Assembly: GCA_951406725.2 (NCBI GenBank)
Contig: OX597827.1
Location: 6,634,001 to 6,698,000, forward strand
Length of the DNA: 64,000 bases
Origin: Octopus vulgaris
Lineage: Eukaryota
Direction: 5' to 3'
Shown: positions 1 through 64,000 of the stretch, piece by piece
Numbering within the stretch: position 1 is the first letter of the stretch
How the letters are laid out: every line of letters begins with the position of its first letter
Position numbers and translations under genes: made by a program
The notes under the pieces: generated by a model
Told to the model about the DNA's origin: nothing
Database searches by the model: none
Seen by the model: the letters and a program-made list of their open reading frames with translations, nothing else

Positions 1-59
1 ACCAGTCCTCAGTCAAATCATCCAACCCATGCTAGCACGGACAACAGACGTTAAAAACA

Positions 60-90
<31 letters not shown>
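1..90 (+). mobile_element. 3' end of family D SINE-like repeat with (TGA)n tail
   Basis: tccaacccatgctagca...gacgttaaa + (tga)n is the reverse complement of the ends of D copies at 19374 and 63083. Confidence 0.75.
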
Positions 91-91
<1 letters not shown>

Positions 92-349
92 TTGTTTATT
101 TTAAAAGTGACATTGCAGGATAGGAGCAAAAGGCCAGATCTGGGTAGTTTGAATGTAAAACTGATAGAATATTTTGGCTGGATATGGTTGGTTTAAATGC
201 TAAAGGGATAAGTTATTTCTTTAAGCAGTAAACGATAAAAGCACCTCACAACCAATTATGAAAAATGTTGATTAAAAGGCATTGATTTTCCTTGTTTGCA
301 TACCACTATATTTGGTAGTGGAGGACTAAATTTCTCTAACAGCATGTAT

Positions 350-600
350 TTTTACTATCTTTTACTACTTTCAGTCATAGCACTGAGACCATACTGGGGC
401 ACTACTTTTGAGGAGTTTTTAGTTGAACCCATCAGCATATACTTTTTAAGGTCTGATACTTATCTTGTTGGTCTCTCTTCGCGTAACCTCTAAGGTATGA
501 GAATGTAAAGGAATTAACAACGGTTGTCAAGTGGTGGTGTAGAGAGATGACAGAAACAGACACAATGACACATACACACATACACACTCATATAGACACA
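350..600 (-). mobile_element. Degenerate 3' half of family A SINE
   Basis: tttcagtcat...ggtctctcttc...cggttgtcaa aligns loosely to reverse-complemented family A tail. Confidence 0.55.
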
Positions 601-606
601 CACCTA

Positions 607-649
<43 letters not shown>

Positions 650-755
650 ATAATAATATTAGGGAATAAATCCAAACTTACAGGGAAAAATGTATTGGCT
701 TATGTTTTTCACTGTTTGATTTGCCTAATAGTGGTTTTATCTCTAATTTAATATA

Positions 756-800
<45 letters not shown>

Positions 801-801
<1 letters not shown>

Positions 802-1125
802 AATTTAAAATAATAAGGGTGAAAAATTGAATATTAATTTGATTAATATCAATTTAAAACCAGAGGTCTAGCATATTTAAAAATCTGAAGTTTCAGAATA
901 AATTATATTACATACATATAAAAGGGATGACCTGTAAGTGGACATCCATTATGCTAGAAGAAGATCCACTATGGTCTTACCACTAAGAAAAGAATTTTCT
1001 CAAGAAAAATTTAGCATATGCCAGAATGTAATCGAGCAAGACAAATGAAAAGGTACAAAATATAGCAGATCTTTTTCTAGCATAATAGATGTCCACTTAC
1101 AGGTCATCCCTTTTATATGTATGTA
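801..1125 (-). mobile_element. Truncated relative of the 51.2-kb hammerhead element with a 58-bp inverted duplication (PLE-like terminus)
   Basis: 801-1067 is co-linear with the reverse complement of ~51240-51497 (aataagggtgaaaaattgaatattaat...gatccac...ttctcaagaa...gagcaagacaaatgaaaa); arms 909-966 and 1068-1125 are inverted with 2 mismatches. Confidence 0.7.
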
Positions 1126-1359
1126 TGTATGTATACACACAGAGTGTTTTGGCTAAATTTGACGATTTTGATGTTTCTTTCTTCGGGAACAGTTTGATAT
1201 ATTGGTGAATAGTAAATGCATTGGAGAGTGTAAAGATTAAAGTTGTAATAGAGAAAAAATTTAGCTGACATGGAAGACTGCATCATGAGGATTTGTGTCA
1301 GCTATCAAAATGCCAACATCATGACTGCTGCTCAATGCTGTGTAAAGAATATAAAGGCC

Positions 1360-1830
1360 ATAAGACATGACATGGACATCATGAAAACTCGATGCCTCCA
1401 AACCATAATAGTCTTTAGGTGTGTCGCCAGTAAGGATGATGTTATGCCAACACACAGCTTCAAAACAGGGCATTGGGCACAATTCAGAGAGCTATGAGTA
1501 ACTGTGTGGAGACTATGGGTCAATCCCTCTTAGAAGGAGTTGCTGTTGGCAGACCAAATGTTTTGGCAGCGGGATTTGACTCTTTGCAGTACCTCCCAAA
1601 AGAGTCATAAGTGGTTGTCAGATAATTTCTGTAACTTCATCAGCCCCGATTTTTGGCCTCCTAATTCTCCTAATTGTAAACCTATGGATTATTGCATGTT
1701 GGATGCAGCTGAGAAAAAACACCAACTGTTTTGTCTGCAATGCCAAAGCCAAGCTGGTGGCCAAGATCAAGAAGCTGTTTGAAGATTTTCCCAAGGACAC
1801 AATGAGGAATGTGCACACCAAGTTCCATAT
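1360..1830 (+). pseudogene. Tc1/mariner-superfamily transposase relic (DD37D/maT-like catalytic region), frameshifted
   Basis: ORF pieces IIVFRCVASKDDVMPTHSF and WQRD..LCSTS..SHKWLSDNFCNFISPDFWPPNSPNCKPMDY resemble the QQD-APxH and WPPxSPDLNPLDY motifs. Confidence 0.75.
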
Positions 1831-1849
1831 AAATATGTGTTTATATTGA

Positions 1850-2391
1850 GTGCTACTAGTAACATGTAACCCGATACAACCTGTTGCATGGTCGGGTCGT
1901 CGGCGACTAAACCTGCAACCCCACCAAGCTTTCTTGGTGAGGAGGGTATTTATTGGACACCCTGCAGAATGAAAAGCAAAACCCGTCAAAGGGCAGAGGA
2001 ACTCTTGAGAGTCAACGGCCATCCAATAAATGTTTTAAGGCTGTATCATGCACGGGGACATAGAAATAATCGGACTGAATACACAATCATGCTGTTAAAA
2101 ATCATTGCGAGTGAAGGGCTCCTAGCCTTTGTTAGGGCATCCTTCTAGGAGTAGGTAACTCAGGTAACTGGGATAACTGTGACATAAAACCTGTGGCTCA
2201 GTGATTACCGATGATGTTGACTTGTTCTTCTTTTTGGATTATGGCTGCTGTTGCTTAGTAAGTGGGATTGACTCAGTGCATAGCCTTTCCTCACTTTAAA
2301 AAAAAAATCTTCTTGCACAGGCATTGCACGATAACAACATTGATTAAGCTTCGTGCAATGGCCATACTCGATAATGAAGGGGAAGCCACCA
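1850..2391 (+). mobile_element. Non-coding retroelement-like repeat resembling an RTE 5' UTR, ending in a hairpin and (TATG)n tail
   Basis: GC-richer block with gtcgtcggcgactaa and gggcatccttctaggagtaggtaactc motifs; 10-bp inverted repeat 2322-2331/2351-2360 just before the microsatellite. Confidence 0.45.
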
Positions 2392-2597
2392 TGTATGTAT
2401 GTATGTATGCATGCATGCATGTATGTATGTATGTATGTATGTATGTATGTATGTATGTATGTATGTATGTATGTATGTATGCATGTATGTATGTATGCAT
2501 GCATGTATGTATGCAAGCATTTATATATGTATGTATGTATGTATGTATGCATGTATGCATGTATGCATGTATGTATGCATGCATTTATATATGTATG

Positions 2598-2657
<60 letters not shown>

Positions 2658-2975
2658 CATGTATGTATGTATGTATGTATGTATGTATGTATGTATGTAT
2701 GTATGTATGTATGTATGTATGTATGTATGTATGTATGTATGTATGTATGTATGTATGTATGTATGTATGTATGTATGTATGTATGTATGTATGTATGTAT
2801 GTATGTATGTATGTATGTATGTATGCATGCATGCATGCATGTATGTATGTATGTATGTATGCATGCATGTATGTATGTATGTATGTATTTATGTGTGAGT
2901 GTGTGTATGTATGTATGTATGTATTTATGTGTGAGTGTGTGTATGTATGTATGTATGTATGTATGCATGCATGCA
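2391..2975. repeat. (TATG)n microsatellite, ~580 bp
   Basis: Direct reading; source of MYVC/HTYI pseudo-ORFs. Confidence 0.98.
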
Positions 2976-3419
2976 TGAATTCTGCTCTATTTAATTTCCT
3001 TATAAGTACTCCTAAGCTTCTCTATTTTCTGCTCTGGTTACCTGTTTTAACCACCACAAATACCTTCCATTAATGTTTTTCTTGGTTTCAGTTACCAAAG
3101 CTCAACTTTTGTGTTTTCCTATTCCTGTGTATCCACTGTGTCAACTACTAAGAAACATATCCAGTGGCTTTTAATACTATCAGTACTAACAGTTCTATCT
3201 TAGGGCATTGAAACTGCCAGAATCCTTAGAACAATAGCTGAAGGAAGCAAAATTTACAATATTATTCTTTGTTGCTTTTGTCTGTTTTGCATATTGTTTT
3301 TATTGTGTGTCCATTCCTTACATACATGTGTGAGCATGTGCATGTGTATGTGTGTGTACATAGCTCACTCTATCTATATATACATCATATATATTATACA
3401 TACCTATGTGTGTGTTTTT

Positions 3420-3770
<351 letters not shown>

Positions 3771-3771
3771 T

Positions 3772-3802
<31 letters not shown>

Positions 3803-4045
3803 ATAATTTGCTGCTTTTCTTTACACAAACTGAGAAGATACCTTGCGGAACAATCATTATTTTAATGAGTTATATCTTATCACCTGAGGAGACACATCTG
3901 CACCGATGGATGCTCTAAAACCAGTTGTTAACTATACCACCTGTGAGGATTCGGTGATAAATGAGATGAAAGAATTGTAGTCATTAATGAAAATCCTCAT
4001 ATCTTCCATCTTCTGTGTCTCTCATTAATCAAATGTATATATATA

Positions 4046-4257
4046 CAGGGTGGCCAAAAAGTAGGTGTACAATTATCACATAGGCATTTTAAATTTCTTT
4101 TAAAACATTTCATTACATTTAAATTTCCATCTTACAATCAACTAAATTAGCAAAGAATAATGGTTTCATATTCTTTTATAATTAAGATCTAAATTGTTAA
4201 TATATGAAAGTGAAAGAGAAAGTAGAATAACTGTAAGCCTACTTTTGGTCCACCCTG
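4046..4257. mobile_element. Tc1/mariner-type MITE
   Basis: TIRs cagggtggccaaaaagtagg / cctacttttggtccaccctg flanked by TA on both sides. Confidence 0.85.
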
Positions 4258-4357
4258 TATATTCCTAAGACCCAAGTCACATTAGTGACAATTATAATTT
4301 TCCTTTTTGGTGAAAGAGTATAAACTGCTGTTTATATTAATTATATATATGTGTGAA

Positions 4358-4387
4358 TACACACACACACACACACACACACACACT

Positions 4388-4446
<59 letters not shown>

Positions 4447-4447
4447 T

Positions 4448-4499
<52 letters not shown>

Positions 4500-4540
4500 T
4501 ACATGCATAAGCAATCACACACACACACACACACACACAT
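4358..4540. repeat. (CA)n-(GATA)n-(CA)n compound microsatellite
   Basis: Direct reading. Confidence 0.95.
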
Positions 4541-4938
4541 TCAATCACTCCTATCTATCTACATACGTAATTTTGACAGAAATGTATTCATAGTTAGCAT
4601 TAGATGACTGTGAAGAGAAAAAGAACAACTGAAATAAAGAATAACAACTGACATTAGCATTAGGTTATCAGTGAAAATATTTCAATTTCGCTATATTGCA
4701 ATATGAATACTATGTGCATAGGAGAAAATATATAGGAAAAGTAGAAAAGTGTAGATAAAATGTACTTCCATGCTTAACTTTCGACTCCCAATTTTAACTG
4801 ATTGTATTTAAAGAGACCACACTGAAGTGTAATGGTATTAATGTGCTTGGCTCAGTTAAAATTGCTGATTGTATCCTTCAGAATTGCAAATAAAATAAGG
4901 AAAAACAAATATCACCATAAATGCATGCATGTGTATAT

Positions 4939-4942
<4 letters not shown>

Positions 4943-4991
<49 letters not shown>

Positions 4992-5023
4992 CACACAAAC
5001 ATACACACACGTGCACATATCTA

Positions 5024-5058
<35 letters not shown>

Positions 5059-5432
5059 ATATATATACATATATATATATACAGGTATATATATATGTAT
5101 ATATGTACATATATACATGTACATATATCTATATGTACACATGTATATATATACATATATGTATATACATATATATATACATATATATGTATATACATAC
5201 ATCTTTATATATATACATATATATATATTTACATATATATATATATTTGTATACACACACATGTGTATATACAAACATACATATATACACAAATACATAC
5301 ACATACACACATATATATATACATATATATGTATGTATATGTATATATGTATGTATATGTATATATGTATGTTTGTGTATATATGTATATATATATATAC
5401 ACACACACATACACACATACACACACACACAT
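4943..5432. repeat. Compound TA/TATC/TACA low-complexity array
   Basis: Direct reading. Confidence 0.9.
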
Positions 5433-5979
5433 ATTGTCTATTGACATTTTTTGTTGCTGTTGTTGCAGTTGCTATTCTCACCATCAGAATGAACAGACTT
5501 TAGTGTATTGTTGTTAAAAATGAGCAAATAGCCTTGATCATCTTGATAGGCTTAGCTTTCACAGAGTTCTCATCTCATCACAAAGCTTCTATTCAGACAG
5601 TGTTGATAAACTGGGTTAAAAAAAATAGCAATATAATATTAAAAGAAAATATTTTTTCTAAACCTTGAACCTGCTTTGAATACGTTAGCAAATCTTTGTT
5701 GATATTCCATCTTATTTATCATTTCATAATCCAGTTTGTCTATTTTAACCCATTTATGCTTTTCCGCCTTTGTTGTTTTAAAGGAGTAAAGAATTGTACA
5801 TATTTTTCTTGAATTCAGGCTGGCAAAAAACATGCTCTATATCACTTTATACTTCTTCTATGTCATAGGGTTGCATATAGTACTGTCTTAAGAGAATGGT
5901 AAATTTGACAGTTGCCCAAGGGCTTGATAAGTCAAGAAACCCAATTCTAATCTATGTAAACAGTTGATATGTTGTTCGT

Positions 5980-6220
5980 TCCTTCTTGAGCCACGCCTGG
6001 CTCATAGGGCCAGTTTCCCGGTTTCCTTGGCATATAGGTTTCCCACCTGGACAGGAGGCTGGTCCATCACAGGTGAGCTGCAAGATGCAGGAGGAAAGAG
6101 TGAGAGAAAGTTGTGATGAAAGAGTCAGCAGAAGTTCACCGTTACCTTCCACCACAGCTGCATGGAGCTTAGGTGTTACGCTCACAAACACACACATCAC
6201 CTGGTCTGAGATTCAAACCT
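5980..6220 (-). mobile_element. Family B SINE (body X, tail B2), 5'-truncated
   Basis: ctcatagggccagtttcccggtttc and gagaaagttgtg...ggagcttaggtg are reverse matches to the copy at 52742. Confidence 0.7.
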
Positions 6221-6239
6221 ATGCATGTATGTGTATATG

Positions 6240-6450
6240 TGTGTGTGTGTGTGTCTGTGTTTGTCCCCCAAACATCACTTGACAACCGATCCCAGTGTGT
6301 TTATGTCCCCGTATTTTAGTGGTTCAGCAAAAGAGACCGATAGAATAAGTACTAGACTTACAAAGAATAAGTCCTGGGGTCGATTTGCTCGAATAAAGGC
6401 GGTGCTCCAGCATGGCCGCAGTCAAATTATTGAAACAAGTAAAAGAGCAT
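6240..6450 (+). mobile_element. Family A SINE, 3' half
   Basis: gtttgtcccc...aaagagaccgatagaataagtact...ccagcatggccgcagtcaaa...gaaacaagtaaaagag. Confidence 0.85.
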
Positions 6451-6855
6451 AAATTTCTTTGTCATGACGGTTGCTTGATTTTCTGCTCCTTTAATACTCA
6501 ACCATCTGATGACCAATGAAAATACATAAAAATACACACACGTGCACATATCTATATCTATCTATCTATCTATTAACATCCAAATGCAAACTGTCTATCT
6601 TGTTCTCTATGATTGTATTTACTTATCCATGTGTGCGTGTGTGTGTGTGTGTACATATCTATATATCTGTATATATAATATATACATTATGTACCTCCTG
6701 CCAACTGGTCTATAGATACATATATATATATTTACATATATATATATATTTGTATACACACACATGTGTATCTTCCTGACTAACCATAACCAACAGCTAC
6801 ATTAAATATATGATATATATATATATATGTTTGTATATGTATGTATGTATGTATG

Positions 6856-6902
<47 letters not shown>

Positions 6903-7103
6903 GTGTATATATATATTACATTTACAGATAAATTTCTCTATTCAAATAATATCGAGGCCTCTTGCATTCTTTTGTTGTCTTACCATTTCTATCAAATATA
7001 TATATAAATGTAAATATATGTCTGTGGTATACATGTATATGTATATATATGTGTGTGTGTGTATATATATGTATATGTATATGTGTGTGTGTGTGTGTCT
7101 GTG

Positions 7104-7164
<61 letters not shown>

Positions 7165-7221
7165 ATATTACACAAGCACACATTTACTCATACATGCATG
7201 CATGTGCATTTATATATATTC

Positions 7222-7431
7222 TTTATTCTTTTACTTGTTTCAATCATTTGACTGCAGCCATGCTGGAGCACTGCTTTTAGTTGAAAAAAATCGACCCCAG
7301 GACTTATTCTTTGTAAGCCTAGTACTTATTCTATCGGTCTCTTTTGCTAAACTGCTAAGTTACGGGGATGTATACACACCAACATCAGTTGTCAAGGGAT
7401 GCTGGGGTGACAAACACAGACATAAATACAT

Positions 7432-7482
<51 letters not shown>

Positions 7483-7630
7483 TATATGATGAGCTTCTTT
7501 CAGTTTCTGTCTACTAACTCTACTTACAAGGCTTCAGTTGGCCCATGGCAGAAGATACTTGCCCAAGGTGCTACACAGTGTGACTGAACCTGTAACCATG
7601 TGGTTAAGAAGCAATCTTCTTACTACACAC
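7222..7630 (-). mobile_element. Family A SINE
   Basis: Reverse complement of the full A unit incl. internal (CA)n. Confidence 0.85.
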
Positions 7631-7902
7631 ACACACACACATGCATATGCCTACATAAGCACACTCACACACAAACCCATGTGCACACACACATACACAC
7701 ATATTTTAATTCTTGTGATAATTACTTCCAGTCGGCAGCAAACTTCTGCAGTAGCTTGAGAGGCATAAGGTATTAGTGTGAAACCATGGTAACGAAATAA
7801 CTACAACACGAAGCATTTATACGATGAAACCACAACTCTATCTGCAAAAGAATATTGAGCACTTCTGTATTTCAATGGGAAAAAACCAACCATGTTTGTA
7901 AT

Positions 7903-7922
7903 TATGTATGTATGTATGTATG

Positions 7923-7956
<34 letters not shown>

Positions 7957-8180
7957 TGTATGTATGTATGTATGTATGTATGTATGTATGTATGTGTGTA
8001 TGTATGTATGTATGTATGTATGTATGTATGTATGTATGTATGTATGTATGTATGTATGTGTGTATGTATGTGTGTATGTATGTGCATATGTATGTATGTA
8101 TGTATGAATGTATGTACGTATGTATGTATGTATGTATGTATGCATGCATGTGTGTATGCGTGTTTGTATGTATGCATCTA
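7903..8180. repeat. (TATG)n microsatellite
   Basis: Direct reading. Confidence 0.95.
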
Positions 8181-9272
8181 TGTAAATAAGTATGTATTTA
8201 CATACGCACACACATAATTATATACAGAAAATTGATCATAAAAAATTGAAATTCCATCTGTTCTTCAGAGTGAATGCTGATTTTGAAAATAAATTATATA
8301 ATATCAAATGAAATGAAAGCTAGAAGATAAATAATATATTTAAAAAAGATAAACGTTGATATTTTTCTGTTCATTTTTTTTTTATAGATTGCATTTATGT
8401 TTTTTCCTTGTTTTTTTTTTTCAAGTTTTAGAAAATCCTTTTGTTATTTATAAGAACTTTTGATAGTTGCTAATTACTTTTCAATTTTTTCTAAGGAAAA
8501 AATACCAAAGAAAGTCAACAAGGTTTGATGAATATATAAATGCACTTATGTTATCACCATTATCATAAACTTTGATTCAATAGAAAACGGAAATAGATTT
8601 TCTACAACTATATAATTTCTATAAGAATGACAAAAACAAAAAAAAAAAATGCTTTTGTTATTGTCGTCTTTATATCTAATGTCTTTCAGAGATATCAGAT
8701 ATTTTAGCAGTTTCTATGACATTCTTTGGTAGCAGAAACAAATACAATAAGTCATAAATATCAAACAAACAAAAAACAAAATAAGAAAAAGTAATAAAAG
8801 AAAATATCAAGATATTTTATTGAAAAGCATGTTGCCTTGTAGCAAATGAAGAAGAAAGTAATGATGAAGAATTTATGATTAGAAATAAAAATAAAAGTAT
8901 AACTTCATGTGTATTTTCTTCCTCCAGAAAAATGTTGGGAAATAACAAAAAAAATTGTTGATCTATATATAGCATATGAAGCCTTTCATTAGATGAGAAA
9001 CATTAAATGATATCGTTGAGAAGAATCAAATCAACTGATTTTTAGAACTGTAAGAAAAAAAAAAATTACTGAAAAAAAAAACTGAACAAAAATCATTGAT
9101 ATTTCATATTTTTGGCAATACGTTTAACAAATTAACCTTCCCAATTGCCAGCTTCTCTCTTTCTCTGATTCTCCCTCTCTCAGTCTCCACTTCTTCTTTC
9201 TCATTGCTGTATTCATCTCTTTTGTCATATCAATTAATCTTTCTGTCTCTTTTACTTGTCACATCTTCATAT

Positions 9273-9356
<84 letters not shown>

Positions 9357-9359
<3 letters not shown>

Positions 9360-9581
9360 AGGCACAATGGCCCAGTCGTTAGGGCAGAAGACTCGCGGGC
9401 GTAGGATCGCAGTTTCGATTCCCAGGGGGGGGTGATCCCTGCTGTACTCTTTCACCACTCTTTCCTCTGTTGGCCTGCTTGCTTAGCCAGCGGGTTGGCA
9501 TCATTCGAAGGCTAAAACAATGCAAACGCATTGTGACCAGCGATGTGTAACAACATCTGATGGTCTAGTCGGTCAGGTGAT

Positions 9582-9585
<4 letters not shown>
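9357..9585 (+). mobile_element. Family B tRNA-derived SINE (internally deleted body X, tail B3)
   Basis: Head tggcccagtcgttagggcag...gtttcgattccc (Pol III A/B boxes); tail gcttagccagcgg...tgtgaccagcgatgtgt shared with 19772-19892(-). Confidence 0.8.
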
Positions 9586-9623
<38 letters not shown>

Positions 9624-9629
9624 ATCATA

Positions 9630-9830
9630 TGGGCGTGGCTGTGTGGTAAGAAGTTTGCATCTTAACCTCATGGTTCTGGGTTCAATTCCACTGCATGGTA
9701 CCTTGGGCAAGTGCTTTCTGCTGTAGCTTCAGGGTGACCAAGTCCTTGTGAATGAATTTGGTAGACAGAAACTGAAAGAAGCCCATTGTATACATGTATG
9801 TATGTATGTATGTGTGTGTGTATGTGTGTG
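9630..9830 (+). mobile_element. Family A SINE, 5' half
   Basis: tggctgtgtggtaag...ccttgggcaagtg...gaaactgaaagaagccc. Confidence 0.8.
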
Positions 9831-10017
9831 TTTCTAGCCTTGTGCCTGTATTGGAAGAGATAATTTTGGTGCATGGTCAGCTAGAAATTTTGAGGAAGGG
9901 GCTAGTCACTTGCATCGGCCTCAGTGCTCAACTGGTACATTTTTATCCATTCCGATGGGATGAGGGGCAAGGTCGGCCACGGGGGAAATTTGAACTTAGA
10001 ATGTTAAGTACAGATTG

Positions 10018-10172
10018 ATGGCGAAAGAGTCAGCAGAAGTTCGCCAATACCTTCTGCTGGAGCCACATGGAGCTTAGGTATTTTGCTCATAAACACACAC
10101 ATCGCCTGGTCTGAGATTCGAACCCATGATCCCTTGACCGCTAGTCCGCTGCTCTAACCACTAGGCCATGTG
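10018..10172 (-). mobile_element. Family B SINE head fragment
   Basis: gagattcgaaccc...gctgctctaaccactaggccatgtg = reversed tRNA-like head. Confidence 0.7.
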
Positions 10173-10319
10173 GAAAGAAGAAAGAAATGCATTGCTAGTA
10201 TATAGAATACAAAACCTTCTACCTGCTACTCACCCCAATTAGAATGGTTTTAAAAGATAAATTTGAGAAGGCTGAATCTAAATTAGTATGGACCTACCTG
10301 TATAGCAAACATTGATTTC

Positions 10320-10525
10320 AGATTTTGGCACAAAGTCATCAATTTCAGGGGAGGGGTAAGTCAGATATATTGACACCCAGTGCTCAGTTAGTACTTATTT
10401 TATCAACCCCGAAAGGATGAAAGGCCAAGTCGACCTTGGTGGAATTTGAATGTAGAACGTAAAGATGGATGACCTGTCACTAAGCATTTAGCCCTGCATG
10501 CTAACAATTCTGCCAGCTTGACATC
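10320..10525 (-). mobile_element. Family C SINE (older variant)
   Basis: ccccgaaaggatgaaaggc..gtcgacc...ggaatttgaa...aattctgccagct. Confidence 0.75.
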
Positions 10526-10544
10526 TTACAGCTAATATTGGCAT

Positions 10545-10721
10545 AGGTGTAGTTGGTTCTGGGGGCAGAGTGGGTAGTCTACACCAGAGAAACACTTTTA
10601 TGGGGTAGCACTTTGGGGTTGCTGTACAAGTTTATACAGACTGTTTGCAGAAAGAAGGGTAGGGTAGGCAGCAAACTCTCAGGGGTTGCCCTGGATAGCA
10701 CGCACTCTAGCTAAGCTACTG
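10545..10721. mobile_element. Possible degenerate hAT-type MITE
   Basis: GC-richer island ending ctagctaagctactg, resembling a cagtggcgtagctag-type TIR; left end poorly preserved. Confidence 0.35.
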
Positions 10722-11009
10722 GATCTTGTCTTGTAGAGGGTCAGCATCTGATGAAATCTAATCAGCTTCCTAACCTCAGAAAGCAAGGTTAGCAGTTTTA
10801 ATTGTTTTGTACATCAAAAATTCTGGGAAAAGGCTATAGTAGAAGACATTTGCCCAAGGTGCCACACTATGGGATTGAACTTTGGGAGGCAAATTTCTAA
10901 CTACACAGCTATGCTTGCACATGGAATGATATTCCTCAGCACATTTCCTTGACTCTTAACAACCAAATTAATCCTGTACCTTATATCATTTCTCGACAAT
11001 TCGGTTTAA

Positions 11010-11229
11010 CCCTTTTGTTACCATATTTATTTTGAGATGCTCTGTGTTTCTTTCAATTACTTTAAATATAACAAAGAATTTAGTAAAATAACTTAGTTAC
11101 CATTAAGTTAGTGTTAGGAACATAAATTGTGACTAAGGTTTGGTGGAAGATTTTAATTCAAAACTTATGAAAACAAGACATTTGTACTCAGAGCCAGAGC
11201 TGGCTTCAGCCGGGTTGGTAACAAAAGGG
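11010..11229. mobile_element. piggyBac-type MITE
   Basis: TTAA-cccttttgttacca ... tggtaacaaaaggg-CTAA: perfect 14-bp TIR, TTAA target with one mutation. Confidence 0.85.
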
Positions 11230-11664
11230 CTAAATAAAGGTAAACAATTTCACCAAATTAATTTGCTGCAAATATTTTAGAGTAATAAGGACGTGTTTAT
11301 TAGTTTCTTATTGATGGATTCTTTTGTCTGGGGAATCATTAAGTTTTGATTCCATTGTATGCATGGTACTTTTTTAGAAGGTGACTTCAACCACAACTTC
11401 ATGATAGCCAAAGACTAAGGAGTGAAATTTGCAAAATGAAAACTGTGTTGAAGCACATCAGTTTTATATATTATGGTGTCTGTGTGTGCATGAGTGTGTG
11501 TATGTGTGTGTGTGTGCGTGTGTGTATGGGGGGGGTGCTAATGAGAAACATGTCTCTTATGCAATTCAGATTATATGTAATAACTAACTTTTAAACAAGA
11601 CAATATTTAATTTTCGACATTTATTGATCTACAGACTGTTTGTTTTTCCACCATCTCTTTATCT

Positions 11665-11920
11665 GTTTCTCTCTCTCTTCTCTCTCTTCTCTCTCTCTCT
11701 CACTCTCTTTTCACTCTCTCTCTCTCTCTTTGTCTCTTCTTCTCTCTCTCTCTATACATCCCCCTCACACTGTCTTCAGTTCTCTACCTCCTTCTCCCTC
11801 GGCTCCTCTTTCTTTCTCTCTTTCTATCTTCCTCTCTCTCTTCTTTACCCTCTGTCTTTGAGGCCCCTCTCATTGCCCCCACTCTCTCTATATGCCTCTC
11901 TCTCTCTCTCTCTCTCTCTT
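11665..11920. repeat. (CT)-rich low-complexity tract
   Basis: Direct reading. Confidence 0.9.
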
Positions 11921-12180
11921 ATTGGTATCACTAAAATCACTAAAATCATTCTACTATTTTCGTCGCAAAATGTCACCATTTCCAGTATTCAGCATATTTA
12001 ATGTCAGGACTTAAGTTTTTCAATCCATGCATTTATTTTTTGCTCCTCCTGGCTTAAACACACATAGGATATTTTGTTCTCTGTGTGGTTATCAGGCATG
12101 TAATACTGCATGACATCACCAACCATGCATGATCACATTACTGTTATAAATTCCCAGCTGTCACATTGTTTGTTCAGTGG

Positions 12181-12648
12181 AGGTATGATTTGTACTTTGA
12201 ATCAAAATAGATTTCGAAATCTTCCTCCTGTATTGTGTGCCTGTATATTTGGTGAATGGTTTGCCTCTCATATTTTCTCATGGTCGTTTCCTCTAGGCAG
12301 AAAATTTGTTTATTTGTAGAAAATATATGTGAGAGGCTCTTGGCTTTAGCTGATGAATTGTTGGTGATCTGATACAATAAAAATCTATACAATTCGTAGC
12401 GTTGGCAAGCTTAATGGAAAATTACAAAAGAATAAAACAGTTACTGTCATGCTTTAAGCCTAATACATTTATGTCTGAGTGTATATATATATATATATGA
12501 GCACCTATGGGTATACAGAGACATACTCACATATATGTGTATTATTTAGATATTTATTGTTCTCACACACACACATACATATATATTATATTATTTATAT
12601 ACACATATATATGTATATATATATATGTATTATATATGCATACATACG

Positions 12649-12684
<36 letters not shown>

Positions 12685-12746
12685 TATATATATGTACATA
12701 GATATGTATATGTATCAGCATACACACACACATTTACCCAGGTACA

Positions 12747-12802
<56 letters not shown>

Positions 12803-14337
12803 GAGATATATATATATGGATAAAAGTTTTCAAAAATACTTTTATCAGTTGCCAGCATATTAAAATATCTTTTAATGTGAAAATTATGAACAATTATAAA
12901 TAAGGGTGAAAGAAAATAATTTTCTAAGCTGAAAAATAGACTTTAGATCGTCTAACCACATACAATATATATATACATGTATATCATCATCAGCATCATT
13001 ATCGTTTAACGTCTGTTTTTCATGTTAGCATGGGTTGGACGATTTGACTGAGGTTGGTGAACCAGGCTCCAGTCTGATCTGGCAGTGTTTCTACAGCTGG
13101 ATGCCCTTCCTAATGCCAACCTCTCCGTGAGTGTAGTGGGTGCTTTTTACGTGCCACTAGCACAGGTGCCAGGAGAGGCTGGCAACAGCCATGATCGGTT
13201 GGTGCTAGAGAGAGAGAGAGAGAGAGGTCCAAGAAAGACAGTTCTGAAATCTTTAGCTGAACACCCAGCTCAGGTCTTTTATTGTGATCAAGTGTTTGAG
13301 CTGCACATTAGCTCACCTCACCCCCTTTAAATTGACATTACTTGTACAGGTGCACGGTGGGCAACATGTCAATGTGATATGAGATAAAATGTTTTGGTCA
13401 ATAACATAATGCACCTCCTGGTCCAGGAATTGAACCCACAATCTCACAATTGTGAATACAACACACTAGGCCACATGCCCTTACACACGTGCACCCATAT
13501 ATTTCAACGCAGAGTAGATGAAACAGGGACAACTGAAGAAGGGGAATATTCTTCATGTTGCATGTCTCGTTTCTCTGTTTGTTTGTTTTTGCTGTTCGAA
13601 AAAAGTTCGTTTCTATGTTTTTGTTTTTATGTTTTCATTTCTCATTGTGTTCAACACCTTTTTGATGTTGTGTACCTATATATGCATGTATATATACATA
13701 TATATGTAGGTATGTATATATGTATGTATATATGCATATAATTATATATTATTTATACTATATATATATACATACATATATGTATGTATTTGTATGTGCA
13801 TATAAGTTTATTTATATATATATATATATATATACTTATATATATATACATACATTTATGTATGTATGTAGGTATGATTTGTACTTTGAATCAAAATAGA
13901 TTTCGAAATCTTCCTCCTGTATTGTGTGCCTGTATATTTGGTGAATGGTTTGCCTCTCATATTTTCTCATGGTCGTTTCCTCTAGGCAGAAAATTTGTTT
14001 ATTTGTAGAAAATATATGTGAGAGGCTCTTGGCTTTAGCTGATGAATTGTTGGTGATCTGATACAATAAAAATCTATACAATTCGTAGCGTTGGCAAGCT
14101 TAATGGAAAATTACAAAAGAATAAAACAGTTACTGTCATGCTTTAAGCCTAATACATTTATGTCTGAGTGTATATATATATATATATGAGCACCTATGGG
14201 TATACAGAGACATACTCACATATATGTGTATTATTTAGATATTTATTGTTCTCACACACACACATACATATATATTATATTATTTATATACACATATATA
14301 TGTATATATATATATGTATTATATATGCATACATACG

Positions 14338-14384
<47 letters not shown>

Positions 14385-14437
14385 GTACATAGATATGTAT
14401 ATGTATCAGCATACACACACACATTTACCCAGGTACA

Positions 14438-14493
<56 letters not shown>

Positions 14494-15552
14494 GAGATAT
14501 ATATATATGGATAAAAGTTTTCAAAAATACTTTTATCAGTTGCCAGCATATTAAAATATCTTTTAATGTGAAAATTATGAACAATTATAAATAAGGGTGA
14601 AAGAAAATAATTTTCTAAGCTGAAAAATAGACTTTAGATCGTCTAACCACATACAATATATATATACATGTATATCATCATCAGCATCATTATCGTTTAA
14701 CGTCTGTTTTTCATGTTAGCATGGGTTGGACGATTTGACTGAGGTTGGTGAACCAGGCTCCAGTCTGATCTGGCAGTGTTTCTACAGCTGGATGCCCTTC
14801 CTAATGCCAACCTCTCCGTGAGTGTAGTGGGTGCTTTTTACGTGCCACTAGCACAGGTGCCAGGAGAGGCTGGCAACAGCCATGATCGGTTGGTGCTAGA
14901 GAGAGAGAGAGAGAGAGAGGTCCAAGAAAGACAGTTCTGAAATCTTTAGCTGAACACCCAGCTCAGGTCTTTTATTGTGATCAAGTGTTTGAGCTGCACA
15001 TTAGCTCACCTCACCCCCTTTAAATTGACATTACTTGTACAGGTGCACGGTGGGCAACATGTCAATGTGATATGAGATAAAATGTTTTGGTCAATAACAT
15101 AATGCACCTCCTGGTCCAGGAATTGAACCCACAATCTCACAATTGTGAATACAACACACTAGGCCACATGCCCTTACACACGTGCACCCATATATTTCAA
15201 CGCAGAGTAGATGAAACAGGGACAACTGAAGAAGGGGAATATTCTTCATGTTGCATGTCTCGTTTCTCTGTTTGTTTGTTTTTGCTGTTCGAAAAAAGTT
15301 CGTTTCTATGTTTTTGTTTTTATGTTTTCATTTCTCATTGTGTTCAACACCTTTTTGATGTTGTGTACCTATATATGCATGTATATATACATATATATGT
15401 AGGTATGTATATATGTATGTATATATGCATATAATTATATATTATTTATACTATATATATATACATACATATATGTATGTATTTGTATGTGCATATAAGT
15501 TTATTTATATATATATACTTATATATATATACATACATTTATGTATGTATGT
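12181..15552. repeat. Near-perfect tandem duplication, unit ~1689 bp (12181-13869 and 13870-~15552)
   Basis: Both units start aggtatgatttgtactttgaatc; identical ORFs called in both; visible differences are microsatellite lengths. Confidence 0.95.
12984..13205 (-). mobile_element. Family D SINE-like repeat (duplicate copy at ~14675-14896)
   Basis: catcatc..gtttaacgtc...ctggcagtgtttctacagctggatgcccttcctaatgccaacc. Confidence 0.85.
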
Positions 15553-15567
15553 GTATGTGCATATAAG

Positions 15568-15620
<53 letters not shown>

Positions 15621-16107
15621 ATATCAATTCAAATATGTTTCCTTTGTATCCGTATTTATGATAGTATGACTTAGATAAATACATATTATTGAGGTATTGT
15701 ATTTCAGTCAAATGCCTTTCCTGTTACTAACCCTTGTTGCTTTACAAGTAAAGAAAATTTTATTCCATTTGCCTTTGAAGGTGCAGAGCTAATGGATGAT
15801 TTATTGACAGGTAAATGTCAAAATATATCATCGTCCATAACACAGCTTCACACAGAATGTAAACACTCACACAGACACACACATACATACACCTGCACAC
15901 ACATATACATATATGTGCACATACACACACACACACACACACACTCAAAATGGGCTTTGTATGGTTTTCTCTAAGAAATTCACTCACAAAACATTGGTTA
16001 CCCTGCAGCTACAAATGAAGACATATACCCATGGTGCTACTCAGTCGGACTGAACTCAAGACTATATACTGGTGAAGTGACCTTCTCAACCACAATGCCG
16101 TCCCTAC

Positions 16108-16138
<31 letters not shown>

Positions 16139-16188
16139 TATATACATACCTACATACTTATATATCTATACATGCCTATATCTCTATA

Positions 16189-16600
16189 GGCGCAGGAGCG
16201 GCTGTGTGGTAAGTAGCTTGCTTACCAGCCACACAGTTCCGGGTTCAGTCCCACTGCGTGGCACCTTGGGCAAGTGTCTTCTACTATAGCCTCGAGCCGA
16301 CCAAAGCCTTGTGAGTGGATTTGGTAGACGGAAACTGAAAGAAGCCCGTCATATATATATATATGTGTGTGTGTTTGTGTGTGTGTGTTTGTGTGTGTGT
16401 GTTTGTCTCCCCAACATTGCTTGACAACCGATGCTGGTGTGTTTACGTCCCCGTTACTTAGCGGTTCGGCAAAAGAGACCGATAGGATAAGTACTGGGCT
16501 TACAAAGAATAAGTCCTGGGGTTGATTTGCTCGACTAAAAGGCAGTGCTCCAGCATGGCCGCAGTCAAATGACTGAAACAAGTAAAAGAGAAAGAGAGAG
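16189..16600 (+). mobile_element. Family A tRNA-derived SINE, full length (CORE-like central motif)
   Basis: A box (c)ggctgtgtgg, B-box-like ggttcagtccc, ccttgggcaagtgtctt motif, internal (TA)(TG)n, tail gaaacaagtaaaagag. Confidence 0.9.
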
Positions 16601-16740
16601 AATACATACACACACACATATATATATATATTCATCTGCAGCGTTGAGCAATGATCACAAAAAGGTCAAAAAAAAAAACATGGGAAGAACAAGTTTTAAC
16701 AAAATTTGAATTCTGTTTAATGCTTAAAAGAAGGAAAAGA

Positions 16741-16785
16741 ATTTGCAACATTTTGGACACATGTCCTTCATCAGAAAATGTTAAA
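16741..16785 (-). ncRNA. Decayed minimal type I hammerhead ribozyme downstream of the PLE endonuclease
   Basis: Minus strand: CTGATGA-a-ggac-atgt-gtcc-AAAAtgtt; two CpG-type transitions restore ccGAAAcgtt. Confidence 0.6.
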
Positions 16786-17276
16786 GAATGAGGAAAAAAA
16801 ATGGTAGGAAACAATAAATTAAATTAGAAAATGCAGTAGGTAAAAAAAGGGTTAGGGGCCAGATGGGTATGCAGTTCTATAAGTGGGTGATAGGAAACGA
16901 GAAGTCAAGACAGTGTGTGTATGTATGGAGAGGAGTATCGCAGGAAGTGTGTGTGTGTGTGTGCTGCATGTGATTTCTTACTGTGTATGTAGGTAGTGTA
17001 GTGACAGGGATAGCAAGTACATGGAAATATGGTGTGTAGGTGAAATTGTATTGTATGTGAGAGGAGCAGGATATGGAGGAGAGCAGTATATGGTAGTCAC
17101 AATAGTGAAAGGAAAGAATGATGAAAAATCTGTATAAATATTGAAAAGGTACAATCTCCAGATAAGAAATAAGAAAAAACATAGTATTATTGGTAGTATT
17201 ATTTCTGGTTTATTTTCGGACTTTTGGCTTTAGTCATAAATATTCTTTTACCCTTGTTAATTATATGGAGTGTTGG

Positions 17277-17875
17277 CTATTTTTGGTTTAATTTTGGTTT
17301 TAGAATTCTTATTAAGTATTTTTCTTTTGCCTTTCGTAGATGTATATTTTCATAATATATTTTGTAAAATGAGAATATTTTAAATTTTCCATTTGCACAG
17401 ATATCCAGATGTTCACTGCATAGGACATTCTGAAGAGATGAATTCCTAATTTGCTGTTTATGCATATTTACATGGCTGGTCAGTTTCCTTCCTGCCTCCC
17501 CAATGTAGTTTTCATTGCACTGTGGGCATGTGATGCAGGAGATGAGGTTTTTCGTTTTGCAATTCATGTTTGCATTCACTTTTAATTTCCCATTCCTGAA
17601 TCGTTTGGTTGCTCCTTGCTCAATTAATTTGCATGTCCCACAATGGGAGTCTTCACAGTTGGTTAATTGCATCGTTTCTTCTTCAAATGTGGATCTCACC
17701 TTTGTTAGGAGTCCCTTGAGGTTAGGTGGTTGTCTTCGACTGTTGATAATATCTGAATTTTTAATTATTCATTGGAGATTTGGTGATTGATGTAGAACTG
17801 GGAGGTATCGTTTGGCTGAGTGCAGGATGTTGTTTCTAGGATTGTGGGTGACTCTACAAATGGTATATTAGTATT
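17277..17875 (-). pseudogene. Penelope-like element ORF C-terminus with GIY-YIG endonuclease
   Basis: CGTC...CKTKNLISCITCPQCNENYIGE...HKQQIR...EHL...KEKYLIRILKPKLN; upstream in-frame THNP...SRRQPPNLKGLL with one stop. Confidence 0.88.
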
Positions 17876-18938
17876 TGTATTTATTTGTATTTGTATTTAT
17901 TTTCACACCTAGCCTGAGTGTTTCTTCATAAGGTAGAGATCAGGATTTCCTTTGCTTTTATGTATGTATGTGTTTCCATGTGCCTTTGTTTTGACATCAT
18001 GTGATTGATATAAATAAGCATCATCATCATGAAAGTGATGCTGCTTGTATCCAGTCTTCTGTGGAAGACATCACTGAAAACACAAATTCCATCTGCCCAA
18101 TGCAAGCATAAAAAATAGATGCTAAACAATGATGATGATGAAGGTATCTATCTGTCTAACTGTCAGTTTGTGCAGCTTCCTAGCTAGGTAGCCAATATGA
18201 TAGATAGATAGACAGATAGACAGAGAGATAAATAGATGATAGGCACAGAGAGAGATGTACGTGCACATGATATGACAGTGTTGTTGCTATTGTTGTTGGT
18301 GGTAGTGGTGGTGGTGACAATGATGACAACTACACAACTTCCAGCGGATTTTTTTTTAGTAAGCACACAACTCTAGTATTTATCATATATTTGGAAATTA
18401 TTCTTAGAACTGATGACAAAAAGTATTTTAAATGCTTTCCGTAATTAAAATAAATAATTCATTATATATACTGCAATATATAAGTGTTTTCAATAATTTA
18501 GTTACTCGTCATGTAAGTTTCATCACGTTTTGTCTTGCTTTTGGTTTTTGGCTGAATTCATTACACCCTCTTTCATGTATTAAATCTTTATTACACAGGC
18601 CGCAGAGATTAAGAATTAAAATGCTTAAGAAGCAGTCCATAGTTTATTCTAGAATAGTCTGTCTCCATTTTTGCACATCGAAATTAATGGCAAATCTTCA
18701 AAAAAATTATATTAATGCTTTACTTACATCAAAGCTTTACTGCGATTTTCTGTTATCTCTTCTTTTTTTTTATCTCTTATTAGTTCATTCATTGTGTCTT
18801 ATAATATGTAAGTGCAACTAAAATATGTTCTATCATATTTTACTGTACAATCTATGCAATTGTCTATAAAACGTGTCCTGACTGAGAGAATACAAATCAA
18901 CTCAAATTAGACTCAGTCAAACTTCACACAGTACCAAA

Positions 18939-19077
18939 TTTCAATGTTTTATTCATAATAATGGAATGGGTATACACACACACACACACACACACACATG
19001 TATACATGTTTCAATGTTTTATTCATAATAATGGAATGGGTATACACACACACACACACACACACACATGTATACAT
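18939..19077. repeat. 70-bp tandem duplication containing (CA)n
   Basis: tcaatgttttattcataataatggaatggg at 18941 and 19011. Confidence 0.95.
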
Positions 19078-19139
19078 TTATATACATACATACATACATA
19101 GATAAATGCATATATAGATATATGTATATATATATGTAT

Positions 19140-19342
19140 ACTCTTTACTCATTTACTCTTTTACTTGTTTCGGTCATTTGACTGTGGCCATGCTGGAGCA
19201 CTGCCTTTAGTCAAGCAAATCGATCCCAGGACTTATTCTTTGTAAGCATCGGTCACTGTTGCCAAACTGCTAAGTTACGGTGATGCAAACACACCACCAT
19301 CGGTTGTCAAACGATGTGGGGAGGACCAAACACAGACACAGA

Positions 19343-19345
<3 letters not shown>
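19140..19345 (-). mobile_element. Family A SINE, 3' half
   Basis: ctcttttacttgtttcggtcatttgactgtggccatgctggagca. Confidence 0.8.
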
Positions 19346-19373
<28 letters not shown>

Positions 19374-19760
19374 CGTCATCATCATCGTTTAACGTCCGTT
19401 TGCTATGCTAGCATGAGTTGGACAGTTCGACTGGGGTCTGGGAAGCCAGAAGGCTGCACTAGGCTCCAGTCTGATCTGGCAGTGTTTCTACAGCTGGATA
19501 CCCTTTCTAATGCCAACCACTCTGTGAGTGTAGCAGGTGCTTTTTACGTGCCACTGGTACAGGGGCCAGAGGAGGCTAGCAATGGACACAACCAGTTGGT
19601 GCTATTTACATGCCACCAGCATGGAAGCTAGTCAAGGCAGCGCTGGCTTCGGCCACGTTCGGATGGTGCTTTTTACGTGCCACCGGCATGGGTATCACAA
19701 GTACAATTTCCATTTGATTTTCATTTTGATGTTGATGTACTTGACTCAATAGGTCTTCAT
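19374..19760 (-). mobile_element. Family D SINE-like repeat with three internal ggtgctttttacgtgccacc modules
   Basis: Same architecture as 63083-63579. Confidence 0.85.
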
Positions 19761-19771
19761 ATATATATATA

Positions 19772-19889
19772 TCACCGTGATCCCCGTGACCGACCAGGCT
19801 ATCAGATGTTGCTACACATCGCTGGTCACAATGCGCTTTGCATTGTTTTAGCCTTCAAATGACGCCACCCCGCTGGCTAAGCGAGCAGG

Positions 19890-19892
<3 letters not shown>
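19772..19892 (-). mobile_element. Isolated B3 SINE tail between (TA)n runs
   Basis: Reverse complement of 9470-9585. Confidence 0.75.
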
Positions 19893-19928
<36 letters not shown>

Positions 19929-20159
19929 TAATTTTGGCAGTATCAAACTCTCTCCTTCACCAAAAGCCAATCACATAAAATTGGCCATTGAAAAGGTGAT
20001 TACACTGGTGGTGCCCCAGCATGGCCACAGCCTTTGGATTGAAACATATAAAAGAATAAAAAAATAAAAGGTGCCACACAGTAGGACTGAACCCAGAACC
20101 AAGTGGTTAGGAAGCAAGCTTCTTACCACACAGCATGCATATATGCAATCTATGGATTT

Positions 20160-20550
20160 CTGGAAGCAATCCATCGGTTACGACGATGAGGGTTCCGGTT
20201 GATCCGAATCAACGGAACAGCTTGCTCGTGAAATTAACGTGTAAGTGGCTGAGCACTCCACAGACACGTGTACCCTTAACGTAGTCCTCGGGGATATTCA
20301 GCGTGACACATAGAGTGACAAGGCCGGCCCCTTGAAATACAGGTACAACAGAAACAGGAAGTCAAGAGTGAGAGAAAGTTGTAGTGAAAGAGTACAGCAG
20401 GGATCACCACCATCCCCTGCCGGAGCCTCGTGGAGCTTTTTTTTTAGGTGTTTTCGCTCAATAAACACTCACAACGCCCGGTCTGGGAATCGAAACTGCG
20501 ATCCTATGACCGCGAGTCCGCTGCCCTAACCACTGGGCCATTGCGCCTCC
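20160..20550 (-). mobile_element. Family B SINE (body X, tail B1), full length with TSD tatggattt
   Basis: Ends ccctaaccactgggccattgcgcctcc (reversed head); tatggattt on both flanks. Confidence 0.92.
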
Positions 20551-20904
20551 ATTATGGATTTAAATGGAATCATTAGACAGCAATTAAAGCTTTACTTCAA
20601 ATTTCTGTCTACCAATCACGGCACTTCTGAAAGAAGCGAATCTGAAGCAGGTTAAAGAGAATATAGAATAACACATTACGAGACTAAGAAAATGTTGCTC
20701 CTTTAAAGAATTCGCTCAGACATGTAAGTTCGTATGACTTGGAAATATTAATGATATGATCTTAGAAAGATTAATTTACAACCTTCCAATTTACAAATTA
20801 GGAAAACATTAAAGACATTTGAGAAACTGAATTAAATTATATACAAATTATATATATAAAGTTTGAGATAATTTGCTTTCCGCTTCTGCATTCGTACATT
20901 CATA

Positions 20905-21036
20905 CATGCCTCCTCCTCTTCTTCTTTTTCTTCTTCTTCTTCATCATCATCATCATTATCCCTCTCTGCCTCTCCCTCTGCCTCCTTCTCTGCCTCCTTC
21001 CCTTTCTCATGTTCCTCTTCCTCCTCTTCCTCTCTG

Positions 21037-21076
<40 letters not shown>

Positions 21077-21335
21077 TATCCCTCCTCTGCCTCCTCCTCT
21101 GCCTCCTTCTCTGCCTCCTTCCCTTTCTCATGTTCCTCTTCCTCCTCTTCCTCTCTGTCATCATCATCATCATCATCATCATTACCAACATCACTGTCAT
21201 CACAGTCATCACCATTATTATCATTGTCAAAGTCGTCGTCCTCCTGCTACTCCTCCTCCTCGTCTTTGTCGTCATTATCATCATCAATCATCATCATCAT
21301 CAATCATCATCATCATCATTTTTGTCATCATCACT
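20905..21335. repeat. (CAT)n/(CCT)n low-complexity region with ~120-bp internal duplication
   Basis: ccttccctttctcatgttcctcttcctcc occurs twice ~120 bp apart. Confidence 0.9.
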
Positions 21336-22030
21336 GCCATACCACCATCAATGGCTGGTTCATCCAAGAATTGTTATTGTAACCATGTCACCAACTTCAA
21401 GAAAATCAATACAAGACATTCAACATCTTTGACAAATTTTCTGTGGCGACTTAAAGGAAGATAAAATTAAATATAACATAACTTGGTCCATAGTTAGACA
21501 AGCAAAGCCATGTCTTTTCCAAGAGATGCTAGCTCTGCTCTGAGGAATCCTTGTCTATTCTGTGGACCCTTGAGAAGATCCTTAAGAAAATTTCTGAAAG
21601 ACTCTCAAGATGGTTACATGCACATAAATACACTTTAACACAATGCAGTGGGAATGAATTTGAATAACTGTTAACATAATCCACCTTAAGGCATAGATGA
21701 ATTAAATTTAGCTTTAACCTCCCCATTGTTTGCACATGTGAATTTTCTGCATAGGGTTTTCAGCATAAGTATGACCATGTCAGGGTTTTTTTTACATTGT
21801 GTCAGTTTCACAAGTATTTATTCTAAGACATAGTTCAAACGTAGAATTGCAATACGTATGCAATGACATTTATGGAGCACAGCAGTTAAAGTATTCATGG
21901 GTCATTACATTTCAGTTAGCTTAAGTAACATGCCAGAACATTTTTAGTATCAAAAAAATTATCATAAATGTTGCATCAGTTGCAATGGAATTGCCCATAT
22001 ATATATACATACATATATATATATATATAT

Positions 22031-22385
<355 letters not shown>

Positions 22386-22461
22386 ATGTATATTGTGAAA
22401 TATACCATAATCTACCATGGGCACAAGTTTCATTAACACTGAGATAGAACACATGAACACT

Positions 22462-22494
22462 GGGGTGGCCTAATACTTTTGGCCAAGGCTGTGT
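22462..22494 (-). mobile_element. Solo Tc1-like TIR end
   Basis: Minus strand TA-cagccttggccaaaagtattaggccacccc; partner TIR not found. Confidence 0.5.
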
Positions 22495-23094
22495 ACACAC
22501 ACACACACACATATCATCATCATCATTGTCATCACTATCATAATCCTTATCATCACCAATTTTTACCACATTACCATCACCATCCCCATCAACACCACCA
22601 TCACATCATTATATGTTTGCTATGTATGAATTATACATAAAGCTGTGTGTGCATATGCATGTTTGCATATTTGTCTGTTTGCAATTGCACCCTCCAAATA
22701 TTGCAGGGTTACATGCAGTGAAGTTGTCACTTCTGTCAACAAAATTGTCAGCTGGCTTTGTGTCTTCAAATGCTTGTGAAACAAGATTCCCCCAGTAAAA
22801 ATTTTTACTGGCATCTAACTGTAAAACAATGCATCAACAACAAATACATCTGACCAATGTTAGCAGAGTAAAAAATAAGTTGTAAAAAATGAACAAATAT
22901 ACTTGGTAGAATTGCTTTGAACAGGTGAGTTCTGTGTTTTATTTCCTTCTTAATTGATCAAAGACTTTCATTATTTCATGTTCTTATTTTATACTGTTAC
23001 AAACACAATTAGACTTTGTTATATCACACTTTTTGATTTGTGTTTTTATAAATTTCCCCATAAATTCCCCTTGCAGACTAAACAGAAATTGATA

Positions 23095-23465
23095 GACAGA
23101 AAAATAGAGACAGACATGTAGATAAAAAAAGAGAGAGGGGTTGAGTGCGAGAGAGACTCGTTGAGAGAGGGAGAGAGACAGACAGAGACAAAGAGACAGA
23201 GAGGTTGAGTGAGAGAGAGAAACTCATTGAGAGAGGGAGAGAAACAGACAGAGACAAAGAAACAGAGAGAGGCAGAGAGGTTAAGTGAGAGAGAGAGACT
23301 CAGTGAAAGAAGGAGAGAGGCAGACAGAGACAAAGCAACAGAGAAAGACAGAGAAAGAGAGAGACAGTGAGAGAGAGAGAACAAGAGAGAAAACGAGAGA
23401 GAGAGAGAGAGAGAATGAGAGAGAAAGAGAGAACGAGAGAGAGGGAGAGAGAGAGAGGGAGATAG
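23095..23465. repeat. (GA)-rich low-complexity tract
   Basis: Direct reading. Confidence 0.9.
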
Positions 23466-24305
23466 TCTGACAAGGGAAAGAAAGAGATCAATAGATTGAT
23501 CTCAATTGATTCATCACAGTTGTGTTTACTTAAGTTTCAAAGCAAATGTGAGGCACCATCTTCATTTAGCAAACTCTATGAAATTAAGTGCAGATACATT
23601 TGCGATTCATTTCTTTGCGTTGTTTTAATCATGTGCTACCAAATTTACATTGTATATAATTTTCAGCAAAGTCTAAAAATATAAGCCACTGTCAGTTCCT
23701 GGAAATGTAATCAAGGAAAAAAAATGTTGTGTGATGTCCACCAATTTACACAATATGTTTTCTTTGCTTAGGTTTATTCAAAAGACAAAAGACAAGAGCT
23801 AATTTGGATTTTGCACAGAAGTATTTAACCTAAAATACACAAAAGTTGGTGAAGTAACTTGGAAGAATTGTTAGAGTATCAGACGAAATGTCTTGTGGCA
23901 TTTGTTCCGGCTCCTTATGTTTTCAGATCAGATCTCATCATCAATGTCAACAAAGGAATTGAAATTTTGTCAGCAAGACTTGAAAGTTCTTTATTTAAAA
24001 AAAAAAAGGTTTTTAGAACATTGCTTGCATGTTTCTTCCAGGGTTTTTTTTATTGAAGATAAACAAATAAACTCAAGCTTTTTACGTTAATCTGTCTACC
24101 ATGTATGCAACAAAATTGGTTCAATGTGGAATATAGTTGTTCACAAATGGAATGAATTGGTTTATCACAATGGCAGAGGAAAGATTTTCTAGTGCCATTT
24201 GTCAGAGAATGATTGTTGTTGTCGATGTTGTGTCCCAAGTCAAAACTGTTGAGCTGGGCGCCAAACCACAGCAGACTATTTCATCAAAGGCATTCCGCCA
24301 TAAAA

Positions 24306-24536
24306 GGCGGCAAGCTGGCAGAAACGTTAGCACGCCAGGCGAAATGCGTAGTCGTATTTCGTCTGCCGTTATGTTCTGAGTTCAAATTCCGCCGAGGTCG
24401 ACTTTGCCTTTCATCCTTTCGGGGTCGATAAATTAAGTACCAGTTACGCACTGGGGTCGATGTAATCAACTTAATCCGTCTGTCTGTCCTTGTTTGTTCT
24501 GTCTGTGTTTAGCCCCTTGTGGGTAGTAAAGAAATA
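24306..24536 (+). mobile_element. Family C SINE (Meta/MESC-like central domain), full length with TSD
   Basis: ggcggcaagctggcagaa...gagttcaaattcc...gcctttcatcctttcggggtcgataaattaagtaccag; TSD ggcattcc(a)gccataa at 24289 and 24537. Confidence 0.9.
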
Positions 24537-24788
24537 GGCATTCCAGCCATAACCATCTGCTATTATTCTTATATGTTGAAAACATAGTATCACATTATCG
24601 AATTCGTACCTTTGTACAACTGTTGAATGATGATTTGTAAAAAAAATTTTGTTGCCATTTTTAGCAAATTTAGTAACCATATTTAGCTCCCTCATTTAAC
24701 TGCTGTTGAGTGATATCTTCTAATGGCACTAAATAAGTAAACTGAGAGAAGATGAGAGGGAGAAAGAGATAATAATTATTTCTCTTGC

Positions 24789-24830
<42 letters not shown>

Positions 24831-25961
24831 TCCTGCCAAGAAAATAGCTTACTCTAAAGAAGGGTCACTCCCATAGCAAACTAACTATTCCTCTATTTCC
24901 TCACTAACCAATTTATTTTACTTTTGAACTGTTTATTTTTATTAATAATGTAGACCATCACTGGTTTCTTTGGATCCTACTATTTACTCTGATAAAATAC
25001 TGGCATCTTTATATATCTGAAAGTCACAAATCAGTCCACTTGCCTAGTTAATGAGGCAGTTGAACCATTACAAGTCTGCAATTTTGTCTACATAGATTTC
25101 GAAGTTCTTTGAGATGTTTGTAGAACATTGCTTCTTTCGTTTTTGTTTTAGGGGTTCTTTAACACCAAACACAAACGAATTCACAGCTTCTACCTTAATC
25201 TTTTTATCACGTTTACTACAATAAGCTTTCGTCTCGTTAACAATTTTTGGGAAATAAAACAGTTTTAAGCATACATCATACAAATGATGCCACTTGTAGG
25301 ATTCAGTCTGGTCCATTCTGATGCATTTGCTATGGAAGTTCAATATTCTACTACTTAGGTTTATGAAACAATTCTTCCAGATTGAAAGAAGAAATCAGTT
25401 TTGTTGCTCTACATAAGACAGACTCAATTAACTCATCTTGATTACACTTCAGTGGCTACATAATTCCAATAAGCTCAAGATGGTTTTTGACAATTGTCAC
25501 AATAAATAATCATCCTATTTCTTTATCTAGCTTATTATAAATATTATTTACTAGGAAGGGCCAATTCTATAACTTTATTTACTTGAATAGTGGACTCATA
25601 AAGAATAGGAAGATTTTTCCCTATAATTTTTACGTTTACAGGAAAGCGAAATATGAGACACCTGTCTATGATACCAAAATTACTTATTTTATTTATAATT
25701 GCTTTTTTTTCACATATCAGTGTTGCTTCTTTTTTTTTCTTTTTAAGCATATATAATTTTTTTTTTTGTGTGTGTTGCTGTTCATAAATCGGTTATCATG
25801 TTCCATGTTGCAACTACTTTATTCCAATTAAGGAGCTTAGATTTCTTTGATCAGGCAATTGCTGCTGTAATCACAAGATTGCTAATTGTTTTCCATCTTT
25901 CAAAAGCTTACTACGCATCTATAATCAAATAATGGGATTTGCCTGGAAAAAAAACGTGTAT

Positions 25962-26045
<84 letters not shown>
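25962..26045. repeat. (CA)n microsatellite
   Basis: Direct reading. Confidence 0.97.
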
Positions 26046-26047
<2 letters not shown>

Positions 26048-26204
26048 ATAAAATCTAGTAATGAAGAACAGATTCCATAAAAACTATACGTTGTACTTGT
26101 TCAACTTAATGTTCTAAGTTTTGCAATTGCAGTTGATTACACTACAGATAGAAATACAGTGGCAGCAACTGTTTATTACTGTAGCTATATCCCTCTTCCC
26201 TTTT

Positions 26205-26875
26205 CTCTTCTTCTTACAGCATTCACCCGGGGTGGGTTGAGCTGGCTTCATTCATCCTCAATGCTGCATCTCTCACAAACGCCGACCAGGCCTGGCGATT
26301 TAGGGCTAACGACCACGTGATCTCCAACCACTCCTTATTCCAGCGACGAACACCATAGACATGGGGGCCTAGGTTGGGTTCCAGATCAGCCTTGACTGTC
26401 ATCAGCCAGGTTTTTCGTTGTCCACCACATCACTTTCGCCAACCCTGAAGGGGAGCTGGGGCAATTGCTTCGTAGGTTGGGTTCCAGATCAGCCTTTGAC
26501 TGTCATCAGCCAGGTTTTTCGTTGTCCACCACATCACTTTCGCCAACCCTGAAGGGGAGCTGGGGCAATTGCTTCATAGGTTGGGTTCCAGATCAGCCTT
26601 GACTGTCATCAGCCAGGTTTTTCGTTGTCCACCACATCACTTTCGCCAACCCTAAAGGGGAGCTGGGGCAATTGCTTCGTAGGTTGGGTTCCAGATCAGC
26701 CTTGACTGTCATCAGCCAGGTTTTTCGTTGTCCACCACATCACTTTCGCCAACCCTAAAGGGGAGCTGGGGCAATTGCTTCGTAGATGAATTCTCCTGGT
26801 TGACGACGGAGGGCATGACCCAGCCAATGCAGACGTCTCGTTAGGATGACTTGTCGGAGGGAGGTGATTCTGCTG
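26205..26875 (-). pseudogene. RTE-clade LINE ORF C-terminus (5'-truncated) with internal 4x103-bp amplification
   Basis: Minus-strand translation RRLHWLGHALRR...GWRK*CGGQRKTWLMTVKADLEP...VYGVRRWNKEW...LALNRQAWSAFVRDA; (aag) tail. Confidence 0.85.
26370..26785. repeat. Tandem repeat, 4 x 103/104 bp, near-identical
   Basis: taggttgggttccagatcagcc at 26370, 26473, 26577, 26680. Confidence 0.97.
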
Positions 26876-27190
26876 TTTAATACTGTATCAGTATTATTTC
26901 AGTGAAGTCAGTGAGGTTGGATAAGTTTGCAGGCCATGGGTAGAAGAGAAATCTGAATGTTCCAAAACTACCTTTTTTGTCTGGGCAAGAGAAACAAAAT
27001 TTTTAATTTATTTCTACTTGATTTCTCTCTCAAATGAAGAGTCCACCATAACACTTCTAATCTGTCTTTTCTTTATGGCATATGAACTTCATCAGCTAGC
27101 CAGGTGCCCTCTCTATACCCAGTGTTGTGCTATATTAATACAATAAACCAGACTCCATATTTTATAGGCTTCTATCTGTGAATTTATATA

Positions 27191-27595
27191 AGCGTAGGAG
27201 TGGCTGTGTGGTAAGTAGCTTGCTTACCAACCACATAGTTCCAGGTTCAGTCCCACTGCATGACACCTTGGGCAAGTGTCTTCTACTATAGCCTCAGGCC
27301 GACCAAAGCCTTGTGAGTGGATTTGGTAGAGGGAAACTGAAAGAAGCCTGTCGTATATATGCATATGTATATGTATGTATGTGTGTGTGTGTGTTTGTGT
27401 GTCTGTGTTTGTCTCCCCAACATCACTTGATAACTGATGCTGGTATGTTTACATTCCCATAACTTAGTGGTTTGGCAAAAGAGACCAATAGAATAAGTAC
27501 TAAGCTTACAAAGAATAAGTCCTGGGGTCAATTTGTTCGACTAAAGGCGGTGCTCCAGCATGGCTGCAGTCAAATGACTGAAACAAGTAAAGAGT
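27191..27595 (+). mobile_element. Family A SINE, full length
   Basis: Matches 16189-16600. Confidence 0.9.
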
Positions 27596-29646
27596 TAGCT
27601 CAAAAAACTTAATTGTGTATTTTCACCAAAGCAGACATTCTCCAGTTTCTCCAAACATTATGTCTTTTACACAGGTGTTATTCTAGTAATTTGCTATTAA
27701 TCTTTGACATCGTTTCAATGCTTAAATAATACACAATGCAGTTATGAGTGTATGATAGATGCTTTCTAGGTTGACTATGCACCAATACATATACACATAG
27801 GCTTGGGTAAGTTTTTTTTCTTTTAGGAAAGACAAGCAGTTGCTTGAGTATTCAAGTCTCCCCTCTCTGTTCCACTGATGTTTATCTAAGACAAGACTCT
27901 TGACTTGGGCTGATGTACCTTGGCATCAGAGTCATCTCAGGCATTCCTATTAGAATGCTGAGGTGGAAGAGATAATGAAAGGCATTTTACCTGACCCTTG
28001 CTTACAATTCTGTCAATCTGGATTGACAATTTTGCGACTGGAATTTTTTTCTTTATCAATCCTGAAAGGAGAGGAAAAGCAGTGTTGGGCTTGCTGGGAT
28101 TTGAACTCAGAGTACAGACGACAGGAACAAATGACACAAGACGTTCTATCTGATGTTTTAGCAACTTTGACAATTCGTTGATAGAGACAACAGTTATGAA
28201 ATAGGTTTTAGGCCCTGTCAGAAATGGTAAAAATCCCTAACTAAAATATCTAACATAATTTGGTTGGTGTTTAAATTCTGCCAATATCAGTTTTGTCTTT
28301 CATCCCTCAGAAATTGAATTAGGTGTCTGACAAATTACTTGAGTCAGTTCAGTGGAATATTATTTTACTCACTTTTACAGATTTCCTGCTCTCTCTCTCT
28401 CTCTCTCTCTCGCTCTCGCTCTCTCTCCTTCTTTCATTCTGTCTCTCTCCACTTCATCCCTCCTTCATTCTCATCACTCCCCCATCTCACTCTGTCTCTC
28501 TTGCATCTTTCTTCTTTTCTCTTTCTGCAAAGACAAGAGTCTAGAACTTTAAACTCCATCATAGCATAAAACATATTCCACTGCTTGAACTTTGTATTGC
28601 TTTTTCTCTCTCTCTGTAGAGCACCACCAGTTTCATTGTGACAGCCTTTCTATATTTTGTTTATGAAAGGCATCAATATCACACACAACAATTTCATTTT
28701 CCTCTTAATCTGAAACAGTTTTTTCCTGCTCATAGTAACATTGCCCTTCTGTGCTGTTCTGTTATCATTGTGCAACCCCATCTCTCTGTTATTATATTAC
28801 AGAACCATGACTGTTAAAATAATATATTTTCATTTGATGAATAACTTACTTGTTTCTATTTTACAGGGTCTATTTAATATACTAGGGCATCTCAGTTTTT
28901 CTAGTACATTTGACCCTGTTTAAACAACCTTATTTCTTGTTGTGCCTTTAGGGTAATTTCCCTTTAAAACAGGAGCTCAAGAAAATTGGTGCTTGGCTTC
29001 GGTTGCTGTGTAAACAAGTATTTTTTCCTGATACTCATTAAATGTCTCATTTTAAAGACACTCGGTAAAATGTTATAATTATTGAACCAAAGTAAATATA
29101 TGATTAATCATCTTAAATAAAAAAAAAAAAAGAAATAAGGAAAGCAACCTGTCTGTGCATGTGTTTCATTCTATTTTTCTTCCCTTCAGTGGTTTAGTTT
29201 TAATAAGGTTTAATTACTCTCGCTTAATCTTTACAGGCTAATCTGAATGTAGCCGGATACTATGGAGGAAAATAAAATAAAAAAAATTTTGATACAAATC
29301 TATGATAGGGGAATTGAATTTCAGAGAAATACACATTTTACTACAGGATTGTCAGGGGAAAATTTTTATTCCAGACAGTTAGTTCTGTGGAGAAAAGACT
29401 GGGACAGCTACAGTGTTTGTATAATAGGGAGGTTGGTAATGAAAACTATTGACATAGGGAGGGAAAGTAAGAGAAACTCCAGCAACTTCTATGAGGCTTT
29501 GACACAGTTGTGTCACAGAGAGCAAAATTCTGGATGTGACTGAAGAAGAGAAACAGTTATCAAGAGCAGTTTTGCTTTTTGTATTTATTTATGTAGATTT
29601 ATTCATTTATTTTAGTTGTTGTTGCAGTCGTTATTATTATTATTAA

Positions 29647-29970
29647 GGCAGCTGAGCTGGTAGAATCGTTAGCATGCATGGCAACATTCTTAGAGGCATT
29701 TTGTTCGTCATTACATTCTGAGTTCAAATTCTGCTGAGGTTGACTTTGCCTTTCATCCTTTCAGGTTTGATAAAATAAGTACCAGTTGAGTACTGGGGTT
29801 GATGTAACTGACATACACCCACCTCCAAAATTACTGGCCTTGTACCTAAATTTGTTTTGACTTTCATCCTTTCGGTGTCGATAAATTAAGTACCAGTGAA
29901 ACACTGGGGTTGATGTAATCAACTATCTCCTTCCCCCAAATTTCAGGCCTTCTACCTATAGCAAAGAGGA
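29647..29970 (+). mobile_element. Family C SINE variant with duplicated central domain
   Basis: ctttcatcctttc..gataaa.taagtaccag...ctggggttgatgtaa occurs twice (29750, 29861). Confidence 0.75.
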
Positions 29971-29974
29971 TTAT

Positions 29975-30447
29975 AATTACTATTATTATTCAGTAGTTTT
30001 ATTTTTATTTTTATAGCGTGCTTTCACTTCACTACCGAGCGCAGCTCTGTGTGCCTTGGGTATGTGCTGTGATTTGTCGTGATGCTCTGATGGTTATTGT
30101 ATGGAAAGTGTTCTGCGTAGGATGTGGGCAGTGCCTAGTAGTGCAATTTTCTGTATGTTATATGTGTTTGTAAGTCCTGGTGTTTTTGTTATGTATTTGT
30201 CTGAATATTTTTTTATCATGCCTAATGCACCTACTATGATAGAAATTGTTTCTGTTTTCAGATTCCACATTCTAGTTACCTCTATTTCCAGGTCTTTGTA
30301 TTTTGAGAGTTTCTCCATTTCTTTTAGAGACACGTTGTCATCTGCCGGTATTGATACATCAATTAAAAAGCATTTTTTTCTTCATGATCTCTGACAACTA
30401 TATCTGGTCTGTTGGCCTTAATTTCTCTATCTGTGTGTATCGGCATA
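29975..30447 (-). pseudogene. R4/Dong-type non-LTR retrotransposon 3' end with restriction-like endonuclease motif
   Basis: Minus-strand frames give MPIHTDREIKANRPDIVV...CFLIDVSIPADDNVSLKEMEKLSKYKDLEIEVTRMW...GALG...ALLGTAHILRRTL (RPD..D..EKxxKYxDL); flanked by TAA repeats. Confidence 0.88.
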
Positions 30448-30449
30448 TC

Positions 30450-30501
<52 letters not shown>

Positions 30502-31055
30502 GAGTGAGAGAGCAGTGCATGCCATCAAAGTGACACTGGGGTAAAATATACGAAGCCCAGTATACCCATCATGACTACCCATCTGATAAGAGTACACCAA
30601 GCACATGCATCGCAACCATATGTGCATGACATGGTGATCTCATATCAAGAAAAACCTCACATGACCTTGCAGGTGGGGCCCAGTTAGAATTTTCTTCTGG
30701 TTGAATAACCCATTCTGCTCAAAAGATCCCTGAATAAGGGTTGTTTAAAGATGTTGAACAAAACACCCATGTTTCCAGAGATGATTTATTCAAACCCCAA
30801 AGAATTCTTCTCAACACATGCCTATGTTGCTCCCCAACTACTTCTGCTCGTGATCAGTGATGCACATATCATCAGCCACTAAGAGACATGGTCAACTGGT
30901 TAAAGTCAAACAACTGACAAACAAATCTGTGGTATTGAGCAGAATATTTGCTGTAGCCCATCTTTTATACCAAGACAAAACAAAGTACATGGTAACACTT
31001 TCAATCAGTTAAGATCAGAAGCCACAAGAGCCACTGCCTGGTACTGCATTAGGGC

Positions 31056-31058
<3 letters not shown>
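30502..31058. mobile_element. ~555-bp non-coding element inserted within a (TAA)n array
   Basis: Sharp boundaries against (tat)n at 30449-30501 and 31059-31174; no ORF. Confidence 0.6.
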
Positions 31059-31149
<91 letters not shown>

Positions 31150-31360
31150 GTTATTATTATTATTACTATTATTATGTAGGGTATTGAACTCACAACCTTA
31201 TGACCATGAACTGAATACTCTAGCCAACTTCTTCTGGAAGGGGATATGTATCTGCTTGATTCTCAACTCAGCATACAATATTTCTAACATTAATATTTAT
31301 ATTTAGTGAATTATAAAATGCCAATAAAATATTTTTAGTATTATTATTACTAATATAGTT

Positions 31361-31696
31361 AGGCACATGGCTCAGTGGGTAGAGCAACAAACTTACGACC
31401 GTCAGGTTGTGAGTTTGAATCCCGGACCAGGTTGAATGTTGTGTTCTTGAGCAAGACACTTTATTTCACATTGCTCCAGTTCACTCAGCTGTAGAAATGA
31501 GTTGCGACGTCACTGGTGCCAAGCTGTATCAGCCCCTTTGCCTTTCCCTTGGATAACACTGGTGGCATGGAGAGGGGAGGCTGGTATGCATGGGCGACTG
31601 CTGGTCTTCCATAAACAACCTTGCCCAGACTTGTGCCTGGGAGGGTAACTTTCTAGGTGCAATCCCACGGTCATTCATGACCGAAGGGGGTCTTTG
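31361..31696 (+). mobile_element. tRNA-derived SINE (body Y, CORE-like) with a distinct tail
   Basis: tggctcagtgggtagagc / gagtttgaatccc boxes; ttgtgttcttgagcaagacactt...cactcagctg shared with 55300 and 61667. Confidence 0.8.
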
Positions 31697-32546
31697 CAAG
31701 TTAGTAAGAAAAAATCTCATTTATGAATACAAAACTATTTCATTTAAATAATACAGCTACAGACCAAAAGGGAAGTATGAAGACCACTAATTCTTGTTTC
31801 TCTACTCTTACCGTATCAATGAAGTTGAGACCTTCTATACTGTTAGTGTTTGTACTGAAATTAAAATCTTGATTAAAAACCTCGTTATAACATAAATGAT
31901 TAGTCAGCATTAACATAACGTATTGAAATATATAAAGTAACAAATATTCTAACTGAATTCCTGTAGAATCTTGATCACATTAAAAATTAATTAAAATACA
32001 GACAGTAAACTCATTAGAAATTTTGCACCAACAAGTTTTAAATTTGTTTAGTACTTATGTTTGAGTAATTCAGTAAATATTATACTAATTAGGTCAAATA
32101 CATACATACACATACATTTAAATGCACACACACACACGCACACACGCACGTGCGCACATACACACACACATACACGTACACATGGGGAACAGCATTTTTA
32201 AACATTACATTAAAAACAAGACAATGTCTACTTCACCCCTTTTTTATTACAGTTTATTTTATTTTGGTTGGAGGATTAGTATCTCAGGCCCTAATAGTTC
32301 AGTTGGAATAATAAAGTTCCCGAATTCACCTTTATCAACGTTGCCATAGTATATCAGCTCCATCTTCTGGTTGTGTAGTGATTTTGTCTTCAATACTGGC
32401 CTTTTTATGAAAGGTGGTACAGACTTTCTTACCAGAATTGAACCAATAGATCATTAGAATTTTGTCTTGTCAAATTTGAATTTGTGATGTATATATTGTG
32501 TATTATCTGTAGCCTTGTTTAATTAAACTAATATAATATAAAAAAG

Positions 32547-32865
32547 GTGGAGGCGCAATGGCCCAGTGGTTAGGGCAGCAGACTCACGGTTGGAGGATCG
32601 CGGTTTTGATTCCCAGACCAGGCGTTGTGTGTGTTTATTGAGTGAAAACACCTAAAGCTCCAGGAGGCTCCAGCAGGGGGTGGGAGCAACCCTGTTGTAC
32701 TCTTTCGCCCCAACTTTCTCTCACTCTCTCTTCCTGTTTCTTGAGTAACACTGCAAAGGACTGGTGACTCATTCAGCTAGTGGGGGAACACATACACCAT
32801 AGAAACTGGGAAACTGAACCCATGAGCCTGGCTAGGCTTGAAAAGGGCACATAAATAAATAAATA
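32547..32865 (+). mobile_element. Family B SINE (body X, tail B2) with TSD aatataaaaaag
   Basis: Head ggaggcgcaatggcccagtggttagggc; tail catgagcctggctaggcttgaaaagggc(ataa)n. Confidence 0.9.
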
Positions 32866-33590
32866 AATATAAAAAAGAAAACGTGATTGAAAGAGCATTA
32901 TAAATGTTAATAATAAACTCCTAATCATATTTCGAGTGAAAGCATAGAAAATAGATATCTACAAAAGAGGTACTAAATACTCAACAAAAGGAGCAAAGAA
33001 GCCATATATGATTTTAAGATATAGTGCATCTCCAGAGACTTCAGCATTGCATTTATCTAAATACCGTCAAAGGCAATTTTGTAATCAACAAAGGCAATGC
33101 AAAGAGATTATTTATGTTTTATCCCTCATTCTAGAAACTGTGTTAGAGTGAAAATGTGGTCTGTTATCCTATAGTGCCTCCCAAAATCTTTGGATTGAAA
33201 TGTGTGTGTGCATGTTTGTGTGTATATTTATACTCTTCCTTCTGAAGTTAGGATGAATGTTCAGAGAATTTAACCTTACGTTATTTCATATACATGCAAT
33301 AACACCAATCTACATTATGTATATGAGCATGCAATGCAAAATATTGCACTTACTGAGTACTAAAACCTTTGAAAGAACTGCAAAGGTTTACCCATATACT
33401 CCACTATCTTATTTGTAAGGTTCAAATATGAACTCTTTGGATATCAATGTACCTATCTATGAACAACTATTACAAAAGACTACTCAGATTCACCCCATCT
33501 TTTATCTGTGACGTTAGAATATGAACTTTCAGAATATCTATCTATCTATGATTTTCCTGCTTTTCTACCTCGTTATATTTATACCCACTT

Positions 33591-33992
33591 CTACTCTTTT
33601 ACTCTTTTACTTGTTTCAGTCATTTGACTGCAGCCATGCTGGAGCACCGCCTTTAGTCGAGCAGATCGACCCCGGAACTTATTCTTTGTAAGCCCAGCAC
33701 TTATTCTATCGGTCTCTTTTGCTGAACCGCTAAGTGACGGGGACATAAACACACCAGCATCGGTTGTCAAGCAATGCTAGGGGGACAAACACAGACACAC
33801 AACACACACATACACATATATATATATATGACGGGCTTCTTTCAGTTTCCGTCTACCAAACCCACTCACAAGGCATTGGTCGGCCCGGGGCTATAGCAGA
33901 AGACAATTGCCCAAGATGCCACACAGTGGGACTGAACCCGGAACCATGTGGTTGGTAAGCAAGCTACTTACCACACAGCCACTCCTGCGCCT
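33591..33992 (-). mobile_element. Family A SINE, full length
   Basis: Ends ccacacagccactcctgcgcc. Confidence 0.9.
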
Positions 33993-34479
33993 ATAACTTC
34001 TGTATAACTTTTATAAATGCCTTGATGCCATTAACAACTACCTACTTATTTTTTACGTTTTAATATATTTAGCTGCATATACAGCTATAACATATAGATG
34101 CATATGCTTCTACAGCAGGGGTTCTTAACTGAGAATATCGAAATGAAAGGCTTGGAGGCTGGGATCTGATCTCTAGTAACATGTCGGATTTAATAATGGT
34201 ATTCAATAATTATACTGAATAAATAATAATTTTTGGGAATTCATATGATCATTATTTTATGATATAATTGCAAAACTGCTTCCCAGTATTTAGCTATGAT
34301 ATGTCGTTATGACTGTGTTTAAATTGCTTATCATTTTTATGGTCTATTCAAACATTTTCACTGCAGGTGATATCTCCCAGTTCATTCATTTATATTTTCT
34401 CGTTAGATAATTGTATCGTTATGGTATAAGATCAAATGGGAATTACACATTCCATTTAAAAAAAGCATTCTTTTCTATT

Positions 34480-34998
34480 TGATCCTCTTTTACTTGTTTC
34501 AGTCATTGGATTGCAGCCATAGTGGGGAACCAGTTCAAAAGGGTTTAGTCGTGCAGATTGACCTCCTGGAATCTGTCCAGAGACGTGCAACCAAACGCAT
34601 ACCCTCCATCAGACACCTACCATACTCTGAGCGCCTTGTTTCCCTAGGCATGGATTCACTGAAGCTCTGGCATCTGGCGATGGACTTGGTAAACGCCCAC
34701 AAAGTTGTCAACCACCTCACCAACAACAACACTGAACACCTTTTTGATCTCCATGTGTCTAACACACGTGGACATGCCTACAAAGTCAAAAAACAACACA
34801 GCTCCCATGACTTTCGGAAACATTTTTTCACGCTCAGAGTTGCTGAAGCATGGAACAAACTGCCTGCGTCAGTTGTTGACTGCCATGACACTGCATCCTT
34901 TAAGGCCCTCATGCTTTCTGAAATCCGCCGAAACTACACCTGATTATAAATACACTTTAGATGAGTTGTAGTGCACCTGAGCACTGTACACAATGTTT

Positions 34999-35045
<47 letters not shown>

Positions 35046-35290
35046 TTAATCCCAGTACTTATCTTTTTTATAGTCTGCTATATACTGTCAGTCTCTTTTG
35101 CCAAACTGCTAAGGTGTGTGGATGGGGGTAGGGGGTAAACTAACCAATAGAGGCTGTAAAGCAGTGGTGGAGGACTAACACACACATACTTGATGGGCTC
35201 CAACACAGCTTCGGTCTACCAAATTCATTCACACTAACTGGTCTGGGCTATAGTAGAAAACATCTATCCAGGTTTGAACCTGAAACCATG
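34480..35290 (-). mobile_element. Old family A SINE split by a CR1 insertion
   Basis: Tail at 34480-34555; element resumes at 35050 (cccagtactt...gtctcttttgccaaactgctaag...gtctaccaaattc). Confidence 0.7.
34556..35046 (+). pseudogene. CR1-clade LINE ORF2 C-terminus, 3' UTR and (ATTT)n tail
   Basis: LESVQRRATK...YSERL...TRGHAYK...FRKHFFTLRVAEAWNKLP; hairpin near 34968-34991; (attt)n tail. Confidence 0.92.
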
Positions 35291-35672
35291 AGTTTATATT
35301 GAACTTATTATCTGGCATTAGTTCATTTTTATCTTTACTTTGCTTTCTTTCAAAGTTATTTATCTTCATGCGAAATATCCCAGAAATAATCATAGCTCCA
35401 CCTGTGTAACAGAATGGATGGGACCGAAGAACCCCCCAATACAAGATTTTCAATTTGTCATTGAGTACAGGAAATTTAAATCTGCCAGGATTGATAGAAC
35501 ATAAAATCAAGCACAGAAATTAAGATGACACCTTGATTGATGATTTTAAGTTAAAAAGAATTATTTGTGATTAGAAAGGAATGCTTTCATTATTGTAGAT
35601 TTTCTCCTGCTGATAAACCTCATTAGACAGCCTATCACACAGTTTCATAAATGATTGCAAAAGAATAGAAGC

Positions 35673-36270
35673 TCATCATCATCATTTAACGTCCGTTTTC
35701 CATGCTAGCATAGGTTGGATGGTTCAACCGGGGTCTGGTAAGCGATCATCATCATTCATCATTGTTCGACTGTGGTCGAGACAATGGAATTTACCATGCT
35801 ACGCCAGACTTCACGGTCCATCATGGCATTACAGAGGTCCTGTTGCTGGATGCCTGTATCCCTGGAGATTACATCAGGGTAGGAGAGTGTGCGCCCTCTG
35901 GTATTGCGGGTAGATGGCTTCCAGAGGAGAAGAGTAGAAATTACCTCTTTTTCAGCTCTACAACAATGTCCAGCAAACTGGACTCTCTTACCTTTCACAA
36001 GAGATGACACAGGTGGTAGTTTCCCATATATTTGCATTTTGGTTGGATGTCGCTTCCACGAGAGATTTTGAGCTCTCATAAGGAGGCGAGTGTAGGTTCC
36101 ATGGAGGCTGCACCAAGCTCCAGTCTGGTTTGGCAGTGTCACTACAGCTGGATGCTCTTCCTAACGCCAACTACTCCATGAGTGTAGTGGGTGTTTTTTT
36201 ACATGCCACCGGCACAGGGGCCAGAGGAGGCAGGCAAACAGCCATGATCGGTTGGTGCTTTTACGTGTCA
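35673..36270 (-). mobile_element. Family D repeat split by an RTE fragment
   Basis: D sequence stops at ggggtctggtaagc (35742) and resumes ggaggctgcacc (~36103). Confidence 0.8.
35743..36102 (-). pseudogene. RTE-type LINE ORF C-terminus, 5'-truncated, (TGA)n tail
   Basis: YTRLLMRAQNLSWKRH...RVQFAGHCCR...LLLWKP...RGR...MMDREVWR. Confidence 0.85.
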
Positions 36271-36737
36271 CAATTAGAAGAAACAAAACGAAGTTTAGTC
36301 TTCTGAAGATGGTTAAAATCATGCAAGGAAAGAATGCTATGAAGTGATTGAATCTGGTGCCTTTGTCCAAAGAATTTTAAAGGCATGAGTCAAGACATAT
36401 CAACTCAAATTACCAATGAGATTAACAACAGTTCTGCAGTTATCACATGTATTTTTCTCTGAATCAACAGACATTTCAAACATCAGTCAATAACTTTATA
36501 TTTATATGCTAGGTTCACGAAGAGAACATCAAGGAAAAGTTTATATTCTGCGATTTACTTAATGCAACAACCAAAATAAACCAATAGAGACGTAGTTTAT
36601 TTCACATGAAATATAAAAAAAAATGTCTGTAAAAATTAATGATATCCCCTGACACAAACACTTGCAATACAACAACATGCACATAAACACAGATGCACAT
36701 GTGCATGTGCATAAAAACATACTCATATACACAGACA

Positions 36738-37145
36738 CGGGAGTGGCTGTGTGGTAAGTAGCTTGCTAACCAACCACATGGTCCCGGGTTCAGTCCCACT
36801 GCGTGGCACCTTGGGCATCTGTCTTCTGCTATAGCCCTGGGCTGACCAATGCCTTGTGAGTGGATTTGGTAGACGGAAACTGAAAGAAGCCTGTCGTATA
36901 TATATGTATATGTATGTGTGTGTGTGTGTTTGTGTGTCTGTCTGTATTTGTCCCCCTAGCATTGCTTGACAACCGATGCTGGTGTGTTTACGTTCCCGTC
37001 ACTTAGCGGTTCGGCAAAAGAGACCGATAGAATAAGTACTGGGCTTACAAAGAATAAGTCCCGGGGTCGATTTGCTCGACTAAAAGGCGGTGCTCCAGCA
37101 TGGCCGCAGTCAAATGACTGAAACAAGTAAAAGAGAAAAGAGAGG
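36738..37145 (+). mobile_element. Family A SINE
   Basis: Matches 16189-16600. Confidence 0.9.
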
Positions 37146-37161
37146 GTAAAGAGAGACAAAT

Positions 37162-37192
<31 letters not shown>

Positions 37193-37382
37193 CATGCACG
37201 TACATACATAAACACCCACCCACACGCATGCACAGTCGCACACGCACTTCTCATTCTGTAATGACACTAAACGGAAAGCAGAATCATCTTTCCTGTTATG
37301 ATTCAGGAATATTTAACACATCCTGGTGCAGTACTCCTGACACGTGTGTCGAAAATCATCATGTGTTTGCACATAGAGTGAG

Positions 37383-37607
37383 ACTCTTTTACTCTCTTTT
37401 ACTTGTTTCAGTCATTTGACTGCGGCCATGCTAGAGCACCGCCTTTAGTCGAGCAAATCGACCCCGGGACTTATTCTTTTGTAAGCCCAGTACTTATTCT
37501 ATCAGTCTCTTTTGCCGGACCGCTAAGTGACGGACACGTAAACACACCAGCATCGGTTGTCAAGCAATGCTAGGGGGACAAACACAGACACACAAACACA
37601 CACACGC

Positions 37608-37640
<33 letters not shown>

Positions 37641-37805
37641 TACGACGGGCTTCTTTCAGTTTCCGTCTGCCAAATTCACTCACAAGGCTTTGATCGGCCC
37701 GAGGCTATAGTAGAAGACACTTGCCTAAGGTGCCATGCAGTGGGACTGAACCCGGAACCATGTGGTTGGTAAACAAGCTACTTACCACACAGCCACTCCT
37801 GCGCC
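37383..37805 (-). mobile_element. Family A SINE, full length, inverted relative to 36738 copy
   Basis: Reverse complement of A unit. Confidence 0.9.
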
Positions 37806-38088
37806 TGAATGAAAAAAAAGCAGGAAATTGTGTTTAGCTAATATCAAAATGTGAAAAATGATCAAATTATACTTTGAATTTCATGCCTTGAATTATAATT
37901 TTACAATGAATTAAAAATCATTGAAAAATATTTAATAATTAATGTTTATAGTTTTAGTGTAAGTAGTTACTGAATACTTTACCTGAGCAGAGAGCATGTC
38001 CCTGGTACAATACCATATTTCTTGTGATGTATTTAAATCAATCCAATTTTACTTTGGTCAAAGAGAAAGTTCCACATACATACATACA

Positions 38089-38124
<36 letters not shown>

Positions 38125-38460
38125 TATACATACATTCATGCATGCACCACCCTCCACACACACACATGTATATATATTATGTATAAGGAGTAGAGACCTG
38201 GATACCTTGTCGTAGGCATATCAATCAGCTGAATAACTTTCATATGAGGTGTCTCAGGCAAATATGCAAGTTTGGGTGGGATGATAAAGTGAAGAATAGC
38301 ACAATCCTGGAAATGTGTGGAATATCCAGTCTCAAATGCAATGGGGTGGATACACCCTTGGCATGAATTGTGATCAAATGCCAAAACAAATCTTTTACAG
38401 TCGGTTTGTAAATTCATGACAAAATGTAGGCTGGTCACTTCAATAGTATTATTAATTAAT

Positions 38461-38842
38461 GGCACTCCGTTGGTTAACGATGACGAGGGTTCCAGTTGAT
38501 CCGATCAATGGATCAGCCTGCTCGTGAAATTAATGTGCAAGTAAACTGAGCACTTCACAGACATGTATACCCTTAATGTAGTTCTTGGGAGAGATTCAGT
38601 GTGACACAGAGTGTGACAAGGCTGGCCCCTTTGAAATACAGGCACAACAGAAACAGGAAGATAGAGTGAAAGAAAGTTGTGGTGAAAGAGTACAGCAGGG
38701 TTCACCACTACCCCCTGCTGGAGCCTCATGGAAATTTAGGTATTTTTGCTCAATAAACACTCACAATGCCCTGTCTGGGAATCGAAACTGCAATCCTACG
38801 ACCGTGAGTCCGCTGTCCTAACAACTGGGCCATTGCGCCTCC
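38461..38842 (-). mobile_element. Family B SINE (body X, tail B1)
   Basis: Matches 20160-20550. Confidence 0.88.
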
Positions 38843-39251
38843 ACACTCCTACAGTATACAGACAAGTTAAAAGATAATTTAAACACCTCAGTATTAGGAA
38901 AGAAAACTTTGAAAACCTTGTGAGAAACCGTGCAGACTGGAGTACTTTTTCCAGTTTCAGAATTTTGAAACCTAAAGGGTACAACATCAAGAGCAGTTTA
39001 TAGGAAAACTGGAAAAGAAACCAATAAAGCAACAGTCTTCATGCAAACCACAATTGACCACGTTGGGATTTCTTAGTTAGATCACATGCTGGCTTAATAA
39101 GTCATGCTCATATCAATATTTCTTTTGGTGGCCTGAAGACACCTGTGAGAAGTCACCAGGTGAAGTGAAGGAAACATAAACATTGGGGAATGGTAATAAT
39201 AGTAATGTGAGTGTGTTGTTGACTGCCTAATTTCTTCTCACTGAAGTCATT

Positions 39252-39285
<34 letters not shown>

Positions 39286-39291
39286 GTTGAA

Positions 39292-39422
<131 letters not shown>

Positions 39423-39474
39423 TATATAGTTGAAATTTACAGAAAAGCAACAGATGAAGATAGGTGTATGAACA

Positions 39475-39506
<32 letters not shown>

Positions 39507-40159
39507 TGGCAAAAGAGACCAATAGAATAAGTACTAGGCTTACAAAGAATAAATCCTGGAGTCAATTTGCTTGACTAAAAGCAGTGCTCCAACATGGCCA
39601 CAGTCAAATTACTGAAATAAATAAAGGAATAAAAGAATATATGTATATATATGCCAACAGGCTTCTTTCAGTTTCTGCCAAAAAAATCCCACTCAAAGGT
39701 TTTGGCTGGCCTGATTATCCATATATAAATCAAATCAACTGTTTTAGTCTCTTTTGAAGTCAAATTATTATTTAAATAGAACTAATATAATATTCATGAT
39801 GATTTCAACAACATAATGAAAGGGTTATGGTACCATATGGACAAACTTTTGGATGTCTGAAATTCAGGAATTGGAAATACCCTTGATTTGCAGGAATAAA
39901 AAATCCAGATCTGTAAAAATATATTTTTAAAAAATCTCTAAAGTCTGTTGTAACTGCATACACATGTAAAAAACAGATACACTTACTCAAAATGATATAC
40001 TCATTTGTAATTTTTATACAGTTGTATTTATGTAACTTTATTATTCATATACACACATATATATATGTGTAAAGTTAGATTAAAATCAGTCTCAAGCCTA
40101 AGTTCATCAGACTGGAGCTTACAGCAATTTATGTAGCATTTCAGTCCCTCTTGATGCCA

Positions 40160-40624
40160 ACACACCTTGAGACTGCCCTTAGTTCTACGATACAAACTTC
40201 CCGTTATAAATTACTTAAATTCAAACCTTCCATCACAGTTTCGTGTTAATCTATGCCCAAAACACTAGTGTAATAATGACAAAGTTATTTTACTGACTGC
40301 TACATTGTCATCAAAATTGAGAGAAAGTATTTCTTTACTACCCACAGGGGGCTAAACACAGAGGGGACAAACAAGGACAGACAAACGGATTAAGTCGATT
40401 ACATCAACCCCAGTGCGTATCTGGTACTTAATTTATCGACCCCGAAAGGATGAAAGGCAAAGTCGACCTCGGCGGAATTTGAACCTAGAACGTAACGGCA
40501 GACGAAATACGGCTACGCATTTCGCCCGGCGTGCTAACGTTTCTGCCAGCTCGCCGCCTTAGTGAATGACATTGATTGGAAAGGCAGTATATTTTAACAG
40601 AATTATGGTAAAAAAAAAGGGTTA
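40160..40624. mobile_element. Degenerate piggyBac-type MITE related to 11010-11229, interrupted by a C SINE
   Basis: aaaccttccatcac...aagttattttact... and terminal atggtaaaaaaaaagggTTAA match the reversed MITE. Confidence 0.55.
40328..40559 (-). mobile_element. Family C SINE, full length
   Basis: Reverse complement of 24306-24536. Confidence 0.92.
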
Positions 40625-41218
40625 AGAATATAAGACCTGCCTTGAACAGGACATTACTCTGTTGCAATTAATCTCTCCCACCCCTGCTATTACTGGTAAG
40701 CATTTTCAGTTGAGTATATAGGAAGGGCTTTTGCACAGTTTTTGTTTGCCAAATTTCACTCTGAATATATTTTAAACTCAAGGCTCTGATAGTAAGTACC
40801 AGTACAGGGTGTTGCACAATGGCATCAAACTTGGGACCCTGTGCAAAGAGAACTTCTTAACTACAAAGATGTAATCACAAAACAACAATGTCATGGCAAA
40901 GAGGGTAAAGTACCAGAGTCTTTTTGTATTTAATCATAGTTATGTGTCATAGAAGCTTCCTGTGGAACCACATGATTTCAGATTCAATTCTACTATGTAG
41001 CACCTTGGGCAAGTGTCTCTTACTACAGCCCTGAGCTGACTAATACCTTATGAGTGAAATTAGTAGTTGGAAACTGTGTGGAAGCCTGTTATGCATGTGT
41101 TTGTGTGTGTGCATATCCATATATGTATATTCATATATCTATACATCTCTCTCTCCCTCTCTCTCTCTTTCGATATATGTATATATAGAGGGACAGATAA
41201 ATAGATAGACAGATAGAT

Positions 41219-41267
<49 letters not shown>

Positions 41268-41783
41268 TACACTCACACACACACACACACAAATTTACAT
41301 GATATTTATTCACTTATTTATTCACAAGGTGTATATATCTGCTAAAACATCGTGTAAGAATACTGATGAATGTTTAATATTATCATGAGATTACTGTTGA
41401 TTAAAACGCCAAAATGAAGTACATCTAGTGATATTATTAATACGATTGACTCATAAAAATCATTTTCCACAATCTCCTATGCCAAAAAAAAAAAAAAATC
41501 ATTGAAAAGAATATAAATCGTATCATCTAAATCAAGTTATGGTAAAGTGATAAGAGCTTCTTGTAGTGTGGGTCAATGGGTAATGTTGACAAGTCTTCAT
41601 CTAATAGTTTAAAGGAGACACAAAAGATGAATTGCTTTCTTTTCTTATGATGCAGCTGCTGCTGGAGGCTGAATTAACTCTACATTATTCTCAACATCAT
41701 ACGTTTTGTTCGGTGTAACTGATTCAGTAAATTTTATTTAGAAAACTTTTCTTTTTAAAAAGCTTTAGAGAAGAACAACTGCA

Positions 41784-42170
41784 TTCAAAAGTTGAGGGGG
41801 TTTTCATATGAATGAAGAAGGGTCCAGTAGTTTTCACGGGATTTTTTTAATGTGTGATGTAGTTTTATTTACAAAAGATATTAGAAGTAAAGTTTTATGA
41901 AAGGAGCTATTAGAACTTTCAAAAGTTGAGGGTTTTATGTGAATAATGAAGAGATCGGTTAGTTTCCACGGGATTTCTTAAAGTGCGATGTAGTTATATT
42001 AACAAGAGTCTAGATAAGTAAACTTTTATGAAAGGAGCTGTTAGAAATTTCAAAAGATGAGGTTTCAATATGTATAATGCTGAGCCTAGTAGTTTTTATA
42101 GGACTTCTAAATGTATGATGTAATCTTATTCACAAAAGTTTTGATAAGTAAACTCTTTTATGAAAGAAGC
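41784..42170. repeat. Diverged tandem repeat, ~3 x 131-134 bp
   Basis: ttcaaaag.tgag at 41784, 41918, 42049; each unit has agttt..acggg/gga, gatgta, aagtaaa..ttttatgaaag. Confidence 0.8.
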
Positions 42171-43379
42171 AAGGTGGCATAAGTTCACAAACATTTGCAA
42201 TAAATTTTAAACAATGTTTCTATGGTAATTCTCTGTTGAAACTGATTGAATTTTGCTTGTACTTGACTAGTGCAAATGACAATTAAAGAAATAAGAAGGT
42301 AATGTTAATTAATGAATCAGCTTTGAATAAATATGAAAAAGATAATGAGATTATGTCTTTCTTATATCTCTAGTTACTTTTTAAAAGATTTATTTATCTG
42401 TGATATACATGAAAATATACATGCAAATATGTAATTATATACATTCATTCATGAATACATGTTTATTCATGTACTTGTTCATGGGATTACTTATATCTTG
42501 AAATATATATATATACATCTTCAAATAATACACACATTAAATTCATGTATATGTAGATGTTTGTGTATGTATTGGTGTAGGTGTATTTTTTTGTATGTAT
42601 ATTTAAAAGTTGTAATTTTTATTTCTATGCTTTCATTAAATATATACTTTGATATGTTTTTCTCTCTTAATCTGTCATAAGTATTTTAAGCATCTACATC
42701 TATATCTTATCAAAGTAAAATCCAAGAAGCCATTGCTCTAATCACATATAAGAACTTAGACAAATATTAAAAAATAAAGATGCTTAAATTTGCTCTAAAT
42801 TGTTGATAGCAAGGCTACCATACAAATGATCTGATGCTGGAGAGGTAATGGGAAGGTGACAGCACCACAGTTATCTTTCATCAAACCTTTTCAATTTTAT
42901 CAGTATTAGATTAGAGCATATGAAAAGCTAACAAGCTGTTCATATACTTACCATAATTAAACAGGAATTTTTGTAAATCTCAATAAGCTTATATGAACCA
43001 AGGATGTCAAGATTATGTTGTACCTCAATACACGTAATTAGATATTTGAAAATATAAAAATATAGAATTTCATAGTTCATTTGAATTCTATAAGTTCAAG
43101 TCCTTCTTAATTTCAACTGCTAATATTTTTATATCATTTCTTTTTTCTGTTACATTATATAATGTAACATAGCATACCATCGTTATAACGACAGTGCAAT
43201 GCAATGTAAAGAAAATTCCTCTGCTCTTCCTTACAGGTTAGGTTGAACAACTACATTAGTCTCTGAGTCTTTCTTGGATCATTAAAATAACTTCAAATAA
43301 CAAAATCACCTTTTTACCACAAACACAGAATTCATGATTATTTTCTGTAAAGTCTAACATCAATTTCAAAGAAAGAAAT

Positions 43380-43606
43380 CTATTTCTTTACTGCCCACAA
43401 GGGGCTAAACATAGAGGGGACAAACAAGGACAGACAAACGGATTAAGTTGATTATATCGACCCCAGTGCGTAACTGGTACTTATTTAATCGACCCTGAAA
43501 GGATGAAAGGCAAAGTCGACCTCGGCGGAATTTGAACTCAGAACATAACGACAGACGAAATACCACTAAGCATTTTGCTCAGCGTGCTAACGTTTCTGCC
43601 AGCTCA
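43380..43606 (-). mobile_element. Family C SINE
   Basis: Reverse complement of C unit. Confidence 0.9.
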
Positions 43607-43809
43607 AGCCAATAAACATGCTAGAAATACCAGTCAAATTTACTTCAAAACATGTCCTCCCACCTCTGAAAGATAACAGATTAAGTCATGGAATTCATGA
43701 TGCGTTGTATCAGGGAATGTGTTATGGTTTGAACGTCCTTGATTAATTGTTCATATGAGGAGAGTTAACCTGGGAATAATTAACAATGATAATGATTTCA
43801 AAAATTGGC

Positions 43810-44252
43810 TCATGGCCAGAAATTCTAAAGGAAAGGGTTAAGTCGATTACTTTGACCCCAGCGCTCACTTGGTACTTATTTTAAAGGCGGCGAGCTGGCA
43901 GAAACGTTAGCACGCCGGGCGAAATGCTTAGCGGTATTTCGTCTGCACTACGTTGTGAGTTCAAATTCACTGCCAGATCTGACTGGCCTGGTGCATCCTT
44001 TCGGGGTCGATAAATTAAGTACCAGTTATGCACTGGGGTCGATGTAATCTACTGATAATATCTATGTCTGTCCTTGTTTGTCCGCTCTGTGTTTAGCCCC
44101 TTGTGGGTAATAAAGAAATAGGTACTTATTTTATTGACCCCTAAGAAGATGAAAGATAAACATTGGTGGAATTTGAACTCAGAATGTAAAGATGAACAAA
44201 ATGCTGCCAAGCATTTTGCCTGGTGTGCTAACAATTCTGCCAGCTCGCTACC
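43810..44252 (-). mobile_element. Older family C SINE hosting a nested younger C copy
   Basis: taagtcgattac...ggtacttatttta | insertion | ggtacttattttattgacccc...aattctgccagctcgc. Confidence 0.8.
43886..44120 (+). mobile_element. Family C SINE with 13-bp TSD and a family-D-derived internal patch
   Basis: TSD ggtacttatttta at 43871-43883 and 44121-44133. Confidence 0.88.
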
Positions 44253-44524
44253 TTTATAATTCACAATAATAATAAGGGGAGTTTAGGGAGCAGTTTGATA
44301 TCACAGTAACAGTAATAATAAGGAAGCATTATACAACGTTTTGATATTAGTGTAACACTGATAACAAACTAATTTTATACATAACAGTTTGATATTAATG
44401 TAACTGTAGTAACAAAGATAGTTTATATCATTGCCAACATATTTTTTCCTTGTATCACCTGTTTATCAAAGTCAAATTGATAATTAATGTTGATTTTTTC
44501 CTTTTGTTTCTTTCTTTTCTTTTT

Positions 44525-44692
44525 CTTTTTCTTGTTTCAGTCATTTGACTGCGGCCATGCTGGACACCGCCTTTAGTCGAGCAAATCGACCCCAGGACTT
44601 ATTCTATCGATCTCTTTTGCCGAACCGCTAAGTGACGGGGACGTAAACACACCAGCATCGGTTGCCAAGCAATGCTAGGGGGACAAAAACAG

Positions 44693-44754
<62 letters not shown>

Positions 44755-44917
44755 GACAGGCTTCTTTCAGTTTCCGTCTACCAAATCTACTCACAAGGCA
44801 TTGGTCGGCCCGGGGCTATAGCAGAAGACACTTGCCCAAGATGCCACGCAGTGGGACTGAACCCAGAACCATGTGGTTGGTTAGCAAGCTACTTACCACA
44901 CAGCCACTCCTGTGCCT
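44525..44917 (-). mobile_element. Family A SINE
   Basis: Reverse complement of A unit with small internal deletion. Confidence 0.9.
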
Positions 44918-45062
44918 ATCTCTTTGCTTTTCAAGGTGGTTCCCCGACATGGCTGCAATCCAATGACTGACACAAAAGATATACAGATATAGATGTATAA
45001 CAGTTTGATATCATTATATTTCGAGATGGTAATTTTTTTGTTTTGTTTTTGTTTTCTTATTG

Positions 45063-45098
45063 CCCTAACCCTAACCCGAACCCTAACCCGAACCCTAA
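45063..45098 (-). repeat. Short interstitial telomere-like (TTAGGG/TTCGGG)n
   Basis: ccctaaccctaacccgaaccctaacccgaaccctaa. Confidence 0.8.
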
Positions 45099-45384
45099 TC
45101 CAAATGAACATATGCATTATAGATTCATTCTTCACTTTGATATCAATTTAACTGTAATAAAAAGGAGAGCTTATATAGCAAGTAGTCAAATATCTAATCA
45201 ACTGGACTATGAGGCTCATTGAATTAGAATGTAAATGGTTGAGTATTCCACAGACTTGTGTAGCCTTTATGTAATTCTGAGGTGGAATTAGTGTGATTTT
45301 GTGTGGACCTTCACATTACAGGCACAAGCCATTTGATATGCTTCCATAAAGTTTTCTTCTACCCAGTTTCAACCACTATTAATT

Positions 45385-45975
45385 TATTGCCCACAAGGGG
45401 CTAAACATAGAGGGGACAAACAAGGACAGATAAAGGGTTTAAGTTGACTACATCGACCCCAGTTCGTAACTGGTACTTAATTTATCGACCCCAAAAGGAT
45501 GAAAGGCAAAGTCGACCTCGGCGGAATTTGAACTCAGAATGTAACGGCAGACAAAATATCTATTTCTTTACTACCCTCGAGGGGCTAAACACAGAGAGGA
45601 CAAACAAGGACAGACAAACGGATTAAGTCGATTTTATCGACCCCAGTGCATAACTGGTACTTAATTTATCAACCCCGAAAGGCTGAAAAGCAAAGTCGAC
45701 CTCGGCGGAATTTGAATTCAGAATGTAACGGCAGACAAAATATCTATTTCTTTACTACCCTCGAGGGGCTAAACACAGAGAGGACAAACAAGGACAGACA
45801 AACGGATTAAATCGATCATATCGACCCCAGTGCGTAACTGGCACTTATTTATTCGACCCCAAAAGGATGAAAGGCAAAGTCGACCTCGGCGGAATTTGAA
45901 CTCAGAACGTAAAGGCAGACGAAATACCGCTAAGCATTTTGCCCGGCATGCTAACGTGTCTGCCATCTCGCCGCT
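45385..45975 (-). mobile_element. Head-to-tail trimer of family C SINE (184-bp period)
   Basis: Identical junction gtaacggcagacaaaatatctatttctttactaccctcgagggg at 45541 and 45725; only the last unit has the tRNA head. Confidence 0.9.
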
Positions 45976-47221
45976 GGTATTAGGCAACCCAGGCTGTAGG
46001 TTATAAGACTTTCCCAACATGCCATACTACAGAACTGAAACAAGAAACTTATGATTGAAGAATGAACTTCTTAACTATTGAGCCATACTGAACTTGCAGG
46101 TATATCATCCATACTGTATTGCCCACAAGGGGCTAAACATAGAGGGGACAAACAAGGACAGATAAAGGGATTAAGTCGATTACATCGACCCCAGTGCGTA
46201 ACTGGTACTGCTTACATGCACACACACATGCACACATGCATGCATGCATATGTAATATATATGCAAAACACATACAGACATATATACAGAACAAACCAAA
46301 TTAATCCAGGTTCTTCAAATACAATCAATCAGTGGGACAGTTAAAAGTTATAAAATGTTCCAGAGACTCTCTGTGAGAGTTTCCCATGCTGAAACTATGA
46401 AAAACATGTCAAATGCTCCAGAGACTTCTCTTCCCCCCCCTACTGTGAATTTCATGGGTCAGACATATACATACACATAACCACATATACATACTAAATG
46501 CATGAACATACACACACATAAGAGCGAAGCACAAACACTTGTAGACTAAAGAGCAAAAAGCGTGAAGTACAGACACTTATACGCTGAAATGAAATGAATC
46601 TACCTCACAAAAAACAAGTTACCATGAATACAAACATGCTTATATACACACATCAACCAATTCAGACGACCACAAACCTCAAACATCTGTCTTAAGTGAA
46701 GCAGAAGAACCTTGCCACTCGGTTAGAGACCAGCTTGAATTCTCTGAAGAGAAAATCTTTAATATATCCTAAAGAAAACAGGTTACATACATTCATACGT
46801 ACATATGGCATCGAATACAGACACATTGACTTAGGGGATTATTCATTCCCACAGATAATGAGTACTATCCCCTATGAATTTTGCCATTAATAAAAGCTTG
46901 AATAAAAAAAAAATAAAAGAAACTGATTGCCTTCCTTAGATAAATAAAAAAAAACAACTTTTTATTAAAAAGACTTTAGCAACACTCAAGCGGCAAAATT
47001 AAATTAATAAATCCTACTTACAAAAAACTACTACTGCATTTATGATGGAGACAAAAAACCTGGAGTTAGCTATCAGAAATCACAGAACTATCAGGAGAAA
47101 TTTCAATGTACTTTCATGCTGAAGTTTGCCCCATACTGGTTCCATAGAAAGGATAAGTAAGATCTCTTGATAGACTACATGAAGAGACTAAAAGAATATT
47201 GAAATAAAAATTACTCAAAAT

Positions 47222-47369
47222 TGTGTGGTAAGTAGCTTGCTAACCAACCACATGGTTCCGGGTTCAGTTCCACTGCATGGCACCTTGGGCAAGTGTCTTC
47301 TACCATAGCCTCGGGACGACCAAAGCCTTGTGAGTGGATTTGGTAGACGGAAACTGAAAGAAGCCCGTC

Positions 47370-47424
<55 letters not shown>

Positions 47425-47650
47425 CGTGTGTGTGTTTGTGTGTCTGTGTTTGTCCCCCTAGCATTGCTTGACAACCGATGCTGGTGTGTTTACGTCCCTG
47501 TTACTTAGCGGTTCGGCACAAGAGACCGATAGAATAAGTACTGGGCTTCCAAAGAATAAGTCCTGGGGTCGAGTTGCTCGATTAAAGGCGGTGCTCCAGC
47601 ATGGCCACAGTCAAATGACTGAAACAAGTAAAAGAGTAAAAGAGTAAAAA
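47222..47650 (+). mobile_element. Family A SINE
   Basis: Matches A unit, first ~12 bp missing. Confidence 0.9.
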
Positions 47651-47969
47651 GATAAAAGCACACATATACAATGAACTTCTGCATAGTATTTTCTGAGACT
47701 ATAATAAGACTTACTTGCCTTGCTCAAAGTATTTATCAATATCATGAGAGTGAACACAAAACCAAGTGGTTGCTTGCAAGAAGTGAATGTTTTAAATACA
47801 CAGCCATATATTGGCTCACCCTGAATAATGAAAAGTGTGTTTGTATATTTGCTGACTTAACATCAACGTTACAGTACAAAGTTACACTGTTACACTGTCT
47901 TACACATCAACGTTACATATAACAAATAGACCTTAATAGTCCATTTAAAAACTAAGTTTAAATATTCCA

Positions 47970-49245
47970 CGTGCTATGGGTTCTTTCCTACTGCATGGCA
48001 CTTTCGGCATATCTTCTACTATAGCCTCAAGCTACCTAATGCCTTGTGAATTAATTTGGTTGACAGAAACGGCATAGAAATGTGTCTTACACATGCACAC
48101 ACAAATACACACACACACACACAGTGTATAAATATGTCTTACATGTGTGCATGCATGCACACACACATACACACACACATACACACTCACACACACACAT
48201 AGATGGATGTGTGTTTTGCATTTGTCCCCTACTAGTGCTGGACAACCAGTGCTGGTTTGTTTACACCCCTCTAACTTAATGGTTCACCAAAAGAGATAGA
48301 ATAAGTACCAGACTTTAAAATAGAATAAGTACTGGAGTTGGTTTGTTTCACTAAGCCTTTCAAGGCAGGGCCCCAGCATGGCCACAGTCCAATGAATGAT
48401 ACAACAAAAAGATAAAAGGTATGTAAATATAGCTGTGGTTGTGTCATAAGAAACTTGCTTCCCAACCACATGATTCCAGGTTCAGTCCCACTGAGTGGCA
48501 CCTTGAGCAAGTGTCTTCAACTATTGCTATATACTATAGAGTGACCAAAGCCTTGTGAGTGGATTTGGTAGATGGAAACTGAAAGAAGCCCATCATGTAT
48601 CTGTGTATGTGTATGTGTTTGTCCTTCACCACTGCTTGGCAACTGGTGTTGGTGTGTTTACATCCTCATAACTTACCAGTTTCGCAAAAGAGATTGATAC
48701 AGTAAGTAACAGGCTTTAAAAAAAATGTACTGGGGGTCGACTAAAATTTTTTCAAGATGATGATGCCCCAGTATGGCAGTAGTATGATGACAGAAACAAA
48801 TAAAAGGAAAGCAAAAATAAAAGGTAAGTAAATATAAAGGCACAGAAGTAAGCTGTGTGATAAGTAGCTTGCTTACCAGCCACATGGTTCTAGGTTCAGT
48901 CCCACTGCGTGGCACCTTGGACAAGTGTCTTCTACTATAGCCTTGGGCCAACCAAAGCCTTATGTGTGGATTTGGTAGATGGAAACTGAAAGAAGCCCGT
49001 CGAATATATGTATGTATATATATATATATGTGTGTGTGCATGTTTGTGTGTCTGTGTTTGTCCTCCTAACATTGCTTGACAACCGATACTGATGTGTTTA
49101 TGTCCCTGTCACTTAGCGGTTTGGCAAAAGAGACCGATAGAATAAGTACTGGGTTTACAAAGAATAAGTGCTGGGGTCGATTTGCTTGACTAAAGGCGGT
49201 GCTCCAGCATGGCCGCAGTCAAATGCCTGAAACAATTAAAAGAGT
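47970..49245 (+). mobile_element. Three consecutive family A SINEs of different divergence (~47970-48420, 48430-48830, 48838-49245)
   Basis: Three head-to-tail repeats of head/central/tail motifs. Confidence 0.8.
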
Positions 49246-49699
49246 ATAATGGTCTTAAAGGAATGAGCTTTAATATGTGCTTCTTCAATTTGAACTGACC
49301 TGGGCTAAACGACAATGAACAACAATAAGAACAACAACAGAATAGGTCTGTTGTCGTTAAAGTAGACTATCCAGCTGCAAAATTACCAATCTACTAGTGC
49401 ACCCACTGCTACATGTAATGTTACCCTAAAGCAGCTGGTTTAGTCAGAGATAAGGTCACTGATATTATTCAGGCAAATTAAATAGAAACAATAAAATGAT
49501 GTATGGAAACGAGCTGAACAATTGCTTCTCTCTTCAGAATCAGTGAGTTTTTTTTTTTTTTTGTTATTCTAATGGAGGTGGGTGTTATGATTTTTCCCCC
49601 TATTTTATTTATATATTTTGTTACACAAGGATGCATGAGTCAGTTTCTGTTGTAAAATTTGTATATAATTTTTCAAATAAAAGAAGTTAAAAAAATTGT

Positions 49700-50010
49700 A
49701 AACATGGTTGGGGATATCAAATTGATTATGGTTTCAAGTTCAGTTCCACTGTGTGGCCCCTTGTCTATTATAGCCCTGGGTTGACCAATGCCATGTGAGT
49801 GAATAGTATGTATAGTATGTATAGTATGTATGTGTGTGTGTTTTTGTGTTTATTCCACCACTACTTGACAACCAGTGTTTGTTTGTTTGTTTACATCCCC
49901 ATAACTTAGTGGTTCGGCAAAAGTTTCCAATAAAATAAGTACTGAAATACTGGGATTGATTTGTTTTGCTTCACATTTCAAAGTGGTGCTCTGCATGAAA
50001 CAAGTAAAAA
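49700..50010 (+). mobile_element. Degenerate family A SINE
   Basis: agttcagttccactgtgtggc...tgacaaccagtg...ggttcggcaaaag...gaaacaagtaaaa. Confidence 0.65.
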
Positions 50011-50131
50011 ATTTTAAAAAATAAATAAAAGATAAACAAATGATAAAATATACTTATTTCAGACCAAAACTGAAGAGTAATGTTTGAAACAAAAAATTAC
50101 AGCATTGGAACCAGATATATTATAAGGTATT

Positions 50132-50499
50132 GTGGAGGCGCAATGACCCAGTGGTCGTAGGATCGCGGTTTCAATTCCCAGACTGGATGTTGTGAGTGTT
50201 TATTGAGCGAAAAACACCTAAAAGCTCCACGAGGCTCTGGCAGGGATGGTGGTGATCCCTGCTGTACTCTTTCACCACAACTTTCTCTCACTCTTACTTC
50301 CTGTTTCTGTTGTACCTGTATTTCAAAGGGCCGGCCTTGTCACTCTCTGTGTCACGCTGAATATCCCCGAGAACTACGTTAAGGGTACACGTGTCTGTGG
50401 AGTGCTCAGCCACTTACACGTTAATTTCATGAGCAGGCTGTTCCGTTGATCGGATCAACCGGAACCCTCGTCGTCGTAACCGACGGAGTGCTTCCATCC
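50132..50499 (+). mobile_element. Family B SINE (body X, tail B1) with TSD attataaggtatt
   Basis: TSD at 50119-50131 and 50500-50512. Confidence 0.92.
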
Positions 50500-50637
50500 A
50501 TTATAAGGTATTATACAATTCTCTCAAGCTTAAAATGAAACACAATCATAGGATGTGATATTCTTCAATAAGTTCCAAGTAATTTTCAAAGTCAAAAATG
50601 AATATATCGAAATGGAAATGAAAATGGCATTAATATA

Positions 50638-51198
50638 ATTAGGTTTTCTGGAAAGTTCTGAGCGTTTTAAAAATAAATTTTTTAATGAACACACCTTACA
50701 TTGAACACACCTGAAGTGTAACACAGTTAAAGCTTTGGCATTGCTTGAAGTGATAGTGCATCTCTTCTTTGTTCCTGACTGAAAATAGATTTGTCTTTCA
50801 TTCCAGTTACCCTTTATTGACATTTGAAATGGATAACCAAAAATTTCATATTTGTGTTGTGATGCTTTTCTTTTTTTAAAAAAGGAGAAAATGCTGCAAA
50901 AACTTGCAAAAACATTTGTGAAATTTATGGTGATGATGATACAGGTGAATCAATTGTTCAAAGGAGATTTGCAAAATTTAAAACTGGAGAGCTTAGCTTG
51001 GAAGATGACAATTGCAGTAGAAGACCTTTCAAATTGGATGAAGATGTTTTGAAGGCAAAAATTGAAGAAAACTCAACTAGAGAACATGCAGAGAAGTTGG
51101 AAGTTTCTAGAAGTACGGTTCATGAACACCTAGTGAAGCTAGGATACATTTCTCACTGTAAGGTATGGGTCCCTCACAAACTCTCAGAAAAGAATTAC
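50638..51198 (+). pseudogene. Mariner element 5' half (TIR region plus N-terminal HTH of transposase), truncated
   Basis: ATG 50829; frames give FKKGENAAKTCKNICEIYGDD...RFAKFKTG..SLEDD..SRRP...STVHEHL..LG...WVPHKL (mariner WVPHEL motif). Confidence 0.88.
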
Positions 51199-51876
51199 AC
51201 ACTCTATTAACGGTGAAACAATTGTATAGGGTTAATCTATTTTTTCGTTATTTTTCATTTGTCCTGCTCGCTTACAATCTTAGCGCGTTGAACTAATTCT
51301 TGAGAACAATTCTTTAGTGGTGGATTCCCTTCGTGGATCTATATCTAGTGTTAGAGTGGCCACATGTGGACTCTCTCATTACTTGTATTAATAATTTTTA
51401 CTGTATCCCAGTTTTTATACGCTAGGCCACTTGGTGTTTTATATTGATGCTATTAATTAATATTCAATTTTTTTCACCCTTATTGTGATTTTAATTATAA
51501 ATTAATATGTTCTCAAACTGGCAGTAAATTACTTGGGTAGTATTTACATCCAGGTTTAGCATACGAGAATGAGGATATTTGAACGTAACTGCAGATATAA
51601 TCGGCTGTGCCATTCACCTCTATTCGGCTTCGTGTGGATGTTGGCATTCGACTCAGCAAATTATATTTTTTTGATATACTTTACTGAAGATCCGAAAATG
51701 ATTGTGTAAGTAAAATTACACAATCTATTAACGGTGAAACAATTGTATAGAGTTAATCTATTTTTTCATTATTTTTCATTTGTCCTGCACGCTTACATCC
51801 TTGGCGCGTTGAACTAATTCTTGAGAACAATTCTTTAGTGGTGGATTCCCTTCATGGATCTATATCTAGCATTAGA
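51199..51876 (+). mobile_element. Non-coding ~521-bp-period direct-repeat element with hammerhead ribozyme (retrozyme/PLE pseudo-LTR-like)
   Basis: ~155-bp direct repeats 51199-51355 and 51719-51876; ribozyme spans the start of the second repeat. Confidence 0.75.
51673..51758 (+). ncRNA. Type I hammerhead ribozyme candidate
   Basis: Stem I acttta(51678-83)/tagagt(51748-53); CTGAAGA 51684-90; stem II ccg/cgg enclosing a 10-bp hairpin gattgtgtaa/ttacacaatc; GAAA 51736-39; palindromic stem III caattg; GUA cleavage triplet ending 51747. Confidence 0.75.
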
Positions 51877-52741
51877 TATATACACACATAGAAACACACA
51901 TACATGAATAAAAGAAATTGTAAATGCACTTGGAACCTTTAAGAATATTTTTTTACATTTACTTAACTGACTTCACAATTTTATGCTTTTCAAAAGTCGT
52001 GAGAAATAGGAGGGTGCTGGATTTATGCCATACTCATGCAGAATACATGAAATTCTGCTACATCAAACAGGTCAAAAAAAGGAATGTTCACATTGTGGTT
52101 TCCTTAATTCTTTTACCATATTCCTGTGGAATCAGTCTTATCCAACCCATTCCAAAGGACCAAAGGACCACAAAATAATAATTATCAAAATTGTTTATCT
52201 TTAAGTAGATCTTTTTTACTCTACTTTCATATAGAATACTTTTAAATTGACTCAAAATGCATTTAGAGTTAAAGTTCAGGTTGATATGATTATAATAAGC
52301 TTGTTAGTCATTTACAGATACCAAAAACATGTTTTGTGAAGTCAAAAGGTCGACCTAACTCATGTGACTTCTAGAAAATCGTTTTTCTTCTGATGCTTTT
52401 GTGTAGAGATCCATCTAATAATTCAGTTAAACTAATTTCAGCATAATGCTTTCAGAATTACTTTAAAATTTAGTAATTTGTGTCAAAGTTTATATGTCAA
52501 CTTTGAGTGTTCTGCTTTTATAGTTTAATGTTGAGTTTTCTTGTATTTTATTTCAGATGGAAGTTTTAAATCTTATATAACAGAAGTCATTTCAGGATTT
52601 CATAATGTGTAAAAAAAAAAAAAAGAATTCATTGGATTTCTTAAATGTTACTTACACTGACTTTTCTTTCCAAAATGTACTTCATTTCTCTAATAGGACA
52701 AACTTCGAAAAATGAATTTAATTTTTTCCACATATAGAATT

Positions 52742-53072
52742 GTGGAGGCGCAATGGCCCAGTGGTTAGGGCAGCGGACTCACTCGTGGTCGGAGGATCGC
52801 GGTTTTGATTCCCATACTGAGCGTCGTGTGTGTTTATTGAGCAAAAACTCCTAAAGCTCCACGAGGCTCCGACAGGTGGTGGTGGCGACCCCTGTTGTAC
52901 TCTTTCGCTACAACTTTCTCTCACTCTTTCTTCTTGTTTCTTGGGTAATGCTGCAATGGACTGGCATCCCGTCCAGGTGGTGGTGGGGGGGGAACACATA
53001 TGCCACAGAAACCGGGAAACCGGGCCCATGAGCCTGGCTAGGCTTGAAAACGTTGCATAAATAAAATAAAAA
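52742..53072 (+). mobile_element. Family B SINE (body X, tail B2) with TSD acatatagaatt
   Basis: TSD at 52730-52741 and 53073-53084. Confidence 0.92.
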
Positions 53073-53094
53073 ACATATAGAATTAAAATAAATT

Positions 53095-53283
53095 TGTTAA
53101 TTTGGTGGGAAGGGATGAGTTGATTACATCAACCCCAGTGTTTCATGGGTACTTAATTTATCAACCCCGAAAGGATGAAAGGCGAAGTCGACTTTGGCAG
53201 AATTTGAACTCAGAATGTAGCAATGGGTGAAATACCACTAAGAATTTTGTCCAGCATGATAACAATTCTGCCAGCTCACTGCC

Positions 53284-53324
<41 letters not shown>

Positions 53325-53535
53325 CCATTCTATTAAAAGCATAAGGCCAGAAATTTTCAGAGACGTGACTAGTCAATTACATCATCCCTGGTACTCAAGA
53401 AGTTCGTAATTTATCAACTCCGAAAGGAAAAAAGGCAATGTCGACCCCAGTGGAATTTGAACTGAGAACATAGAGATGGACAAAATGGTGCTAAGCATTT
53501 TGCCTGGCACAGTAACGATTCTGCCAGCTTGCAGA
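53095..53535 (-). mobile_element. Two older family C SINEs separated by (TAA)n
   Basis: ccgaaagga..aaaggc..gtcgac...gaatttgaact...ttctgccagct twice. Confidence 0.8.
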
Positions 53536-53773
53536 ATTGTTACCATTTAATATCATGATTACTAAATCCAATATAATAATATCAATCATGATATCAAATT
53601 TAGTAATATTAATCCTGCAAACAATAAAAGTTGTTGCTCAAGAAAAAAAAAAATTAAAGATTTATTTATTTGTAAATTCCTTATATATTATGTGTCAACA
53701 TGTTTTAAGCATTTGTCAAAGTGAAAGAATTAGAGAATGAAAAAAATTTCCAACTTGAAGAGGAAACATGACA

Positions 53774-54160
53774 AGGCGCAGAAGTGGCTGTGTGGTAAGT
53801 AGCTTGCTAACCAACCACATGGTTCCAGGTTCAGTCCCACTGCGTGACATCTTGGGCAAGTGTATTCTGCTATAGCCCCAGGCCGACCAATGCCTTGTGA
53901 GTGGATTTGGTAGACGGAAACTGAAAGAAGCCTGTCGTATATATGTGTGTGTGTCTGTGTTTGTACCCCTAGCATTGCTTGACAACCGATGCTGGTGTGT
54001 TTATGTCCCCGTTACTTAGCGGTTCGGCAAAAGAGACCGATAGAATAAGTACTGGGCTTACAAAAGAATAAGTCCCGGGGTCGAGTTGCTCGATTAAAGG
54101 CGGTGCTTCAGCATGGCCGCAGTCAAATGACTGAAACAAGTAAAAGAGTAAAAGAGAGTA
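53774..54160 (+). mobile_element. Family A SINE, full length
   Basis: Matches A unit. Confidence 0.9.
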
Positions 54161-54214
54161 AACAGTCATATGTGATTTTCAGATCTTGTATTTACGTTGG
54201 ATCTAACTGGTACT

Positions 54215-54522
54215 CTGTTAGATTATGACTACAAGGGTCCCAGTTGATGTGATCAACAGAAGATCCTGATCATGAAATTAATGTGCAAATGGCTGAGCCC
54301 TCCACAGACATGTGTACCCTTCATGTAGTTCTCAGGGAGATTCAGTGTGACACAGAATGTGACAAAGCTGGTTCTTTGAATTACAGGTACAATTCATTCT
54401 GGTCTGCTGAGTGGAATGGAGCAATGTGAAATAAAGCATCTTGCTCAAGGACCCAATGTGCCACCAGGAATCAAGCACATCAGCATGAGCTGATACCCGA
54501 ACCACTTAGCCACATGCCTTCA
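54215..54522 (-). mobile_element. SINE with body Y and tail B1
   Basis: B1 tail (gaaattaatgtgc...gattcagtgtgacacag) joined to reversed ttgagcaagatgcttt...ccactcagc body. Confidence 0.75.
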
Positions 54523-54566
54523 CTCATCGGATCTAATACAGCTGGAGTCACATGTAGGGGTTATAA

Positions 54567-55026
<460 letters not shown>

Positions 55027-55299
55027 ATGCGTGGGTTGTGCTTGCCCTACCACTGCTTGAGAACGAGTGTTGGTTTGTTTATGTCCATGTTTGTTAAAGG
55101 TTCAGCAAAAGAAACCAATAGAATAAATACCAAACTTATAAAACAAGTTTGGTATTTACTTATAAAATAAGTTTATCCTGTCCAAGTAAACCCTTCAAGG
55201 TGTTGTTCTGTCATGACTGCAGTCCAATTATTGAAACAAAGAAAATGATAAAAGATAAAACATAATTTGGCAAATATATAGATAGATAAATGAATAAAT

Positions 55300-55560
55300 G
55301 TGGAGGTGTGTGGCTTAGTGGTTAGGGTGTGAACTCATGATCGCAAGGTCGTGGTTTCGATTCCTGGACCGGGCAATGAGTTGTGTTCTTGAGCAAAACA
55401 CTTTATTTTCACATTGCCCCAGTCCACTCAGCTGGCAAAAATGAGTAATTCTGTGACAGTCCAACGTCCCGTCCAGGTGGAGAATTTCTACTCCACTGAA
55501 ACTGGGAAACTGGTCCTTATGAGCCTGGCAAGGCTAGAGAAGGAACATTTATTTATTTTT
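55300..55560 (+). mobile_element. SINE with body Y and tail B2, TSD aaatgaataaat
   Basis: tggcttagtggttagggtg...ggtttcgattcc; tail atgagcctggc. Confidence 0.85.
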
Positions 55561-55784
55561 TTTTTAAATGAATAAATAAAAACGATATAACTGTATGAAC
55601 ATATAGAATTATAGAATGTTTAAATTATATAACTACTGGGAATTTACTGTTCTCATGTTACAGAAAAATTATTTATTCAGTAACTTTTCAATAATGAAAA
55701 TTATTTAGAAAAGATTAATAATTTCATACATATCCAACACACCACATAAATATTTTATATTTTATCTTTATATTTTTATCTTTT

Positions 55785-56040
55785 ATATTTTTCTTTTACT
55801 TGTTTCAGTCGTTAGACTAAGGCCATTTTTAGTCGAATGTATTAACTCCAGTACTTTTTTGTGTTTTTTTTGTTTTTGAAGCTTGCTACTTAGTCTATCA
55901 GTTTCTTTTGCTGAACTACTTACTTACAGGGATGTAAACACACCAGCACTGATTGTCAAGTGAGGTGTGTAGGGGGAAACACAGATACACACACACACAC
56001 ACACAAACACACAATGGGCTTCTTTTAGTTTCTGTCCAGA
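55785..56040 (-). mobile_element. Degenerate family A SINE 3' part
   Basis: cttttacttgtttcagtc...aaacacaccagcac...gggcttcttttagtttctgtc. Confidence 0.65.
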
Positions 56041-56663
56041 AAATCCGTATATATAATGTGTGTTTTATCCCAAAACTATCTCTGGTCAAACTGACCTATG
56101 ACCAAAATATTCCAGCCATGACCATTTCATCTATTCTGACATAGTTTGTCTTAAACTGCATTATCTTGTGTAAATATAAATGTTGTCACTTAGCTTTAGA
56201 TCAATCTTGATCCATAACACTTATGACCAAAAGTGCTCTAGATATATCTGTTCTGTCTGTCTCTTTTTTTTTATGGAGTGTATATTTAAAACTACAATAA
56301 CGAATGTGTCCTTCATATTTTAAGGAAGTAATCTGTATGCCAGGAAGGTCAGAGTCATGAGTGTAACAAAACAAGTATGCTACTTAAATTGTTGTATGTT
56401 TTTGAATGAAATTAATTTTCTGAAAGTGGTCTTGTCATGAATTTGAACCAATGAAGGAAATTTGACTGCTACTTCTAACATCTCTGGTAACCACGTAAAG
56501 GTGCCCTTGTTAGCCCATTTGATTTTTATAATGTGGTTTACAAAATAATCCACTTGTTGTTGATGATGTTTTTCTTGTTTAACTCCTGATCCAGTAGATT
56601 ATCCTGTCTCCGTCTTTTCTTTTCTTTCTATTTTAGAATTTATTATATTATGCATCTACAACT

Positions 56664-57076
56664 GGCGCAGGTGTAGCTGTGTGGTAAGTAGCTTGTTTAC
56701 CAACCACATGGTTCCAGGTTCAGTCCCACTACGTGGCATCTTGAGCAAGTGTCTTCTGCTATAGCCTCGGGCCGACCAAAGCCTTGTGAGTGGATTTGGT
56801 AGACGGAAACTGAAAGAAGCCTGTCGTATATATGTATATATATATATATATGTATGTGTGTGTTTGTGTGTCTGTGTTTGTCCCCCTAGCATTGCTCAAC
56901 ACCCGATGCTGGTGTGTTTATGTCCCCGTCACTTAGCGGTTCGGCAAAAGAGACCGATAGAATAAGTACTGGGCTTACAAAAGAATAAGCCCCAGGGTCG
57001 AGTTGCTCAATTAAAGGCGGTGCTCCAGCATGGCCGCAGTCAAATGACTGAAACAAGTAAAAGAGTAAAAAGAGTA
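56664..57076 (+). mobile_element. Family A SINE, full length
   Basis: Matches A unit. Confidence 0.9.
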
Positions 57077-57580
57077 ACTACATTAGCCATTGTGCCTTTT
57101 TTGCAAGATTATTAAGTCGTAATTTGTGAGGGATTTGGCTGCTGTTTCTAACTGAGTGAACAGCTGCTCTAGTGGATTCCTACATTGCTTGGAAACGATC
57201 TTACATTACATTTTCATTCTAAACATCTGAAGATATAAACTTCTAGGAATTCTGTTAGATTTCATAAAATGTACCTCATCAAAATACTTCTCCACTAGAG
57301 GCTTGGATTGGCTTGCTGTGACTTTGTGGAAAGGCTCTGTAGCAAGAAAATTACTAATACCAGCTGCAAAGTATAACACAAACAAATAAATAGAGATGAT
57401 GATTTATCTTAACAGCTATTTTTTTCCTCTTTTTCTTATCTCCCCATGGTGTTAAAATGGTTTTGTCATACAGAGAAAATGAAGAGGAAACATTTTGCAA
57501 AAAATTGCCTTTAATTGATAACCAGTGATAACCAAAAGAGAAACAGACTAAAAAAAAAAAAAAAAAGAAATGTATTCATG

Positions 57581-57611
<31 letters not shown>

Positions 57612-58444
57612 ACACACACACTGAAGATGTATGAAGAGACAAATATTCTTTGGACTAAAACAGCAGGGTTTATCAGTTGTTGAAATGGATAGCAGATGAG
57701 GAATGATGAAGTGGTAAAAGAATAAACTCAAAGAACAATATGAAACTGTTTTGAAATAGGTTTAGTGCAATAAGTCAGCGTGTAATAAGTTTAGATATCT
57801 GATTAACAATTTTGAAGGTGTCTATAAGTCTAATAAAGATAAAGATAATAGTAATAGGTGTATATTTGACTAGAAATTAATATATGAAGAATTATGTGTT
57901 CCTAACATATCTTGTATAAATTACTATTGACAACTAAATGACAGCTAATGGGTGCATTGCATTTATTTTCTTAAATGTTGTCATGCTGCCAATCACTGAA
58001 TTTTAGGCTTAAACTTGTGCCACATTCCTAGGGGTAATGTATGTTATTTACTTCTACACATTCCAGCAACTGCAGTTAGGAAACTAATGGTAAAAAAAAA
58101 TATATATATATATCTAGTTTTACTTATTTATTTTTTCTGATTTCTTTTTCTTTTCTTATTTCTTTATTTTGTGCCTGGAATTTAAAATAACATTTTCAAA
58201 TAAGAAATATCAAATGCCTCTGCCAACTGGTTGATGCTGATAACCTCAATTTAAAAAAAAAAGAAAATGAAGTAAAATTTAAGTTTTTTATTTATTTTTT
58301 ATTTCAGAAAAGGAAGTTGTTAATTACAACTCGTGATAATAATGCATGAGATAACTACAGTTAATTATAGTATATGAACAAAATTTAAGTTAATAATAAT
58401 CATCAATAATATTGATAGCAACAATGTAATAATAATAATAATAA

Positions 58445-58645
58445 TTTTGGGACATGGCCAGCAATTTCCAGGAAGTGGGTAAGTTGATTACCATCAACCT
58501 CAGCACTCAACTGGTACTTATTTTATTGACCCAGGAAGGATGAAAGGCAAAGTCGACCACAACAGGATTTGAACTCAGAACATAAAGATAGACGAAACGC
58601 CGCTAAGCATTTTGCCCAACATGCTAACGATTCTGCCAGCTCACC
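58445..58645 (-). mobile_element. Older family C SINE
   Basis: ggatgaaaggcaaagtcgacc...ttctgccagctcac. Confidence 0.8.
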
Positions 58646-58661
58646 TAATAATAATAATAAT

Positions 58662-59000
58662 TATCTTTTCTTTATTGATCACAAGGACCAAACACAAAAC
58701 AAATAGGGACAAAGCGACATGAGAGATAATTAGGGTTAAGCACAATATTCATGTACAAAATAAATAACGAAGCAATTAACAACAAAATTTAACAATAAAA
58801 ATTCCTCAAAAGTAAGGAGTTCCTCTCAGAGCCAATAAGGAACCTCACACATCTTGGTCACCCTGATTGCCAAGGGAACCTCAGGCATGACAGCCAGATG
58901 GTAGTAGATGACGGAAGCAATATAAGCATTCACCACCTGTGCCTGACCCTTCAGGGACAGCTCCTGTATCCACTATGTCTTTCGGTTAACTCCATGCTAC
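58662..59000 (-). pseudogene. L1/Tx1-like LINE remnant (ORF2 piece plus 3' end)
   Basis: Minus-strand translation WIQELSLKGQAQVVNAYIASVIYYHLAVMP resembles the L1/Tx1 post-RT LSxxGRxxxxN motif; 3' end has aataaa. Confidence 0.6.
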
Positions 59001-59504
59001 TGGTAGTAGTGATGATACTGCTGCTGACTTCTTGTCTGATATTGCATTCACAGAATTCCTAGTCTTTTAGGGAAATGAGTGATGGAAGAGGAGGAAAGTC
59101 TTCATCTGAGGGAGGGCTGGTGAGAGGAACGGTTCTCCCCCTCAATGTGCCCATGAAGGCAGTTGATGATGCCATCTTGTATGTATGTTTGTTTTTTTTG
59201 TGTGTGGGGGGGGAGGTTGTAAATTTGACAGGTGTTTTAAGAAAGCAAGATATTGCCCCTTACCAGGTGAAAACAACCACAGAATCCCAACCAAGAAATT
59301 CCTGGTGTTCTTATCAACAAATTTGAACAAAAACTTATCACACAAATGAGTAAGAAATGGGTGAAAACAATAATTATAACAGAAACTCACGCAGTGTGCA
59401 AACATGTCCTTGCCTCCGTTTGAGTTGAAGTCACCTGACCATACTTCTGATGAGGATGAAAGGAACAAGAAAAGCAAAAACAAAAATGAAGAGATTATAG
59501 ATAT

Positions 59505-59890
59505 AGGTGTAGGAGTGGCTGTGTGGTAAGTAGCTTGCTTACCAACCACATAATTCCGGGTTTAGTCCCACTGCGTGGCACCTTGGTCAAGTGTCTTCTA
59601 CTATAGCCTCAGGCTGACCAAACCCTTGTGAGTGGATTTGGTATACAGAAACTGGAAGAAGCCCATTGTATATATGTATATATATTTGTGTGTTTGTCCC
59701 CACCAACATCACTTCACTACCGATGCTGGTGTGTTTACGTCCCTGTAACTTAGTGGTTCGACAAAAGAGACCAAAAGAATAAGTACTTATCTTACAAAGA
59801 ATAAGTAAGTCCTAGGGTCGATTCGCTCGACTAAAGGCAGTGCTCCAGCATGGCCACAGTGAAATGACTGAAACGAGTAAATGAGTAAAA
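59505..59890 (+). mobile_element. Family A SINE
   Basis: Matches A unit. Confidence 0.88.
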
Positions 59891-60131
59891 GGGTAGATTA
59901 AAAATGGAACAAAGCACCACAAACTTCACTGACAGTAACAAGAAGAAAGCACAGTCAAAACAATAACAACCATACAAGAGAAAAACCAGCAAGCACACCA
60001 ACTCAACAGCAACCAGAACAAAATGCCAACTAAATGCATGACTTCACCCACAATAACAGAAGACAAAATAAAGAACTGCTATCTTGCATGACACAATGTG
60101 ATCACAGAGAGAGAGAAAGCAGGAGACTCTC

Positions 60132-60158
60132 AATAATAATAATAACAATAACAACAAC

Positions 60159-60216
<58 letters not shown>

Positions 60217-60268
60217 GTAATAATGATAATAATAATAATGATAATAATAATAATAATAATAATAATAA
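60132..60268. repeat. (TAA)n microsatellite
   Basis: Direct reading. Confidence 0.95.
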
Positions 60269-61666
60269 GGATAATTACAGAGATTTAGAGATAGAAGCCA
60301 CAGAGATGTGTCATGTACTTCAACAGTAGATTACTTTTATTACAGATATTATATTTTATAGTACCTTTTGATGATACTAAAAAAAAATGGTAAATTGGTG
60401 GACTACAAAATATTCCTCTTATAAAGATGCTACTCAAGTCACAGAACTCTGAAATAACTTTCCCAAAGAACAGTTGAATTTCCTCCCCATCAGAGAAAAA
60501 CAACTATGCTAAATTTTAGAATAGCATAAATTAGCATATGAAGATATTGTCTAATATACTTATGTATATAGACACATATAATTATGAAAACCTTTTATCA
60601 CACTATTATTCTTTAAACTGTTTATATTGCCTCTCGTTTTATTGGATCATGCAGTTTTTGTTTTTTAGTTAGAATTTTGGTCTAATCTAATAAGAATTCA
60701 TTGAGCATCTTGGACACAGTATGACAAAGTACTTTCTTACTTTTCCTTCTAATATTTATACTTTAGTCCTATACTTAGTTGTAGTTGTCAACAGAAAGCA
60801 CCATTCTCCATTGAATGGTATCATCTGAAGTGTTAGACTTTTCCTCTTCCATGTGGCAAACTAAACTTTATTTTCACTAACTGTGAATGCAAACAGCTTC
60901 TAGTTTCTTTGTATTCTACTGTTTATCTATAAGCTATGATAACATAAGCAGTACTTCAGACTAATTATAACAAACTAGTATATAAAAAAGTAATCCTGCA
61001 CCAAAACAAAACAAAAGACTATCTTATGGAACACTTATACGTAAATACTATCAGCTTGGTACTTTGGTATTTAAAAACATTTATCATTCTCGTTACCATA
61101 ATCTTTTTACTAATATATCACAATAATTATCATTTCGTTAAAAATGGAAAGCTAGTACTCATACCTCTTTTGAGAATCTTTGAGACTGGTGAGAGAATGG
61201 ACAGCATGGAGACCTAGCCTAAATACTTGCAACAGAGTAAACTTTCCAACAAACACACAAGAATTAGGTGGTGGTGTTAAACTGGGTGATAGTTTAAATC
61301 TATATTGGCATCTGAAGTCAAATTAAGTTGACCTTTCCCAACTTGGGTCAAAAGCAGTGTGTTGCCACTCTATAGAGTATTACTTGGACTACACTGATGT
61401 TTGTCTTAATGAAAATTATTTTCCATTCTATAAAATAACATTTCTCTGTTTGTTAATTTAGTCAAGTAATTTTTATTCTTTCTCAAACAAAATGTTGAAC
61501 TTATTTATTAGCATAGTAAAGTGTTGCTTAAAAATGTCATGTAGTTAGGAAAATAATGATCAAATTTAATTAATACATTGTTTCAACACATCCTGTTTTA
61601 GCACGTATTTTACTGTATATCTAATTAGGTAACAATTTATTTACCCATTAGCTATACATTATATAA

Positions 61667-61925
61667 GTGGAGGTGCGTGGTTTAGTGGTTAGGGTGTCAG
61701 CATCATGATCATAAGACTGTGGTTTTGATTCCTAGACCAGGCGACGCGTTGTGCTCTTGAGCAAAACACTTCATTTCATGTTGCTCCAGCCCACTCAGCT
61801 GGCAAAAATGAGTAACACTGCGATGGACTGGCATCCTGTCCCACTGGGGAACACATACGCCATAGAAATGGGGAAACTGGGCTCATGAGCCTGGCTAGGC
61901 TTTAAAATGGCGTATTTATTTATTT
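61667..61925 (+). mobile_element. SINE with body Y and tail B2, TSD tatacattatata
   Basis: Same architecture as 55300 copy; TSD on both flanks. Confidence 0.88.
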
Positions 61926-62134
61926 TTTATACATTATATACTGTGTAATAATGTAACGGTTGATTTGTTGAGCTGGTTGACAAATCTCACTTCCAATGTC
62001 TTTTTCGTATTTAGCAGAAAAAGCCTGCAAGTTGATAGCGATTTAACAGAGATAATTGCTTAGATTGTTGTGAACTTAAAACATAAAATCTAGTTTTCAA
62101 TAATGCAGTACTTGTTATAATAATTTTTCCTAAT

Positions 62135-62342
62135 TATGGCACAAAACCAGCAATTTGAAGGGAGGAGTCAAGTTTATTACGCAACCCCAGTATGTGACTG
62201 GTACTTACTTTATTAACCCCGAAAAAAAAAAAAGAGACAAAGTCAGCCTCTGTGGGATTTGAACTTAGAACATAAAGAGCTAGAAGAGATGCCACAAAGT
62301 ATTTTGTTGTGTGTACTAATGATTCTGCCAGCTCACTGCCTT
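62135..62342 (-). mobile_element. Degenerate family C SINE
   Basis: ctggtactta...aacccccgaaa...ggatttgaactt...attctgccagctcactgcc. Confidence 0.7.
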
Positions 62343-63082
62343 TTATGATATAACATTGTTGGTGACAATAAATGATAACATAACGAGTAATTTTAATTAA
62401 TAGTAATACTTAGCAATGTACACACACACACACACACACACGCACACTTACACACACACACACTAGCCAGAGCTAAATCTTCACTTCATCAAGTTCATTC
62501 AGCGGATGGTTCACTTCAAAACCTTTAGCTTACCATTTCTGACATTCACACTGATTGAAATTAAATTCAAATATCAGGCTTTGAGTCACCTCTGGATTTC
62601 CATTCAATTGATATTGATTAGTTAGTCTGATATGTTTCTTATAAAGTTTTCTTAAATTTTACTAGAAAATGCAATGAGAGTTTATTAGCCTAACTTTACG
62701 TACAAGTCACATAAACAAATATCTTTAAAAATAGTTTTGGTTAATCAAAGCACATTAAACAAGAGGAATTAAGTAAATGAAGAAGTGATACTGGGATTTA
62801 TAGACCATGTCACTCATTTGTACAAAGCAATTTAACACAGAAAATGGATTTTTAGAGCAACACTAGAAACTATCTTCAAACATGTTTTCATAGTGTCAGA
62901 TATCATGCTTGGTGCCTGCTTTGCCTATACAAGCCTTTATAAGTGAAATCACTAAGATTAATATCTTCAGAATAGATATGCTTTTTAACTCGTCTATAAC
63001 TTACAGCCATCTTCTGCTATCCACCCCTGTCATTGATAGATTCTAGTTCCATCCGTTTTACTTTTCTTAAATGTTGGTAATT

Positions 63083-63579
63083 CATCATCATCATCATCAT
63101 CATCATCATCGTTTAACGTCCGCTTTCCATGCTAGCATGGGTTGGACGGTTCAACTGGGGTCTGGGAAGCCTGAAGGCTGCACCAGGCCCGTCACATCTG
63201 GCAGTGTTTCTACAGCTGGATGCCCTTCCTAACGCCAACCACTCCGTGAGTGTAGTGGGTGCTTTTTATGTGCCACCGACACAGGTGCCAGACGAAGCTG
63301 GCGAACGGCCTCGCTCGGATGGTGTTTTTTATGTGCCACCGACACAGGTGCCAGACGAGGCTGGCGAACGGCCACGCTCGGATGGTGTTTTTTATGTGCC
63401 ACCGACACAGGTGCCAGACGAGTCTGGCGAACGGCCACACTCGGATGGTGCTTTTTATGTGCCACCAACACAGGTGCCAGACGAGGCTGGCGAACGGTCA
63501 CGCTCGGATGGTGCTTTTTATGTGCCACCGACACAAGTGCCAGACGAGGCTGGCAAACGGCCACGCTCAGATGGTGTTT
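63083..63579 (-). mobile_element. Family D repeat with five 63-bp internal tandem units (63258-63572)
   Basis: ggtg.tttttatgtgccacc at 63258, 63321, 63384, 63447, 63510. Confidence 0.92.
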
Positions 63580-63807
63580 CATTTCTTGATGATCTGTTGA
63601 TTAACCAGCATGTCACTGCTTGTTTGTATATTTGGTAAGCCTAATGAATTGGAAATTACATAAGGTATCACATAATATTATGGATGCTGTCACACTTGAC
63701 TGCACAATGTTTACATCACAATAAAGACTCTTAATGAAACAATTTTAGAAGCAACAGTAAACCATTCCTCTATTTTTATTATATGTATGTGTGTGTGTAT
63801 ATATATA

Positions 63808-64000
63808 GGCACAGGAGTGGCTGTGCGGTAAGTAGATTGCTTACCAATCACTTGGTCCCAGGTTCAGTCCCACTGCATGGCACCTTGGGCAAGTGTCTTC
63901 TACTATTGCTTCAGGCCAACTAAAAGCCTTGTGAGTGGATTTGGTAGACAGAAACTGAAAGAAGCCCGTCGTATATATATGAATGTTTGTGTGTCTGTGT
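63808..64000 (+). mobile_element. Family A SINE 5' half (runs off window)
   Basis: ggcacaggagtggctgtgcggtaag...ccttgggcaagtgtcttc. Confidence 0.88.

Follow-up and report, generated by a model that had tools for sequence, protein, structure and literature searches.

A hammerhead-bearing non-coding repeat superfamily of Octopus vulgaris with a Penelope-like insertion footprint and a splice-donor consensus inside the ribozyme

Known retrozymes and the octopus copy

Metazoan non-LTR retrozymes from coral, mussel and axolotl are non-coding, low-GC tandem units that each carry a type I hammerhead, with a stem III that consists of two pairs and a tetraloop, and a predicted circle that is self-paired, and the octopus repeat described here resembles them in these respects (PMC7229834; this and the other papers are cited from excerpts of their texts). 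It also shares a U-U at the base of stem II with the axolotl retrozyme HHR_Amex2 (PMC7229834). Its superfamily has longer units than known retrozymes, 493-546 nt versus about 170-400 nt (PMC7229834), and a survey of vertebrate retrozymes gives units of 51-972 bp (preprint 10.64898/2026.07.22.740005, in excerpt). Further differences from known metazoan retrozymes are a stem II of 40-45 nt that contains a splice-donor consensus, and insertions with two fixed 3' ends in (TA)n together with 5' inversions. According to the excerpted part of a review, the repeats of non-LTR retrozymes show no motif that would indicate their mobiliser (PMC7761336). Neptune-clade Penelope-like elements (PLEs) are also close, since they have partial tandems, inverted 5'-truncated copies and a (TA)n target as the octopus family does, and PLE pseudo-LTRs likewise hold a hammerhead and intron-like signals in the repeat (PMC4209133, PMC8557442). 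Unlike PLEs, the octopus unit has no ORF, forms arrays of up to 13 units and has a non-minimal stem III.

It has been proposed in print that PLEs mobilise retrozymes from circular RNA, a hypothesis based on co-occurrence and pseudo-LTR similarity. The general class and the PLE link are already in print; what is added here is the insertion footprint, which this superfamily itself displays, the very young star-like arrays, and the donor embedded in the ribozyme. None of the literature listings searched reported hammerheads in octopus or a donor-in-ribozyme arrangement, though supplements of PMC7229834, of the preprint and of PMC4209133 might contain such, and in the main text of the O. vulgaris repeat annotation a word search finds no mention of ribozymes (PMC13282606).

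The element copy in the window (the whole 64-kb stretch of DNA that was analysed) is, judged from its sequence, an ageing member of this non-coding superfamily. We consider it highly probable that the copy is a 5'-truncated non-LTR retrozyme of 1.3 units, likely mobilised in trans by the RT and endonuclease of a PLE, probably of the Neptune clade. This reading is based on the covariation of the ribozyme stems, on 3' ends that are fixed and lie in (TA)n, on 5' ends that are random, on inversions and arrays, and on the absence of a linked ORF. The unit is short and non-coding and has no LTR features, so that by sequence comparison the element has the testable genomic traits of a non-LTR retrozyme, with cleavage and circles predicted. 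No ORF with RT and GIY-YIG domains lies between pseudo-LTRs in the units, and the element is not an autonomous PLE. The coordinates of the features are collected in Table 1.

Table 1 Features of the element copy and its junctions, in positions of the window
Feature	Positions	Strand	Basis
Mariner relic, 5' half, HTH_48 match; 3' half absent	50664-51196	+	mariner-copy comparison
Whole element copy, 1.3 units, 5' truncation inside stem II	51193-51876	+	repeat and family comparison
First repeat, partial tandem, pseudo-LTR-like	51193-51355	+	direct-repeat comparison
Hammerhead 3' half (stem II 3' strand, GAAA, palindrome, GUA), predicted cut after 51226	51211-51232	+	
Predicted cut-to-cut 521-nt monomer (putative circle)	51227-51747	+	cut sites read from sequence
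Hairpin (51353-74), then family 3' end site A (about 51388)	51353-51388	+	71 of 143 family ends
Family 3' end site B (about 51498-51508)	51480-51508	+	58 of 143 family ends
Complete type I hammerhead, predicted cut after 51747	51678-51753	+	sequence, folding, descriptor, covariation
Apical hairpin extending stem II, 10 bp	51700-51725	+	folding, alignment
GTAAGT, 5' splice-site consensus within stem II	51706-51711	+	conserved as GTRAGT across families
Second repeat, 94% identical to first	51714-51876	+	direct-repeat comparison
Acceptor-like CTATATCTAG, AG at 51868-69	51860-51869	+	sequence, family comparison
Degenerate TA/CA microsatellite at element 3' junction	51877-51906	.	read from sequence

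The first-pass annotation had reported a direct repeat of about 155 bp with no ORF in the unit, and both points stood: the repeat measures 163 nt, slightly more than reported, with a spacing of 521 nt, and the longest ATG ORF of the monomer has 46 aa on the plus strand and 44 aa on the minus strand. The copy carries one complete and one half hammerhead motif and stops 33 nt before the usual family 3' end A. Its junctions turned out differently from the earlier description, which had the element inserted into a mariner relic at an 8-nt microhomology, aattacac. Mariner and element have only AATT (51193-96) in common, because nine of nine related mariner copies run on past the junction point from GAATT to G, so the ACAC belongs to the element itself. 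The insertion into mariner is not a clean one either, as mariner is found only at the 5' junction and the 3' flank is a TA/CA tract; a mariner continuation looked for downstream of the element within the window was not found. Six-frame reading around the element gave no convincing coding exon of a host gene.

Structure and covariation of the hammerhead

The core and stems of the complete hammerhead could be read directly from the sequence, as the first-pass annotation had read them. Stem I pairs acttta (51678-83) with tagagt (51748-53), the core consists of CTGAAGA (51684-90) and GAAA (51736-39), stem II begins with t-ccg (51691-94) and cgg-t (51732-35) and has U-U at its base, and stem III is the palindromic caattg (51740-45), with the predicted cut after A51747. 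This is a type I core, CUGANGA/GAAA/UH with an open stem I, in which U4 is changed to C in some families. Stem I of the present copy has a U-G at a position that is C-G in most copies. The half hammerhead in the first repeat was also recovered, and the two predicted cut positions delimit the 521-nt monomer as proposed. By analogy with the model in the excerpted part of PMC4209133, the element copy may adopt a double-hammerhead geometry.

Two computational checks had been suggested for the ribozyme, and they gave different answers. The hammerhead descriptor had a single match in the window, at this hammerhead, and no match in 30 of 30 dinucleotide shuffles. Rfam gave no hammerhead hit, even at E<=10, and the long stem II is the probable reason. 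MFE folding of the hammerhead recovered stems I and II (z = -3.1). Among five isolated ribozyme regions, three had an MFE no better than chance (z -1.6, +0.9, -0.3), and several of the five MFE folds differ from the active fold. Circular MFE of the 521-nt monomer gave z = -2.3 (25 shuffles), and three younger units gave -8.4, -4.4 and -5.8 (25 shuffles each), with the antisense strands scoring too.

Stem covariation and core conservation among genomic copies, which the first-pass annotation had named among its checks, were seen in 28 diverged copies for stems I and II (alignment A2, without L171, an unrelated match, and L025, which has no pattern match). The core was invariant apart from N7 and U4/C4, and both partners change in each of the six stem I pairs and each of the four basal stem II pairs; stem III was uninformative because its pairs never vary. 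Paired cells made up 90.7% of the stems compared with 78.5% after shuffling, and none of 500 shuffles was as high, although relatedness of the copies alone can lift the observed value above this control; slid-register controls gave 23-48% of cells. At the base position of stem II, 9 of the 28 copies have G-C, 2 have A-U and 1 has G-U, and in the other 16 the two sides do not pair; U-U is thus only one of the possibilities. The U-U had been called unusual; it is indeed present here, but it has a precedent in HHR_Amex2 (PMC7229834) and is not fixed in the superfamily.

Insertion footprint, tandem arrays and candidate enzyme

To describe the insertions, the best 40 of 1,642 first-look candidates for the element's own family in the 2.8-Gb genome were scored, which gave at least 69 matches, mostly with 84-95% identity; by this identity the family appears to be old. 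The strict ribozyme pattern had 93 matches genome-wide and 0 in the control. Ends were counted at 87 loci, leaving out L029, which overlaps with L004, and L020, whose flank duplicates that of L017 (L017 and L020 on C5 are one insertion with common flanks in opposite orientation, that is, a local duplication). Of the 143 3' ends, 71 lay at site A, some 160 nt beyond the cut, 58 at site B, some 280 nt beyond it, and 14 elsewhere; a TA-rich flank followed 68 of the site-A ends and 42 of the site-B ends. The 5' ends were scattered with no fixed position, and both orientations were present at 50 of the 87 loci, which indicates inversions. Most copies are shorter than one unit and no array of more than 2 units was found among the 87 loci, while tandem units with a complete hammerhead each occur in L002-L005. 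Among the traits described for PLEs are partial tandems, inverted 5' copies and (TA)n targets (PMC8557442), and the own family has this footprint of partial tandems, 5' inversions and a microsatellite target.

The superfamily is much larger, with about 3,000 hammerhead motif matches genome-wide and families that are 48-96% alike. Relaxed patterns gave 451 matches (control 0), 3,278 core matches (reversed control 21) and, with the donor included, 2,961 matches compared with 5 in the control; these numbers count motifs, not insertions, and the three patterns are not nested. A sister family of 546-nt units was reached through a weak match at L067; it is laid out in the same way, and its two 3' ends are homologous. 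The tandem arrays that had been proposed as a check were found in young sister families, where 3-13 hammerheads each follow with a period of 493 or 534 bp; the units are about 99-100% alike, the arrays terminate in TA-rich sequence at one or other of sites A and B, and an inverted 5' arm is frequent. The longest array, which is also among the youngest seen (L209, G000:C1:40930500-40940400), has 13 units of the 534-bp family plus an inverted 14th hammerhead. Analysis of 35 units of this family showed that within-array differences occupied 24 private and 2 shared columns, with a mean of 0-3 substitutions within arrays and 13.4 between arrays, and that the inverted arm of L214 carries variants of its own array. 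Star-like, mostly private variants are what repeated copying of one circle predicts. Further hammerhead lineages with a stem II of 40-70 nt were noticed (L201-L208, L034/L067, L038, L243:547), and the hammerhead of L243:547 also holds GTAAGT. A long stem II seems to be common in this genome.

Could a PLE supply the enzyme? A genome search with PF01541, in which the best 150 of 6,136 candidates were scored, gave at least 148 matches, many of them in 781-aa open frames. The intact 781-aa ORFs have RT and GIY-YIG domains with a CxxxxCxxC linker, and a CxxC-type linker has been described for Neptune and Nematis PLEs (PMC8557442). Autonomous PLEs thus co-occur with the retrozyme units in the same genome, and one of them (L063) has identical pseudo-LTRs with (TA)n on its flanks. 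The young intact Neptune-type PLE of L061-L063 and L069, with its 781-aa ORF and an upstream ORF of 330-480 aa, is a candidate enzyme donor; no canonical hammerhead was found in this family by the descriptor and no likeness of its 3' end by eye. BLAST and a family profile were run against 40 + 20 GIY-YIG loci, and in these 60 loci no pseudo-LTR homologous to the unit was found, only a separately inserted sister-family fragment in L067 and a weak match of E = 0.037. We therefore infer the PLE partner. Eight long-stem hammerheads without GTRAGT, examined as possible partners, had no ORF and no profile match. For a direct test, the 534- and 493-nt units are ready substrates and the intact Neptune-type ORFs are candidates.

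Hammerheads were also seen in the 3' UTRs of PLEs (L068:4306, L070:1740, L245:1637), with U-U at the stem II base, a GUAC palindrome and a core of CCGAAGA in L068 and L070 and CTGAAGA in L245. The CCGANGA core, U-U base and palindromic stem III of the GIY-YIG-linked PLE (L068/L070) are as in the unit.

The earlier proposal of a non-autonomous, PLE-type hammerhead element is strongly supported by the covarying stems, the insertion footprint, the sister arrays and the lack of a linked ORF. That the copies are instead 5'-truncated pseudo-LTR debris of an autonomous PLE, and not a self-standing family, would fit the PLE-like footprint and the many copies under one unit, but we regard it as very improbable: copies longer than one unit always enter the unit again and never an ORF, and PLE 3' UTRs gave no profile match. 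Among 60 copies chosen by ribozyme pattern alone, all 60 run upstream within the unit. PLE ORF fragments lie near 11 of 90 family loci, none contiguous with the unit, and from these coordinates only we judged them to be separate insertions; no PLE ORF match was found at 40 sister loci or at 20 other hammerhead loci. The arrays might also have formed by unequal crossing-over after insertion or from linear multimeric transcripts, with no circle needed. A recent local amplification burst would yield array-specific variants as well, one column of L209 is common to 4 non-adjacent units, and local amplification is favoured in the excerpted part of preprint 10.64898/2026.07.22.740005. This origin is nevertheless unlikely in our view, given that the 3' ends of the arrays are fixed at the same two sites and their 5' ends are random and in many cases inverted, that inverted arms are themselves tandem (L213, L214), and that the variants are mostly private and not nested.

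Splice-site signals in the ribozyme and the proposed cycle

The long stem II noted in the first reading was borne out, but that reading had missed the conserved splice-donor consensus inside it. With the acceptor-like CTATATCTAG, of which a second copy lies at 51339-51348, this donor implies a 164-nt intron in the element copy that spans the cleavage site. In 14 family representatives, which are about 50-90% alike, the donor was present in 14 and a YTAG acceptor in 13, at a distance of 144-164 nt; 7 of the 14 had been selected with the donor in the query, and the other 7, chosen without it, all carry it. The only 6-mers held in place in at least 12 of the 14 were the donor block and GAAACAATTGT. 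When the donor was not required, GTRAGT was found in 92 of the 100 first matches listed (34 of 42 loci), the other 8 being unrelated lineages, and in 31/36, 55/64 and 19/23 ribozymes of three unselected sets. Its invariance in alignment A2 is partly by construction, because 17 of the 28 rows were selected with a donor-containing pattern; the remaining 11 all have GTRAGT. The donor alternates between GTAAGT and GTGAGT, and its sequence is kept while the pairing register shifts. By these comparisons, GTRAGT in stem II appears to be under sequence constraint.

Contigs of three runs that are guessed to be RNA (low cover, contigs only) contained no splice joint, and unspliced contigs cross the donor (run X2) and the acceptor (run X3). 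Unit-length joints that go back occur in runs X1-X3, but tandem DNA gives the same joints, and that these runs are RNA is only a guess. Parts of the element were seen in runs X1-X19 with four organism codes, with contigs examined for X1, X2, X3 and X18 (organisms A and B), 4 of 24 runs, in which no splice joint was seen; no run is on record as RNA, so these matches say nothing on expression. No precisely spliced genomic copy was found, and of 6 young 534-bp arrays among the matches listed, 5 have GG in the place of the acceptor AG. Splicing is therefore not required for spread, as the acceptor is missing in the youngest arrays and no spliced form was found.

What the donor is kept for can be read in several ways. 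We think it likely that GTRAGT belongs, as the 5' splice site, to an intron that was inherited from a PLE pseudo-LTR, and is now kept mainly as a signal for U1 binding, and we favour this over an active splice-or-cleave switch. The switch, which would be an addition to the main model, is a rather doubtful one: splicing would remove the cleavage site, because the implied intron holds GAAA, stem III and the cut site, and only unspliced RNA would circularise and transpose. It would account for the donor and acceptor counts, including the representatives chosen without the donor, for the two positioned 6-mers, and for the GTAAGT/GTGAGT alternation under a shifting register. PLE pseudo-LTRs bear 5'-UTR introns whose retention is unexplained (PMC8557442), and in D. 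virilis Penelope the intron adjoins helix I with its 3' end (PMC4209133), whereas in the octopus unit it is the donor that lies inside stem II. If the switch were true, unspliced RNA as the only circular template would explain intron retention in PLE-type retroelements. Against it are the missing splice joint in the low-cover contigs, the unspliced contigs over donor and acceptor, and the GG of the youngest arrays; the lack of precisely spliced genomic copies is predicted by the switch too. The A/G change at +3 is also tolerated through G-U wobble, and no clear branch point was found. About as tentative is the reading that GTRAGT serves RNA structure or protein binding, for instance a tertiary contact or recognition by the RT, and not U1. 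Loss of the acceptor leaves the donor in place and part of the donor pairs within the apical hairpin of stem II, as such a role would have it, but GTRAGT matches the full U1 consensus, including R at +3, and YTAG lies at an intron-like distance in 13 of 14 representatives. Through the donor within the ribozyme, a connection between the retention of introns by PLEs (PMC8557442) and control of the ribozyme can be put to the test.

For the favoured PLE-driven retrozyme we infer cleavage, circles and the identity of the enzyme in the following cycle. More-than-unit transcripts would self-cleave after GUA/GUC, as monomers or as dimers through the stem III palindrome, and the released monomers of about 500-550 nt would be ligated into circles. 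A PLE endonuclease would nick a (TA)n tract, and the AT-rich end left by the nick would serve as primer at one of two AT-rich sites that lie about 160 and 280 nt beyond the cut. Copying by the RT would then go on for 0.3 to 13 turns of the circle before a random stop, in many cases with an inverted second arm. Against the cleavage step stands that, in the excerpted part of preprint 10.64898/2026.07.22.740005, only 1 of 9 predicted retrozyme dimers was cleaved in vitro.

Other repeats were also seen in the window. SINE-like dispersed repeats flank the locus (50122-50308 and 52732-52941; 49040-49151 and 53943-54000). On the minus strand, 17280-17768 holds an open frame like a Neptune linker and GIY-YIG start (CEDSHCGTC...NLISCITC), a PLE relic, and a second, older superfamily fragment lies at 909-1126, with two inverted arms that run into a TA/TG tract (profile E 3e-16).
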